From: an uncultured Lachnospiraceae bacterium
GTDB taxonomy: Bacteria; Bacillota; Clostridia; TANB77; CAG-508
Direction: 5' to 3'
DNA: 50,953 nt
Assembly: GCA_946637865.1 (NCBI GenBank)
Contig: CAMPBM010000002.1
Coordinates: forward strand, 1-50,953
Shown here: piece by piece, positions 1 through 50,953 of the stretch
How the letters are laid out: each line of letters opens with the position of its first letter
Position numbering within the stretch: the stretch's first letter is position 1
The notes under the pieces: generated by a model
What the model was told of the DNA's origin: nothing
What the model saw: the letters and a program-made list of their open reading frames with translations, nothing else
Databases searched by the model: none
Translations under genes and position numbers: made by a program

Positions 1-75
1 CGTTGTTAATATATTGCTAGCTCTTACATAATTCTTATATTGGACTACTCAACAAAAATGGCTGACCTGTAACCA
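1..75. repeat. Partial right arm of a palindromic repeat-family element, cut by the window start
   Basis: tgttaatatattgc..ttacataatt..gactactc is about 80% the reverse complement of 50885-50940 at the window end. It also resembles 8258-8300. gctgacctgtaacc (61-74) is a module shared with 18999-19012, 33190-33214 and 48410-48501. Confidence 0.55.
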
Positions 76-113
76 AAAATAGGACAAAAAATATAAAAAA
101 TGCTAGAATTTGG

Positions 114-142
114 TTGACATATCATAATAAAAGTGATAGAAT
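114..142 (+). promoter_or_regulatory. Sigma-A type promoter for the rpmG-secE-nusG operon
   Basis: TTGACA (114-119), a 17-nt spacer, then TAGAAT (137-142) preceded by TG (extended -10). Confidence 0.5.
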
Positions 143-212
143 GTATAAGCGTATGTAAGTGAAATAATATGTTTAATACATAAATATGACAAAATGGCTG
201 GAGGTGTATCAA

Positions 213-377
213 ATGGCAGCAAAAGGAGCTAGGGAATCAATAATATTAGCTTGTTCTGACTGTAAGAGAAAAACTTACACAACAAGTAAGAACAAAAGAA
301 ATAATACTGATAGGCTAGAAATAGTTAAATATTGTAAATTCTGTGGAAAACGTACTACACATAAAGAAACAAAATAA
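213..377 (+). CDS. rpmG: 50S ribosomal protein L33
   Basis: The translation [54 protein letters not shown] has the typical L33 zinc-ribbon CxxC..CxxC. A GGAGG RBS precedes the internal ATG at 213, so the track start at 186 is rejected. Position upstream of secE-nusG is the conserved synteny. Confidence 0.9.
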
Positions 378-397
378 TCTTTAGGGAGGAATTAGAA

Positions 398-808
398 ATG
401 GCTAAAGAAAAAGATAGTAAAGTAAAGAAAGATAATAAATACTTTATGAAAGATGTTAAGGCAGAGTTGAAAAGAGTTACTTGGCCTACATCAAAAGAAA
501 TGGTAAACAATGTAACTGCAGTCATAGCTATTGTTATTATCACTGCTGCAATTGTATTTGTTTTAGATTTGTTTTTTGGCGCTGTGAATAAATATGGCTT
601 AGGAAAATTAAAGGAACAGTTAAAGTCAAATCAACAGACACAAACTCAGATTGTTAGCGAAGAAGAGAATAATTCGCAGCAACAGAGCCAAGAACAACAA
701 GGCGATACACAACAGAGCGAAGAAAACGGTAATCAAGACACCCAAAGCACAGAAACAAATGAAAATGGTGAAAATGCAGGAAATGACGAAAATCCAGATG
801 TGGACTAA
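398..808 (+). CDS. secE: Preprotein translocase subunit SecE with a long Q/E/N-rich C-terminal tail
   Basis: The N-terminal ~70 aa (FMKDVKAELKRVTWPTSKEMVNNVTAVIAIVIITAAIVFVLD) match the SecE single-TM core. The gene lies between rpmG and nusG. A GGGAGG RBS is present. Confidence 0.8.
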   Translation: MAKEKDSKVKKDNKYFMKDVKAELKRVTWPTSKEMVNNVTAVIAIVIITAAIVFVLDLFFGAVNKYGLGKLKEQLKSNQQTQTQIVSEEENNSQQQSQEQQGDTQQSEENGNQDTQSTETNENGENAGNDENPDVD

Positions 809-892
809 AAGTATGATTATTAAACCGACCAATATTAATTAGGTATTCGGTCGGGTATTTTATGAACTATTTATATGAAGGAGGCTAAGGTT

Positions 893-1426
893 ATGTCTCA
901 GGGTAATAATGAATTAATTCCAAAGTGGTATGTTGTACATACATATTCTGGTTATGAAAACAAGGTAAAGACAGATTTAGAAAAAACTGTGAAAAATAGA
1001 GAACTAGAAGATTATTTTTTTGAAATAATTGTTCCAATGGAAGAACAGATAGAAATTAAAGATGGAAAAAAGAAAACAAATTTAAAGAAGGTTTTTCCAG
1101 GGTATGTTCTAATAAAAATGATTGTAACTGAAGCAACTTGGTATATAGTGAGAAACACAAGAGGAGTTACAGGCTTTGTTGGTTCTGGAACAGATCCAAT
1201 CCCGCTTACAGACGAAGAAATAAGAAATATGGGATTTGAAAAAGTTGAAGTTAATGTTGATTATAATGTTAACGATTCGATTAAAGTTGTTGATGGACCA
1301 TTAAAGGACTTTGTAGGAATTGTGCAAGAAATTAATAAAGAAAAACACAAGGTTAGAGTGTTGGTTTCTATGTTTGGAAGAGAAACTCCAGTAGAATTAG
1401 AATTTTCACAGGTTCAAAAAGTCTAA
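893..1426 (+). CDS. nusG: Transcription termination/antitermination factor NusG
   Basis: KWYVVHTYSGYENKV (NGN domain) and a C-terminal KOW (VKVVDGPLKDFVGIVQEI) are present. An AAGGAGG RBS precedes the ATG at 893. Synteny is secE-nusG-rplK. Confidence 0.92.
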   Translation: MSQGNNELIPKWYVVHTYSGYENKVKTDLEKTVKNRELEDYFFEIIVPMEEQIEIKDGKKKTNLKKVFPGYVLIKMIVTEATWYIVRNTRGVTGFVGSGTDPIPLTDEEIRNMGFEKVEVNVDYNVNDSIKVVDGPLKDFVGIVQEINKEKHKVRVLVSMFGRETPVELEFSQVQKV

Positions 1427-1523
1427 TAAAAATTTTATATCATATTATAATTAAAGAGTTAATAATTTAAATTTATATAAATTATTTTGTCAATATATAG
1501 AATTAAAGGAGGTGCAATTAGAA

Positions 1524-1952
1524 ATGGCAGAAAAGGAAATTAGCAATATTATAAAATTGCAAATACCTGCAGGTAAAGCTACACCAGCTCCACCAGTAGG
1601 TCCAGCATTAGGTTCAAGTGGTGTTAACATTATGCAATTCGTTAAAGAATTTAATGATAGAACAGCAAATCAACCTGGAATGATAATCCCAGTAGTTATT
1701 ACTGTTTATAAAGATAAATCTTTTGAATTCATAACAAAGGTACCACCAGTTGCAGTTTTAATAAAAAAAGCTGCAAAGATTGAAAAAGCTTCAGGAAAAC
1801 CTAATATTGATAAGGTTGCAACAATAACAAAAGCTCAAGTTAAAGAAATTGCTGAGCAAAAAATGCCAGACTTAAATGCTGCATCATTAGAAGCTGCAAT
1901 GAGTATGGTAGCAGGAACTGCTCGCTCTATGGGAGTTATAGTTGCTGAATAA
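1524..1952 (+). CDS. rplK: 50S ribosomal protein L11
   Basis: [35 protein letters not shown] is the L11 signature. AAGGAGG lies 11 nt upstream of the ATG at 1524. Confidence 0.95.
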
Positions 1953-2153
1953 TTGTTTTAGTTTTCCTATTGCATAGGAAAATATTAATCGTAGGGGAGC
2001 GCTAAAGTGCTCCATAGAAAAATCTTCGATTTTTCTAATTACTTGAATATATGTTACATGTATTGATTTATTTTATGAATATATAGTGTGACATTGTTTA
2101 AGCTAATTATAATTGGGAGAGTGAAAAGCTCGTTTGAACCAAAGGAGGTAAAT

Positions 2154-2837
2154 ATGAAAAAAGGAAAAAGATATGTTGCAGGTGAAAAACTTGTAGATAG
2201 GTCAAAAGCCTATAGTGCAAAGGAAGCTTTAGAGTTAATTGAAAAAATGCCTAAAGCAAAATTTGATGAAACTGTAGAATTACATGTAAAATTAGGTGTT
2301 GATTCTAAACATGCAGATCAACAAGTTAGAGGTACAACAGTACTTCCTAATGGTACTGGAAAAACTTTAAGGGTGTTAGTATTTGCTAAAGGACCAAAAG
2401 CTGAGGAAGCTGTTAAAGCAGGAGCAGATTTTGTTGGTGCAGAAGAGTTAATACCAAAAATAGAAAAAGAAAATTGGTTTGATTATGATGTAATAGTTGC
2501 TACACCAGATATGATGGGTGTAGTTGGTAGATTAGGTAAGGTGTTAGGACCAAAAGGATTAATGCCTAACCCTAAATCAGGAACAGTAACAATGGATGTT
2601 ACTAAAGCAATTAATGAAATTAAATCTGGTAAAGTTGAATATAGATTAGATAAAACTAACATTATTCACTTAGGATTTGGTAAAGTTTCATTTGGTTCAG
2701 AAAAATTGCTAGAAAATTATGATGCAATTATAAATGCAATCATAAAAGCAAAACCAGCAGCAGCTAAAGGACAATACATTAAGAGTGTTGCTATTTCTAC
2801 AACAATGGGACCAAGCATGTATATTGATCAAAAATAA
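2154..2837 (+). CDS. rplA: 50S ribosomal protein L1
   Basis: The translation from [37 protein letters not shown].. is L1. AAAGGAGG lies upstream of the ATG at 2154. The track's 22-codon N-terminal extension is rejected. Confidence 0.95.
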
Positions 2838-2998
2838 TTTATAAATTTATATAGCCAAAGAAAGTAGGCATAAAGGTAAGACCTACCGAGGCAAACATTT
2901 TGTGCGGTATTGTATCCAATCTGTATGTGTGTCTCGTATACGACTATATAGATTGGATTTTATTATTGCATAAATTTCTAGGAGGTGAACTAATTAAA
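2838..2998 (+). promoter_or_regulatory. Candidate L10 (rplJ) leader with attenuator hairpin
   Basis: A structured 160-nt leader directly upstream of rplJ. It contains gtagg..cctac, the palindrome tcgtatacga, and a 9-bp stem atccaatct (2914-2922)/agattggat (2950-2958) followed by ttttatt. L10(L12)4 autoregulation through such a leader is known in Firmicutes. Confidence 0.45.
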
Positions 2999-3502
2999 AT
3001 GGCAAGTGAAACTATTTTAAAACAAAAGGAAGCTGAGGTTAATGCTTTAGCAGAAAAATTTAAAGAAGCTAAGGTTATACTTTTAACAGATTACAGAGGA
3101 ATAAATGTAGCTGATGATACAAAGTTAAGAACAGATATAAGAAATGCAAATGCACAATACAAGATTATTAAAAACAATATTGTAAAAAGAGCATTAAATG
3201 CAAACAATGAAAATGGATTAGATGACTTATTAGAAGGTCCTACTGCAATTGTAATTGGTAATGAGGATTATTTAGAGCCTGCTAAAGTTATTTATAATTT
3301 TTCAAAAAATAATGAATTCTACAAAATTAAAGGTGGAATAATTGAAGGTAAGGTAGTTACTGCAGAAGAAATTATCACTTTAGCAAAATTACCATCAAGA
3401 GAAACATTATTATCAATGCTTGCAGGTGGATTACTTGGAACAATTTCAAAATTTGCTGTTGCTCTTGACCAAGTTCGTTTGCAAAAAGAAGAACAAGCTT
3501 AA
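2999..3502 (+). CDS. rplJ: 50S ribosomal protein L10
   Basis: The translation MASETILKQKEAEVNALAEKFKEAKVILLTDYRGINV.. is L10-like. GGAGG lies upstream of the ATG at 2999. Confidence 0.93.
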   Translation: MASETILKQKEAEVNALAEKFKEAKVILLTDYRGINVADDTKLRTDIRNANAQYKIIKNNIVKRALNANNENGLDDLLEGPTAIVIGNEDYLEPAKVIYNFSKNNEFYKIKGGIIEGKVVTAEEIITLAKLPSRETLLSMLAGGLLGTISKFAVALDQVRLQKEEQA

Positions 3503-3878
3503 TTTAAAAAATTAAGATGAATATGATTATACAAGACTGTACATATAAGTGCGCAATTTAGAGATGTATATTTTCAGGATGTTGTGTGTATTATAAAATA
3601 TTAAATGTTTTATAGTTTTTCCCTGCTTTATTGCGATAGATTAAATATTGTGTAGAGATTGTATGTTATAAGAAAATATAATAGCAAAGAAATTGCTATT
3701 AATCAGAGTCGTGAACTAAAATCACTGTATTATATTCGAGTTGCGAACGTAGATCGCAGGATGTAAAATTAGTATAAGTATAGTGCAGGTATATATTAAG
3801 TATAATAGTACTATTTAAATATATCGCATATACATAAAATAATGGCTTGGCCATAATAAAAAATAGGAGGATATTAAA

Positions 3879-4244
3879 ATGAATAAAGAAGAAATGATTG
3901 AAGAAATCAAAAAAATGACAGTTGTTGAGTTAGCTGATTTAGTAAAAGCTATAGAAGAAGAATTTGGAGTTTCTGCAGTAGCAGCTGCAGCACCAGCAGC
4001 AGGTGGAACAGTTGCAGGAGCTGCTGAAGAAAAAACATCATTCAATGTTGTATTAACAGATGCTGGAGCAAACAAAATACAAGTAATCAAAGTTGTTAGA
4101 GATGCTACAGGTTTAGGATTAAAAGAAGCTAAAGAATTAGTTGATGGAGCTCCTAAGACAATCAAAGAAGGAGTTAACAAAGATGAAGCTGAAGAATTAA
4201 AAGCTAAATTTACAGAAGTTGGAGCAGTTGTAGAACTTCAATAA
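3879..4244 (+). CDS. rplL: 50S ribosomal protein L7/L12
   Basis: An Ala-rich hinge is present ([11 protein letters not shown]), and the C-terminal domain [34 protein letters not shown] is the L7/L12 signature. Confidence 0.95.
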
Positions 4245-4264
4245 TTAGTATTATTGTCAAATAA

Positions 4265-4302
4265 GGCAGATAGGATTATAAAGGGCTTATCTGTCTTTTT
4301 TT
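4265..4302 (+). terminator. Intrinsic terminator after rplL
   Basis: Imperfect stem ggcagatagg/gcttatctgtc followed by a T7 run. Confidence 0.6.
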
Positions 4303-4403
4303 ATGTAATAGATAACTTCTAGCAGGGTGTAAAAATCAGCTTATAGAGCTTTCCTACTATAATAAGAAAGTTATGGCACATGGTAAAGTAAATTGCTTTT
4401 TAA

Positions 4404-4433
4404 CGGCTTATTGTAAGAGCCGTGAATTGTAAC
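4404..4433. repeat. Short hairpin repeat ending in gtgaattgtaac, copy 1
   Basis: cggcttattgtaagagccgtgaattgtaac is the reverse complement, with 2 mismatches, of 8083-8112. Confidence 0.6.
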
Positions 4434-4463
4434 ATATTCCTTTATATAGTGAAAAAATTTTGA

Positions 4464-4492
4464 TTGACAAGAATCAATATAGGGTATAGAAT
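4464..4492 (+). promoter_or_regulatory. Sigma-A type promoter upstream of plsX
   Basis: TTGACA (4464-4469), a 17-nt spacer, then TAGAAT (4487-4492). Confidence 0.5.
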
Positions 4493-4523
4493 ATAGTAAT
4501 AGAATAAGATTATGGAGGAAAAA

Positions 4524-5564
4524 ATGAAAATTTTATTAGATGCAATGGGTGGAGATAATGCACCAGATGCAAATATAAAAGGTGCAGTAAAAGCAATTAA
4601 TCAGATAGAGTCAGACGTCGTTTTAATTGGAAATGAAAATATAATTAATTCAAAAATCAAGGAATTGTATGGGAAGAATAATATTACAGAAATCTCTAAT
4701 AGATTATCAATAAAACATACTACAGAAACAATTGAGATGGAAGATATACCTACTCAGGCAATAAAACATAAAAAGGATTCATCTATGGTAGTAGGATTCA
4801 ATATGTTAAAAAATGGTGAAGGAGATGTTTTTGTTTCTGCAGGTAATTCTGGAGCATTGCTTACTGGTGCTACATTATTAGTAGGAAGAATAAAAGGTAT
4901 AGATAGACCTGCATTAGCTGGAATACTTCCCGCATATAAGGGTAGATTGTTATTGATAGATTCTGGTTCAAATACTAACTGTAAACCAATTAATTTACTT
5001 CAATTTGCTCAAATGGCGACGATATATCTAAATAATACATTTGGTACGAAGCAACCTAGAATTGGGCTATTAAATATTGGTACGGAGGAAACAAAAGGTA
5101 ATGAATTAACTAAGGAGTCATACAAATTATTAAAAGAAAAGTCTGAGGAATTAAATATTAATTTTATTGGAAATGTTGAAGGAAGAGATGCCTTTTCTGG
5201 AAATATTGACGCAATAGTGACAGATGGATTTACAGGTAATGTATTTTTAAAGGCGGTTGAAGGATTGGGAAAATTCGTAAAAACTTCTCTAAAAGATAGT
5301 TTAATGAAAAGTACATTATCAAAAATTGCTGTAGTACCTGCTTTGCCAGGTCTAAAACGTTTTGCTAAAATGGTTGATTATAAAGAGTACGGTGGTGCAC
5401 TATTTTTGGGAGTAAAAAAACCTGTTGTAAAGGCACATGGTAGCAGTGATGAAAAATTATTTGAATATACTATAAAGCAGGCAGAGCAATTTGTTAAAAA
5501 TAGTGCTGTTGAAAGAATGATTGAGGAATTTGATAAAATTAATTCAAAAAAGCTTGACATTTAG
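4524..5564 (+). CDS. plsX: Phosphate acyltransferase PlsX
   Basis: MKILLDAMGGDNAP.. is the typical PlsX N-terminus. Also present are VSAGNSGAL and DGFTGNV. GGAGG lies upstream of the ATG at 4524. Confidence 0.9.
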   Translation: MKILLDAMGGDNAPDANIKGAVKAINQIESDVVLIGNENIINSKIKELYGKNNITEISNRLSIKHTTETIEMEDIPTQAIKHKKDSSMVVGFNMLKNGEGDVFVSAGNSGALLTGATLLVGRIKGIDRPALAGILPAYKGRLLLIDSGSNTNCKPINLLQFAQMATIYLNNTFGTKQPRIGLLNIGTEETKGNELTKESYKLLKEKSEELNINFIGNVEGRDAFSGNIDAIVTDGFTGNVFLKAVEGLGKFVKTSLKDSLMKSTLSKIAVVPALPGLKRFAKMVDYKEYGGALFLGVKKPVVKAHGSSDEKLFEYTIKQAEQFVKNSAVERMIEEFDKINSKKLDI

Positions 5565-5644
5565 TTGAACATATATTATTGTTAGATAAGTAAGATTGAT
5601 ATAAAAATCGGATACATAATACTTGGAGGGAGGTGAACTTGGAT

Positions 5645-5887
5645 ATGAGTTCAGAAGAGGTTTTTGAAAAAGTTAAGAATATAATTGTTGAGCAATTAGG
5701 TGCTACAGAGAGTGCAGTAACTATGGAGGCATCTTTTATAGATGATTTGGGTGCAGATTCTTTAGATATAGTTGAATTAATAATGGCGTTAGAAGAAGAA
5801 TTTGATACAGAAATTCCAGATGCTGATGCAGAAAAAGTTGTGACAGTTGGAGATGTTGTAGACTATATAAAAGACCATATTGCATAA
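5645..5887 (+). CDS. acpP: Acyl carrier protein
   Basis: [19 protein letters not shown] contains the phosphopantetheine-attachment DSLD motif. The product is 80 aa. Confidence 0.93.
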
Positions 5888-6098
5888 ATGAACAAATAAA
5901 ATTGAAAGGGTAACTCCTTTCTTTTTTGTTAAAAAATAAGGTTACATAAAACACATGATGCTACAGAGTAAAATTATATCTTTGTGTGGTATAATTGAAG
6001 ATATATAAAAATCGAAAAGTATAGTTATTATATAATTAATATATCTTTGATAATAGAACAATCATATTTAAATAAGAATTAGATTAAAGGAGGAATAA

Positions 6099-6776
6099 AT
6101 GGATTTATCGGTATTAGAAAGAAACATAGATTATAAATTTAATAATATAGAATTATTAAAAAAAGCATTGACGCATACATCGTATGCAAATGAACATCAT
6201 ATAGAGAGTAATGAAAAATTAGAGTTTTTAGGTGATAGTATTTTAGAATTTATTTCTAGTAAATATATATTTGATAATTATGATTTTTTAAAGGAAGGAG
6301 AAATGACTAAAGTTAGAGCTGATGTAGTTTGTGAAAAAAGTCTATATAAAATTGCGTTAAAGCATAATTTTAGTGATTTCTTATATTTAGGAAAGAGTCA
6401 AATTATGAGTAAAGAAGCTAGACGACCAGCAATATTGGCTGATAGTGTTGAAGCGTTGATAGCTGCAATTTATTTTGATTCAGGTTTAGAGCAAGCAGAA
6501 AGGTTTATTGTAAATAATCTAAAAGAAGAAATTAAAGTAGCAAGTAAAAATGTTGGTATGAAGGATTATAAAACGGTTTTACAAGAAAAACTACAAATCC
6601 ACGGGGATGTAAGTATTAAATATGAGATTCTTGAAGAGAAAGGTCCAGATCATGATAAAACCTTTGTGTCGCAGGTAAGTTGTAATGGAAAGAAATTGGC
6701 TGTTGGTGAGGGAAAAAATAAAAAATCTGCAGAAATGGATGCTGCAAGAAAAGCTTTGAAAAATCTAGAAAAGTAA
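6099..6776 (+). CDS. rnc: Ribonuclease III
   Basis: The EKLEFLGDSILE RNase III signature is present, with a C-terminal dsRBD (GPDHDKTF..GKNKKSAEMDAARKAL). Confidence 0.93.
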   Translation: MDLSVLERNIDYKFNNIELLKKALTHTSYANEHHIESNEKLEFLGDSILEFISSKYIFDNYDFLKEGEMTKVRADVVCEKSLYKIALKHNFSDFLYLGKSQIMSKEARRPAILADSVEALIAAIYFDSGLEQAERFIVNNLKEEIKVASKNVGMKDYKTVLQEKLQIHGDVSIKYEILEEKGPDHDKTFVSQVSCNGKKLAVGEGKNKKSAEMDAARKALKNLEK

Positions 6777-7043
6777 TTATTCATACATAGTGCATTGGTT
6801 TGCTAGAAAGTAATACTGAGCTTTAGAGCTTTCCTAATATATAATAGTACTTTGCAATTTTTATGTATAGAAATAAAAAGAAAAATACAGGTAATAAATG
6901 GTTTATGGGTGGTTCCATTTGTAGTAACCAAAAATCTTATTACTGTCACCTTAAAGAGAGTTTAAAAATATAAAAAGTTTGTAAAAAATATTAAGATGAT
7001 AGTGTTTCTAAAAACCTAAATTTATTTTTCAAGGAGTTCAGCA

Positions 7044-8069
7044 GTGAAAAAAGAATATATAATTCCAATATTTGTTCCACATTTAGGATGTCCGAACGAT
7101 TGTACTTTTTGCAATCAGAAAAAAATTAGTGGACAGAAAAAAAACATAGGAAAAAAAGATGTTGCTGAGATTATCGAATACTATTTGAATAATTTTAGAG
7201 AAAAAGATAAAAAGATAGAAGTTGCTTTTTTTGGAGGCAGTTTTACAGGCATTGAACCAGAAAAGCAGGAGGAACTTTTATCAATGGCATATAAGTATGT
7301 AAAAATGGGAAAAATTCATGGTATAAGGATTTCTACAAGACCAGACTATATTAATCAAGATATATTAAATCTATTAAAAAAGTATAAGGTGGAAACTATT
7401 GAGCTTGGTGTTCAATCTGCAAATGATTATATCTTAGAAAAATGTAAGCGAGGACACAATTTTAATGATGTAAAGAAAGCATCAAAATTAATTAGGAAAA
7501 ACAATTTTTTATTAGGTCATCAGATGATGATTGGATTGCCAGAGAGTACACAAAAAGACGAAATAGAAACTGCAAAGAAACTAATAAAACTAAAACCTAA
7601 AGTAATAAGAATTTATCCAGTATTAGTAATAAAGGATACTAAATTAGCCGAAGACTATGCTAATGGTGATTATGTCCCTAATACATTAGAACAAGCTGTT
7701 GAAACATCAGCAGTATTGTTGAAAATGTTTAATAAAAAGAAGATTGACGTAATTAGGATTGGTTTACAGAGTACAGAGGAAATATGCAATCCTGAAAATG
7801 AAGGAAGTCAGGTCATTGCAGGTCCATATCATCCAGCTTTTAGACAGTTGGTTGAGAGTAGAATATGCTATGATGAAATTTCAAAAAAAATTGGGAGATT
7901 AAATAATAAAGTTAAAAAAGTTAAGGTAGCGGTTAATGATAATTGTATTAATAATTTTATTGGACATAAAAGAGAAAATATAAATCGAATAAAGGAGATT
8001 TATAATGTGGATTTGCTTATTAAGAAAGATGGTAATGTAAAAAGTTTTAAAATTTTAGAGATTATGTAA
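7044..8069 (+). CDS. Radical SAM protein (Elp3/HemN-like family)
   Basis: A CPNDCTFC (CxxxCxxC) cluster motif lies near the N-terminus. The GTG start has an AAGGAG RBS. Position downstream of rnc matches many Clostridia. Confidence 0.75.
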   Translation: MKKEYIIPIFVPHLGCPNDCTFCNQKKISGQKKNIGKKDVAEIIEYYLNNFREKDKKIEVAFFGGSFTGIEPEKQEELLSMAYKYVKMGKIHGIRISTRPDYINQDILNLLKKYKVETIELGVQSANDYILEKCKRGHNFNDVKKASKLIRKNNFLLGHQMMIGLPESTQKDEIETAKKLIKLKPKVIRIYPVLVIKDTKLAEDYANGDYVPNTLEQAVETSAVLLKMFNKKKIDVIRIGLQSTEEICNPENEGSQVIAGPYHPAFRQLVESRICYDEISKKIGRLNNKVKKVKVAVNDNCINNFIGHKRENINRIKEIYNVDLLIKKDGNVKSFKILEIM

Positions 8070-8082
8070 TAGTTACTTAATC

Positions 8083-8112
8083 GTTACAATTCACGGCTTT
8101 TGCAATAAGCCG
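8083..8112. repeat. Short hairpin repeat beginning with gttacaattcac, copy 2 (inverted relative to copy 1)
   Basis: gttacaattcacggcttttgcaataagccg is the reverse complement of 4404-4433 with 2 mismatches. Confidence 0.6.
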
Positions 8113-8546
8113 TAAAAAATCAAAAATATATAATTGCTTACAATAAGGGTGACGTAGGAATTATCTTTAGCAGGGATATCACTGTTAAAGACAATTCGTA
8201 CGTCCCCCTGTCGTATTCCTTGTGCACATTTTGATAAACCTTGCCAAACTATGCGTCATGAGCTCCACTGTTAATATATATTGTCTGTGTTTACATAATT
8301 TTGGTTTTTTCTACTCTACAGTAAATTGTAACACTTAATTAGTGTTTGAAAAATTAAAGTATGAATGATATTTACAAATGTTTAAGATATAAAATATTAT
8401 AGAAATTTAAGAATACTTCTTTATTATAATTATAAAATAGGAAAACATAGATTTATTATTAGAAAAAAAGAAAATAGCATTTTTTATACTTAATAATGGA
8501 ATAAATAACCTATAATGAGGAAAAATAAGGTATAGGTGATATATAT

Positions 8547-9431
8547 ATGATGGGCATAAATCATTTGAATAAATATAGTATAAAAGATTTGTTATTTAGC
8601 ATAATTGGGCTTGTAGTAGGGACGTTTTTAATGGCATGTTCTACAGCTCTTTTCTTGTTGCCTAACAAACTATCGACGGGAGGATTTTCTGGAATTGCAA
8701 CTATTGTTTATTATTTATGTAATTTGCCAGTTGGTATAGCTATGATTATTTTGAACATTCCATTATTTGTAATTGCTTTATTTAGAGTTGGAAAAAAGTT
8801 TGTATTTAAATCAATTGTAGGAACCATATTATTAGCTACCTTTATAGATATGCTTGGACGCTCCCAAGCGATAACAACGGATAAATTTTTAGCTTGTATT
8901 TATGGTGGAATAATAATGGGGATAGGAACTGCTTTGATTTTGAAGGTGGACGCATCTACAGGAGGAAGTGATTTGCTATCTTTTGTAATACGATCTTTTA
9001 ACAAGAAGTTTAAGTCGGCAGATTTGATAATAGGTGTTGATACGCTTATAATTGTTGCGAGTATTCTTGTTTTCAAAGAAATTGAAATTGGATTGTATTC
9101 GGCTATTGCGATTTTTTTGATGGGAAAGATGATAGATATTGTATTTGAAGGCGTAAATTTTACGAAGGTATTATTTATTATTTCGGAGAAATATGATGAA
9201 ATTTCAAAGGTTGTAGGAAATGATGTAAAGAGAGGAAGTACAGGTATTTATGCAAAAGGTATGCATTCTGGTAGTAATAAGATGATGCTATTTTGTGTTG
9301 GATCAAGAAATGAGGTTATAAAAATAAAGAATATAGCTACAAGAATTGACGGCAAAGCGTTTATAGTTATTTTTAATGCAAGGGAAACCTGGGGAAAGGG
9401 GTTTGAGAAGAGCTCAAATTTTTTACAATAA
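8547..9431 (+). CDS. YitT-family membrane protein (DUF161/DUF2179 type)
   Basis: A multi-TM N-terminal part with repeated GG(F/I)SG..-like segments and a soluble C-terminal domain (GSTGIYAKGMHSG..MLFCVGSRNE) match the typical YitT architecture. Confidence 0.7.
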   Translation: MMGINHLNKYSIKDLLFSIIGLVVGTFLMACSTALFLLPNKLSTGGFSGIATIVYYLCNLPVGIAMIILNIPLFVIALFRVGKKFVFKSIVGTILLATFIDMLGRSQAITTDKFLACIYGGIIMGIGTALILKVDASTGGSDLLSFVIRSFNKKFKSADLIIGVDTLIIVASILVFKEIEIGLYSAIAIFLMGKMIDIVFEGVNFTKVLFIISEKYDEISKVVGNDVKRGSTGIYAKGMHSGSNKMMLFCVGSRNEVIKIKNIATRIDGKAFIVIFNARETWGKGFEKSSNFLQ

Positions 9432-9495
9432 AAAATATTTAATGAGGTTATCTCCTTAACTGTAGTGTGAATGTCTGACCTATAACAACCCAGTA

Positions 9496-9658
9496 GGTTA
9501 CAATTCAGGTGCCCATAATGTTGATGAAATATATTAATACTCCGTTCGTTTGCTGGCGCTATGATATGTGAAAAAGACGTTAGGTGGGAGCGCCAAACTG
9601 CGCACTCCACTTCGTATTAATATATTTCATCAACATTATGGGCACCTGAATTGTAACC
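9496..9658. repeat. Palindromic repeat element A: 45-bp perfect inverted arms around a ~73-bp GC-rich core
   Basis: The left arm ggttacaattcaggtgcccataatgttgatgaaatatattaatac (9496-9540) is exactly complementary to the right arm (9614-9658). The core tccgttcgtttgctggcg..ggtgggagcgccaaactgcgcactccac is near-identical to the core at 31714-31787. ccagta directly flanks both ends (9490-9495 and 9659-9664). Confidence 0.85.
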
Positions 9659-9695
9659 CCAGTAGCAAATTAAAATGAAAAACTTGAAAAAAAGC

Positions 9696-9724
9696 TTGAT
9701 TTATCGGGGAGTATTTGATATAAT
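9696..9724 (+). promoter_or_regulatory. Sigma-A type promoter upstream of rpsB
   Basis: TTGATT (9696-9701), a 17-nt spacer, then TATAAT (9719-9724) with an upstream TG. Confidence 0.5.
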
Positions 9725-9847
9725 AGAAGCGTTAAAAACACACATAAGGCTAGTTTGATAAGGGTGCTCATGAAAATTATTTAGTTGTGGGTCTTTGAGG
9801 ATGGTTGAAACCTTATGGAGGTATAACAAAAAAGGGAGGAATAGAAA

Positions 9848-10630
9848 ATGGCAGTAGTTGCAATGAAACAATTACTAGAAGCGGGTGTTCATTTTGGACA
9901 TCAAACAAGAAGATGGGATCCTAAAATGGCTGAATATATATTTCAAGCAAGAAATGGTATCCATATAATAGATCTTCAAAAAACATCAAAAAAATTAGAT
10001 GAAGCATATGACTTCATGAGAGCACAAGCTGAGGAAGGAAAAACAGTTCTTTTTGTAGGAACTAAAAAACAAGCTCAAGATTGTATGAAAGAAGCAGCTG
10101 AGAAGAGCGGTATGTACTATGTAAATCAAAGATGGTTAGGTGGAATGTTAACTAACTTTGAAACAATACAAAAAAGAGTACAAAGATTAAATGAATTAGA
10201 AACAATGGAGCAAGATGGAACTTTTGATGTATTACCTAAAAAAGAGGTAATTTTATTGAAGAAAGAAATGGAAAAACTAGAAAAGAATCTTGGTGGAATA
10301 AAAGAAATGAAAGAGATTCCTGGTGTATTATTTGTAGTTGATCCTAAGAAAGAAAGAATAGCTATATTAGAGGCTAGAAAGTTAAATATTCCAATTGTTG
10401 GATTAATAGATACTAACTGTAACCCAGAGGATGTTGATTATGCTATTCCAGGAAATGATGATGCAATTCGTGCAGTAAGCTTAATTGCTGATGTTATGGC
10501 TAATGCTATAATAGAGGGTAGACAAGGTGAATCTTTTGTTGCTCAACCTACAGATGCTGAAGCTTCAGAATCAGCAGAAGAGGTAGCAGAACCAACAAGT
10601 ATGGAGGAAGTTGTTGAATCAGCTGAATAG
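9848..10630 (+). CDS. rpsB: 30S ribosomal protein S2
   Basis: [22 protein letters not shown] is the S2 signature. The C-terminal tail is acidic. Confidence 0.95.
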
Positions 10631-10824
10631 CTTTAAAATATAATTATTGTTTTAGATTACTTTAAAGGAGTAGGGCCTTCTTGCTCTACTCTTCTTTATA
10701 TAATACGAAATATGATGAAAATTTACCTATTTACCTTAAAGAAAGATATTTTCATCTTCAAAAGAAATAATATTATTTTATTAAAAATTATTAAATTGCT
10801 ATATATTAAAAGGAGGAATTTAAC

Positions 10825-11706
10825 ATGGTAACAGCAAGCCAAGTAAAAGATTTAAGAGAAAAAACAGGTGCAGGTATGATGGACTGCAAAAAGGTTTTGA
10901 CAGAAACTGATGGAGATATGGAAAAAGCTATTGAATTATTACGTGAGAGAGGAATAGCAAAAGCAGCAAAGAAATCAAGTAGAGTTGCTGCTGAAGGTTT
11001 AGTTGCAGCATATGTATCAGAAGACGGAAAAGTTGGTGCAGTCGTTGAGGTTAATGCAGAAACAGATTTTGTTGGTAAAAATGAGGAATTTAAAAATTTC
11101 GTTAATGATGTTGCAAAGCAAATAGTTGAAAATAATCCTGCAAATGTAGAAGAATTATTAGCTCAAAAATCAATTGCAGAATCTGATAAAACTGTACAAG
11201 AAGTTTTAACAAACAAAATTGCTACAATCGGTGAGAATATGTCAATTAGAAGATTCAAAAGATTTGAATCTAATGGAATAGTTGCAAGCTATATTCATGG
11301 TGAAGGTAAAATAGGTGTTTTAGTTGATATGGAAAATGCTACTGCAGAACTTGCAAAAGATATTTGTTTACAGATAGCAGCAGCAAAACCTGAATTTATA
11401 GATAGAGAATCAGTTACACCTGAAAGAGTTGAAAAAGAAATGGAAATATTAAAAGCACAAGCTATTAATGAAGGAAAACCAGCTGAAATAGCAGAAAAAA
11501 TGGTTCAAGGTAGAATAAATAAGTTTTATGGGGAAATATGCCTATTAGAACAAGAGTTTGTTAAAGATTCAGATATGAAAATTAATAAATTATTAGAATC
11601 TAAGGGTGCAAAAATAAATAATTTTGCAAGATTAGAAAAAGGTGAAGGTATAGAGAAAATTGAGGAAAACTTTGCTGAAGAGGTTGCAAAACAAGTAAAA
11701 ATGTAA
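10825..11706 (+). CDS. tsf: Elongation factor Ts
   Basis: [19 protein letters not shown] (UBA-like N-terminus) and the rpsB-tsf synteny support the call. Confidence 0.95.
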
Positions 11707-12043
11707 GTTATATAACAGATAACCGGCGAGAGTCGGAGATTATTGAAGCAGGATTAAAAAATTAACACTTCGCTCATTTACTACTGTTCGTTTTTTATAG
11801 AAAATAAAATTAAGACAGTGTAATGTAATGTGTGTTGATGTTCTTATCCTGCTTATATTATATATACATATTATGAGATATTAGTGTTTATATGAAAAGG
11901 ATATTAATATGTAAAAATTATAAAATCATAAATGTCTATGTATTACTATATATAGATTCTTGAATACATATATAACTAGATATATTGTTATGGTTTTGTG
12001 GGTATATAATGAATTGTTTATATAATTATTAAAAGAGGTAAAA

Positions 12044-12511
12044 ATGAGTATAATGAAAAGATTTAGCATTTATGTATGGACTATTATATTAATAGTGGTT
12101 GAACAACTTACGAAAATAGCTGTTTTAACAAATATAAAATCGCAGTCCATTACAATCATAAGAGGAATTTTAAAATTCTCTTATTGCGAGAATAGAGGTG
12201 TGGCCTTTAGTTTAGGTAGTGGACATATTTTACTATTTATAATTTTAAATGTGATAATGTTGTGTGGATTAGTATTTTTTTATGAAAAAAATCGTGATAA
12301 TATAGTGGGAATGCAAAAAGTATTTTATACAATGGTACTTGCAGGTGGAAGCAGTAACCTTATAGATAGAATTACAAAAGGATATGTTATTGATTTTATA
12401 GATATTAATGAAGTATTTAGTTTTGCAATCTTTAATGTGGCAGATATACTTTTAGTAATAGGTATATGTGGTTTTTGTATAATGATGATTTTGAAAGGAA
12501 TGAAAAAATGA
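12044..12511 (+). CDS. lspA: Lipoprotein signal peptidase II
   Basis: NRGVAFS and FNVAD motifs are present, with four TM segments. Confidence 0.85.
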   Translation: MSIMKRFSIYVWTIILIVVEQLTKIAVLTNIKSQSITIIRGILKFSYCENRGVAFSLGSGHILLFIILNVIMLCGLVFFYEKNRDNIVGMQKVFYTMVLAGGSSNLIDRITKGYVIDFIDINEVFSFAIFNVADILLVIGICGFCIMMILKGMKK

Positions 12512-13437
12512 AAACTGTAGTGGTTGATGCTGAGGATTCAGGAAAAAGATTAGATGTTTATATAGCATCAAATATAGATGAAGTATCTAGGACAATGGTA
12601 AAAAAAATGTTAGAATCTGGAAATATCATATTAAATGGAAAGATAAATCCAAAAATTTCCTATAAGGTTCAAGAAAATGATATTATTGAAATAGAACTAC
12701 CAAAAGCTAAAGAATTAGATATAAAGGCTCAAAACATTCCGTTAGATATTATTTATGAAGATGATGATATTATTGTTGTTGATAAGCCTAAAGGTCTTGT
12801 TGTTCATCCCGCCAACGGAAATTGGGAGGGTACTCTGGTTAATGCAATTATGGCAATATGTAAAGATAGTTTATCTGGAATCGGCGGAGAAATAAGACCT
12901 GGAATTGTGCATAGACTTGATAAGGATACTTCAGGACTGTTAATAATTGCAAAGAATGATAAAGCACACATAAATATGAGTAATCAAATAAAAAATAGAC
13001 AGGTAAAAAAGGTTTATTATGCTTTAGTACGAGGTGTAATAAATGAAAATGAGGCAACTATCAATATGCCAATTGGTAGAAGTACTAAAGATAGAAAGAA
13101 AATGGCAGTTACTAAAAATGGAAAGGAAGCTATTACTCATTTTAAGGTTATTGAACGATTTGCTAAGTATTCATTATTGGAAGTAAAAATAGACACTGGT
13201 AGAACACATCAGATTAGAGTGCATCTAAGTGAAATAGGGTACCCTGTTATTGGAGATGAAGTGTATTCTAATGGAAAAAATGAGTTTGGAGTAAAGGGGC
13301 AGTTATTACATGCTAAAAGTTTAACATTTAAACATCCTATTAGTGGAAAAGATATGCACTTAGAAGCGGAATTACCTGAGGAGTTTTTAAATGTATTAAA
13401 CATCCTAAGGAGGACGCAAGCGATTAATAAACTATAG
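12508..13437 (+). CDS. rluD: RluA-family 23S rRNA pseudouridine synthase (RluD-like)
   Basis: An S4 domain at the N-terminus and the catalytic motif HRLDKDTSG are present. ATGA start/stop overlap with lspA gives the conserved lspA-rluD pair. The track's upstream extension is rejected. Confidence 0.88.
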   Translation: MKTVVVDAEDSGKRLDVYIASNIDEVSRTMVKKMLESGNIILNGKINPKISYKVQENDIIEIELPKAKELDIKAQNIPLDIIYEDDDIIVVDKPKGLVVHPANGNWEGTLVNAIMAICKDSLSGIGGEIRPGIVHRLDKDTSGLLIIAKNDKAHINMSNQIKNRQVKKVYYALVRGVINENEATINMPIGRSTKDRKKMAVTKNGKEAITHFKVIERFAKYSLLEVKIDTGRTHQIRVHLSEIGYPVIGDEVYSNGKNEFGVKGQLLHAKSLTFKHPISGKDMHLEAELPEEFLNVLNILRRTQAINKL

Positions 13438-13500
13438 TATGATTGACAAAAAATATTATAATTGGATTGCATATTGTGAATGAAAGGAATGTTAGGAGTA

Positions 13501-14229
13501 ATGGATATAGAGAATGTTAGGTTACAAAAGTTCTTGGCTAATAGCGGTGTTTGTTCTAGAAGAAGTGCAGAGAAATTAATTTTAGAGGGTAAGATTTCTG
13601 TTAATGGGAAGGTAATAACTGAATTAGGATTTAAAGTTAATCCAAAACTGGATAAAGTATTGTATAACGGAAAGAAAGTAGAAGTTGTCGAGAAACACAT
13701 ATATATATTATTAAATAAACCAATTGGATATGTTACAACTGTAAAGGATCAGTTTGACAGACCAACAGTTTTAGATTTAATAGATAATTCAGAATTTTCT
13801 TTATTACCTGTGGGAAGGCTAGATATGTATACCTCTGGTGCACTAATATTAACAAATGATGGTGATTTTATATATAAAGTTACTCACCCAAAGAATGAGA
13901 TTAAAAAAACTTATAACGCAACTGTTAGAGGAATTGTTAGTAATGAAGATGTAAAGAAAATAGAGCATGGCGTAAAAATTGATGACTATATATCTGGAAA
14001 AGCTGAAGTTAAGATTCTAAACATAAACCAGCAAAGTAATACTTCAAAAATTCAGATAACGATACATGAAGGAAAAAACAGGGAAGTTAGAAAAATGTGC
14101 GCAGCAATTGGTAAAGATGTTATTGCTTTGCATAGAACTAAAATTGAAAATATTAGTGTAAAGGATTTAAAAATTGGTGAATGGCGATATTTAAAAAAAG
14201 AAGAAATTGTTATGTTAAAGCAAAAGTAA
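13501..14229 (+). CDS. RsuA/RluB-family pseudouridine synthase
   Basis: An S4 domain (LQKFLANSGVCSRRSAEKLI) and the GRLDMYTSG catalytic motif are present. AGGAG lies upstream of the ATG at 13501. Confidence 0.85.
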   Translation: MDIENVRLQKFLANSGVCSRRSAEKLILEGKISVNGKVITELGFKVNPKLDKVLYNGKKVEVVEKHIYILLNKPIGYVTTVKDQFDRPTVLDLIDNSEFSLLPVGRLDMYTSGALILTNDGDFIYKVTHPKNEIKKTYNATVRGIVSNEDVKKIEHGVKIDDYISGKAEVKILNINQQSNTSKIQITIHEGKNREVRKMCAAIGKDVIALHRTKIENISVKDLKIGEWRYLKKEEIVMLKQK

Positions 14230-14342
14230 CCCACCCAAACTGTAACCACCACAAAAAAATAGTGGTAAAATATTAAAAATCTATTGTAAAAAAAGATTTT
14301 TAATTATATAATTAAGAAAACTTAAGAAAAAGGGGAGTGCCA

Positions 14343-15158
14343 ATGGAATACCAAAGATTTATGCCGGAAGGATGGAATATAAGCAATTTTGATGTAACGA
14401 AGGAACAACTAGCAAATGCTATGTCAACAGGAGAAATTTTACAGGGAAAAGTAAATAGATGTGATTCAAACTATAATTTGTATGTAGATTTAGGGAATGA
14501 TATAACAGGAATAATACCAAGGGAGGAAGTAGAAGCAGTTAATGTTGAAGAAACTGGATTCCCAAAACCTAATATATGTATGAGTAAAGTAAATAAATAT
14601 GTGCAATTCAAAGTAAAGGATTTAGATTCTAGAAATAATTATATATTGTCTAGGAGGGATGTAGGATTAGAAGCTTTAAATTGGATAACTAATGAGCTAC
14701 AAGAAGGTATGGTTGTAAATGGAATTGTAAAAAGTATGCAACCTTATGGAGTTTTTGTTGAGATAGGTGGAGGAATAGTAGGATTATTACATATTGAAGA
14801 TATTTCAATTGCTAGGATTAAAACACCAGCGGAGAGATTAAAAATTGGACAAAAAATAAATGTTATGATAAAATGTATAGATAGAAAATTAGAAAGAGTA
14901 ATATTAACATATAAAGAATTACTTGGAACTTGGGAGGATAATGTCAAAGATTTTTCAGAGGGGGAAACAGTTACAGGAATTGCAAGGGAAATTGAAAAGT
15001 CTAAAAATGGAATCTTTATAGAGTTAAAGCCTAATTTAGTAGGCATGGCGGAATATAAAGAAGGAATTGAATATGGACAAAATGTTGATGTCTATATTAA
15101 GAAAATAATTCCTGATAAGAAAAAAATTAAACTACTGATTGTAGACAAACAAAATTAG
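14343..15158 (+). CDS. S1 RNA-binding domain protein
   Basis: Several S1/OB-like repeats are visible (GMVVNGIVKSMQPYGVFVEIGGGIVGLLHIEDIS, GETVTGIAREIEKSKNGIFIEL). Confidence 0.7.
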   Translation: MEYQRFMPEGWNISNFDVTKEQLANAMSTGEILQGKVNRCDSNYNLYVDLGNDITGIIPREEVEAVNVEETGFPKPNICMSKVNKYVQFKVKDLDSRNNYILSRRDVGLEALNWITNELQEGMVVNGIVKSMQPYGVFVEIGGGIVGLLHIEDISIARIKTPAERLKIGQKINVMIKCIDRKLERVILTYKELLGTWEDNVKDFSEGETVTGIAREIEKSKNGIFIELKPNLVGMAEYKEGIEYGQNVDVYIKKIIPDKKKIKLLIVDKQN

Positions 15159-15380
15159 TTTTATAGCAGTAGAAAGAAGGATATATATAATAAATTATTA
15201 ATATGGATAAGGTTATATATGTTTGATGTTTAATATGCATGTCATATGTGTAGTTCTGTTATGTGATATGTTATTTGTTATTTATAATTATATATATCAG
15301 CTAATTATTAAATATATTAATAGTATAAATTATTATAATATATTTTTAAAATTTTTAGTAAAATTTTAGGAGGGGTTAAA

Positions 15381-16322
15381 GTGGTAAATGATAATGAAAT
15401 TAAAGCAACAGTATCACCTTTTGCTATTAGAGAAGGGGAAATAAAAACCTTTGATGGTAAAGATGGATATGTTTCAATGAACCAAATTGTACATAAGATA
15501 AACATTGGTCATATAAGTGACATCCATTTTGAAATATTAGATTTAGTAAACGAATTTGAATTTATTACATCTAGGCAATTGTTTCAATTACTTGAATGGA
15601 AAGGAATTGAGGTAAAATCTCAGGATAAATTAAATAATAAATTAGACCAGTTAGTACGTTCAAAAATATTAACTAGATATTTCTTTAATTCTGAGGATGG
15701 TAAGGGTATATATAGAATTTATTGTATGGAGAAGATGGGAAAATACCTTCTAGCATCTAGGGAAAAAGAGTGTAAATGGCAACCTAGTGACAATGCTAAA
15801 CCAGTAGCTATGATAAAGAAGCGTTTAGCTGGAAATCAGACAATTATAGCTTATCTAAGAAAGGTTAAAGCTTTTGATAGTTATGTAGCTAAGCCAAGCC
15901 TTACTGCTAAAGTAACAGGTAAGAACTTTAAAGCAACAGGAGGAAGTATTAAGCTGGCTAAGGGAGCAAAAGCTATAGAGTTTGTTTTTGAAGTTATTAG
16001 AAGAGAAGATGACTGGAAGAAGAAACTTGTGGATAAAATGAAATTGTATAAGGATTTCTATGACAATTTTGTACCAGGGGATTCAGGGTACCATAGTATA
16101 CCACAATTAATAATTATTTGCGAGGATGATAAGCATATAGCTGAAACGTTCAAAGAGATTGTTATGCATAAATTGGAGATAGAAAGGATAAAGCTATATT
16201 TTACTACAGACCTACGCCAAAATGAAGAAAGTTTGGATAGAACTTTAGTTGGATTTAGAATTGATGAAAACACAGGAAAATATAAGATGGAAAACGTACA
16301 AGTGAAATTATTGGGAATGTAA
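15381..16322 (+). CDS. Replication-relaxation (Replic_Relax)-like winged-helix protein
   Basis: The GTG start has a strong AGGAGGGG RBS. An N-terminal wHTH-like segment (HFEILDLVNEFEFITSRQLFQLL) and the overall length resemble the plasmid replication-relaxation family. The assignment is from memory of the family and was not searched. Confidence 0.45.
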   Translation: MVNDNEIKATVSPFAIREGEIKTFDGKDGYVSMNQIVHKINIGHISDIHFEILDLVNEFEFITSRQLFQLLEWKGIEVKSQDKLNNKLDQLVRSKILTRYFFNSEDGKGIYRIYCMEKMGKYLLASREKECKWQPSDNAKPVAMIKKRLAGNQTIIAYLRKVKAFDSYVAKPSLTAKVTGKNFKATGGSIKLAKGAKAIEFVFEVIRREDDWKKKLVDKMKLYKDFYDNFVPGDSGYHSIPQLIIICEDDKHIAETFKEIVMHKLEIERIKLYFTTDLRQNEESLDRTLVGFRIDENTGKYKMENVQVKLLGM

Positions 16323-16367
16323 AAAATACTTCAGGAATTGAATTTGATTCTTCCTGAAGTATTTTTT
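16321..16367. terminator. Bidirectional intrinsic terminator between convergent genes
   Basis: A 14-bp perfect stem aaatacttcaggaa (16324-16337)/ttcctgaagtattt (16351-16364), flanked by an A-run and a T-run. Confidence 0.7.
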
Positions 16368-16428
16368 ACCTATTTTTAATTAACTTGACATTTATTACAG
16401 AGCTAATATTACAATGTAATTGATTTTA

Positions 16429-18801
16429 CTAGTTATTGTTGTTACTATTTATATTATTTTTTACTACTGCATCTTCTGATTCTTTTTCAAAGATAGAATC
16501 AGTATAATCTGTTCTTATTGGATCTAATTCAAGTTCTGTATTGTCATCATCAGAGAAACTATTCAATACTGCTTTTTTCTTCTTAAATAAACCAGTAGGT
16601 TCATCGTCAGAACCATTTACAGCATTACCAGAATTGTATTTAGCAAAGTTAAACTTTTTAACATCATGTTTTTCACGATACTTAGGACTTAGGAAGTCTA
16701 ACTCTCCTGTACCATTCTCATATTTTCCATTTTCACCTGCAATTTTATAGATACATTGTTTGAATTTAATACTTTGTATCTTACCAGGTTGGAACTTAGT
16801 ATCAGGTTTGTAAGTAACATCAGATGCTTTTGGATCGTAGTCATCTTTAGAGAAGTCATAACTACGTTTCATTCTCCATTTTTTATCTTGACCAAGTTCC
16901 TTACTCCACCAATCATTATCCTCAGGAAGGTTATTTCCGAATACAACCTTATTTGCACAGTTGGCAATTATTGTATTTCTGTGAGCCTTATCATTTACAT
17001 TTAATTGATCTAAATTTTGAACTGATATGACTGTTCCTATTCTGTATTTCCTATACATAGTAAATATTGTTTCAGTTGACTTACATATAAAGTCTGCAAA
17101 TTCGTCTATATATAAGAAATGAGGAATACGTGTATTTTCATTTCCAGGTCTTCTTAAAATAGCATATTGCATTGATAATATAAAGAATAAACCAAATGCT
17201 TTATGTGCAGACGCACCTAAATCACCACGTCTTGTACATAACAATGTTATATCTCCATTTTCTAATGCTTGATCAAAATTTAAGTTATTTACTCTATTAC
17301 ATAGAATATTTCTAATTCCCGGATATCTTAATAAATTGTCTAATAATGTACTGGCTGAATATATAAATTTCTCTGCATTTTCTCTGTTTGGTGCATCTTT
17401 ATAGAAATTCTTTTTGAAATATGTCAATAAAATTGCATATTTTTTTGCTAATTCTTCATCTTTTTCAAGCTCTTTACACATATACTCTACTAGGTTGAAA
17501 TCATTTAACATACTTAACATATCTTCAAGCGTTGGTAATTCACCATCATGCATTTTGGGATACATTAATTTTAATAAAATTGATAAATTTTCAATAACTT
17601 GGTAAGAGTACGTGTTTTGAAATGCGATATCAACAGAGTAACCAGCTTTGTGTGCAAGTCCTTTTAAGACTGTAGAGATTACAACGGCTATTTGCATTGG
17701 GTCTTCGTAAGCAAATGGGTTTAAACCAGGCGAATCAGGATTTTTAGGATCTACCAAATTAACATGCATTTTATAAGCTTTTGCTATATCAATAATATGT
17801 GAAGTAGATTCATAATCTGGTGAAATATATGTTATACCCAAATTTCTATATGTAATATTATCTGATGATATATTGTATATCATTTTCTTCATATAAGATT
17901 GGTATATATGAAGCTTTGATTCTTTTGGCTTTATCATATTTAAACTAAAGTTATTATTTATATAATCATTATCATATGGACAAACCAGATTTGCAATTCC
18001 AGTTTTTAAAGAAACAAAAGCAAGCTCTTTGCTAGTTTCTCTATATTTATATTTTTTATCAATGTCTTTAGCTATCATAGGCTCGAAGATTAATGAGGTT
18101 TTACCAGCACCAGATACACCTACGACAAGCATAGATTCAAAACGTTTCTTTTCAGAAATTTTAACTGTTTTTCCAGATCTACGATTTGTACACAAGGCTA
18201 TTTCACATGTATTTGGACCTACATCTGGACTTTTTGGTGCAAGACTAATTCCTTTGTATTCATATATACCTTCTAGCATAGGCAGACTATCATTTACATT
18301 TATGTAGAGTTTCTTGAATATTTCTGGAGTCATGACTAAAGGTAAATATAGAGCTGACCAACAAAACGCAGGCTTAATCAAATAACTAAATTCAGTAGCA
18401 ATTTTTGGATAATTAGGAACGGAAAGCAAAGCCAGCCATCCAGCAGAGTTTATCCATTGCGTAAACATTGAAATTACTAAAATGTAAAGTGCTACTACAT
18501 ATGTGTATAAGAAAGATACCTTCATTTCCTGAGATTTTACAAATTTTGAGCTACACGAAAACAAAAATGCAAACACAGGACATGCCATTGCTAAAGTATA
18601 TTGTATTGGATTCCAGTAGCTTGAAGGTATTCCAGTGAATATGGTTATAAGTAAATCTACAAATCTATCTACAACTAAATATATAGTTATTAATGTTAAT
18701 ATATATGTGAAAAATGTGTTTCTATCCGTTTTTAATTTCTTTAATAATTTATCTAACAATTTCAAAATTTTCACCACTTTCATACGAAAAATCATATACA
18801 T
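16429..18801 (-). CDS. TraG/VirD4/TraD-like (type IV coupling protein-like) P-loop ATPase with multi-pass N-terminal membrane domain
   Basis: Walker A is VVGVSGAGKTS. Walker B is HFLYIDEFADF. VISVQNLDQL and NKVVFGNNL blocks resemble coupling proteins. About 5-6 hydrophobic helices occupy the first ~170 aa. The C-terminal tail is acidic and N-rich. Confidence 0.6.
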   Translation of the reverse strand: MYMIFRMKVVKILKLLDKLLKKLKTDRNTFFTYILTLITIYLVVDRFVDLLITIFTGIPSSYWNPIQYTLAMACPVFAFLFSCSSKFVKSQEMKVSFLYTYVVALYILVISMFTQWINSAGWLALLSVPNYPKIATEFSYLIKPAFCWSALYLPLVMTPEIFKKLYINVNDSLPMLEGIYEYKGISLAPKSPDVGPNTCEIALCTNRRSGKTVKISEKKRFESMLVVGVSGAGKTSLIFEPMIAKDIDKKYKYRETSKELAFVSLKTGIANLVCPYDNDYINNNFSLNMIKPKESKLHIYQSYMKKMIYNISSDNITYRNLGITYISPDYESTSHIIDIAKAYKMHVNLVDPKNPDSPGLNPFAYEDPMQIAVVISTVLKGLAHKAGYSVDIAFQNTYSYQVIENLSILLKLMYPKMHDGELPTLEDMLSMLNDFNLVEYMCKELEKDEELAKKYAILLTYFKKNFYKDAPNRENAEKFIYSASTLLDNLLRYPGIRNILCNRVNNLNFDQALENGDITLLCTRRGDLGASAHKAFGLFFILSMQYAILRRPGNENTRIPHFLYIDEFADFICKSTETIFTMYRKYRIGTVISVQNLDQLNVNDKAHRNTIIANCANKVVFGNNLPEDNDWWSKELGQDKKWRMKRSYDFSKDDYDPKASDVTYKPDTKFQPGKIQSIKFKQCIYKIAGENGKYENGTGELDFLSPKYREKHDVKKFNFAKYNSGNAVNGSDDEPTGLFKKKKAVLNSFSDDDNTELELDPIRTDYTDSIFEKESEDAVVKNNINSNNNN

Positions 18802-18860
18802 ATATTATCCTATAAAATTGCTAAAAAATCAAGAGGTTTGGGGAAATTTGACAAAAAAGT

Positions 18861-18910
18861 GTTACTGTTTGACTCTTTTTACAAAACAACCCGCCCAAAC
18901 CATAGAATTA
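18861..18910. repeat. Solo copy of the repeat-family outer module
   Basis: gttactgtttgactcttttt..cgcccaaaccatagaatta matches 31638-31688 and 50774-50842. Confidence 0.6.
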
Positions 18911-19134
18911 TGTATTGTCAAAAATAGACTAATATGTAATAAGTTTACTAAATTAATAAAATTTAATATAATATATCTAAAATATATAGCATAAAATAGG
19001 TTACAGGTCAGCTGTAATAATTTTGTAACGAACTGTAAAATAATAAAACTAAGAAAAAAACACTTGAAAAATCTAGATAATATTAATATAATTTAGTAGG
19101 TTAAAAATATAGAGTTATAGAAAGGAATTTTTAA

Positions 19135-20799
19135 ATGGTAGCTAAAAAAGAAAGAACAGGGAAAGGGAAAAAAGAGAGCTTCATGCAAGGTGTAATTGTC
19201 TTGATGTTCTCACAAGTCTTAATTAAATTATTAGGCTTGATATATAGATTATATTTAACAAATAAAGAAGGATTTGGAGATAGAGGAAATGCTATATATG
19301 GTGCAGGGTATCAAATATACGCTTTACTATTATCTATATCGTCTATAGGAGTTCCTAATGCTGTAGCTAAACTAGTGGCAGAACGATTATCACTTGGTGA
19401 TAGTAGGGGAGCACATAGAATTTTTAAAATTGCCTTTGCAACATTTGGTGTAATTGGAATTTGTGGAACTTTAATATTACTATTTGGAGCAAAATCAATT
19501 GCTAATATGACAGGAATGCCTGATGCGGAGATGACTTTGGTGGCATTATCACCCTCGATTTTCTTTGTATCGGTTATGTCTGTAATAAGAGGATTTTTTA
19601 ATGGAAGGTCAAAGATAAAAGTTACCGCAAATTCACAGACCTTAGAGCAGGTTTTTAAAACTGTTTTTACAATAGTAATAGTAGAGATAATTGCTGTGAC
19701 ATCTGGGTTTAATACAAAACTTATGGCAGCTGGAGCAAATTTAGCCACTACATTGGCTGTTGTGGGAAGCTTTTTATATTTGCTTTCATACTATAAGGTA
19801 AATAAGAATGATAAGCTAGAAGTAAGTGAAAATATTAACAGAGATTTTACAAGAAAGAATAGCATTATGAAAAAATCGGTATTACAAATAGTAAAAAGTA
19901 TTTTATTGGTGTCTATTCCGATTTCTATAAGTTCAATTCTAGTTTCAATTAATAAGAATATAGATTCATTTTCTGTAGTTAATCTACTTAAAGATATTGT
20001 GGGGGAGAAGGAGGCTACTATTCAGTATGGAATCTTAAATAAGATAGAGACTTTAACAAGTCTACCACTTTCCTTTAATGTGGCATTTGCTACAGCATTA
20101 GTGCCAGCTATTACAGCAGCACGAACAAAAGGGGAGATGAAGCAAGGTATAAAGAGAATTTCGTTCTCTCTATTAACAACTATAGTAATAGTATTACCAT
20201 GTGTGGTTGGTATGATAATTTTTGCTGATCCAATATTAAAATTGGTTGCTCCAAATGCACCAGATGGAGCGTGGGTTTTCCAAGTATGTGTTGTAGCAAC
20301 TATTTTTACTGCAATGGAACAGACTATAAATGGGGCTTTGCAAGGTTTAGGCAAAGTTACAGTACCCGCAGTAGCACTTTCTGTAGGTGTGCTTACGAAA
20401 ATGATTCTAAATTTAATTTTAATTCCTAATACACATCTATTAGGTGGAGCAGCAGGTGCAGCTTTTGCAACTGATATTTGTCATATTATTGCTTTTAGTA
20501 TAGTGTTTACAGTATTAAGAAGAACTGTGGATTTGAAAATGAGTTTTTCAAAGATGATAATAAAACCAATATTGGCTGTTACTATGATGGGAATTGTATC
20601 ATATGGTGCGTATATAGGATTAAATGGTATAATTGCACCTAAAATGGCTACAATAATATCAATATTCGTGGCAGTAATTGTATATGTGTTGTCAGTATTG
20701 GTTTTGAAGGTATTTAACGAGGAGGATATATTTATGTTACCTTATGGACAAAAAATATATGCAATTTTGGTAAAAATAGGGATATATAAACAAAAATAG
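19135..20799 (+). CDS. spoVB: Stage V sporulation protein B-like MOP-superfamily flippase
   Basis: About 14 TM segments. N-terminal LIKLLGLIYRLYLTN..GVPNAVAKLVAERLSLGD resembles SpoVB (LPVAISKLVAEA.. region). Confidence 0.6.
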   Translation: MVAKKERTGKGKKESFMQGVIVLMFSQVLIKLLGLIYRLYLTNKEGFGDRGNAIYGAGYQIYALLLSISSIGVPNAVAKLVAERLSLGDSRGAHRIFKIAFATFGVIGICGTLILLFGAKSIANMTGMPDAEMTLVALSPSIFFVSVMSVIRGFFNGRSKIKVTANSQTLEQVFKTVFTIVIVEIIAVTSGFNTKLMAAGANLATTLAVVGSFLYLLSYYKVNKNDKLEVSENINRDFTRKNSIMKKSVLQIVKSILLVSIPISISSILVSINKNIDSFSVVNLLKDIVGEKEATIQYGILNKIETLTSLPLSFNVAFATALVPAITAARTKGEMKQGIKRISFSLLTTIVIVLPCVVGMIIFADPILKLVAPNAPDGAWVFQVCVVATIFTAMEQTINGALQGLGKVTVPAVALSVGVLTKMILNLILIPNTHLLGGAAGAAFATDICHIIAFSIVFTVLRRTVDLKMSFSKMIIKPILAVTMMGIVSYGAYIGLNGIIAPKMATIISIFVAVIVYVLSVLVLKVFNEEDIFMLPYGQKIYAILVKIGIYKQK

Positions 20800-20894
20800 A
20801 GGGAAAAAAGAAGGATTTTATATAACTTTGGCGAATATTGATAATAGTAGCGCAGAAAAACAAGCTACATATAACTTATAGGAGGTAATGTATA

Positions 20895-21173
20895 ATGAAC
20901 AAATCTGATTTAATTGCGGCTATCGCTGCTAAAACAGGAGAAACAAAGAAAAGCACTGAAGCATCAGTAAATGCATTTATAGATGTTGTTACAGCATCTT
21001 TAGTTAAAGGAGACAAAGTACAATTAGTTGGTTTTGGTTCTTTTGAAGTTAGAAAAAGAGCAGCTAGAAAAGGAAGAAATCCACAAACTAAAGAAGAAAT
21101 AAAAATACCAGCATCTAAAGCTCCAGTATTCAAAGCTGGAAAAGCTTTAAAAGATTTAGTTAATAAAAAATAG
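20895..21173 (+). CDS. hup: DNA-binding protein HU
   Basis: [53 protein letters not shown] is the HU/IHF signature. Confidence 0.92.
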
Positions 21174-21257
21174 TTAGTGAAATTTATATATAATATGAAT
21201 TCATATAAGGATATAGTTGTGAGGCTATATCTTTTTTTATTTTTTTTAAAATAAGTA

Positions 21258-21286
21258 TTGACAAATTTTTTTTTAGAATATATAAT
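21258..21286 (+). promoter_or_regulatory. Consensus sigma-A promoter for tRNA-Leu
   Basis: TTGACA (21258-21263), a 17-nt spacer, then TATAAT (21281-21286). Confidence 0.6.
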
Positions 21287-21321
21287 AGGTCATGTCGTAA
21301 GACATGAGCCAGTTTATAAAT

Positions 21322-21409
21322 GCAGATGTGGCGGAACTGGCAGACGCACAGGACTTAAAATCCTGCGGTTGAATAAACCGTGCCGGTTCGATTCCGGCCA
21401 TCTGCACCA
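21322..21409 (+). tRNA. tRNA-Leu (anticodon UAA), long variable arm, CCA encoded
   Basis: The acceptor gcagatg pairs with catctgc. The anticodon stem-loop is cagga-CTTAAAA-tcctg (anticodon TAA). The variable arm is cggttgaataaaccg. The T-arm is gccggttcgattccggc. The 3' end is CCA. Confidence 0.9.
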
Positions 21410-21525
21410 TCGTAATATCAAGGGTTTGAATAAAATCTCTTGATATTATTTTTTTCTTGAAATTAAAAAGTTCTAATGTAGTTCTAATGAAATTGTTAGA
21501 AATATATTAGAACTTTTTGTATTTT
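21353..21525. repeat. Island direct repeat, copy 1 (tRNA-Leu 3' half plus ~115 bp downstream); attL-like
   Basis: Aligns with 30499-30657: the tRNA 3' 57 nt, the hairpin atatcaaggg..cttgatat plus T-run, then aaattaaaaagttctaatgta..gttagaaat..ttagaactttttgt. Confidence 0.75.
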
Positions 21526-21608
21526 AAATATTGTTTATATTATTTTGGTGTTCTGAAGCCTTATTAGTTATAAAGTTTTTTTATATAGCAACAAACTTGT
21601 AAAAGAAT

Positions 21609-21637
21609 TTGACAAGAATTCGAAAATGTTATATAAT
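21609..21637 (+). promoter_or_regulatory. Sigma-A type promoter for the XRE-family gene
   Basis: TTGACA (21609-21614), a 17-nt spacer, then TATAAT (21632-21637). Confidence 0.5.
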
Positions 21638-21658
21638 AGGATAATAGGAGATGATAAT

Positions 21659-22111
21659 ATGATTGAAAACGATGAAATTAAAAGATTTCAAGATAATTTA
21701 CTAATAATTAGGAAAGCTGTAGGATGGTCAGAGGAAGAATTAGGAAATCAGATTGGAGTTACGAGACAAACAATAAATAATCTTGAAACTCAAAAAAGTA
21801 AATTAAGTAAAACTCAATACATAGCTATGAGAGCTGTTTTAGAAAAAGAAATTATCAACTCTGATGAAAATTCAAAAGATACAAAAATGCTAGTATATTT
21901 ATTAGAAACACTTATAGATAATCCAGAAAAATACACAATTGAAGATAGGAAAAAAATAATTGAAAAGGCAAATATGTTATCGCCTACTATAATTACTAAA
22001 ACAAATTCAAGAAAAGATGTTTCTAATGATTTTGTAAAAATTATGGAAGCGTTAGGAATCGTAGTTGGTGTTGCTGCTGGGATAGTTTTTTTCAATAAAG
22101 GGAAAAAATAA
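21659..22111 (+). CDS. XRE-family HTH regulator with C-terminal transmembrane anchor
   Basis: The HTH segment is LIIRKAVGWSEEELGNQIGVTRQTINNLETQKSKLSKTQYIAMRAVL. The C-terminal hydrophobic helix is ALGIVVGVAAGIVFF. AGGAG lies upstream of the ATG at 21659. Confidence 0.7.
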   Translation: MIENDEIKRFQDNLLIIRKAVGWSEEELGNQIGVTRQTINNLETQKSKLSKTQYIAMRAVLEKEIINSDENSKDTKMLVYLLETLIDNPEKYTIEDRKKIIEKANMLSPTIITKTNSRKDVSNDFVKIMEALGIVVGVAAGIVFFNKGKK

Positions 22112-22128
22112 TAGAAAGGAGTTTTAAA

Positions 22129-22230
22129 ATGGAAGAAAGTAAATACACTAAATCAGATGTAATATTATTCGGAATTGAAGCAATAGGTGCTGCGTTTATT
22201 GCTGTTGCAGAGTTAATAAAAAGATTATAG
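22129..22230 (+). CDS. Unannotated 33-aa hydrophobic peptide
   Basis: MEESKYTKSDVILFGIEAIGAAFIAVAELIKRL. AAAGGAG lies 8 nt upstream. A hairpin plus T-run follows at ~22263-22297. It falls below the ORF-track length cutoff. Confidence 0.35.
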   Translation: MEESKYTKSDVILFGIEAIGAAFIAVAELIKRL

Positions 22231-22396
22231 ATTATTTTTTTAGAAAAGTTTTTGAATAAAAAAGGGTAGAGATGCTAAAATCTCTGCTCTTTTTTATATT
22301 TACTAATAAATTTAAAAAAATAGTGAAATATGTCGAAACTTTTTAGTATTTATGATATAAAATATATTAGAAAATTTATAAATAAAGAGGTGCAAA

Positions 22397-23899
22397 ATGA
22401 AAGAGGAAGATTTAAAAGATTTAGAAAAGAAATTATGGGAATCAGCAGATAAAATGAGAGGAGCTGTTCCTGTATCAAGTTATAAATTTATAGTTTTAGG
22501 TTTAATATTCTTGAAATATATATCAGATTCATTTGAAGAAAAATATAATGAGCTTGTTAATGAAGGATATGGTTTAGAAGAAGATAGGGATGCTTATGAG
22601 ATGGATCACATATTCTATGTACCATCAAAAGCAAGATGGAAATATATAAATGCTCATTCAAAGGATAGTAACATTGGACAAATAATTGATGAAGCATTAG
22701 AAGAAATTGAAAAAGAAAATACAACCTTAAAAGGTGTATTAATTAAGCAATACAATAGTCCAGATTATAAGAATGTAAATTTAGGGGAATTAATAGATAT
22801 ATTTACTAATATAAAAATTGGTAGCAAGGAAGCACAAGACAAAGATATTTTAGGAAGAATTTATGAGTATTTTCTTGGACAATTTGCATCAAATGAATTG
22901 CAAAAAGGTGGAGAATTCTATACACCAGCTTGTCTTGTTAGAACAATGGTTGAAATATTAGAACCATACAAAGGTAGAGTATATGATCCAGCCTGTGGAT
23001 CTGGTGGAATGTTTGTGCAAAGCCTTAAATTTATACAAAGACACCAAGGGAATATTAACAATTTAAGTATTTATGGGCAAGAGAAGAATCCAACAACTTG
23101 GAAACTTGCAAAGATGAATCTAGCCATAAGAAGTATTGATGGAAATTTAGGAAAGTTTGCTGATGATACATTTCATAATGATTTACATAAAGATTTAAAA
23201 GCAGATTTTGTATTAGCAAATCCACCATTCAACATTTCAGATTGGGGACAAGAAAAGTTACCTGATGATCCAAGATGGAAATATGGAATACCACCAAAAG
23301 GCAATGCAAACTTTGCTTGGGTTGAGCATATGATATCTAAATTATCTATGGATGGTAAAGCAGCAGTAATTTTAGCTAATGGTTCTCTATCAGCAGGTGG
23401 ACAAGAGGAAGAAATTAGAAAGAATTTGATTGAAGCAGATTTGGTAGATTGTATATTATCAATGCCATCTAATTTGTTTTATACTGTTACAATTCCTTGT
23501 AGCATTTGGATTTTAAATAGAAATAAAAAACAAAAAGGTAAAACATTATTTATAGATGCTAGAAATTTAGGAACAATGGTTACTAGAAAGTTAAGAGAAT
23601 TGGATGAAAAAGAAGATATACCTAAAATAGCAGAAACATACCATAGTTATCAAAACAATGAAGGCTATGAAGATGTAGCAGGATTTTGTAAAGTTGCTAC
23701 ATTAGAAGATATAAAGGAAAACAACTATGTTTTAACACCAGGTAGATATGTTGGAGTTGAAGAACAAGAAGATGATGGAATTCCTTTTGAAGAAAAAATG
23801 AAAACTATTACAACTGAATTAAAGGAACAATTTGAGGAGTCTCATAAGTTGGAAGAAGAAATTAGAAAGAACTTGGAGGCTATTGGGTATGGAATTTAA
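22397..23899 (+). CDS. hsdM: Type I restriction-modification system, DNA methyltransferase subunit M
   Basis: The N-terminal HsdM_N-like helix is present, along with the SAM-binding motif YDPACGSGGMF and the N6-adenine catalytic motif LANPPFN. Confidence 0.93.
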   Translation: MKEEDLKDLEKKLWESADKMRGAVPVSSYKFIVLGLIFLKYISDSFEEKYNELVNEGYGLEEDRDAYEMDHIFYVPSKARWKYINAHSKDSNIGQIIDEALEEIEKENTTLKGVLIKQYNSPDYKNVNLGELIDIFTNIKIGSKEAQDKDILGRIYEYFLGQFASNELQKGGEFYTPACLVRTMVEILEPYKGRVYDPACGSGGMFVQSLKFIQRHQGNINNLSIYGQEKNPTTWKLAKMNLAIRSIDGNLGKFADDTFHNDLHKDLKADFVLANPPFNISDWGQEKLPDDPRWKYGIPPKGNANFAWVEHMISKLSMDGKAAVILANGSLSAGGQEEEIRKNLIEADLVDCILSMPSNLFYTVTIPCSIWILNRNKKQKGKTLFIDARNLGTMVTRKLRELDEKEDIPKIAETYHSYQNNEGYEDVAGFCKVATLEDIKENNYVLTPGRYVGVEEQEDDGIPFEEKMKTITTELKEQFEESHKLEEEIRKNLEAIGYGI

Positions 23900-25115
23900 G
23901 AAAATAAAACTAAAAGATATATCTGTTAGAATAACTAAAGGAACAACTCCAGAAAAGGAAGCCTTTAAGGGAAAAGATGTTATATATATAAAATCTGATA
24001 GTTTAAACTATCATGGCTTTATGGATGAAACAGCATTTGTTACAATAGACCAAAAAACACATGAAAGTAAGTTAAAGAGATCAATATTAAGGGAAAATGA
24101 TATATTATATTCAATTGCTGGTGCATATTTGGGAAAGATAGGTCTGGTAAAAAAAGAATATTTACCTGCTAACACAAATCAGGCTGTTGGTATAATATCT
24201 ATAGATTATAATTTAGCATTGCCTAAATATGTGTATTATTATTTACAACAGTTAAAAGTTAGATATTATGCTAATAATTCAATTGCACAATCAGCTCAGC
24301 CTAATATTAATCTTGAACAATTGGGGCAATTTGATATAGCACTATGTGAAATGGAAGAACAAAACAAAATAGTAAATATATTAGATTCTATTAATAAAAA
24401 AATAGAGTTAAATAATCAGATAAATGATAATTTGTTAGAAATGTCACAATTGATCTTTAGTAATTACATTAACGAAAATAAAAGTATAAATTATTGTAAA
24501 ATCAAAGATTTAAATCCTAAGCTAGAAACAGGAAAGAGGCCCAATGGTGGAGTGGGGAATATTTTAAATGGAATTCCTAGTATAGGTGCAGAGAGTATAA
24601 AAAAAGTAGGATATTTTGATTATTCTAAAACCAAATATGTTACTGAAGAATATTTTGAAAAAATGAAAAAAGGTATTGTTAAAGGATATGAAATACTTAT
24701 TTATAAAGATGGTGGAAAGCCAGGATATTTTATGCCCAATTTTTCAATGTTTGGAGAGGGATTCCCTTATGAAAGATGTGCTATAAATGAGCATGTATTT
24801 TTATTAGATTTTAATAATATTAGGTTTAATATATTCTATTATTATTATTTTAATTCTGAAGAGATAAGACACAAATTACATGTTTTAGGTAGCAAGTCAG
24901 CTGCTATACCTGGAATAAATCAACAAGATATTTTAAATTTAGAAATACCATGTGTTAAAGAAAAAGATGCTTATGAGCTATTTGACATATTAGAATTTAA
25001 CACGAAAATGATTATAAAGAATAGTAAACAAAATCATAAGCTATGTCAACTAAGAGATACATTATTACCAAAGTTAATGAATGGAGAAATTAATTTATCA
25101 AATGTAAATATATAG
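23889..25115 (+). CDS. hsdS: Type I R-M specificity subunit S (two target-recognition domains)
   Basis: It overlaps the hsdM stop by 11 nt. The structure is duplicated TRD plus conserved coiled-coil spacers (EEQNKIVNILDSINKKIELNNQINDNL and QNHKLCQLRDTLLPKLMNGEI). Confidence 0.88.
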   Translation: MEFKKIKLKDISVRITKGTTPEKEAFKGKDVIYIKSDSLNYHGFMDETAFVTIDQKTHESKLKRSILRENDILYSIAGAYLGKIGLVKKEYLPANTNQAVGIISIDYNLALPKYVYYYLQQLKVRYYANNSIAQSAQPNINLEQLGQFDIALCEMEEQNKIVNILDSINKKIELNNQINDNLLEMSQLIFSNYINENKSINYCKIKDLNPKLETGKRPNGGVGNILNGIPSIGAESIKKVGYFDYSKTKYVTEEYFEKMKKGIVKGYEILIYKDGGKPGYFMPNFSMFGEGFPYERCAINEHVFLLDFNNIRFNIFYYYYFNSEEIRHKLHVLGSKSAAIPGINQQDILNLEIPCVKEKDAYELFDILEFNTKMIIKNSKQNHKLCQLRDTLLPKLMNGEINLSNVNI

Positions 25116-25133
25116 CAAAGAGAGGTATGCAGT

Positions 25134-26477
25134 ATGTTCGGAAAAATTGAAATAAATAAAATAAAGAATGTCAGCAGTAGAAAGAATTTTGAATATGTAT
25201 TGCAGTCGTATTATTCAGGAAACTATAAAGCAAGCATTTTGTTGTTATATAATATTGTAGTAAATGATTTATACGAAAAACTTCAATTAATGAATGAAAA
25301 AAATTATATTAATTGTAAAAAGGAATTAGAAGAAATAGAAAATATATTGAAGGATGGGGACGCAAAAAAATACTCATCTGTAGAGGAGAAGATATTTGAT
25401 GTATATAAAGATAAAAAAGTATTAAATCAACCAACAATTGATTTGTTATATTTTTTTAAGGAGGTTAGAAACAAGTGTGCACATCCATTTTTCTTCAAAG
25501 AGAGTGAATATTCTCCAATAGAAGAGGAAGTATATTTATTTATTGTTAGAATATATAATGAGATTTTGATTATAGATGCATTTCTTAAAGATCCATATAG
25601 TGTGATGAAGGATGATATAGAAAATTTTAAATTCCCAGATATAAGAGCAAATTTAGTTGGTGCTAGTTCTCTAAGAAAAGATACAGATAAAGTTAAAAAG
25701 TATTTTGAAGTAAAGTATTTTAGGTTTATGACGAATAGTAACTTTAAAAAGTTATTTAAGACGTTACTAGATTTAACGATTTCCAAAAAGACTGATGAAA
25801 TTCAAAAAGAACAATATAAAAATTTTTTAATACTAAATTCTATGTTAGAATATTTGAAAGTGCAAGGAAAGGAAAATATTTTAAATAATACATATAATTG
25901 GTCAAAATTAAAATCAGACATCTTGTATGATGATGATAACGATATTTTTTCTGATGAGTGGTTTGCGTTATCATATCTTTATAAAGTATTAATGTATAAT
26001 TCAAATTTTGTTGAAGAATTAAAAAGTACAAATGAAATTGTGTACAATAAGGTTGAAGTATCTCTATATCAGAAGGGGAATCTATTTATTGAGTTTTGGC
26101 AACTATTTGATTATGATATAAATGTTGCTATAGGTAAATTGAAAGATGATATAAGCAGTTTGGAGTATTCAAGAATTATAGATAAATTGCAAATGCAATT
26201 GGAAAAGGGCAGTTTACTTCAATTATTAAAAAGAATGGTAGAAAAAATTCCAGCATTTGATGGATATGATATAGCGAATAATTGCCTAACATCATTTATT
26301 AAAGTACTAAGTGTAAAGCGTGATACAATTCAACAAGAAGATTTAGAAGATATATTTAGTCTTTTTAATGAAAACAGACAAATTTACGATAAAACAAGAA
26401 GTAATAGAGATAATCAAATGTTGGAAATTGCAAAATTAGGATATGATTTATCTGAATATCCTAATTTAATCAGATAA
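25134..26477 (+). CDS. Uncharacterised 447-aa protein: N-terminal HEPN-like domain (RNKCAH) plus ~300-aa unknown helical C-terminal region
   Basis: Its GAGG RBS starts 18 nt after the hsdS stop. A single Rx4H motif RNKCAH lies at aa 112-117 (nt 25467-25484) in a predicted four-helix context (FEYVLQSYYSGNYKASILLLYNIVVNDLYEKL..TIDLLYFFKEVRNKCAHP..EEVYLFIVRIYNEIL). No P-loop is visible. Confidence 0.55.
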   Translation: MFGKIEINKIKNVSSRKNFEYVLQSYYSGNYKASILLLYNIVVNDLYEKLQLMNEKNYINCKKELEEIENILKDGDAKKYSSVEEKIFDVYKDKKVLNQPTIDLLYFFKEVRNKCAHPFFFKESEYSPIEEEVYLFIVRIYNEILIIDAFLKDPYSVMKDDIENFKFPDIRANLVGASSLRKDTDKVKKYFEVKYFRFMTNSNFKKLFKTLLDLTISKKTDEIQKEQYKNFLILNSMLEYLKVQGKENILNNTYNWSKLKSDILYDDDNDIFSDEWFALSYLYKVLMYNSNFVEELKSTNEIVYNKVEVSLYQKGNLFIEFWQLFDYDINVAIGKLKDDISSLEYSRIIDKLQMQLEKGSLLQLLKRMVEKIPAFDGYDIANNCLTSFIKVLSVKRDTIQQEDLEDIFSLFNENRQIYDKTRSNRDNQMLEIAKLGYDLSEYPNLIR

Positions 26478-26497
26478 ATTGTGATTTGGAGGAAAGA

Positions 26498-27223
26498 ATG
26501 ATGGATATATATGATTATTATTTATTACCAACAACAGAAGAACTGAAGAAAGAAAGCAATGTGGATAAACTTTTTATAAAATATAAATTAAATGTACCTA
26601 ATATAGCTAGATATATGTTCATTAAACCACAATCTAATATTGAATATAACAAATCAGTAAAACCATATTTTAGAGATATAACAATCAACTATGGATTAGA
26701 CAATTGGAAAAATAAAGTATTAGAATTAAAAGAAATATATTGTTGTGTTCAGAATTATGTTCAAAAAAGTAAAAATGCAATTGAGGAAGAAAAAAGTTTT
26801 TATGAATACTGGTGTAAAACTTTTATTGATAGATTCTTTATTAATATTTCATCATTATATGATAAATCAGCACATATTCTAAACTATTTATATGAATTAA
26901 ATGTAAAAAAATCTATAAAATTTAATCATGATGTAATGACAAAATTGAAAGATAAAAATGAAACTGCATATAATATTTATTTTGCAATTTATAAAAAATA
27001 TAAAAAAGAATCTGATGAAATAAGAAATAATGCTACTCACAATTTTAGTGAATTATTTCCTAATATATATTATATGGAAAATGCAGATGGAACATTCACT
27101 TGGAAAAGAGGAAAAGAGCTTTCAATAGATGAAGGATTGAAAAAAATAGAAAATTTAATAAATATTTTAGAAGAATATAAAAAACAAATAGAAGAAACTT
27201 TAGAAGAAAAATATAAAAAATAG
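26498..27223 (+). CDS. Uncharacterised 241-aa protein with HEPN-type RNNATH motif
   Basis: GGAGG lies upstream of the ATG at 26498. The gene ends 10 nt before hsdR. A single Rx4H motif, IRNNATHNF, is at nt 27023-27040. The sequence looks helical throughout, and the C-terminus is a K/E-rich helix. Confidence 0.5.
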   Translation: MMDIYDYYLLPTTEELKKESNVDKLFIKYKLNVPNIARYMFIKPQSNIEYNKSVKPYFRDITINYGLDNWKNKVLELKEIYCCVQNYVQKSKNAIEEEKSFYEYWCKTFIDRFFINISSLYDKSAHILNYLYELNVKKSIKFNHDVMTKLKDKNETAYNIYFAIYKKYKKESDEIRNNATHNFSELFPNIYYMENADGTFTWKRGKELSIDEGLKKIENLINILEEYKKQIEETLEEKYKK

Positions 27224-27233
27224 GAGAAAAGTT

Positions 27234-30200
27234 ATGTTTGATGAAGAAACTTTGGAAAAAGTAACAATGGAAATGTTACAAAATTTAGAATATGAATGTA
27301 TAAATGGATATGAAATTGTAAGAACAGACTTCTCAAAGGTATTATTAGAAGGAGATTTTATTCAAGCAGTACAAAGACTAAATAGAGGAATTAAAGAAGA
27401 GCAAGTAAAAGAAACTGTAAGATTAATTAGAAACTTAGATCATAATAATACAATATTGAACAACAAGCAGTTTACAGAGTATTTATTAAATGGAGTTCAA
27501 GTACCAGTTCAAGAACAAGGTGAAACAAAATACAGAACAGTTAAACTTGTTGATTTTGATAATGTAGATAATAATATATTTAAAGCAATAAACCAATATA
27601 CAATCATTGAACATAGTGAAAAAAGACCAGATATAATCATATTTGTAAATGGAATGCCATTAGTAGTAATTGAACTTAAATCAACAGTTAGAGAAGAAGT
27701 AAAATTAATAGATGGATATAATCAATTAAGAGGATATCAAGAAGTTCATATACCATCATTGTTCTACTATAATCAATTTATGATAGTGAGTGATGGAGCT
27801 CAAGCAAGAGCAGGAACAATTACAAGTCCTTGGACAAGATTTTCAGAATGGAAAAAAGTTGAAGACACAGATGAAGTTACAGATAATATGGCAACACATC
27901 AAACACTATTTAATGGAATGCTTAGAAAAGATAGATTATTAGATATTATTAGCAATTTTATTCTTTGGAGTGAAGATAACAAAATCTTGTCAGCATATCA
28001 TCAATATTTTGGTGTTAAGAAAGCAATTATAAGTACAGAAAATGCAATAGAAAATAGAACAGGAAAAGCTGGAATTGTGTGGCATACACAAGGAAGTGGT
28101 AAAAGTTTTTCAATGGTATTTTATGCTTGTAATATGATTAAAATACTGCATAATCCAAGTATAGTGGTAGTAACAGATAGAAATGATTTAGATAATCAAT
28201 TATTTACAACATTCTCAAAGTGTTCAGAATATCTAAAACAAAATCCTATCCAAATAGAAAGCAGGAAAGATTTAAATGAACAACTTGATGGAAGAAAATC
28301 AGGTGGAGTATTTTTTACAACATTGCAAAAATTTGAAGAAGATACAGGATTGTTTAGTAGTAGAGATGATATATTAGTATTAGTAGATGAAGCACATAGA
28401 AGCCACTATGGAATTGATGCAACTATAAGATTTGATACTAACAAGATGAAAGCATATAAAAAGTATGGTACAGCAAAATATTTACATGAGGCATTTCCTA
28501 ATGCAACATTTATAGGCTTTACAGGTACACCAGTTGAAACAAAAGATAAGTCAACAACAAATGTATTTGGAAATATAATTGATGTATATGATATGACACA
28601 AGCAATTGTTGATGGTTCAACTGTACCAATTATGTATGAATCAAGAATGGCAAGAGTTGGATTAAATCAACAGATATTAGATGAAATAGATGATTACTAT
28701 AATATGCTAGAAACTGAAGAAGGTGTTGAAGATTACAAAATAGCAGAATCAAAGAAAAATATGGCAACTATGAAGCAGATTATTGAAGATCCAGATAGAT
28801 TGGAAATGATTGTTAGAGATGTTATAAAACATTATGAAGAAATTGAAACAAGTGTGGCTAATAAAGCAATGGTTGTAGCATATTCAAGACAATCTGCTTA
28901 TACAATGTATAACAAATTCTTAGAACTAAGACCAGGCTGGAAAAATAAAGTTAATATGATAATAACATCAAGTAATAAAGATGATGAAGAAATGCAAAAA
29001 GCTATTGGTACAAAGAAAGATAAGAAGCAACTAGAAAAAGATTTTAAAGATATGAATTCTGAATTCAAAATAGCTATTGTGGTGGATATGTGGTTAACAG
29101 GATTTGATGTACCAGGTTTGGGAACAATGTATATAGACAAACCTATGAAAGCACATAATTTAATGCAGGCAATTGCAAGAGTAAATAGAGTTTATAAAGA
29201 TAAAACTGGTGGACTAATAATAGATTATATTGGTTTAAAAAGATGGTTATTGGATGCTTTAAAAACATATACAAAAAGAGACCAAAACAAGATAATTGAG
29301 AATAGTGAGTTGGTTAAGGTATTAAATGATAAAGTTGAATTGATTAGAGATTTATTTCAGGGATTTTATTATGAACATTTTGCTACTACAACAGATAGTG
29401 ATAAATATGAAATCATTTTAGCAGGTGCAAACTGGATGCTAAAAACAGAAGAAATTAGAAAAGCATTTATGAGATATAGCTATGACATTAAGAGTTTATA
29501 TGCACTCACAACAGGTGTTTTGTCACAAGAATTAAAAGATGAAATATTATTCTTTATATCAGTTAGGTCATTCATTTCAAAACTAAGTGGTGATAAAATT
29601 GATGTTAAAGAAATTAATGATAATGTGGCTAAAATGTTGGAAAGAGCAATTCAAGATGATGAAATTCTGCAAATAGGTGAAGTACATAACAGTAATCAAG
29701 TTGCAATATTAAGTAATGAAATATTAGATAAACTATCAAAAATGCAGAAAAAGAATATAGCAGTTGAAATATTGAATAGAGCATTAAAGGAATATGTTGA
29801 GCAAATTGGAAAGCAAAATGTAGTTATGATGGAAAAATTCTCAACTAAATTCCAAAAAATTGCAGCAAGATATAATGAAAGAACTAGTGTTGAAGATATA
29901 GAGAAAATCATACAAGAAATGATTAACTTAAAAATTGAAATTGAACAAGGCTTAAAAGCAGGAAATCAATATAATTTGTCAGATGAGGAAAAAGCATTTT
30001 TTGATGCATTAGGAGATGATCCTGAAGTTAAGGAACTAATGAAAGATGAAACTCTTGTGTTGATTGCTAAGGAGCTTGTAGAAACAGTTAATAACAATAT
30101 GACAATTGATTGGGATATAAGAAAAGATGCAAGAGCAAGAATGAGAATTGAAATTAAGAAACTATTAATTAAGTATGATTATCCACCTAATAAGAGTGAG

Positions 30201-30260
30201 AAAGCAGTTCAAACAGTAATTAGACAAGCTGAATTAAAATGCAAAAACATGATTCAATAA
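27234..30260 (+). CDS. hsdR: Type I restriction enzyme, R subunit (helicase-nuclease)
   Basis: The N-terminal PD-(D/E)xK-like motif is PDIIIFVNGMPLVVIELK. Helicase motif I is HTQGSGKSF, motif II is VLVDEAHRSH, and later motifs include QAIARVNR. The product is 1008 aa. Confidence 0.93.
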   Translation: MFDEETLEKVTMEMLQNLEYECINGYEIVRTDFSKVLLEGDFIQAVQRLNRGIKEEQVKETVRLIRNLDHNNTILNNKQFTEYLLNGVQVPVQEQGETKYRTVKLVDFDNVDNNIFKAINQYTIIEHSEKRPDIIIFVNGMPLVVIELKSTVREEVKLIDGYNQLRGYQEVHIPSLFYYNQFMIVSDGAQARAGTITSPWTRFSEWKKVEDTDEVTDNMATHQTLFNGMLRKDRLLDIISNFILWSEDNKILSAYHQYFGVKKAIISTENAIENRTGKAGIVWHTQGSGKSFSMVFYACNMIKILHNPSIVVVTDRNDLDNQLFTTFSKCSEYLKQNPIQIESRKDLNEQLDGRKSGGVFFTTLQKFEEDTGLFSSRDDILVLVDEAHRSHYGIDATIRFDTNKMKAYKKYGTAKYLHEAFPNATFIGFTGTPVETKDKSTTNVFGNIIDVYDMTQAIVDGSTVPIMYESRMARVGLNQQILDEIDDYYNMLETEEGVEDYKIAESKKNMATMKQIIEDPDRLEMIVRDVIKHYEEIETSVANKAMVVAYSRQSAYTMYNKFLELRPGWKNKVNMIITSSNKDDEEMQKAIGTKKDKKQLEKDFKDMNSEFKIAIVVDMWLTGFDVPGLGTMYIDKPMKAHNLMQAIARVNRVYKDKTGGLIIDYIGLKRWLLDALKTYTKRDQNKIIENSELVKVLNDKVELIRDLFQGFYYEHFATTTDSDKYEIILAGANWMLKTEEIRKAFMRYSYDIKSLYALTTGVLSQELKDEILFFISVRSFISKLSGDKIDVKEINDNVAKMLERAIQDDEILQIGEVHNSNQVAILSNEILDKLSKMQKKNIAVEILNRALKEYVEQIGKQNVVMMEKFSTKFQKIAARYNERTSVEDIEKIIQEMINLKIEIEQGLKAGNQYNLSDEEKAFFDALGDDPEVKELMKDETLVLIAKELVETVNNNMTIDWDIRKDARARMRIEIKKLLIKYDYPPNKSEKAVQTVIRQAELKCKNMIQ

Positions 30261-30498
30261 TAAAATGACTTAGAGTAGTGTAAAATATTATTGGAAATAT
30301 TAAGTATAAGATTATAAATAGTGCTACTGATATATAGTTCTAATGTAGTTCTAATGAGGCACCAATTTTTTTAAAAATACTGAAAGTATTGAAAATTGTC
30401 CTCCAAAGGAGAAAAGACTATATATATCAAGCCTTTTCTCCATCACGATATGGTACAGTATGATACTTTAAGATATTAGATGATACATACATGTAATA

Positions 30499-30657
30499 AC
30501 TTAAAATCCTGCGGTTGAATAAACCGTGCCGGTTCGATTCCAGCCATCTGCGCCAAGTAATATCAAGGGTTTTGGAAGATTCCTCTTGGTATTATTTTTT
30601 TGCTTAAATTAAAAGTTCTAATGTAATTTGTTAGAAATCTGTTAGAACTTTTTGTGA
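30499..30657. repeat. Island direct repeat, copy 2: decayed 3' half of tRNA-Leu plus downstream block; attR-like
   Basis: acttaaaatcctgcggttgaataaaccgtgccggttcgattccAgccatctgcGcca differs from the live tRNA at 2 positions. One substitution breaks the T-stem and the other changes the discriminator base. No 5' half is present. Confidence 0.8.
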
Positions 30658-30658
30658 T

Positions 30659-31045
30659 TTAAGCAATTTGTTTCTGTGTGAATATGCTGTTAATAGTATT
30701 AGCTGATTTTTCCTTTGAATATTTATCTAAATGGCAGTATCTGTTAGCAGTAGTATTGTAGCTTGAATGACCTAACCATTCTTGAATTTCTTTCATACTG
30801 ACACCATTGGCAAGTAGAATTGATGCACAACTATGTCTACATGAGTGCAAAGTAATTCTTTTTAAACCAATACTCTCTATAAATTTTGGAACTTGATCTG
30901 TTATGGTATCAGGTTTTACTAATTCTCCATCATCCTTGACACAGATGTAATTTCCTTTATTTTTATATGTATTTCCAAAGAATAGTTTGCTAAGGGTTTG
31001 GGACAAAGTTCCATAGAAATAGAATGTGAAATAGACGAATTGTGG
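30659..31045 (-). pseudogene. Truncated tyrosine recombinase/integrase (C-terminal catalytic fragment only)
   Basis: ITLHSCRHSCASILL (HxxR box) and LGHSSYNTTANRYCH (catalytic Tyr region) are present. The N-terminal SAM-like domain and the first catalytic Arg box are absent. The frame is closed by a stop at 31046-31048. The only start is a spurious TTG. Confidence 0.75.
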
Positions 31046-31272
31046 CTAGCCACATTCAGTGCTTGCTAGCTAGGACACAAATAAAGAAGTTTTATTTGAA
31101 TAGCCAAAGCTAATAGGTCTAGTAAAATTAAAAATCAATTAATTAACTTGAGTGGGTATATCATATAAATGATTATAAAAATTGTCTGAGGATATTGTTT
31201 TTTTTGTGATTGAATGGTATCATATTAAATGAATATAGTAATTTACTTAAAAGTTGAAAGGTGGAATGGATT

Positions 31273-31485
31273 ATGCAAAGTATTTTTCCAATAATTTTTC
31301 CCATATTTATGATATTGACTATAGGTGTAATAATTTTTATGTATTCTTATAAAATTAAGGAGCATACTGAAATTATGAAAAGAGCAAGAAAAATTGATCC
31401 CACGGTAAAAACTCGCGCAGAAGCTGAGTATGTTTTAAAAAAAGATATTGCACAAAGTGTTGGAAAAGAAAATATTAATAAATAG
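31273..31485 (+). CDS. Small membrane protein, hypothetical
   Basis: MQSIFPIIFPIFMILTIGVIIFMY.. is one TM helix followed by a charged tail. GAAAGGTGG lies upstream. Confidence 0.4.
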   Translation: MQSIFPIIFPIFMILTIGVIIFMYSYKIKEHTEIMKRARKIDPTVKTRAEAEYVLKKDIAQSVGKENINK

Positions 31486-31637
31486 TTATTGCAGTAAGTA
31501 TTAAAGATTTAAAGTTAGAATAATTTTTTTTAGCTTTTTTCTTTTTATGCTAACTTTTATAACCTAAAAGTACTGCAAAGTTGTGATAAAGAAACATCTT
31601 AATTTGCTGTTTTCAATATTTAACGCCGATAAAAAAA

Positions 31638-31862
31638 GTTGCTGTTTAACACTTTTTATAGAATAATTCGCCCAAACCATAGAATTAAGTAGCGTTCTGA
31701 AATATATTAATACTCCGTTCGTTTACTGGCGATTAGATTTGAGAGAAAGACACAAGGTGGGAGCGCCAAAACTGCGCACTCCACTACGTATTAATATATT
31801 TCAGAACGCTACTTAATTCTATGGTTTGGTCTACTCAAAAGACGAAACTGTTAAACAGTAAC
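31638..31862. repeat. Palindromic repeat element B (composite): 42-bp perfect inverted arms, conserved core, and an outer imperfect inverted module
   Basis: The arms ccaaaccatagaattaagtagcgttctgaaatatattaatac (31672-31713) and 31788-31829 are exactly complementary. The core is near-identical to element A. The outer gttgctgtttaacac (31638-31652) pairs with ctgttaaacagtaac (31848-31862). Confidence 0.85.
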
Positions 31863-32004
31863 TAAAATAATAAAAAATATACAATGTTCGCTTGAAATCA
31901 GTTGAATTATACTGTGTAGTATAATGGTAGGAAATGAGAATAAGCAGTCAAGTGTGTTGCCACTGAACTTCATAGCTTTTACTATAGAAAGCGAGGTGGT
32001 GTTT

Positions 32005-32109
32005 ATGGTAGAATTTTTACTTTACATATTATTAGCGTTATATATTTCTATTATATTAAACATAGCCTTAGTTGCAGTTATCTTAATGATTTTAGCAAAT
32101 AAGGAATAA
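32005..32109 (+). CDS. Unannotated 34-aa hydrophobic peptide
   Basis: MVEFLLYILLALYISIILNIALVAVILMILANKE. GAGGTGG lies 6 nt upstream of the ATG at 32005. A 12-bp hairpin follows. Confidence 0.35.
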   Translation: MVEFLLYILLALYISIILNIALVAVILMILANKE

Positions 32110-32113
32110 AAAT

Positions 32114-32153
32114 AACAACACATTCTGCTTTTTGCCCAGGCGAATGTGTTGTT
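32114..32153 (+). terminator. Hairpin after the small-peptide ORF
   Basis: aacaacacattc (32114-32125)/gaatgtgttgtt (32142-32153). The downstream T-tract is weak. Confidence 0.4.
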
Positions 32154-32386
32154 TAACTATTAAAAGTGACAACCACATTTTCTGTGGTTTCTCATTTTCT
32201 ACTACTATTATACACAGTTTTTAATCATAAGTCAAATAATTTTATAAAAAGTTGGTGTCAAGAAGTTTTGGAAAAATAATTTAGGATATTATGTATAAGT
32301 GTCAATGATGTGAAACAAAATTTTTAAAAAGTTTTGTTTCACATCATTGACTAACATACAATAACAAATGAAATGGGGGTATAAAA

Positions 32387-33055
32387 GTGGAATATAATTT
32401 TTTCGTAAGGCAGGACAATAATTTTGGTTTAGGTACCGGTAGGAATTCTATACAGTCTACTTATTTCGAAACTAGGGCAAAAATAGAAAATGAAAAATTG
32501 ACTTTAAATTTTTATAATAGCAGTGGATTATTTAAAAAGAACATAACAAAATTTGGTACTGGTAAGGAAGAATTAAATATAAAAGAAGTAAAGTCAGTTA
32601 GTTTTGGATATGGATTCTTACTAGGAGTTGGTAATATAATAGCTATAACCTTCGTATTTTTATTTTTTATATATTACATAAGTATTCACTTTAGTGAAAT
32701 TATAAATTACGATATTAGTAAAGACGCTATTGTTTCACCAATGTTAGGTGCTATTGTACTTTTGTATGTAGTATATGTACTTATCACGTCGTTAATATTT
32801 GAATATATTAAAATTGAAAAGAAAGATAGATCTAAATACTATTTTCCAGTTTATAAATATAGAACAATGTTTAGATTGGGTAACGAAAAAAATATAAAAG
32901 ATTTTTTAAATGACCTTTTAAAAGTGAATCCTGATATTAATATAAATCAGATAGCACATAACTTAAAAAATGCAATGAAGCTTTTAAGAATAGTATTTTT
33001 AGTTGGTCTTTTCTTGGTGTTGCAATCTGGAATGTTAAGACAATTTATTCAATGA
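32387..33055 (+). CDS. Hypothetical membrane protein
   Basis: The GTG start has a GGGGG RBS. Three hydrophobic helices are present. I recognise no family. Confidence 0.5.
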   Translation: MEYNFFVRQDNNFGLGTGRNSIQSTYFETRAKIENEKLTLNFYNSSGLFKKNITKFGTGKEELNIKEVKSVSFGYGFLLGVGNIIAITFVFLFFIYYISIHFSEIINYDISKDAIVSPMLGAIVLLYVVYVLITSLIFEYIKIEKKDRSKYYFPVYKYRTMFRLGNEKNIKDFLNDLLKVNPDININQIAHNLKNAMKLLRIVFLVGLFLVLQSGMLRQFIQ

Positions 33056-33252
33056 ATGAAAAGAATAAAGAAATTTCAAAACTATGGAATGTACTGTATT
33101 CAAGAACATGTATATGATTTTAGTTCAATACAAAGACATTTTTTTACTCTAGAAGACAAAACAATAAAAGACTAATTAAGTTGCAAATTATGTTTCAAGG
33201 CTGACCAGTAACCACATTATTATTATAACGTGTAAGTAACCAAAAAATTGTG

Positions 33253-33281
33253 TTGACTTTATACAGAGGTAGATATAGAAT
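33253..33281 (+). promoter_or_regulatory. Sigma-A type promoter for the lipoprotein gene
   Basis: TTGACT (33253-33258), a 17-nt spacer, then TAGAAT (33276-33281). Confidence 0.5.
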
Positions 33282-33311
33282 AAGGTTATTAAAAATATAG
33301 GGAGGACAAAC

Positions 33312-34349
33312 TTGAAACAGAAGAGATATATTATAAACGTGTTTATCACAATAATGGTAGTATGTTTATTGGTAATGTTAACTGGTTGTAATAATAAAGA
33401 TAATAGGAATAATGAGGAAAAAAATGATGATGGAATTATTAGCAGTAACGAAGTTGGAGCTAAGTACAATGAAATATTTAATAATTATTTTAATGGTATA
33501 GAAACAACTAATATAGATATGTACCGTAAAGCATTTACAAATGTATATGTTGAGAATGAAGATATAAAGGAAGAAGATTTACAAGTAATATTAGAAAATC
33601 TTAAAAGTACTTATGGTGATAATATAAAAATAGAATACTTAGTAACAGAAGAAACAGCAATAGACAAGGAAGGTTTGAAGATTATTAAGGAATATATCGC
33701 TTCTCGTTATAAAAAAGAAGTTGAAGTTAGAGCAGGTTATAAATTAAAAATAAAAATTACCTTAAAGGGTGACAAGTATTCAGAAGATTTAAGTTCGACT
33801 TCTTATGTATATGAAATTGACGAAAAAATGGGAATATTAAACATATCTCTAAAAGAAGCAAAGTCATATTTAGGTTATCCAGATGAAGATGAAAGCTCGG
33901 AGGATAATGAAACAGTTAATTTAGAATATAAAGACGCAATAAATAATTATTTTAGTGGGGTGGAAAATGCTGATTTAAATGTATATTTATCTGCATTTCC
34001 AAAGTTCTATAGAGTAGAAATAGCAGATATGTCTGACCAGTCAACAATGGATGAATTATTAAAAGGTATTGAGAAAAAATGCGGTTCAAATGTTAAAGTT
34101 ACCTATAATGTAATTGAAGAGAATAAATATTCAAGTGGTGAATTGGAGAATATGCGAAAATTTATAGAATACATGTTTAGTGAAAATGTAAATCTTACTG
34201 ATGCATATCATTTGAAATTAGAAGTAACTGCAAAGGGTGATGATGGAAGTAATGTAACTACAGAAGAAATCTATGTATACCAGATTAATGGAAGTTGGGG
34301 TATATTGTATTATACACCTGAAGATGCAAAAGAATTTTTGGAGGAATAG
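33312..34349 (+). CDS. Lipoprotein with internally duplicated domain
   Basis: The signal peptide carries the lipobox LTGC (MKQKRYIINVFITIMVVCLLVMLTGCNN). Two ~140-aa homologous halves begin at YNEIFNNYFNGIETTNIDMY and YKDAINNYFSGVENADLNVY. The TTG start has a GGGAGG RBS. Confidence 0.7.
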   Translation: MKQKRYIINVFITIMVVCLLVMLTGCNNKDNRNNEEKNDDGIISSNEVGAKYNEIFNNYFNGIETTNIDMYRKAFTNVYVENEDIKEEDLQVILENLKSTYGDNIKIEYLVTEETAIDKEGLKIIKEYIASRYKKEVEVRAGYKLKIKITLKGDKYSEDLSSTSYVYEIDEKMGILNISLKEAKSYLGYPDEDESSEDNETVNLEYKDAINNYFSGVENADLNVYLSAFPKFYRVEIADMSDQSTMDELLKGIEKKCGSNVKVTYNVIEENKYSSGELENMRKFIEYMFSENVNLTDAYHLKLEVTAKGDDGSNVTTEEIYVYQINGSWGILYYTPEDAKEFLEE

Positions 34350-34440
34350 TTGCTTCAATTTAAGATTCGCATTTTTAGATATTTTTCTAGAAATTAGTAC
34401 GTAAAAAGTAGAAGGTTTAACAAAAAAAGGATGTGTAGGG

Positions 34441-35007
34441 ATGTTTAATAATTGGAAAGAACTAGAAGAATCAATATTAAATTGTAAAAAGTGTAAACTG
34501 TGTATGAATAGAAGAAATATAGTATTTGGTGAAGGAAATAAAAATGCAGATATAATGTTTATAGGTGAGGGACCAGGTGCTGATGAAGATGCTAAAGGTC
34601 TACCATTTGTAGGAAAAGCAGGACAACTTATGAATAAGGCTTTTGAAGGAATTGGAATAAGTAGGGAAAAAGTGTATATTGCAAATGTTGTAAAATGTAG
34701 ACCACCATCTAACAGAATTCCACAGGTAGATGAAGCAAGTAGCTGTTTGGATTATTTAAGAAATCAGGTTATATTAATAAAGCCAAAAATTATTGTACTT
34801 TTAGGGAGCACAGCATTGAAAAATATTCTAGGAAAGGAATTTGCAATAACTTCAGCAAGAGGAAAGTGGATTGAAAGAAAAAATATTTTATATATGCCAA
34901 CTTGGCATCCAGCAGCTTTGTTGAGAGATGAAGCTAAGAAAATAGAGTTTTGGAAAGATTTAAAATTGGTGAAAGAAAAGGCAGATTTTGATTCACTGAA
35001 TTTTTAG
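34441..35007 (+). CDS. Uracil-DNA glycosylase, family 4
   Basis: CKKCKLC, FIGEGPGADED and WHPAALLR motifs are present. Confidence 0.85.
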   Translation: MFNNWKELEESILNCKKCKLCMNRRNIVFGEGNKNADIMFIGEGPGADEDAKGLPFVGKAGQLMNKAFEGIGISREKVYIANVVKCRPPSNRIPQVDEASSCLDYLRNQVILIKPKIIVLLGSTALKNILGKEFAITSARGKWIERKNILYMPTWHPAALLRDEAKKIEFWKDLKLVKEKADFDSLNF

Positions 35008-35145
35008 AAAATACATTAAAAAAATATTGGAAAAGAATTATATCTTTTTTTCCTAAAATTTGACTTTTTTTAATTTTTAATGTATTATTAATTAGTAACT
35101 TTTGATATATCACTATTTTATGAATAGTATAGGAGGAATAAAAAA

Positions 35146-35940
35146 ATGGGAGAAGTTATTGTTATAACATCAGGAAAAGGTGGAGTAGGCAAAACAACAA
35201 CAACAGCAAATTTAGGAGCCGCCCTAGCGTTAAGTGGAAAGAAAGTAGTATTAGTCGATACAGATATAGGATTAAGAAATCTAGACGTAGTAATGGGATT
35301 AGAAAATAGAATTGTATATGATATAGTAGATGTTGTTGAAGAAAAGTGTAAATTAAGACAGGCTCTAATAAAGGATAAGCGTTTTGATGAATTATTCTTG
35401 CTTCCTGCCGCACAAACAAGGGATAAAAGTGCTGTAAATGAAGAGCAAATGATAAATCTAACAAGAAAACTTAAGGAAGATTTTGATTACATAATTGTAG
35501 ATTGTCCAGCAGGGATAGAACAAGGATTTAAAAATGCAATAGCAGGAGCCGATAGAGCAATTGTAGTAACAACTGCAGAGATTTCTTCTATAAGAGATGC
35601 TGATAGAATAATAGGTTTATTGGAAGCAGCAGAAATAAAAAATCCAGAATTGATAATTAATAGATTAAGACCTAACATGGTAAAAAAAGGTGAAATGATG
35701 GATGTAGAAGACATAGTGGACTTGTTATCAATAGAACTGATAGGGGTAGTACCAGATGATGAATACATAATAACTCAAACCAATAAGGGAGAACCAGCAG
35801 TTTCAAATAAAAAAGCACCTTCTGGAAGATGTTATACGGAGATTGCAAGAAGAATATTGGGCGAAAATATAGATATAACTATTCCAGGTAGAGACGAGGG
35901 GATTTTTTCTAAATTCTTTGGTATGTTTAAGAAAAAATAG
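35146..35940 (+). CDS. minD: Septum site-determining ATPase MinD
   Basis: The deviant Walker A SGKGGVGKTT is present. The C-terminal amphipathic helix is FSKFFGMFKKK. Confidence 0.95.
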   Translation: MGEVIVITSGKGGVGKTTTTANLGAALALSGKKVVLVDTDIGLRNLDVVMGLENRIVYDIVDVVEEKCKLRQALIKDKRFDELFLLPAAQTRDKSAVNEEQMINLTRKLKEDFDYIIVDCPAGIEQGFKNAIAGADRAIVVTTAEISSIRDADRIIGLLEAAEIKNPELIINRLRPNMVKKGEMMDVEDIVDLLSIELIGVVPDDEYIITQTNKGEPAVSNKKAPSGRCYTEIARRILGENIDITIPGRDEGIFSKFFGMFKKK

Positions 35941-35963
35941 TTACTGTTTTGGAGGGATTGGTA

Positions 35964-36485
35964 ATGTTAGATAATGTGACAACATTTTTTAAAAAAATGG
36001 GAAAGAAAGAGCAAACAGATAAATCTAAAAATGCAGCTAAAGAAAGATTGCATTTGGTTTTGATGCAAGATAGAGCTAATGTTTCAGCAGATTTTCTTGA
36101 AATGATGAAACAGGAGATTGTAGATGTAATAAAGAAGTATATTGATGTAGATGAAACTGATATGGACGTAAAGTTGGAAAATAGAGTTAATAACGACGGT
36201 ACATCAGGAGCACCAGCTTTGTATGCTAATATACCCATTGTAGGAATAAATGAGGAAAAGAAAAAAGAAAGTGAAGGGTATACTAAAGCAAAACAATCTG
36301 AAGAAGAAAATATTGTTAGTGAAAAAAGAGAAAAAACAAAGGCTACGGCGTCTAATAAAAAAATATCAGGAAAAACTGTCAAAACAGCAAAAACATCTAA
36401 ATCAAATAAGAATACTGATAGCATAAAAAAAACAAGCGCAAAGAATTCTAATAAAAAAGAAAAGACAGAAGGCATAGACACTTAA
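35964..36485 (+). CDS. minE: Cell division topological specificity factor MinE with ~85-aa K/S/T/E-rich C-terminal extension
   Basis: The N-terminal ~85 aa (FFKKMGKKE..AKERLHLVLMQDRANVSADFLEMMKQEIVDVIKKYIDVDE) are MinE-like. GGAGGG lies upstream of the ATG at 35964. Confidence 0.8.
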   Translation: MLDNVTTFFKKMGKKEQTDKSKNAAKERLHLVLMQDRANVSADFLEMMKQEIVDVIKKYIDVDETDMDVKLENRVNNDGTSGAPALYANIPIVGINEEKKKESEGYTKAKQSEEENIVSEKREKTKATASNKKISGKTVKTAKTSKSNKNTDSIKKTSAKNSNKKEKTEGIDT

Positions 36486-36773
36486 GATTATTGAATTGCT
36501 ATATTTATGTGATGATTAATAGAAGATATTTTATATCTTCTATTTGTTTTATACAATAAGAAAGCAATGCCTAATTGGAGCGTAATCTACTCTGCTATGA
36601 AATGGTTGAATAAGAACTATTCGCATAGGGCTACAAGGGTGCTCAAAATAAAAATAAAGGATTCTTTCTTATTTCCTGCAAAATAAGAGAGAAATACCAC
36701 CGTAGTAGAGCTATAAGCGTAATTTACTACGATGTAAATTATTAAGAATATTTTAATATAGAGGGAGATAAAG

Positions 36774-37880
36774 TTGAATAAAAAAATTTTAAAAAATATT
36801 GAATGGTCCATTTTAATATGTGTTATTATCTTGATAGCAATTGGATGTGTAGCCTTGTATTCTGCAACGCAAAATACGGGACATGATGAATTGATAAAAC
36901 AATTAATATGGTTAGGAATTAGTATTCCATTAGTTATCGCAGTAATATGCGTAGACTATGAGTTAATAATTAAATCAGCTCCATTTGGTTATATAATAAT
37001 GCTACTTTTACTTTTTGGAGTATTATTTACTCCACCAATAAATGGAGCTACTAGTTGGTTTATAATAGGTTCAGTTTCAATACAGCCTGCGGAATTCACA
37101 AAAATATTTGTTATACTCATGTTGGCTTTAGTTATATCCAAAATACAGGAGAAAGGGAAAAAAGAAATAAGCAATCCTAAAAAACTTTTAATATGTATGG
37201 GTGTTGTTGCAATTCCTGTGTTACTAATAATAAAACAACCAGACTATGGTACTGCAATAGCTTTTTTGATTGCAGTAGTATTTATGCTATTTTCGGCAGG
37301 CATTGACAAAAAATATCTTATAGTTTCTACTGTCCTTGCAATAATTGTTTTGCCAATATTATACTTTTATGTTTTACCAAGCCATGCAAGGACAAGAATA
37401 GACGTTTTCTTGCATCCAGATTTAGACCCAAGAGGTTCTGGATATAACATAATACAATCAAAACTTGCAATAGGCTCAGGACAATTACTAGGAATGGGAG
37501 TTACACAAGGAAATCAAACTCAATTAGGATATTTATATCCTAAAACAACAGATTTTATATTCTCTGTAATAGGGGAAGAGATGGGGTTTGTAATAGCGGG
37601 CTTAATAGTAGTTTTATATGTAATACTTATTACAAGAATAATTTATATTGCTAAAACAGCCAAAGATGACAAGGGCTCATATATTGCAATCGGGGTAGCT
37701 GGAATTCTACTATTTCACATGGTAGAAAATATTGGAATGACCATGGGGTTAGTCCCAATCACGGGTGTTCCACTTCCTTTTGTTAGTTATGGTGGTAGCT
37801 CGTTGCTTACAAATTTAATTTTGATTGCTCTTGTATTAAACATTAGTGGTAGAAGAAAGAAGTCTTTATTTATTGAGTAA
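36774..37880 (+). CDS. rodA: Rod shape-determining SEDS protein RodA (FtsW/RodA/SpoVE family)
   Basis: It has 10 TM segments. QPAEFTK, DYGTA, TDFIFSVIGEE and LPFVSYGGSS motifs are present. The position follows minDE, as in Clostridia. Confidence 0.88.
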   Translation: MNKKILKNIEWSILICVIILIAIGCVALYSATQNTGHDELIKQLIWLGISIPLVIAVICVDYELIIKSAPFGYIIMLLLLFGVLFTPPINGATSWFIIGSVSIQPAEFTKIFVILMLALVISKIQEKGKKEISNPKKLLICMGVVAIPVLLIIKQPDYGTAIAFLIAVVFMLFSAGIDKKYLIVSTVLAIIVLPILYFYVLPSHARTRIDVFLHPDLDPRGSGYNIIQSKLAIGSGQLLGMGVTQGNQTQLGYLYPKTTDFIFSVIGEEMGFVIAGLIVVLYVILITRIIYIAKTAKDDKGSYIAIGVAGILLFHMVENIGMTMGLVPITGVPLPFVSYGGSSLLTNLILIALVLNISGRRKKSLFIE

Positions 37881-38023
37881 AGGTTGCCATGTAAAAGCCT
37901 TTACATACTCAGGTACAAAGTTTTCTATGAAAATTTTGTACCTGAGAATTTATGCGTGGACAGATATATTTAAGCCGTTATTATTTGAAATAATTACTGC
38001 ATAAGAAAGGAATGTAGCTAAAC

Positions 38024-38995
38024 ATGAGCATGGAGTATATAAAAAATATAAAAATAGGAAATGTAGAATTAAATAATAATATAATATTAGCACCAATGGC
38101 AGGAATAACAGATAGACCCTTTAGAATTGTTTGTGAGGAGTTTCAACCAGGATTAGTATGCACAGAAATGATTAGTAGTAAAGGCCTTTTCTATAATGAT
38201 AAAAAAACAGAATTGCTACTTAATATGCGTGAAGAAAGAAGACCGATTGCAGTCCAAATATTTGGAAATGATGTAGAAGCTATGAGATACTCAGCAAGAT
38301 ATGTTAGTGAAGTAGCTGATATAGTAGATATCAACATGGGATGTCCTGCCCCTAAAGTAGTAAAGAATGGTGATGGAAGCAAATTATTATTAAATTTACC
38401 ATTAATAGAAGAAATTGTTACCGAAGTTGTAAGAGCATCAAAAGTTCCGGTTACTGTAAAAATTAGAAAAGGATGGGATGCAAATAATATAGTGGCGGTT
38501 GAGGTTGCAAAAATTGTAGAGAAAGCAGGTGCTTCAGCAATAACAGTTCACGGTAGAACAAGAGATGAGTTTTATTCAGGAGAAGCAGACTGGGATATTA
38601 TAAGACAAGTTAAAAAAAGTGTTAATATTCCTGTAATTGGAAATGGTGATGTCAAATCGAAAGATGATACAAGGAAAATGTTCGAAACTACTGGAGTAGA
38701 TGCAATAATGATTGGAAGGGCATCACTTGGTAATCCATGGATTTTTAAAGAGATAATTGAAGGTATTGATGGTAAAAATATTCCAAAAGAAGAAAAGCTC
38801 AGAGTTATATTAAAACATATTAATTTGGAAATAGAAGAAAAAGGCGAAATGACTGCAGTAAAAGAGATGAGAAAGCATATAAGTTGGTATATAAGAAATT
38901 ATAAAGATGCTTCAAAATTTAGAGATATTGTTAATAGGATAGATAATAAACAAGAACTTGAAAAATGTATTAAGGAATATTTTGAAAGTTTATGA
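38024..38995 (+). CDS. dusB: tRNA-dihydrouridine synthase
   Basis: LAPMAGITDRPFR, DINMGCP and TVHGRTR motifs are present. Confidence 0.9.
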   Translation: MSMEYIKNIKIGNVELNNNIILAPMAGITDRPFRIVCEEFQPGLVCTEMISSKGLFYNDKKTELLLNMREERRPIAVQIFGNDVEAMRYSARYVSEVADIVDINMGCPAPKVVKNGDGSKLLLNLPLIEEIVTEVVRASKVPVTVKIRKGWDANNIVAVEVAKIVEKAGASAITVHGRTRDEFYSGEADWDIIRQVKKSVNIPVIGNGDVKSKDDTRKMFETTGVDAIMIGRASLGNPWIFKEIIEGIDGKNIPKEEKLRVILKHINLEIEEKGEMTAVKEMRKHISWYIRNYKDASKFRDIVNRIDNKQELEKCIKEYFESL

Positions 38996-39040
38996 ATATG
39001 ATTTTTTAGAATAGATATATATCTATTCTTTTTTATACTT

Positions 39041-39165
39041 TAGGAAAGCAATCATCTTCGTAGCAAAGCATAGTGTACTCCAAAGAAAATTGGAGATTTT
39101 CTTATTTGCTATATAAAAGGAAAGAAATACTTAATTAGAGTACAATGTGCTCCACTACGAAATAG
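39041..39165. repeat. Second intergenic repeat family (R2), copy at dusB 3' side
   Basis: cttcgtagcaaagcatagtgtactccaaagaaaattggagattttcttatttg (39056-39108) is about three quarters identical, by eye, to 49344-49396. Internal inverted segments are cgtagcaaagcatagtgtactc / gagtacaatgtgctccactacg. Confidence 0.6.
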
Positions 39166-39229
39166 TTTCATACAAATATTTGTAGAAGGCTATGTAAGTG
39201 CTTCAAAAAAATTGGAGGAGGTTTAAACC

Positions 39230-39913
39230 TTGAAAAATAACAAAAAAATAAAGATAACAGTAATATCTTCAATAACAATCATCTGCATTATTATTTTTAT
39301 AATTATTTTTAGAATTAACAATTATAAAAATACAAAAAGCGGAAATACTATAATTGATAAAAACTTAAGTGAAATAGAGGAATATATTTTAAATATTAGC
39401 TCGTATGAGGCTGAAATGGAAGTGTCAGTAGAGAGTAACAAAAACAATAATAAATACATTATAAAGCAGAAATATAGCAACCCAAATATCGCAAGCCAAG
39501 AAGTGCTAGAGCCTAAAAACATTGAGGGACTAACAATTAAATATGATGGTACTAATATGCAGATTACAAATTCAAAACTTAATTTGAGTGCTATATATGA
39601 AAATTATACATATATAGCAGATAACATATTATGGCTTAGCGATTTTATAGAAAATTATAAAGCAAACAATGGAAAAATAAGTGAAGAAAGTGGAGTAATA
39701 ATTATGGAAGTTAATTGCTATAACAATAAATATAATGCAACAGAAAAGCTATATATAGATAGAAACGCAAACAAGATAACTAAATTAGTAATAAGTGACG
39801 AGAACAATAAGAACGCAATTTACATAACATATAACAAGATAGAAATTGATAGTTTAAATAAGGAGAATGTATTAGCGTTCAAAATAATAGAAGAATATGC
39901 AAAAGACATTTAA
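39230..39913 (+). CDS. Hypothetical membrane-anchored/secreted protein (possibly LolA-fold, YdcC-like)
   Basis: The TTG start has a GGAGGAGG RBS. An N-terminal TM/signal anchor is present. The rest is beta-rich and N/K-rich. Position upstream of mazF resembles B. subtilis ydcC. The functional assignment is weak. Confidence 0.45.
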   Translation: MKNNKKIKITVISSITIICIIIFIIIFRINNYKNTKSGNTIIDKNLSEIEEYILNISSYEAEMEVSVESNKNNNKYIIKQKYSNPNIASQEVLEPKNIEGLTIKYDGTNMQITNSKLNLSAIYENYTYIADNILWLSDFIENYKANNGKISEESGVIIMEVNCYNNKYNATEKLYIDRNANKITKLVISDENNKNAIYITYNKIEIDSLNKENVLAFKIIEEYAKDI

Positions 39914-40024
39914 TCTAATATTGTATAGGTTTAACCGATGATAAATAACTACATTTTTATCTGTCTAATATTAAAATATATTAATCAACAATGTTTTTTT
40001 TAAGAAATAGTGGGAGTGATTAAA

Positions 40025-40369
40025 ATGATAGTTAAAAGAGGAGATATGTTTTATGCAGACTTAAGTCCAGTTGTTGGATCTGAGCAAGGGGGAATCAGAC
40101 CGGTTGTAATCATTCAAAATGATGTTGGAAATAAGCACAGTCCAACTGTAATTGCAGCTGCAATTACATCGCAAACAGGGAAAAATAAATTACCTACTCA
40201 CATAGAAATTGGCTCGGAAAACAATGGGTTAAAAGCAGATTCAGTAGTATTAACAGAGCAGATTCGTACAATAGACAAAAGTAGATTAAAAGAGAAGATA
40301 GGACATATTGACGATTCAGTTATTATGAACAAAATAAACAATGCTTTAGGCGTTAGTTTTGGATTGTAA
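40025..40369 (+). CDS. mazF: MazF/PemK-family endoribonuclease toxin (EndoA-like)
   Basis: [50 protein letters not shown] is very close to EndoA/MazF. GGGAG lies upstream of the ATG at 40025. Confidence 0.9.
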
Positions 40370-40382
40370 AAGGAGAGCAGCC

Positions 40383-41624
40383 TTATGGTTGTTCTCCTAA
40401 TGTTATTTCTACATCCATATATTTATTATCTCTATACACTTTCAATGCTAAAGTATCTCCAATTTGGTGTTTATTTTTTATTTCGTTTAATTCATCCATG
40501 CTCTTTATAGAAGTACCATCAACTTCTGTAATAATATCAGATGATTTCAATCCGGCTTTTTCAGCAGAGGTGAATTGACCAACTGAAACAATATAGACAC
40601 CCTCAACTAATTTGTATTGTTTTGCGGTTTGACTATCTATATCTCTTCCTGAAATACCAATATAAGGTCTTTTTACTTTACCGTCTGAAATTAATTGCTC
40701 AGAAATGTTAACGGTTGAATTAATAGGTATGGCAAAGCCTATGCCCTCAATTCCAGTACCTGCTATTTTTAAAGTATTTATTCCTATGACTTCTCCTTTT
40801 GAATTAACTAGAGCACCGCCACTATTTCCTGAATTTATTGCAGCATCTGTTTGAATTACTGTATATTCTTTTCCTTCAGAAGTAATGTTTCTAGCTTTTG
40901 CACTAATAATTCCAGCTGTAACAGTACTTTCCATTCCTAAGGGACTTCCAACAGCCATACAAAATTCACCAACACTTATTTTATCTGAATCACCAAGTGT
41001 TGCAGAGGGTAATCCACTTTTATCAATTTTTATTACAGCTAAGTCGGTTGTTTCATCAGTACCAACTATTTCTGCATCATATATAGTCTCGTCATTATAT
41101 AGCTTTACAGTTATTTTGTTAGCTTGGCTAACTTTATAGTATGAAGAAGATGACGAGGTATTAACAACATGATTATTTGTTAATATATAGCCGTCCTCGG
41201 TAATTATAACCCCAGAGCCAGTTGCAGAGCCAGATGATTGCATTTGATATCCAAAATAAGGAGTATTTACTGTATATTCAACTGTAATTCCAACTATAGA
41301 AGGTAAAATCTTATTGGCTGAATACACACTAGTATCGGAATACTTTTCTAATGATACTAAATTTGAACTGCTAGTTTGTACAGATTCTTCGCTTTTTTGG
41401 GAAGCAGTTTCCACTGTTGACGTTTTATTAGATGATGTATTGATATTTAAGTAGTTAGCAAATTTATCCTTTATAACTGGAACTTGTAGGCATATTGTTA
41501 AAACCAGTGAAGCTCCAAGAATCCCTGAAATAAATGGAACCAATACACCTTTGAAAAATCCAATTTTTGCTTTCTTATGTGTTGTGTTAGATTCAACGGT
41601 TTTAAAAAATTCATTGTTGTCCAT
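40383..41624 (-). CDS. htrA: HtrA/DegP-family serine protease with PDZ domain
   Basis: The catalytic triad contexts are TNNHVV (His), TDLAVIK (Asp) and GNSGGAL (Ser). A C-terminal PDZ domain and an N-terminal TM anchor are present. The start could instead be 41636, but the RBS spacing favours 41624. Confidence 0.88.
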   Translation of the reverse strand: MDNNEFFKTVESNTTHKKAKIGFFKGVLVPFISGILGASLVLTICLQVPVIKDKFANYLNINTSSNKTSTVETASQKSEESVQTSSSNLVSLEKYSDTSVYSANKILPSIVGITVEYTVNTPYFGYQMQSSGSATGSGVIITEDGYILTNNHVVNTSSSSSYYKVSQANKITVKLYNDETIYDAEIVGTDETTDLAVIKIDKSGLPSATLGDSDKISVGEFCMAVGSPLGMESTVTAGIISAKARNITSEGKEYTVIQTDAAINSGNSGGALVNSKGEVIGINTLKIAGTGIEGIGFAIPINSTVNISEQLISDGKVKRPYIGISGRDIDSQTAKQYKLVEGVYIVSVGQFTSAEKAGLKSSDIITEVDGTSIKSMDELNEIKNKHQIGDTLALKVYRDNKYMDVEITLGEQP

Positions 41625-41855
41625 AATAAAAATCATTCCTTTCTTTAATAAAAATAAGTATTTACAATTTTACACTCATATAAATCTCAGTATGCTTTAT
41701 AAATATATAATAACCCAACTTGATATCATAATACAATATTTTTGTGAAAATTTTGTGAAAAAAATGCAATAAGTATGTGACCAGTATAAAATAATATTGC
41801 ATTCGAAAAAAATATATATTATAATGCAAGAAACTAAGTAATGGAGGAATAAAAA

Positions 41856-42467
41856 ATGAGAAAAGAAGAAGGGAAAAGTTCAATAAGGCTAATTTTAATA
41901 ATTACAGCGATAATAATCGTTGCAATAATGGGAATTAACGCTATGAGAGAATTTATGGATGGGGAAAAAGTTAAAAGTTTACAAGCAGACATGTTGATAG
42001 TAAAAACTAAGGTAGAAACACTAAAAGGAAAAAATACACTAAATCCAGAGGAGAATCCCTTAAGAGGACATCAACTAACCCAAATACCAGAAAACATTGA
42101 CATAAAAGAGTTTTTAGAAAAAAATGTAATTACAACAGAAGAATACGAAAAATACTATTTGCTAGACGATGAAAACTTAAGAAACATGGAATTACAGGAT
42201 TTGATTAATAAATATGATGGATATTTCATAGTCAATTATGATAGCTTTGATGTTGTATATTCAGAAGGGTATAAAAATGAAAATGGTGTCTGGTGCTATA
42301 AAATTTCAGATCTAGAGAAGGAATCAAAAATAGAAAATGAAGTAAAAAACATAACAACACAACTAGATGAGCATATAGTCAATGAACAAACTTCTCAGGA
42401 AAAAACTGAAGAAACGGCTACTACTGAACAAACAGAAGAAAATACAGAACAATCTGGGGAACGGTAA
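41856..42467 (+). CDS. Hypothetical membrane-anchored protein with acidic T/E/Q-rich tail
   Basis: The ATG has a GGAGG RBS. There is one N-terminal TM helix (IRLILIITAIIIVAIMGI). I recognise no family. Confidence 0.5.
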   Translation: MRKEEGKSSIRLILIITAIIIVAIMGINAMREFMDGEKVKSLQADMLIVKTKVETLKGKNTLNPEENPLRGHQLTQIPENIDIKEFLEKNVITTEEYEKYYLLDDENLRNMELQDLINKYDGYFIVNYDSFDVVYSEGYKNENGVWCYKISDLEKESKIENEVKNITTQLDEHIVNEQTSQEKTEETATTEQTEENTEQSGER

Positions 42468-42594
42468 CTAGAAAATACATATAAATGTGGTAATTAATTC
42501 TATATTGGATTACCTGGTAATAATTAATTATCAGTAACCAATCACCTATATTTTAGTTATAGATAATCACATTCAAGAAAGGAATGAAATTTCA

Positions 42595-43230
42595 GTGAAA
42601 GAAAAAGAAGTTTTAAGATTACAAGAGTTAAAGAAAATAGAAGAAGATATATATTTACGAGGTACTAACTATATATGTGGAATAGATGAAGCAGGTCGTG
42701 GACCACTTGCAGGTCCAGTGGTTGTTGCAAGCGTTATTATGCCAAAAGACTCAATGATAGAAGGGGTAAATGATTCTAAAAAGGTGTCCGAAAAAAAGCG
42801 AGAAAAACTATATGAAGAAATAATAGAAAACGCAATAAGCTATAGTGTGGGAATTGTTGACCAGAAAGAAATTGATAGAGTAAATATACTGAATGCAACA
42901 AAAGCAGGATTAACAGAAAGCATTAGAGGACTAAAAGTTAAGCCTGAAATAATATTGGTAGATGCATTAAATGGAATTGATACATGTGGAATTCCATATC
43001 ACTCTATAATAAAAGGTGATGCAAAATGCTATTCAATTGCAGCAGCATCTATAATAGCCAAAGTTACCAGGGATAGAATAATGAGAGAATGGCACGAGAT
43101 ATATCCACAATACAATTTTGCAAAACATAAAGGCTATGGTACAGCAGCCCATATATCTGCAATTAAAGAATATGGTTTATGCCCATTACACAGGCTTAGT
43201 TTCGTTAAAAATATAATTGAAAAAAATTAA
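42595..43230 (+). CDS. rnhB: Ribonuclease HII
   Basis: The GIDEAGRGPLAGPVV and DSKK motifs are present. The start is GTG. Confidence 0.92.
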   Translation: MKEKEVLRLQELKKIEEDIYLRGTNYICGIDEAGRGPLAGPVVVASVIMPKDSMIEGVNDSKKVSEKKREKLYEEIIENAISYSVGIVDQKEIDRVNILNATKAGLTESIRGLKVKPEIILVDALNGIDTCGIPYHSIIKGDAKCYSIAAASIIAKVTRDRIMREWHEIYPQYNFAKHKGYGTAAHISAIKEYGLCPLHRLSFVKNIIEKN

Positions 43231-43310
43231 TATATTGAGGTAAAAGAATTTTATGGGTAGGTGCACCTAAGGTTATTTGTTAAATATAAAAAAATAAGGA
43301 GTATAATGGA

Positions 43311-44615
43311 GTGAATATTTTAGATATTATATGTAAGAAAAGAGATAAAAAAGAACTAAATAAGGAGGAAATTGATTTCTTTGTAAAAGGGTATACAAAA
43401 GGTGAAATAACAGATTATCAAGCTTCAGCACTAATTATGGCTATTTATTTAAATGGTATGAGTAATAAAGAAATTACAAACTTAACATTAGCTATGGCAT
43501 ATTCAGGGGAAGTGTTGGATCTATCTAAGCTAGGAGAAAATGTTGTTGATAAGCATAGTACAGGAGGAATAGGTGATAAAATTACACTTATACTTATGCC
43601 AATTATCTCAGCTTTAGGAGTACCTGTTGCAAAGATGTCTGGTAGAGGCCTTGGATTTACAGGAGGAACGGTGGATAAATTAGAGTCAATACCAGGCTAT
43701 AATACCCAACTTTCCATTGACGAATTTATTGAAAATGTAAAGAAAATAGGAATTAGTTTAATGGGGCAAACATTGAATTTAGCTCCGGCTGATAAAAAGC
43801 TATATAGCTTAAGAGATTCTATAAGTTGTGTTGAAAACATACCATTAATTGCATCAAGTATTATGAGCAAAAAAATTGCTGCTGGAGCCAATAAAATTGT
43901 TTTAGAGGTAACGGTTGGTAATGGCGCTTTTATGAAAAATATAAACGATGCAAGAAAATTATCTGAAACAATGATTAGTATAGGAAAATTAGCTGGAAAA
44001 GAAACGGTATGTATATTAACTAATATGGATGAACCATTAGGATACTCTATTGGAAATACACTAGAGGTAATAGAAGCTATTGAAGCACTTCAAGGTGATA
44101 TGGAAGATGATGTAAAGGAAGTGGTTATGGAGCTAGGAAGCTATATGATAAAATTAGCAGGTTGTGGGGATAACATTGAAGATAATAAGCAGAGGATGTT
44201 AGAATGTATAGATAGTGGAAATGCATATATGAAATTCCTAGAACTAATTCAAAATCAAGGTGGAGATATTACATATATAAATGATATTTCAAAGTTTGAA
44301 AATGCTAAATACGTAGTTCCAGTTCATACAGAAAATAGCGGCTTTGTCAAGAATATTGATGCAGAAAAATTAGGAAAAATTTCATGCTATTTAGGTGCTG
44401 GTAGAGTAAAAAAAGAAGATGATATTGATTACCAAGTAGGTTTAATTATCAATAAAAAAATAGGGGATAAGGTAGAAAATAATGATGTTTTAGGGATTAT
44501 TCACGCAAATGACGAAGAAAAACTAAAGAAAGCCATAGATGAGTTCAAAGAATGTTTTCAACTTACTGAGGATTACGTAGAAAAACCAAAGGTTATATTG
44601 GGAATCATTTTTTAA
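43311..44615 (+). CDS. pdp: Pyrimidine-nucleoside (thymidine) phosphorylase
   Basis: DKHSTGGIGDK, SGRGLGFTGGT.DKLESIPG motifs are present. The GTG start lies after an AAGGAG RBS. Confidence 0.92.
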   Translation: MNILDIICKKRDKKELNKEEIDFFVKGYTKGEITDYQASALIMAIYLNGMSNKEITNLTLAMAYSGEVLDLSKLGENVVDKHSTGGIGDKITLILMPIISALGVPVAKMSGRGLGFTGGTVDKLESIPGYNTQLSIDEFIENVKKIGISLMGQTLNLAPADKKLYSLRDSISCVENIPLIASSIMSKKIAAGANKIVLEVTVGNGAFMKNINDARKLSETMISIGKLAGKETVCILTNMDEPLGYSIGNTLEVIEAIEALQGDMEDDVKEVVMELGSYMIKLAGCGDNIEDNKQRMLECIDSGNAYMKFLELIQNQGGDITYINDISKFENAKYVVPVHTENSGFVKNIDAEKLGKISCYLGAGRVKKEDDIDYQVGLIINKKIGDKVENNDVLGIIHANDEEKLKKAIDEFKECFQLTEDYVEKPKVILGIIF

Positions 44616-44631
44616 ATTGGAAATTAAATTA

Positions 44632-44697
44632 GGGACGGAGATTTTTTCAAATTTTTGAAATTGGGGACGGAAATAATTTGAAAAAATCTCCGTCCCC
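44632..44697. terminator. Bidirectional terminator hairpin between convergent pdp and the PBP gene
   Basis: A 20-bp perfect stem gggacggagattttttcaaa (44632-44651)/tttgaaaaaatctccgtccc (44677-44696). The loop holds a second ttggggacgg, a module shared with the palindrome at 48410-48501. Confidence 0.75.
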
Positions 44698-44716
44698 AAT
44701 TTAACAATTTAAAACC

Positions 44717-47005
44717 TTAATGCGAACCAGAATCCAATTCATCTTGTAAAGTTATAGTAATAACAGCTCCTTCTTCAACTTCTGTACCAGCAATAGGATC
44801 CTGACTAACAACTTTACCTCTATCTGAACCAACTACTTTTACATTTAAGTTTCTTTCAATCAAAACATTCTTAGATTTCACCGCTGTTAATCCTTTTACG
44901 TTAGGAACTTCAACGGAAAGTCTAACAGATTCATCACTGGTATACAATTTTACAACAGCACCCTTTATTAAAGCTGTTCCAGGCTTTGGAACTTGTTCCG
45001 TTACTATTGCATCATCTGCACCCAAAGCATCACATTTAAAGCCAGATTCTTCCAATATTTTTTTTGCTTCAGCCATCGTTTTTGTTTGAACATCAGGTAA
45101 TGATGATGTTTGTAAGCTGTTATAAGAATCAGTTGGAGTAGTAGTTATTGTTGTATTGTTTGCAGGAATTTCCATATAAGGTAATACCTCCGATAGAACT
45201 TGGGCTACCACAGGCGCTGCAATTTGACCACCATAGTTATTGCTTTCAATTGGATCATATAAAGTTAAAAGCACTGCAACCTTAGTATTTTCAACTGGAG
45301 CAATAGCCAAAAATGAAGCAACATATCCTTCTTCTTCTTTACCAGGTGCTGGTTCAGATGTACCAGTTTTACCACCAACATTATAACCAGAAACTTGACC
45401 GTATCTACCGCCACCCTCAACTACAACAGATTCCATCATACTTCTAACTTGTTCTGCAGTTTCAGAAGAAATAACTTGCCTAATTTGTTTTGGCTCTATA
45501 GTAGTTATTGTATTAGTATCTGTATTTTCTATAGATTTTACTATTCTAGGTTGCATCAAAATTCCATCATTTGCTATAGCACAAACGGAAGAAATCATCT
45601 GAAGAGGAGTAATTGTAAATCTTTGCCCAAACGAAATGGTAGCCAATTCAACCGGACCGACATTCTCTAATTTATGAAAAGTACCAACAGCCTCACCAGC
45701 AGTAGCAATTCCTGTCTTATCAAATAATCCAAATGCATCAAAGTATTTATATAGCGTTTCTTTCCCAATCTTTGAACCAAGTTGCATAAAAGCAGGGTTA
45801 CAAGAATGTTCTAGTGCTTCTCTAAGTGATTGATATCCATGCCCAGAAGTATTAGCACACTTTATTTGAGTTCCATAAATATCTTGATATCCTATGCAAG
45901 AGAATATTCCTGGAGTATCTGTTTCAACTAAATTTTCTTCCAATGCAATAGCAGATATTAAAACTTTAAAAACTGAGCCAGGTTCGTAGGTGTTGGTTAC
46001 AGAAGGATTTTTCCACATATTTTGTAAGGCATTATTCTTTGCAGAGCTAGATAAATCATCCCAATTTTTTTGCAAAGCAACATTTGGAGTAAAAGGAGAG
46101 TTGAGGTTATAATCTGGGTATGACGCCATTGCTAAAATGTCACCTGTGCTTGGATCCATGATAATAATATTTCCACCACGATTACATTGATTATCAGCCA
46201 CAGCTTGTTTTAAATATTTTTCTGCAATAGTCTGAATATTATAATCTATTGTTAATGTAATATTACTTCCATTTTGTGCAGGAATATAATTTTCATGTGC
46301 AGTTGAAATAATATCTTGTGCAGCATCCTGCGAAGTGGTTATTTTACCAGGCGTTCCAGTAAGAACAGAATTCCAATAATACTCTAACCCAGCCAACCCT
46401 TGGTTATCATCCCCGCAAAATCCAATTAAATTTGAAGCCAGGTTATTGTAGTAATAATACCTTTTGGTGTCAGAGTCAATATTAATTCCAGTATATAATT
46501 CATTTTCTTGTATCCAATCTTTTAGCTTATTAATTTTATCTTCTTCGACTTTTTTAACGATAGTTTGAACCTGTGCATTGCTGGTTACTTTATTATATAC
46601 TTCGTTATAATCCAGTTCAAAAATATCTGAGAGAGCTCTTGTTACTTTTCCCTGTAACTCAGCAGTTTCTACAGCAGAATCTTCTATTATAAATTTTTGA
46701 GGATTTATGGTAACTGTATCTACCTTTGCACTTATTGCTAAAGGTTTTCCAGTTGAATCATAAATAGAACCTCTATTCGGACTTATGACCCTACTTGTTG
46801 TTTGTTGTCTAGTAGCAGCCTCTTTAAGAGTTGATCCCTGTACAAACTGTAACCAACCAATCCTAAAAACTAATGAAGTCATCAAAATTATTAAGATTAT
46901 AGCTAAAACTAATACTCTCTTAGGCCTACTATACTTGACAACATTTTCATCTTTTTCATTCTTTATAGTCTTTTTTGTAGACTTTTTTCTTGAGTTTGAT
47001 TTCAT
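44717..47005 (-). CDS. Class B penicillin-binding protein (SpoVD/PBP2B-like) with two C-terminal PASTA domains
   Basis: An N-terminal TM anchor is present. The transpeptidase motifs are SVFK (SxxK), SCN (SxN) and KTGT. Two PASTA-like repeats occupy the last ~130 aa. Confidence 0.88.
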   Translation of the reverse strand: MKSNSRKKSTKKTIKNEKDENVVKYSRPKRVLVLAIILIILMTSLVFRIGWLQFVQGSTLKEAATRQQTTSRVISPNRGSIYDSTGKPLAISAKVDTVTINPQKFIIEDSAVETAELQGKVTRALSDIFELDYNEVYNKVTSNAQVQTIVKKVEEDKINKLKDWIQENELYTGINIDSDTKRYYYYNNLASNLIGFCGDDNQGLAGLEYYWNSVLTGTPGKITTSQDAAQDIISTAHENYIPAQNGSNITLTIDYNIQTIAEKYLKQAVADNQCNRGGNIIIMDPSTGDILAMASYPDYNLNSPFTPNVALQKNWDDLSSSAKNNALQNMWKNPSVTNTYEPGSVFKVLISAIALEENLVETDTPGIFSCIGYQDIYGTQIKCANTSGHGYQSLREALEHSCNPAFMQLGSKIGKETLYKYFDAFGLFDKTGIATAGEAVGTFHKLENVGPVELATISFGQRFTITPLQMISSVCAIANDGILMQPRIVKSIENTDTNTITTIEPKQIRQVISSETAEQVRSMMESVVVEGGGRYGQVSGYNVGGKTGTSEPAPGKEEEGYVASFLAIAPVENTKVAVLLTLYDPIESNNYGGQIAAPVVAQVLSEVLPYMEIPANNTTITTTPTDSYNSLQTSSLPDVQTKTMAEAKKILEESGFKCDALGADDAIVTEQVPKPGTALIKGAVVKLYTSDESVRLSVEVPNVKGLTAVKSKNVLIERNLNVKVVGSDRGKVVSQDPIAGTEVEEGAVITITLQDELDSGSH

Positions 47006-47066
47006 ATTTCACCATCTCTCATTATAGTTAATACTGCAATTATTTTATAGTATGTATGATTAAAAG

Positions 47067-48381
47067 TCAAGAATGCGAAACGGTTTTTTTGAACGTAAAA
47101 TAACTCAAAAAAAAGTTTAACAATTCACTAAAGTAAATAGTTGAAACATATCCACTAATTCCAAATTTTGGAATTAGTATATAAATTAAGGAAATTGTTG
47201 TTATCAAATCTATGATATTTATTACTAATACTGCAACCTGTTTGTTTAACCCTTTTAGCATAGCATCAACCACACTATCTAGGTACATTATTGGTATAAG
47301 AGGAGACAATATTTTTATATAGATAACTGCACTCTGGGACTTATACATAAAAAGACTAAGCTGACTTGCATATATAAAAATTAGCATAGATACTATTACT
47401 GAGAAAAATATAGTAATATTTAATATTTTCTTGGACACTCGTTTAATTGTTAAATATTCAGATTTAGTGCTAAATTCTGTAAACTCTGGAATTAGCAAAC
47501 TACTAAAAGTAAGCACTATTATATTTGGAAATAGTAATAGTGGCATTGCCATTCCACATATAAGACCATAACTAGAAAGAGCCTGCTTTGTAGTGTATCC
47601 GAAATTTTTCAAAACCTTGGGGAATGAGTATTTGCTTTAATGTCGATAATCCAGAACGAATAATTGAGGTTAAACCTACAGGAATTGTTAGTTTAATTAT
47701 TCTCATTTCAAAAAATGATTTTGTAGAAGTATCTCCAGAATATTTACGATGGTCCAACCTATATAGTATGTATATGTATATAAATGAAAAAATTTCGGAT
47801 ATTATATTTCCTAATATAAGAGAAATACAAATATATTCTAGTCCACAGGGCATAAAGTGATTTAGCAAGAGTGATATAAGTACTACTTTCATGCAATGCT
47901 CAAATATCTGATTGGATGCAGGTTTTATAGTATTTCTAACTGCAGTAAAGTACCCATGTATACATGAGGACATGGATATAAATGGAAGTGAAATGGATAT
48001 TATATAAAATGGCACATTAGATATTTTGTTATGAAGACATATTTTGCATATATGTGAGGAGAATAGTATTAGCAATAAACTTGCAGTACAACTGAAAAAT
48101 AAACTAAAAGCTAAACATTTTCGAACCACATTTTTTACATTTCCAATATTTCCTACTGCAATTTCTTCAGAAACAATTTTTGTTGTAGCAAAGCTAATTC
48201 CAGATAGCGCAATTGTTATTGAAAAACTATATATTGACATTACAATTCCATATAGACCCACTGCCTCTGCACCTATTTTTTGAGAAATGTAGGAGTTGAA
48301 AAATATACTGATACATCGTAATATGAGGGAGGTTAAGGTTAAGATTAATCCGTTGATTACAAATGTTTTTATGGGTTTCAT
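47067..48381 (-). pseudogene. SpoVB/MurJ-like MOP flippase, split by a 1-nt frameshift
   Basis: ORFs 47572-48381 and 47067-47612 are the N- and C-parts of one flippase. Removing one T from the coding-strand run GGTTTTGAAAAAT (the + strand A4 at 47611-47614) restores ..IPQGLKNFGYTTKQALSSYG... Confidence 0.7.
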
Positions 48382-48409
48382 TGGTTCCTCCTTGAAAATT
48401 CAGAATAAG

Positions 48410-48501
48410 GTGTTACAGGTCAGCCTTGAAACATTTGGGGACGGTCTTAATTGAAACAAATTAAGACCGTCCCCAAATGTTTCAAGGCTGACCTGTAACA
48501 C
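48410..48501. repeat. 92-bp perfect palindrome (43-bp arms, 6-nt loop) in a divergent intergenic region
   Basis: gtgttacaggtcagccttgaaacatttggggacggtcttaatt-gaaaca-aattaagaccgtccccaaatgtttcaaggctgacctgtaacac. Confidence 0.9.
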
Positions 48502-48652
48502 TAAACAGTAACGGATAGTGCATAGTTTTGATTAAATATATGGAAAAAACGAATGAAATATGATATAATTCTTGAATGAAAATATAAAAGAAGGGGATTA
48601 GTCAATTAAATATATAGGTGTATTTAACTGATTAATTATAGTGAGAAGAGAT

Positions 48653-49246
48653 ATGAAGAAAATTTTATTAATATGTGCGATGGAAAAGGAAGCTAAACAA
48701 ATTGTAGAAGCACTTGAAATGAAAGAATTACATTTGAATCTATTTGAAAATAAAACTAAAAATATGCAACTATTGATAACCGGAATAGGCAAAGAGTTAA
48801 CTGCAATTAGTCTAACCAGGTATTTGTCGGAGAACGGAAATCCAGATTTAATAATAAATGTAGGGTATGCTGGGTCAACAGATATACCAATAGGAAAATG
48901 GGTTAATATATCAAGAGCGTACAATTATGAATGGGAATTCCCGGGAGAGGAGAAGTACATAATGCTAGCTGGAGGTAGTCAAAAATTGGAACTGCTAAAA
49001 GATAGCAATATAGAGAGTGTAGAGTGTTATTCATCAGAGAGTTTCGTGACAGAAACTGATATTAAGGACCACGTAGCATTTGATATGGAGCTACATTCAA
49101 TTTCTTTAATTTGTGATTTGTATAAAATAAAGCTATTATCACTAAAAAAGATTAGTGATAATTTGAGTGTAGGGGATTATTATAGCAATTTAAAAAAAGA
49201 GGAGGTTTTTGAATTAGTCAGTTGCTTGGATATTTTGAACTTATAG
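48653..49246 (+). CDS. Divergent MTA/SAH nucleosidase-family (PNP_UDP_1) protein
   Basis: ILLICAMEKEA, TGIGK, INVGYAGS, FDMELHS and LKKISDN line up with conserved MtnN blocks. The protein is shorter and divergent. Confidence 0.55.
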   Translation: MKKILLICAMEKEAKQIVEALEMKELHLNLFENKTKNMQLLITGIGKELTAISLTRYLSENGNPDLIINVGYAGSTDIPIGKWVNISRAYNYEWEFPGEEKYIMLAGGSQKLELLKDSNIESVECYSSESFVTETDIKDHVAFDMELHSISLICDLYKIKLLSLKKISDNLSVGDYYSNLKKEEVFELVSCLDILNL

Positions 49247-49267
49247 AGGGTAGGTAACATAGAAATA

Positions 49268-49396
49268 TTCGTAAAGAAGCACAATATGCTACATAAAAAA
49301 TTGAAGATTTTCTTTTTTCTCGTATAATAGGAAAGTAATCCACATTCGTAGCGGAGTACATTGCACTCCAGAGAAAATTGCAGAGTTTCTTATTCG
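49268..49396. repeat. R2 repeat family, second copy
   Basis: tcgtaaagaagcacaatatgctac..aaaattgaagattttcttttttctcgtataataggaaag..attcgtagcggagtacattgcactccagagaaaattgcagagtttcttattcg parallels 39041-39165 module by module. Confidence 0.6.
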
Positions 49397-49441
49397 TTCA
49401 AAAAGTATTTCTTAACTAAAATTAAGTCATAATAAAAAAAT

Positions 49442-49480
49442 AATATTACAATATTATTACAAAAATATTACAATATTATT
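49442..49480. promoter_or_regulatory. Two perfect 17-bp direct repeats (candidate operator) within a phased TTACAA array
   Basis: aatattacaatattatt occurs at 49442-49458 and 49464-49480, with a 22-bp period. TTACAA recurs five times between 49446 and 49503. A TGgTACAAT extended -10-like box lies at ~49526-49534. Confidence 0.4.
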
Positions 49481-49600
49481 CTTGTGTTACAATTCTATTA
49501 CAAAGTGTATTTAAACTTTTTTTATGGTACAATATATATATGTTAAAATGGATTTTTTACAGTTTTATATTACGTATATAAAAAAAGAAGGAGGATTGTA

Positions 49601-49780
49601 ATGGAAGAAAACGAAAAATTAGGAAAGATGTTAATTGATGGTAAAGTAGTAGATTTAGATACTGCCACAATTAGTGAACTAGAGACAATAGAAGATAAAT
49701 TGAAAGTAGACATTGAAAAGATAAAGAAAATAATATCAGATAAGCTATTTTCGGATGTGGATAGCGTTGTAGAGTTATAG
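49601..49780 (+). CDS. Unannotated 59-aa acidic helical protein
   Basis: MEENEKLGKMLIDGKVVDLDTATISELETIEDKLKVDIEKIKKIISDKLFSDVDSVVEL. A strong AAGGAGGA RBS lies 7 nt upstream. It is one codon below the track cutoff. Confidence 0.45.
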   Translation: MEENEKLGKMLIDGKVVDLDTATISELETIEDKLKVDIEKIKKIISDKLFSDVDSVVEL

Positions 49781-49817
49781 GTGAAAGAAAAAACTAAAGA
49801 ATAAAGGAGAATAAAAA

Positions 49818-50654
49818 ATGAGTGAAGAAAAAGTTAATAATGATAATGTAAGTATTATTAGTGCATTAAAAACATTAGTAGCATTACAGGCTGATTTAGC
49901 AAAATTAACATTAGCAAAACGCTCTAAAGAGGCGATAATTGCAGTAAAGAATGGAATTGCAGGGTTAGAAAAATATGTAAATGAACAAGCCAATAGATAT
50001 GGTGTAGAAAAAGGTAAAGCAAAAGATGTAAAAGATGCATATAAAAGTTATATACAGAATGAAAAAGATATATACTTGGAAGGCATCACAGCTTTAGAAA
50101 TGGACAAACAAGATCTTCAAGGCAAACAAATGCTTGAAATTGGAAGAGCATGTGAACTAAAAAGAAATGAAAAAGATGAACCTGCATATGAGGTTACTCA
50201 AGCACTTAAGAAAGCAAAAAGTAAAATAGAAGAATTTGACAGACAAATAGCTGAAAAAGAAGCAGCTCAAAAAGAATGTAGAGATGCGTTTAAAACTCAC
50301 ACTAAAGAAGCATGGAAAAATAAAAGTACAGAATTGGCAAAAGTTAATAAGCAAAACATTTTTCAAAAGTTTATTGGTTCATTTGTAGATAAAATCAATG
50401 GAGGCAAGAAATATGCAGAGTCTGTTGCAAAACCAATTGCAAAGAGCTTGAATGACTTTAAAAATGAAACTATACCTGCATTCGCTAATTCTATTAAAGA
50501 AAAAGCTACAGATGGATTAGATACAGTAAAAGGTTTTGGTACTAGTGAAAAAGAAAAAATTGAAGGAGTAATAAACAAAGGAAAAGAATTCAAGAGTAAC
50601 ATTATAAAGGGCATTGCTGGAAAAATTCAAGACGCGAATGAACGTGTAGCATAA
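49818..50654 (+). CDS. Hypothetical K/E-rich alpha-helical protein
   Basis: AAAGGAG lies upstream of the ATG. The 278-aa product is predicted to be largely helical or coiled coil. I recognise no motif. Confidence 0.55.
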   Translation: MSEEKVNNDNVSIISALKTLVALQADLAKLTLAKRSKEAIIAVKNGIAGLEKYVNEQANRYGVEKGKAKDVKDAYKSYIQNEKDIYLEGITALEMDKQDLQGKQMLEIGRACELKRNEKDEPAYEVTQALKKAKSKIEEFDRQIAEKEAAQKECRDAFKTHTKEAWKNKSTELAKVNKQNIFQKFIGSFVDKINGGKKYAESVAKPIAKSLNDFKNETIPAFANSIKEKATDGLDTVKGFGTSEKEKIEGVINKGKEFKSNIIKGIAGKIQDANERVA

Positions 50655-50773
50655 AAGGTAAAGGAGATTAAAGAAAAAACAAGTGATGCAATGGAAAAAT
50701 AACAGAGATGGGATATAAATGTCGTTTTTGAAAGAAGGAAGGTTAATTAAAAGCAATAACCTTCCCTCTTTTA

Positions 50774-50953
50774 GTTACTGTTTAACACTTTTTGTTACTG
50801 TCTAACAGTCTAGTCTTTTGAGTAGCCCAAACCATAGAATTATTATGTAAAAAGTGCTAAACAGTAGTTACAATTCAGGTGGCTATTAAAGTAGAGTAGT
50901 CAAAAATTAAAATTATGTAATCGCTTGCAATATATTAACATTCCGCAGACTTG
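50774..50953. repeat. Composite left arm of a palindromic repeat-family element, running off the window end
   Basis: The modules appear in series: gttactgtttaacacttttt (50774-50793), gttactgtctaacag, cccaaaccatagaatta (50826-50842), gttacaattcaggtgg (50867-50882), aaattatgtaa..gcaatatattaaca, then the core start ttccgcagacttg. Confidence 0.7.

What the first reader, a model, noticed from the sequence alone, without database searches (positions are those of the whole stretch)
25134..27223. Two tandem HEPN-motif genes nested between hsdS and hsdR of a Type I R-M operon: candidate R-M-coupled RNase/abortive-infection module
**Seen in sequence.** The order is hsdM-hsdS-X-Y-hsdR on one strand, with intergenic gaps of only 18, 20 and 10 nt and an RBS before each gene, so X and Y are almost certainly co-transcribed with the restriction enzyme.
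- X (447 aa) has a single RNKCAH motif (aa 112-117, nt 25467-25484) at the start of a helix in an N-terminal ~150-aa four-helix-like region. About 300 aa of unrecognisable helical sequence follows.
- Y (241 aa) has a single RNNATH motif (nt 27023-27040).
- Neither protein has a P-loop, so they are not PrrC or RloC.

**Established knowledge.** Rx4-6H, often RNxxxH, is the catalytic signature of HEPN RNases. These enzymes form composite active sites by dimerisation. The anticodon nuclease PrrC sits in exactly this position, between hsdS and hsdR, in the E. coli prr locus, where the R-M complex keeps it silent until a phage anti-restriction factor attacks that complex.

**Inference.** X and Y could form a heteromeric HEPN RNase that backs up the Type I enzyme, with the X C-terminal region acting as sensor or tether. 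I do not recognise this two-gene arrangement as a named system.
Basis: partly seen in the sequence, partly recalled or inferred. Interest (0 to 1): 0.85.

Follow-up and report, generated by a model that had tools for sequence, protein, structure and literature searches.

The report
Two stacked HEPN RNases in hsd operon
A Type I restriction-modification operon on a small tRNA-Leu island carries two unrelated, separately mobile HEPN "suicide RNase" defence genes side by side: one belongs to the characterised PD-T7-3/DARNA family and the other to the Pfam Cthe_2314 HEPN family, so this is defence-gene stacking and not a new two-protein enzyme.

Summary
The order is hsdM-hsdS-X-Y-hsdR on one strand, with gaps of 18, 20 and 10 nt. 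There is one RNKCAH motif in X and one RNNATH motif in Y, at the stated coordinates, and neither protein has a P-loop.

- **X is a named family.** It matches the PADLOC PD-T7-3 model over its full length (E 2e-25; 26/26 homologues match). It also matches the solved dodecameric "Dandelion" structure 9wxf. PD-T7-3, now called DARNA, is a validated single-gene abortive-infection tRNA anticodon nuclease activated by ssDNA presented by phage SSB.
- **Y is a known Pfam family.** It belongs to PF18730, HEPN_Cthe2314 (43 bits against a cut-off of 27). R176 is invariant and H181 nearly invariant.
- **X and Y are not a conserved pair.** None of 12 other X loci has Y, and none of 5 other Y loci has X.
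- **Each gene uses the hsd position alone.** X sits alone between hsdS and hsdR in six other operons. A Y homologue sits alone in that position in one.
- **Y is a clean indel.** Against the closest operon (hsdR 85% identical), Y is a 761-bp insertion.

The slot between hsdS and hsdR therefore behaves as an exchangeable cargo site. PrrC-like coupling to the restriction enzyme is untested and unnecessary for X's family. I rate this a new member of a known kind, of modest interest.

The parts
21322..21409 (+). tRNA-Leu(UAA) gene. Its 3' 57 nt (21353-21409) form the left att-like repeat of the island.
   Evidence: ARAGORN, Rfam tRNA 59 bits, and direct repeat D2.
21626..22111 (+). HTH_3 (Xre-type) protein of 161 aa with a hydrophobic C-terminus. 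It is the first gene of the island and a possible regulator.
   Evidence: Pfam PF01381, E 5.4e-7.
22397..23899 (+). hsdM, the Type I methyltransferase subunit.
   Evidence: Pfam N6_Mtase (E 1e-114) plus HsdM_N. PADLOC MTase_I, E 4e-206.
23889..25115 (+). hsdS, the specificity subunit with two target-recognition domains. The ORF is open from a TTG at 23832. Profile alignments begin at the ATG at 23889.
   Evidence: Pfam Methylase_S with 2 stretches. PADLOC Specificity_I covers residues 20-423 of the ORF against positions 2-398 of a 403-position model.
25134..26477 (+). X, a PD-T7-3/DARNA-family protein. It has an N-terminal HEPN RNase domain (about aa 1-150) and a C-terminal all-helical domain of about 300 aa.
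   Evidence: PADLOC PD-T7-3, E 2e-25, covering 7-445 against 10-428 of 432. All 26 homologues match the same model. PDB 9wxf/9wx2 'Dandelion' and 'Dandelion-hepn' match at E 2.8e-9 and 1.6e-7. The AF2 model has pLDDT 90 and is all-alpha.
25467..25484 (+). Catalytic HEPN motif RNKCAH of X (R112...H117).
   Evidence: R112, C115, A116, H117 and P118 are invariant in 26 homologues. The motif aligns with RHLSAH of Dandelion, which corresponds to R117/H122 of DARNA. H117 is the only His in X.
26471..27231 (+). Y cassette. This 761-bp segment is absent from the closest related operon, L019, where a 45-nt spacer takes its place.
   Evidence: blastn homology to L019 stops at 26470 and resumes at 27232. 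This segment has the lowest GC of the operon; the Y coding sequence is 20.5%.
26498..27223 (+). Y, a Cthe_2314-family HEPN protein of 241 aa.
   Evidence: Pfam PF18730, E 5.9e-11, 43.1 bits against a cut-off of 27.1. 22 of 28 relatives match the same family. The AF2 model has pLDDT 92.9 and is a long helical bundle with a beta-hairpin.
27023..27040 (+). HEPN motif RNNATH of Y (R176...H181, followed by N182).
   Evidence: Across 28 sequences that are mostly 20-40% identical to Y (one is 42%), R176 is invariant and H181 and N182 are at least 90% conserved.
27234..30260 (+). hsdR, the Type I restriction/translocase subunit. It is full length.
   Evidence: Pfam HSDR_N, SWI2_SNF2, T1R_D3-like and T1RH-like_C. 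PADLOC REase_I, E 4.9e-285.
30499..30555 (+). Right att-like direct repeat. It is a 96% copy of the tRNA-Leu 3' 57 nt. The next ~110 nt also resemble the sequence downstream of the tRNA.
   Evidence: the repeat finder families D2, D3 and D6.
30659..31006 (-). Truncated tyrosine integrase (C-terminal 115 aa only), lying just beyond the right repeat.
   Evidence: Pfam Phage_integrase, E 2.2e-14, profile positions 90-170 of 172.

Best explanation
The block from tRNA-Leu to the second att-like repeat is an integrative defence islet of about 9.1 kb. It carries an intact Type I R-M operon.

The position between hsdS and hsdR holds two independent, separately acquired abortive-infection HEPN RNase genes.

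**X**
- X is a DARNA/PD-T7-3-family enzyme.
- By homology (inferred), it assembles through HEPN homodimers into a higher-order homo-oligomer. Its composite R112/H117 sites would stay closed until a phage-replication cue opens them. In E. coli DARNA the cue is ssDNA presented by the phage SSB to the C-terminal helical domain.
- It would then cut tRNA anticodon loops and stop translation.

**Y**
- Y is a stand-alone Cthe_2314-family HEPN RNase. Its trigger and substrate are unknown.
- Its conserved RNxxxHN site predicts metal-independent RNA cleavage by a homodimer.

**How the pieces relate**
- The link to the restriction enzyme is shared transcription and shared horizontal transfer. DNA restriction would be the first line of defence and two RNA-level suicide modules the second. 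No obligate protein complex is needed.
- X and Y do not need each other.

**Shown versus inferred**
- Shown here: gene order, family memberships, conservation of the catalytic residues, non-co-occurrence of X and Y, the Y indel, and the interleaved phylogeny.
- Inferred: enzymatic activity, oligomeric state, triggers and co-transcription.
For: **Family membership of X**
- X matches the PD-T7-3 model over its full length.
- X matches the solved 12-chain Dandelion structure and its isolated HEPN domain.
- Dandelion numbering is DARNA numbering plus 5 (R122/H127/W411 against the published R117/H122/W406), so they appear to be the same protein.
- PD-T7-3 was cloned and shown to be active as a single gene (Vassallo 2022 Table S2).
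- The DARNA mechanism comes from bioRxiv 10.64898/2026.02.22.705581.
- R112 and H117 are invariant in 26 homologues.

**Family membership of Y**
- Y scores above the Pfam gathering threshold for HEPN_Cthe2314.
- R176 is invariant, and H181, N182, D122 and N129 are at least 90% conserved.

**Independence of X and Y**
- The X loci L001, L002, L004, L005, L006/7 and L019/20 read hsdS-X-hsdR with no Y.
- The X loci L003, L008-10, L011, L012/13, L021 and L022 have X outside any hsd operon, also without Y.
- L014 reads hsdS-Yhomologue-hsdR with no X. L015 to L018 have Y homologues without X.

**Evidence for cassette exchange**
- Y is a precise 761-bp indel relative to L019, whose hsdR is 85% identical.
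- hsdR and X identities are discordant: for L005, hsdR is 80% identical but X only 41%.
- hsd-embedded and stand-alone X genes interleave on the tree.
- X (24.7% GC) and Y (20.5%) are lower in GC than hsdM (30.1%) and hsdR (28.3%).
Against: - No activity, oligomeric state or trigger has been measured for this X or for any Cthe_2314 protein.
- The DARNA ssDNA-contact residue W406 aligns with Asp419 in X. This part of the alignment is weak, so the activating ligand may differ.
- About half of the sampled X loci, and half of the Y loci with readable neighbours, lie immediately upstream of hsdR. That frequency could reflect functional coupling to the R-M complex and not only hitch-hiking.
- Sampling is small: 13 X loci and 6 Y loci with usable context (a seventh Y contig, L023, shows no neighbours), mostly metagenomic contigs.
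- Structure searches gave no significant HEPN hit for either whole-protein model.
Confidence: 0.7

Rival explanations
1. PrrC-like guard model. X and/or Y bind the HsdM2S(R2) complex and are held latent by it. They are released as RNases when a phage anti-restriction protein (Ocr, ArdA or Stp-like) disables the Type I enzyme.
For: - The operon position is the same as prrC, between hsdS and hsdR (reviews PMC3874165 and PMC12707154).
- The position recurs in seven X loci including this window, and in L014 for Y.
- The gaps are only 10-20 nt or overlap, which implies translational and transcriptional linkage.
- Anantharaman 2013 proposed this logic for at least 16 HEPN clades linked to R-M systems.
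Against: - E. coli PD-T7-3 protects when cloned alone. Its activation by ssDNA with phage SSB was reconstituted in vitro without any Hsd protein.
- Six of 13 X loci and three of six Y loci have no adjacent hsd gene.
- X identity is decoupled from hsdR identity, which argues against co-evolving interfaces.
- X and Y lack the ABC-ATPase domain through which PrrC is regulated.
Confidence: 0.15
2. X and Y form a heteromeric HEPN RNase with a composite active site, one R/H contributed by each protein. The X C-terminal domain acts as sensor or tether.
For: - The genes are adjacent and 20 nt apart, and each has a single Rx4H motif.
- HEPN active sites are generally formed across a dimer interface (Anantharaman 2013).
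Against: - No other locus pairs the two families: 0 of 12 X loci and 0 of 5 Y loci.
- Y is an indel relative to the nearest operon.
- The two profiles share no detectable similarity.
- DARNA active sites are homodimeric within a homododecamer.
Confidence: 0.05
3. Y is not an independent effector. Instead it is a modulator of X or of HsdR (antitoxin-like or adaptor), or it is a decaying passenger gene.
For: - Y and two of its homologues lie directly upstream of hsdR.
- Its N-terminal ~90 aa are swapped in the closest relative, P0039, as would be expected for an adaptor region.
- No partner antitoxin is visible for a potentially toxic RNase.
Against: - The catalytic R, H and N residues are conserved across sequences mostly 20-40% identical to Y, so there is selection on an active site.
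- The ORF is intact, the model is confident (pLDDT 92.9), and the gene has its own RBS.
- Homologues occur without X and without hsdR.
Confidence: 0.07

Closest known systems
DARNA / PD-T7-3 (E. coli ECOR30 RCP48690.1; the PDB 'Dandelion' entries 9wxf and 9wx2 appear to be the same protein)
   Same: - The length is similar (447 against 456 aa).
- The N-terminal HEPN domain has Rx4H at the same position (R112/H117 against R117/H122).
- The alignment to the PD-T7-3 HMM is collinear over the full length.
- The C-terminal half is all-helical, and an N-x-Q-x-Y-x-x-x-R segment is conserved near the C-terminus.
- It occurs as a single gene in many loci.
   Different: - Identity to the E. coli protein is only about 25-30% over the aligned N-terminal region.
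- The ssDNA-contact residue W406 aligns with Asp, and the RNA-contact residue R98 aligns with Asp next to a Lys patch. These parts of the alignment are weak.
- This clostridial clade is frequently embedded between hsdS and hsdR. That context is not mentioned for DARNA in the papers read here.
Pfam PF18730 HEPN_Cthe2314 (Anantharaman et al. 2013)
   Same: - Y scores above the gathering threshold over positions 5-171 of the 174-position model.
- The RNxxxH(N) motif is conserved.
- It is a stand-alone protein of about 230-250 aa found in Firmicutes-type genomes.
   Different: - The 2013 survey listed 'None detected' for genomic context.
- Here, 3 of 6 loci with readable neighbours place it immediately upstream of a Type I hsdR.
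- No member has been characterised experimentally.
PrrC in the EcoprrI locus (prrA-prrB-prrC-prrD), and RloC
   Same: - It is a HEPN RNase gene embedded between hsdS and hsdR of a Type I operon.
- X's family is a tRNA anticodon nuclease acting by abortive infection.
   Different: - X and Y have no ABC-ATPase or P-loop domain.
- In X the HEPN domain is N-terminal, not C-terminal.
- The DARNA trigger is ssDNA with phage SSB, not loss of the R-M complex.
- There is no evidence that the Hsd proteins mask X or Y.
Other R-M-linked HEPN clades (Abi2/AbiD/AbiF, ApeA, EC042_2821 and others; Anantharaman 2013)
   Same: The general logic matches: a HEPN RNase acts as an RNA-level second line of defence, encoded inside an R-M operon.
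   Different: - The HEPN families differ.
- Here two unrelated HEPN genes are stacked in one slot.

Membership tests
DARNA / PD-T7-3 | Full-length sequence match to the family profile | tested here: met
   PADLOC PDLC04108, E 2e-25, residues 7-445 against model positions 10-428 of 432. All 26 homologues match. A PDB profile search hit 9wxf at E 1.1e-10, with both the N- and C-terminal ends aligned.
DARNA / PD-T7-3 | N-terminal HEPN domain with a catalytic Rx4H motif | tested here: met
   RNKCAH at residues 112-117 aligns with RHLSAH of the solved HEPN domain 9wx2. R112 and H117 are invariant in 26 homologues.
DARNA / PD-T7-3 | C-terminal helical (Pds5-like) domain of about 300 aa that binds ssDNA through aromatic residues (F368, W406) | tested here: inconclusive
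   The AF2 model is all-helical from residue 150 to 447 with pLDDT around 90. Foldseek returned only non-significant helical-repeat hits. W406 aligns with D419 in a weak alignment segment, and F368 could not be aligned.
DARNA / PD-T7-3 | Autonomous single-gene system | tested here: met
   Six of 13 loci have the gene with no hsd neighbour and no conserved partner. The prototype was cloned alone.
DARNA / PD-T7-3 | Homododecamer, tRNA anticodon-loop cleavage, and activation by ssDNA with phage SSB | not testable with these tools
   This needs biochemistry or a multimer prediction. It is known only for the E. coli protein.
HEPN_Cthe2314 (PF18730) | Pfam score above the gathering threshold | tested here: met
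   43.1 bits against 27.1, E 5.9e-11, model positions 5-171 of 174. 22 of 28 relatives also match.
HEPN_Cthe2314 (PF18730) | Conserved Rx4-6H catalytic motif | tested here: met
   R176 is invariant, and H181 and N182 are at least 90% conserved in 28 divergent sequences.
HEPN_Cthe2314 (PF18730) | HEPN four-helix fold | tested here: inconclusive
   The AF2 model (pLDDT 92.9) is a bundle of long helices. All Foldseek PDB hits have E > 0.1, although HepT-type HEPN toxins recur among them (7bxo, 7ae6, 8yuf, 6m6u, 8xeh) with target-normalised TM-scores of 0.45-0.55.
PrrC / RloC anticodon nucleases | N-terminal ABC-ATPase (P-loop) domain fused to a C-terminal HEPN domain | tested here: not met
   There is no Walker A motif in X or Y and no ATPase family in Pfam or NCBIfam. 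The HEPN domain of X is N-terminal.
PrrC / RloC anticodon nucleases | Gene embedded between hsdS and hsdR | tested here: met
PrrC / RloC anticodon nucleases | Latency imposed by the Type I R-M complex and release by an anti-restriction factor | not testable with these tools
   This requires genetics or biochemistry.
HEPN-MNT (HepT/MntA) toxin-antitoxin | Adjacent minimal nucleotidyltransferase antitoxin | tested here: not met
   No nucleotidyltransferase-family protein is present in the operon.

The most novel reading that the evidence does not exclude
In this clostridial Type I R-M lineage, the hsdS-hsdR junction is a dedicated exchange site for HEPN effector cassettes. DARNA-like genes, Cthe_2314-like genes, or both can occupy it. 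The embedded copies would be functionally wired to the restriction complex, as PrrC is, so that inhibition of the Type I enzyme, and not only ssDNA with phage SSB, unleashes them. That would make this a second and a third R-M 'guard' family beside PrrC, and the first functional context for Cthe_2314 HEPN proteins.
Probability: 0.12. Interest if true: 0.6.

Novelty: new member of a known kind. Interest (0 to 1): 0.3.

Why it matters
- It turns an apparently unnamed two-gene system into two identifiable modules. One of them (PD-T7-3/DARNA) already has a solved structure and a mechanism, so there are immediate, specific predictions to test in a Firmicute homologue.
- DARNA-family genes are repeatedly embedded between hsdS and hsdR. 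I did not see this context described in the papers I read.
- It gives the uncharacterised Cthe_2314 HEPN family its first recurring genomic association, immediately upstream of hsdR.
- It illustrates cassette-like turnover of second-line RNase effectors inside Type I R-M operons.
- None of this overturns current ideas. It extends the established picture of R-M systems paired with HEPN RNases.

Tried and rejected
- **Foldseek on X.** The whole X model against PDB gave only non-significant helical-repeat hits (best E 0.08). The structure library evidently lacks 9wxf and 9tra, so fold evidence for X rests on sequence homology to the solved protein.
- **Foldseek on Y.** Against PDB and BFVD nothing was significant. 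The weak HepT hits are only suggestive.
- **Profile-profile comparison.** X family against Y family by hhalign gave 7% probability. I rejected the idea that they are paralogues or a duplicated pair.
- **Word-index search with Y.** It found only Y itself. The exhaustive HMMER search was needed to find 30 relatives.
- **Metagenome and viral scans for Y.** These yielded one 1.3-kb contig and nothing, respectively.
- **Viral scan for X.** It gave only one distant hit to the N-terminal domain.
- **Plasmid tblastn.** There were only marginal hits. One, in Desulfosporosinus, is annotated as a Cthe_2314 family HEPN protein.
- **Literature search for 'Dandelion'.** It found no relevant paper.
- **Promoter scan.** Promoter-like sites were no more frequent than in shuffles (71 against 78), so I draw no conclusion about internal promoters.
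- **Native context of E. coli PD-T7-3.** I could not establish it.
Full report

Yes. The ORF list gives hsdM at 22397-23899 and hsdS open from 23832, with profile matches starting at the ATG at 23889 and ending at 25115. X is at 25134-26477 (447 aa). Y is at 26498-27223 (241 aa from the ATG; a TTG at 26486 would give 245 aa). hsdR is at 27234-30260. All are on the + strand.

The junction sequences show gaps of 18, 20 and 10 nt. Each gap has a purine-rich Shine-Dalgarno-like element. It finds no Walker A motif. RNxxxH occurs in only 0.2% of residue shuffles of X and 0.6% of shuffles of Y. H117 is the only histidine in all 447 residues of X.

Pfam and PADLOC confirm complete hsdM, hsdS (two target-recognition domains) and hsdR. 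No terminator-like site lies on the + strand inside the operon. This fits co-transcription but does not prove it.

**2. What X is**

Pfam and NCBIfam find nothing for X. The PADLOC library matches X over its whole length to PD-T7-3 (E 2e-25; residues 7-445 against model positions 10-428 of 432). All 26 aligned homologues match the same model.

PD-T7-3 was found in a functional selection in E. coli. It was cloned as a single CDS (RCP48690.1 from ECOR30) and annotated 'HEPN' (PMC9519451 text and Table S2).

A 2026 preprint renames it DARNA (bioRxiv 10.64898/2026.02.22.705581). The preprint reports:
- an N-terminal HEPN domain (aa 1-159, R117x4H122);
- a C-terminal Pds5-like helical domain (aa 160-456);
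- a homododecamer built from HEPN homodimers;
- cleavage of tRNA anticodon loops;

X also hits two PDB entries by sequence. One is 9wxf 'Dandelion' (460 aa, 12 chains; E 2.8e-9). The other is 9wx2 'Dandelion-hepn' (E 1.6e-7). RNKCAH of X lies over RHLSAH of Dandelion. Dandelion numbering is DARNA numbering plus 5 (R122/H127/W411 against R117/H122/W406), so the two appear to be the same protein. A profile of the X family aligns to both the N-terminal 220 residues and the C-terminal 60 residues of 9wxf.

In 26 X homologues (42-67% identical), R112, C115, A116, H117 and P118 are invariant. The AF2 model is confident (pLDDT 90) and entirely helical. Foldseek against PDB was uninformative, and the structure library apparently lacks 9wxf.

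Two DARNA functional residues do not map onto identical residues in X. W406 (ssDNA contact) aligns with D419, and R98 (RNA contact) aligns with D93 beside K92, K94 and K95. These segments align weakly, so the activating ligand of this clade remains open.

**3. What Y is**

Y matches Pfam PF18730, HEPN_Cthe2314 (43.1 bits against a gathering score of 27.1; E 5.9e-11). The word-indexed protein search found only Y itself. The exhaustive HMMER search of 1.84 billion cluster representatives found 30 relatives with E <= 1e-3. Of the 28 sequences I aligned, 22 match PF18730.

In that alignment, most sequences are 20-40% identical to Y and the closest is 42%. R176 is invariant, and H181, N182, D122 and N129 are at least 90% conserved. 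The AF2 model (pLDDT 92.9) is a bundle of long helices with a beta-hairpin after the motif helix. Foldseek gives no significant PDB hit, although HepT-type HEPN toxins recur among the weak hits. BFVD was uninformative.

The 2013 HEPN survey lists this family with a conserved Rx4-6H motif and with context 'None detected' (PMC3710099). The X and Y profiles show no detectable relationship to each other (hhalign probability 7%).

**4. Are X and Y a pair?**

No. I examined 12 further distinct X loci.

| Context of X | Loci |
|---|---|
| hsdM-hsdS-X-hsdR, with X followed by hsdR within about 20-40 nt or overlapping it | L001, L002, L004, L005, L006/L007, L019/L020 |
| Next to a GmrSD_N-HNH nuclease | L003 |
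| Next to a Type IIG R-M gene and serine recombinases | L008-L010 |
| Polysaccharide-synthesis loci | L011, L022 |
| ParB-containing element | L012/L013 |
| Surface-protein region | L021 |

tblastn with Y finds nothing in any of these loci.

Y's relatives likewise lack X.

| Locus | Arrangement |
|---|---|
| L014 (P0039, the closest relative; 58% identical over the C-terminal 145 aa) | hsdS C-terminus, Y homologue, then hsdR N-terminus: the same slot, with Y alone |
| L015 | unknown 783-aa gene, Y homologue, hsdR (EcoEI type), hsdM |
| L016 | resolvase-bearing element |
| L017 | MazG-like, Y homologue, AAA_13 ATPase |
| L018 | small unannotated genes |

The operon closest to the window is L019 (hsdR 85.5% identical, hsdM 84% at the DNA level). 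It has X (63% identical) but no Y. DNA homology stops at window position 26470 and resumes at 27232. Y is therefore a clean 761-bp indel that replaces a 45-nt spacer. A short leader, AAATTGTGATTTG, precedes Y both here and in L014.

X and hsdR histories are discordant. In L005, hsdR is 80% identical to the window's but X only 41%. On a neighbour-joining tree of X proteins, hsd-embedded and stand-alone genes interleave. X (24.7% GC) and Y (20.5%) are lower in GC than hsdM (30.1%) and hsdR (28.3%).

**5. Wider setting**

The operon lies directly downstream of tRNA-Leu(UAA) at 21322-21409. The last 57 nt of the tRNA recur at 30499-30555 (96% identical). About 110 further nucleotides are also similar at both ends. 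A truncated tyrosine integrase follows at 30659-31006 on the minus strand.

The HTH-hsdM-hsdS-X-Y-hsdR block is therefore an integrative islet of about 9.1 kb bounded by att-like repeats. It sits in otherwise chromosomal surroundings that include HU, a polysaccharide flippase-like gene, UDG, ParA-like, FtsW/RodA and Dus genes.

**6. Mechanism proposed**

The best-supported reading (confidence about 0.7) is defence stacking. An intact Type I enzyme restricts unmodified DNA. Two independent HEPN RNases, co-expressed from the same operon, provide abortive-infection back-up.

By homology, X should oligomerise through HEPN homodimers and sense a replication-associated nucleic-acid cue through its C-terminal helical domain. 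It would then cut tRNA anticodon loops. Y should be a homodimeric, metal-independent RNase with an unknown trigger.

The steps shown here are family membership, catalytic-residue conservation, independence of the two genes, and cassette-like turnover. Activity, oligomeric state, triggers and co-transcription are inferred.

Three rival readings remain:
- **PrrC-like guarding by the Hsd complex (about 0.15).** The recurrent slot supports it. Against it, PD-T7-3 is autonomous, many loci have no hsd gene, and X and hsdR histories are discordant.
- **An X:Y heteromer (about 0.05).** Non-co-occurrence and the homomeric DARNA architecture contradict it.
- **Y as a modulator or decaying passenger (about 0.07).** Its conserved active site argues against this.

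**7. Comparison with known systems, and novelty**

HEPN RNase genes embedded in R-M operons are an established theme. PrrC in EcoprrI is the classic case (PMC3874165 and PMC12707154). Anantharaman et al. counted at least 16 HEPN clades linked to R-M systems.

X passes the testable membership criteria for DARNA/PD-T7-3. Y passes those for PF18730. Neither is a PrrC/RloC member, because they have no ABC-ATPase domain, and no MNT antitoxin is present.

The following points appear not to be described in the literature I could read:
- a clostridial DARNA clade is often embedded between hsdS and hsdR;
- Cthe_2314 HEPN genes also lie directly upstream of hsdR, in 3 of 6 loci with readable neighbours;
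- both can be stacked in the same slot.

I rate this 'new member of a known kind'. Interest is 0.3. It is a useful annotation and a tidy example of cassette exchange, but it would not surprise a specialist.

Noticed in passing
window 21322-21409 and 30499-30662: The 3' 57 nt of tRNA-Leu(UAA) are duplicated 9146 bp downstream at 96% identity. About 110 further nucleotides are also similar at both ends. Together they bracket the HTH-hsd-X-Y block like attL and attR of an integrative islet. The sequence after the second repeat runs into the 3' end of a truncated integrase gene, which suggests tandem or decayed islands at this tRNA.
   Followed up: partly
window 30659-31006 (-): A 115-aa ORF matches only the C-terminal catalytic part of tyrosine integrases (Pfam positions 90-170 of 172). 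It is probably a pseudogene remnant.
   Followed up: no
window 25134-26477: X contains a single histidine in 447 residues, the catalytic H117. This is extreme depletion of His outside the active site.
   Followed up: no
window 26478-26497 and L014 148-198: A short leader, AAATTGTGATTTG, precedes the Y gene in the window (after X) and in L014 (after hsdS). It may mark the 5' boundary of the mobile Y cassette.
   Followed up: partly
window 16429-18801 (-): A 790-aa TraG/VirD4-type coupling protein lies on the opposite strand. It coincides with a local collapse of GC skew at 16-19 kb. It may be a remnant of a conjugative element upstream of the island.
   Followed up: no
window 2837-2973 (+): There is an Rfam L10_leader match at 44.1 bits, just at the gathering score. 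This indicates a ribosomal-protein (rplJ/rplL) region at the start of the window.
   Followed up: no
L017 268-3058: A Y homologue is flanked by a MazG-like pyrophosphatase gene and by a gene of more than 500 aa matching the Pfam AAA_13 ATPase family. From my own knowledge, not tested here, AAA_13 is the family that covers the PrrC/RloC-type ATPase domain. This is another defence-like context for the Cthe_2314 family.
   Followed up: partly
L006 12383-15971 and L019 9239-10371: In related operons, hsdR is followed by a conserved unannotated 285-aa gene and a DUF7695 gene. In L006 a GmrSD gene is also present. These genes are absent from the window, where the att-like repeat follows hsdR.
   Followed up: no
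L024 6001-6375 (IMG/VR contig of 70.8 kb): A viral contig encodes a distant relative (26% identity) of the HEPN N-terminal domain of X only (residues 9-131).
   Followed up: no
proteins P0015 and P0036 (X homologues): The precomputed annotation lists Pfam PF27235.1 for two X homologues. When X itself was scanned against the local Pfam copy, that accession did not come up. A newer Pfam release may already define a family for this protein.
   Followed up: no
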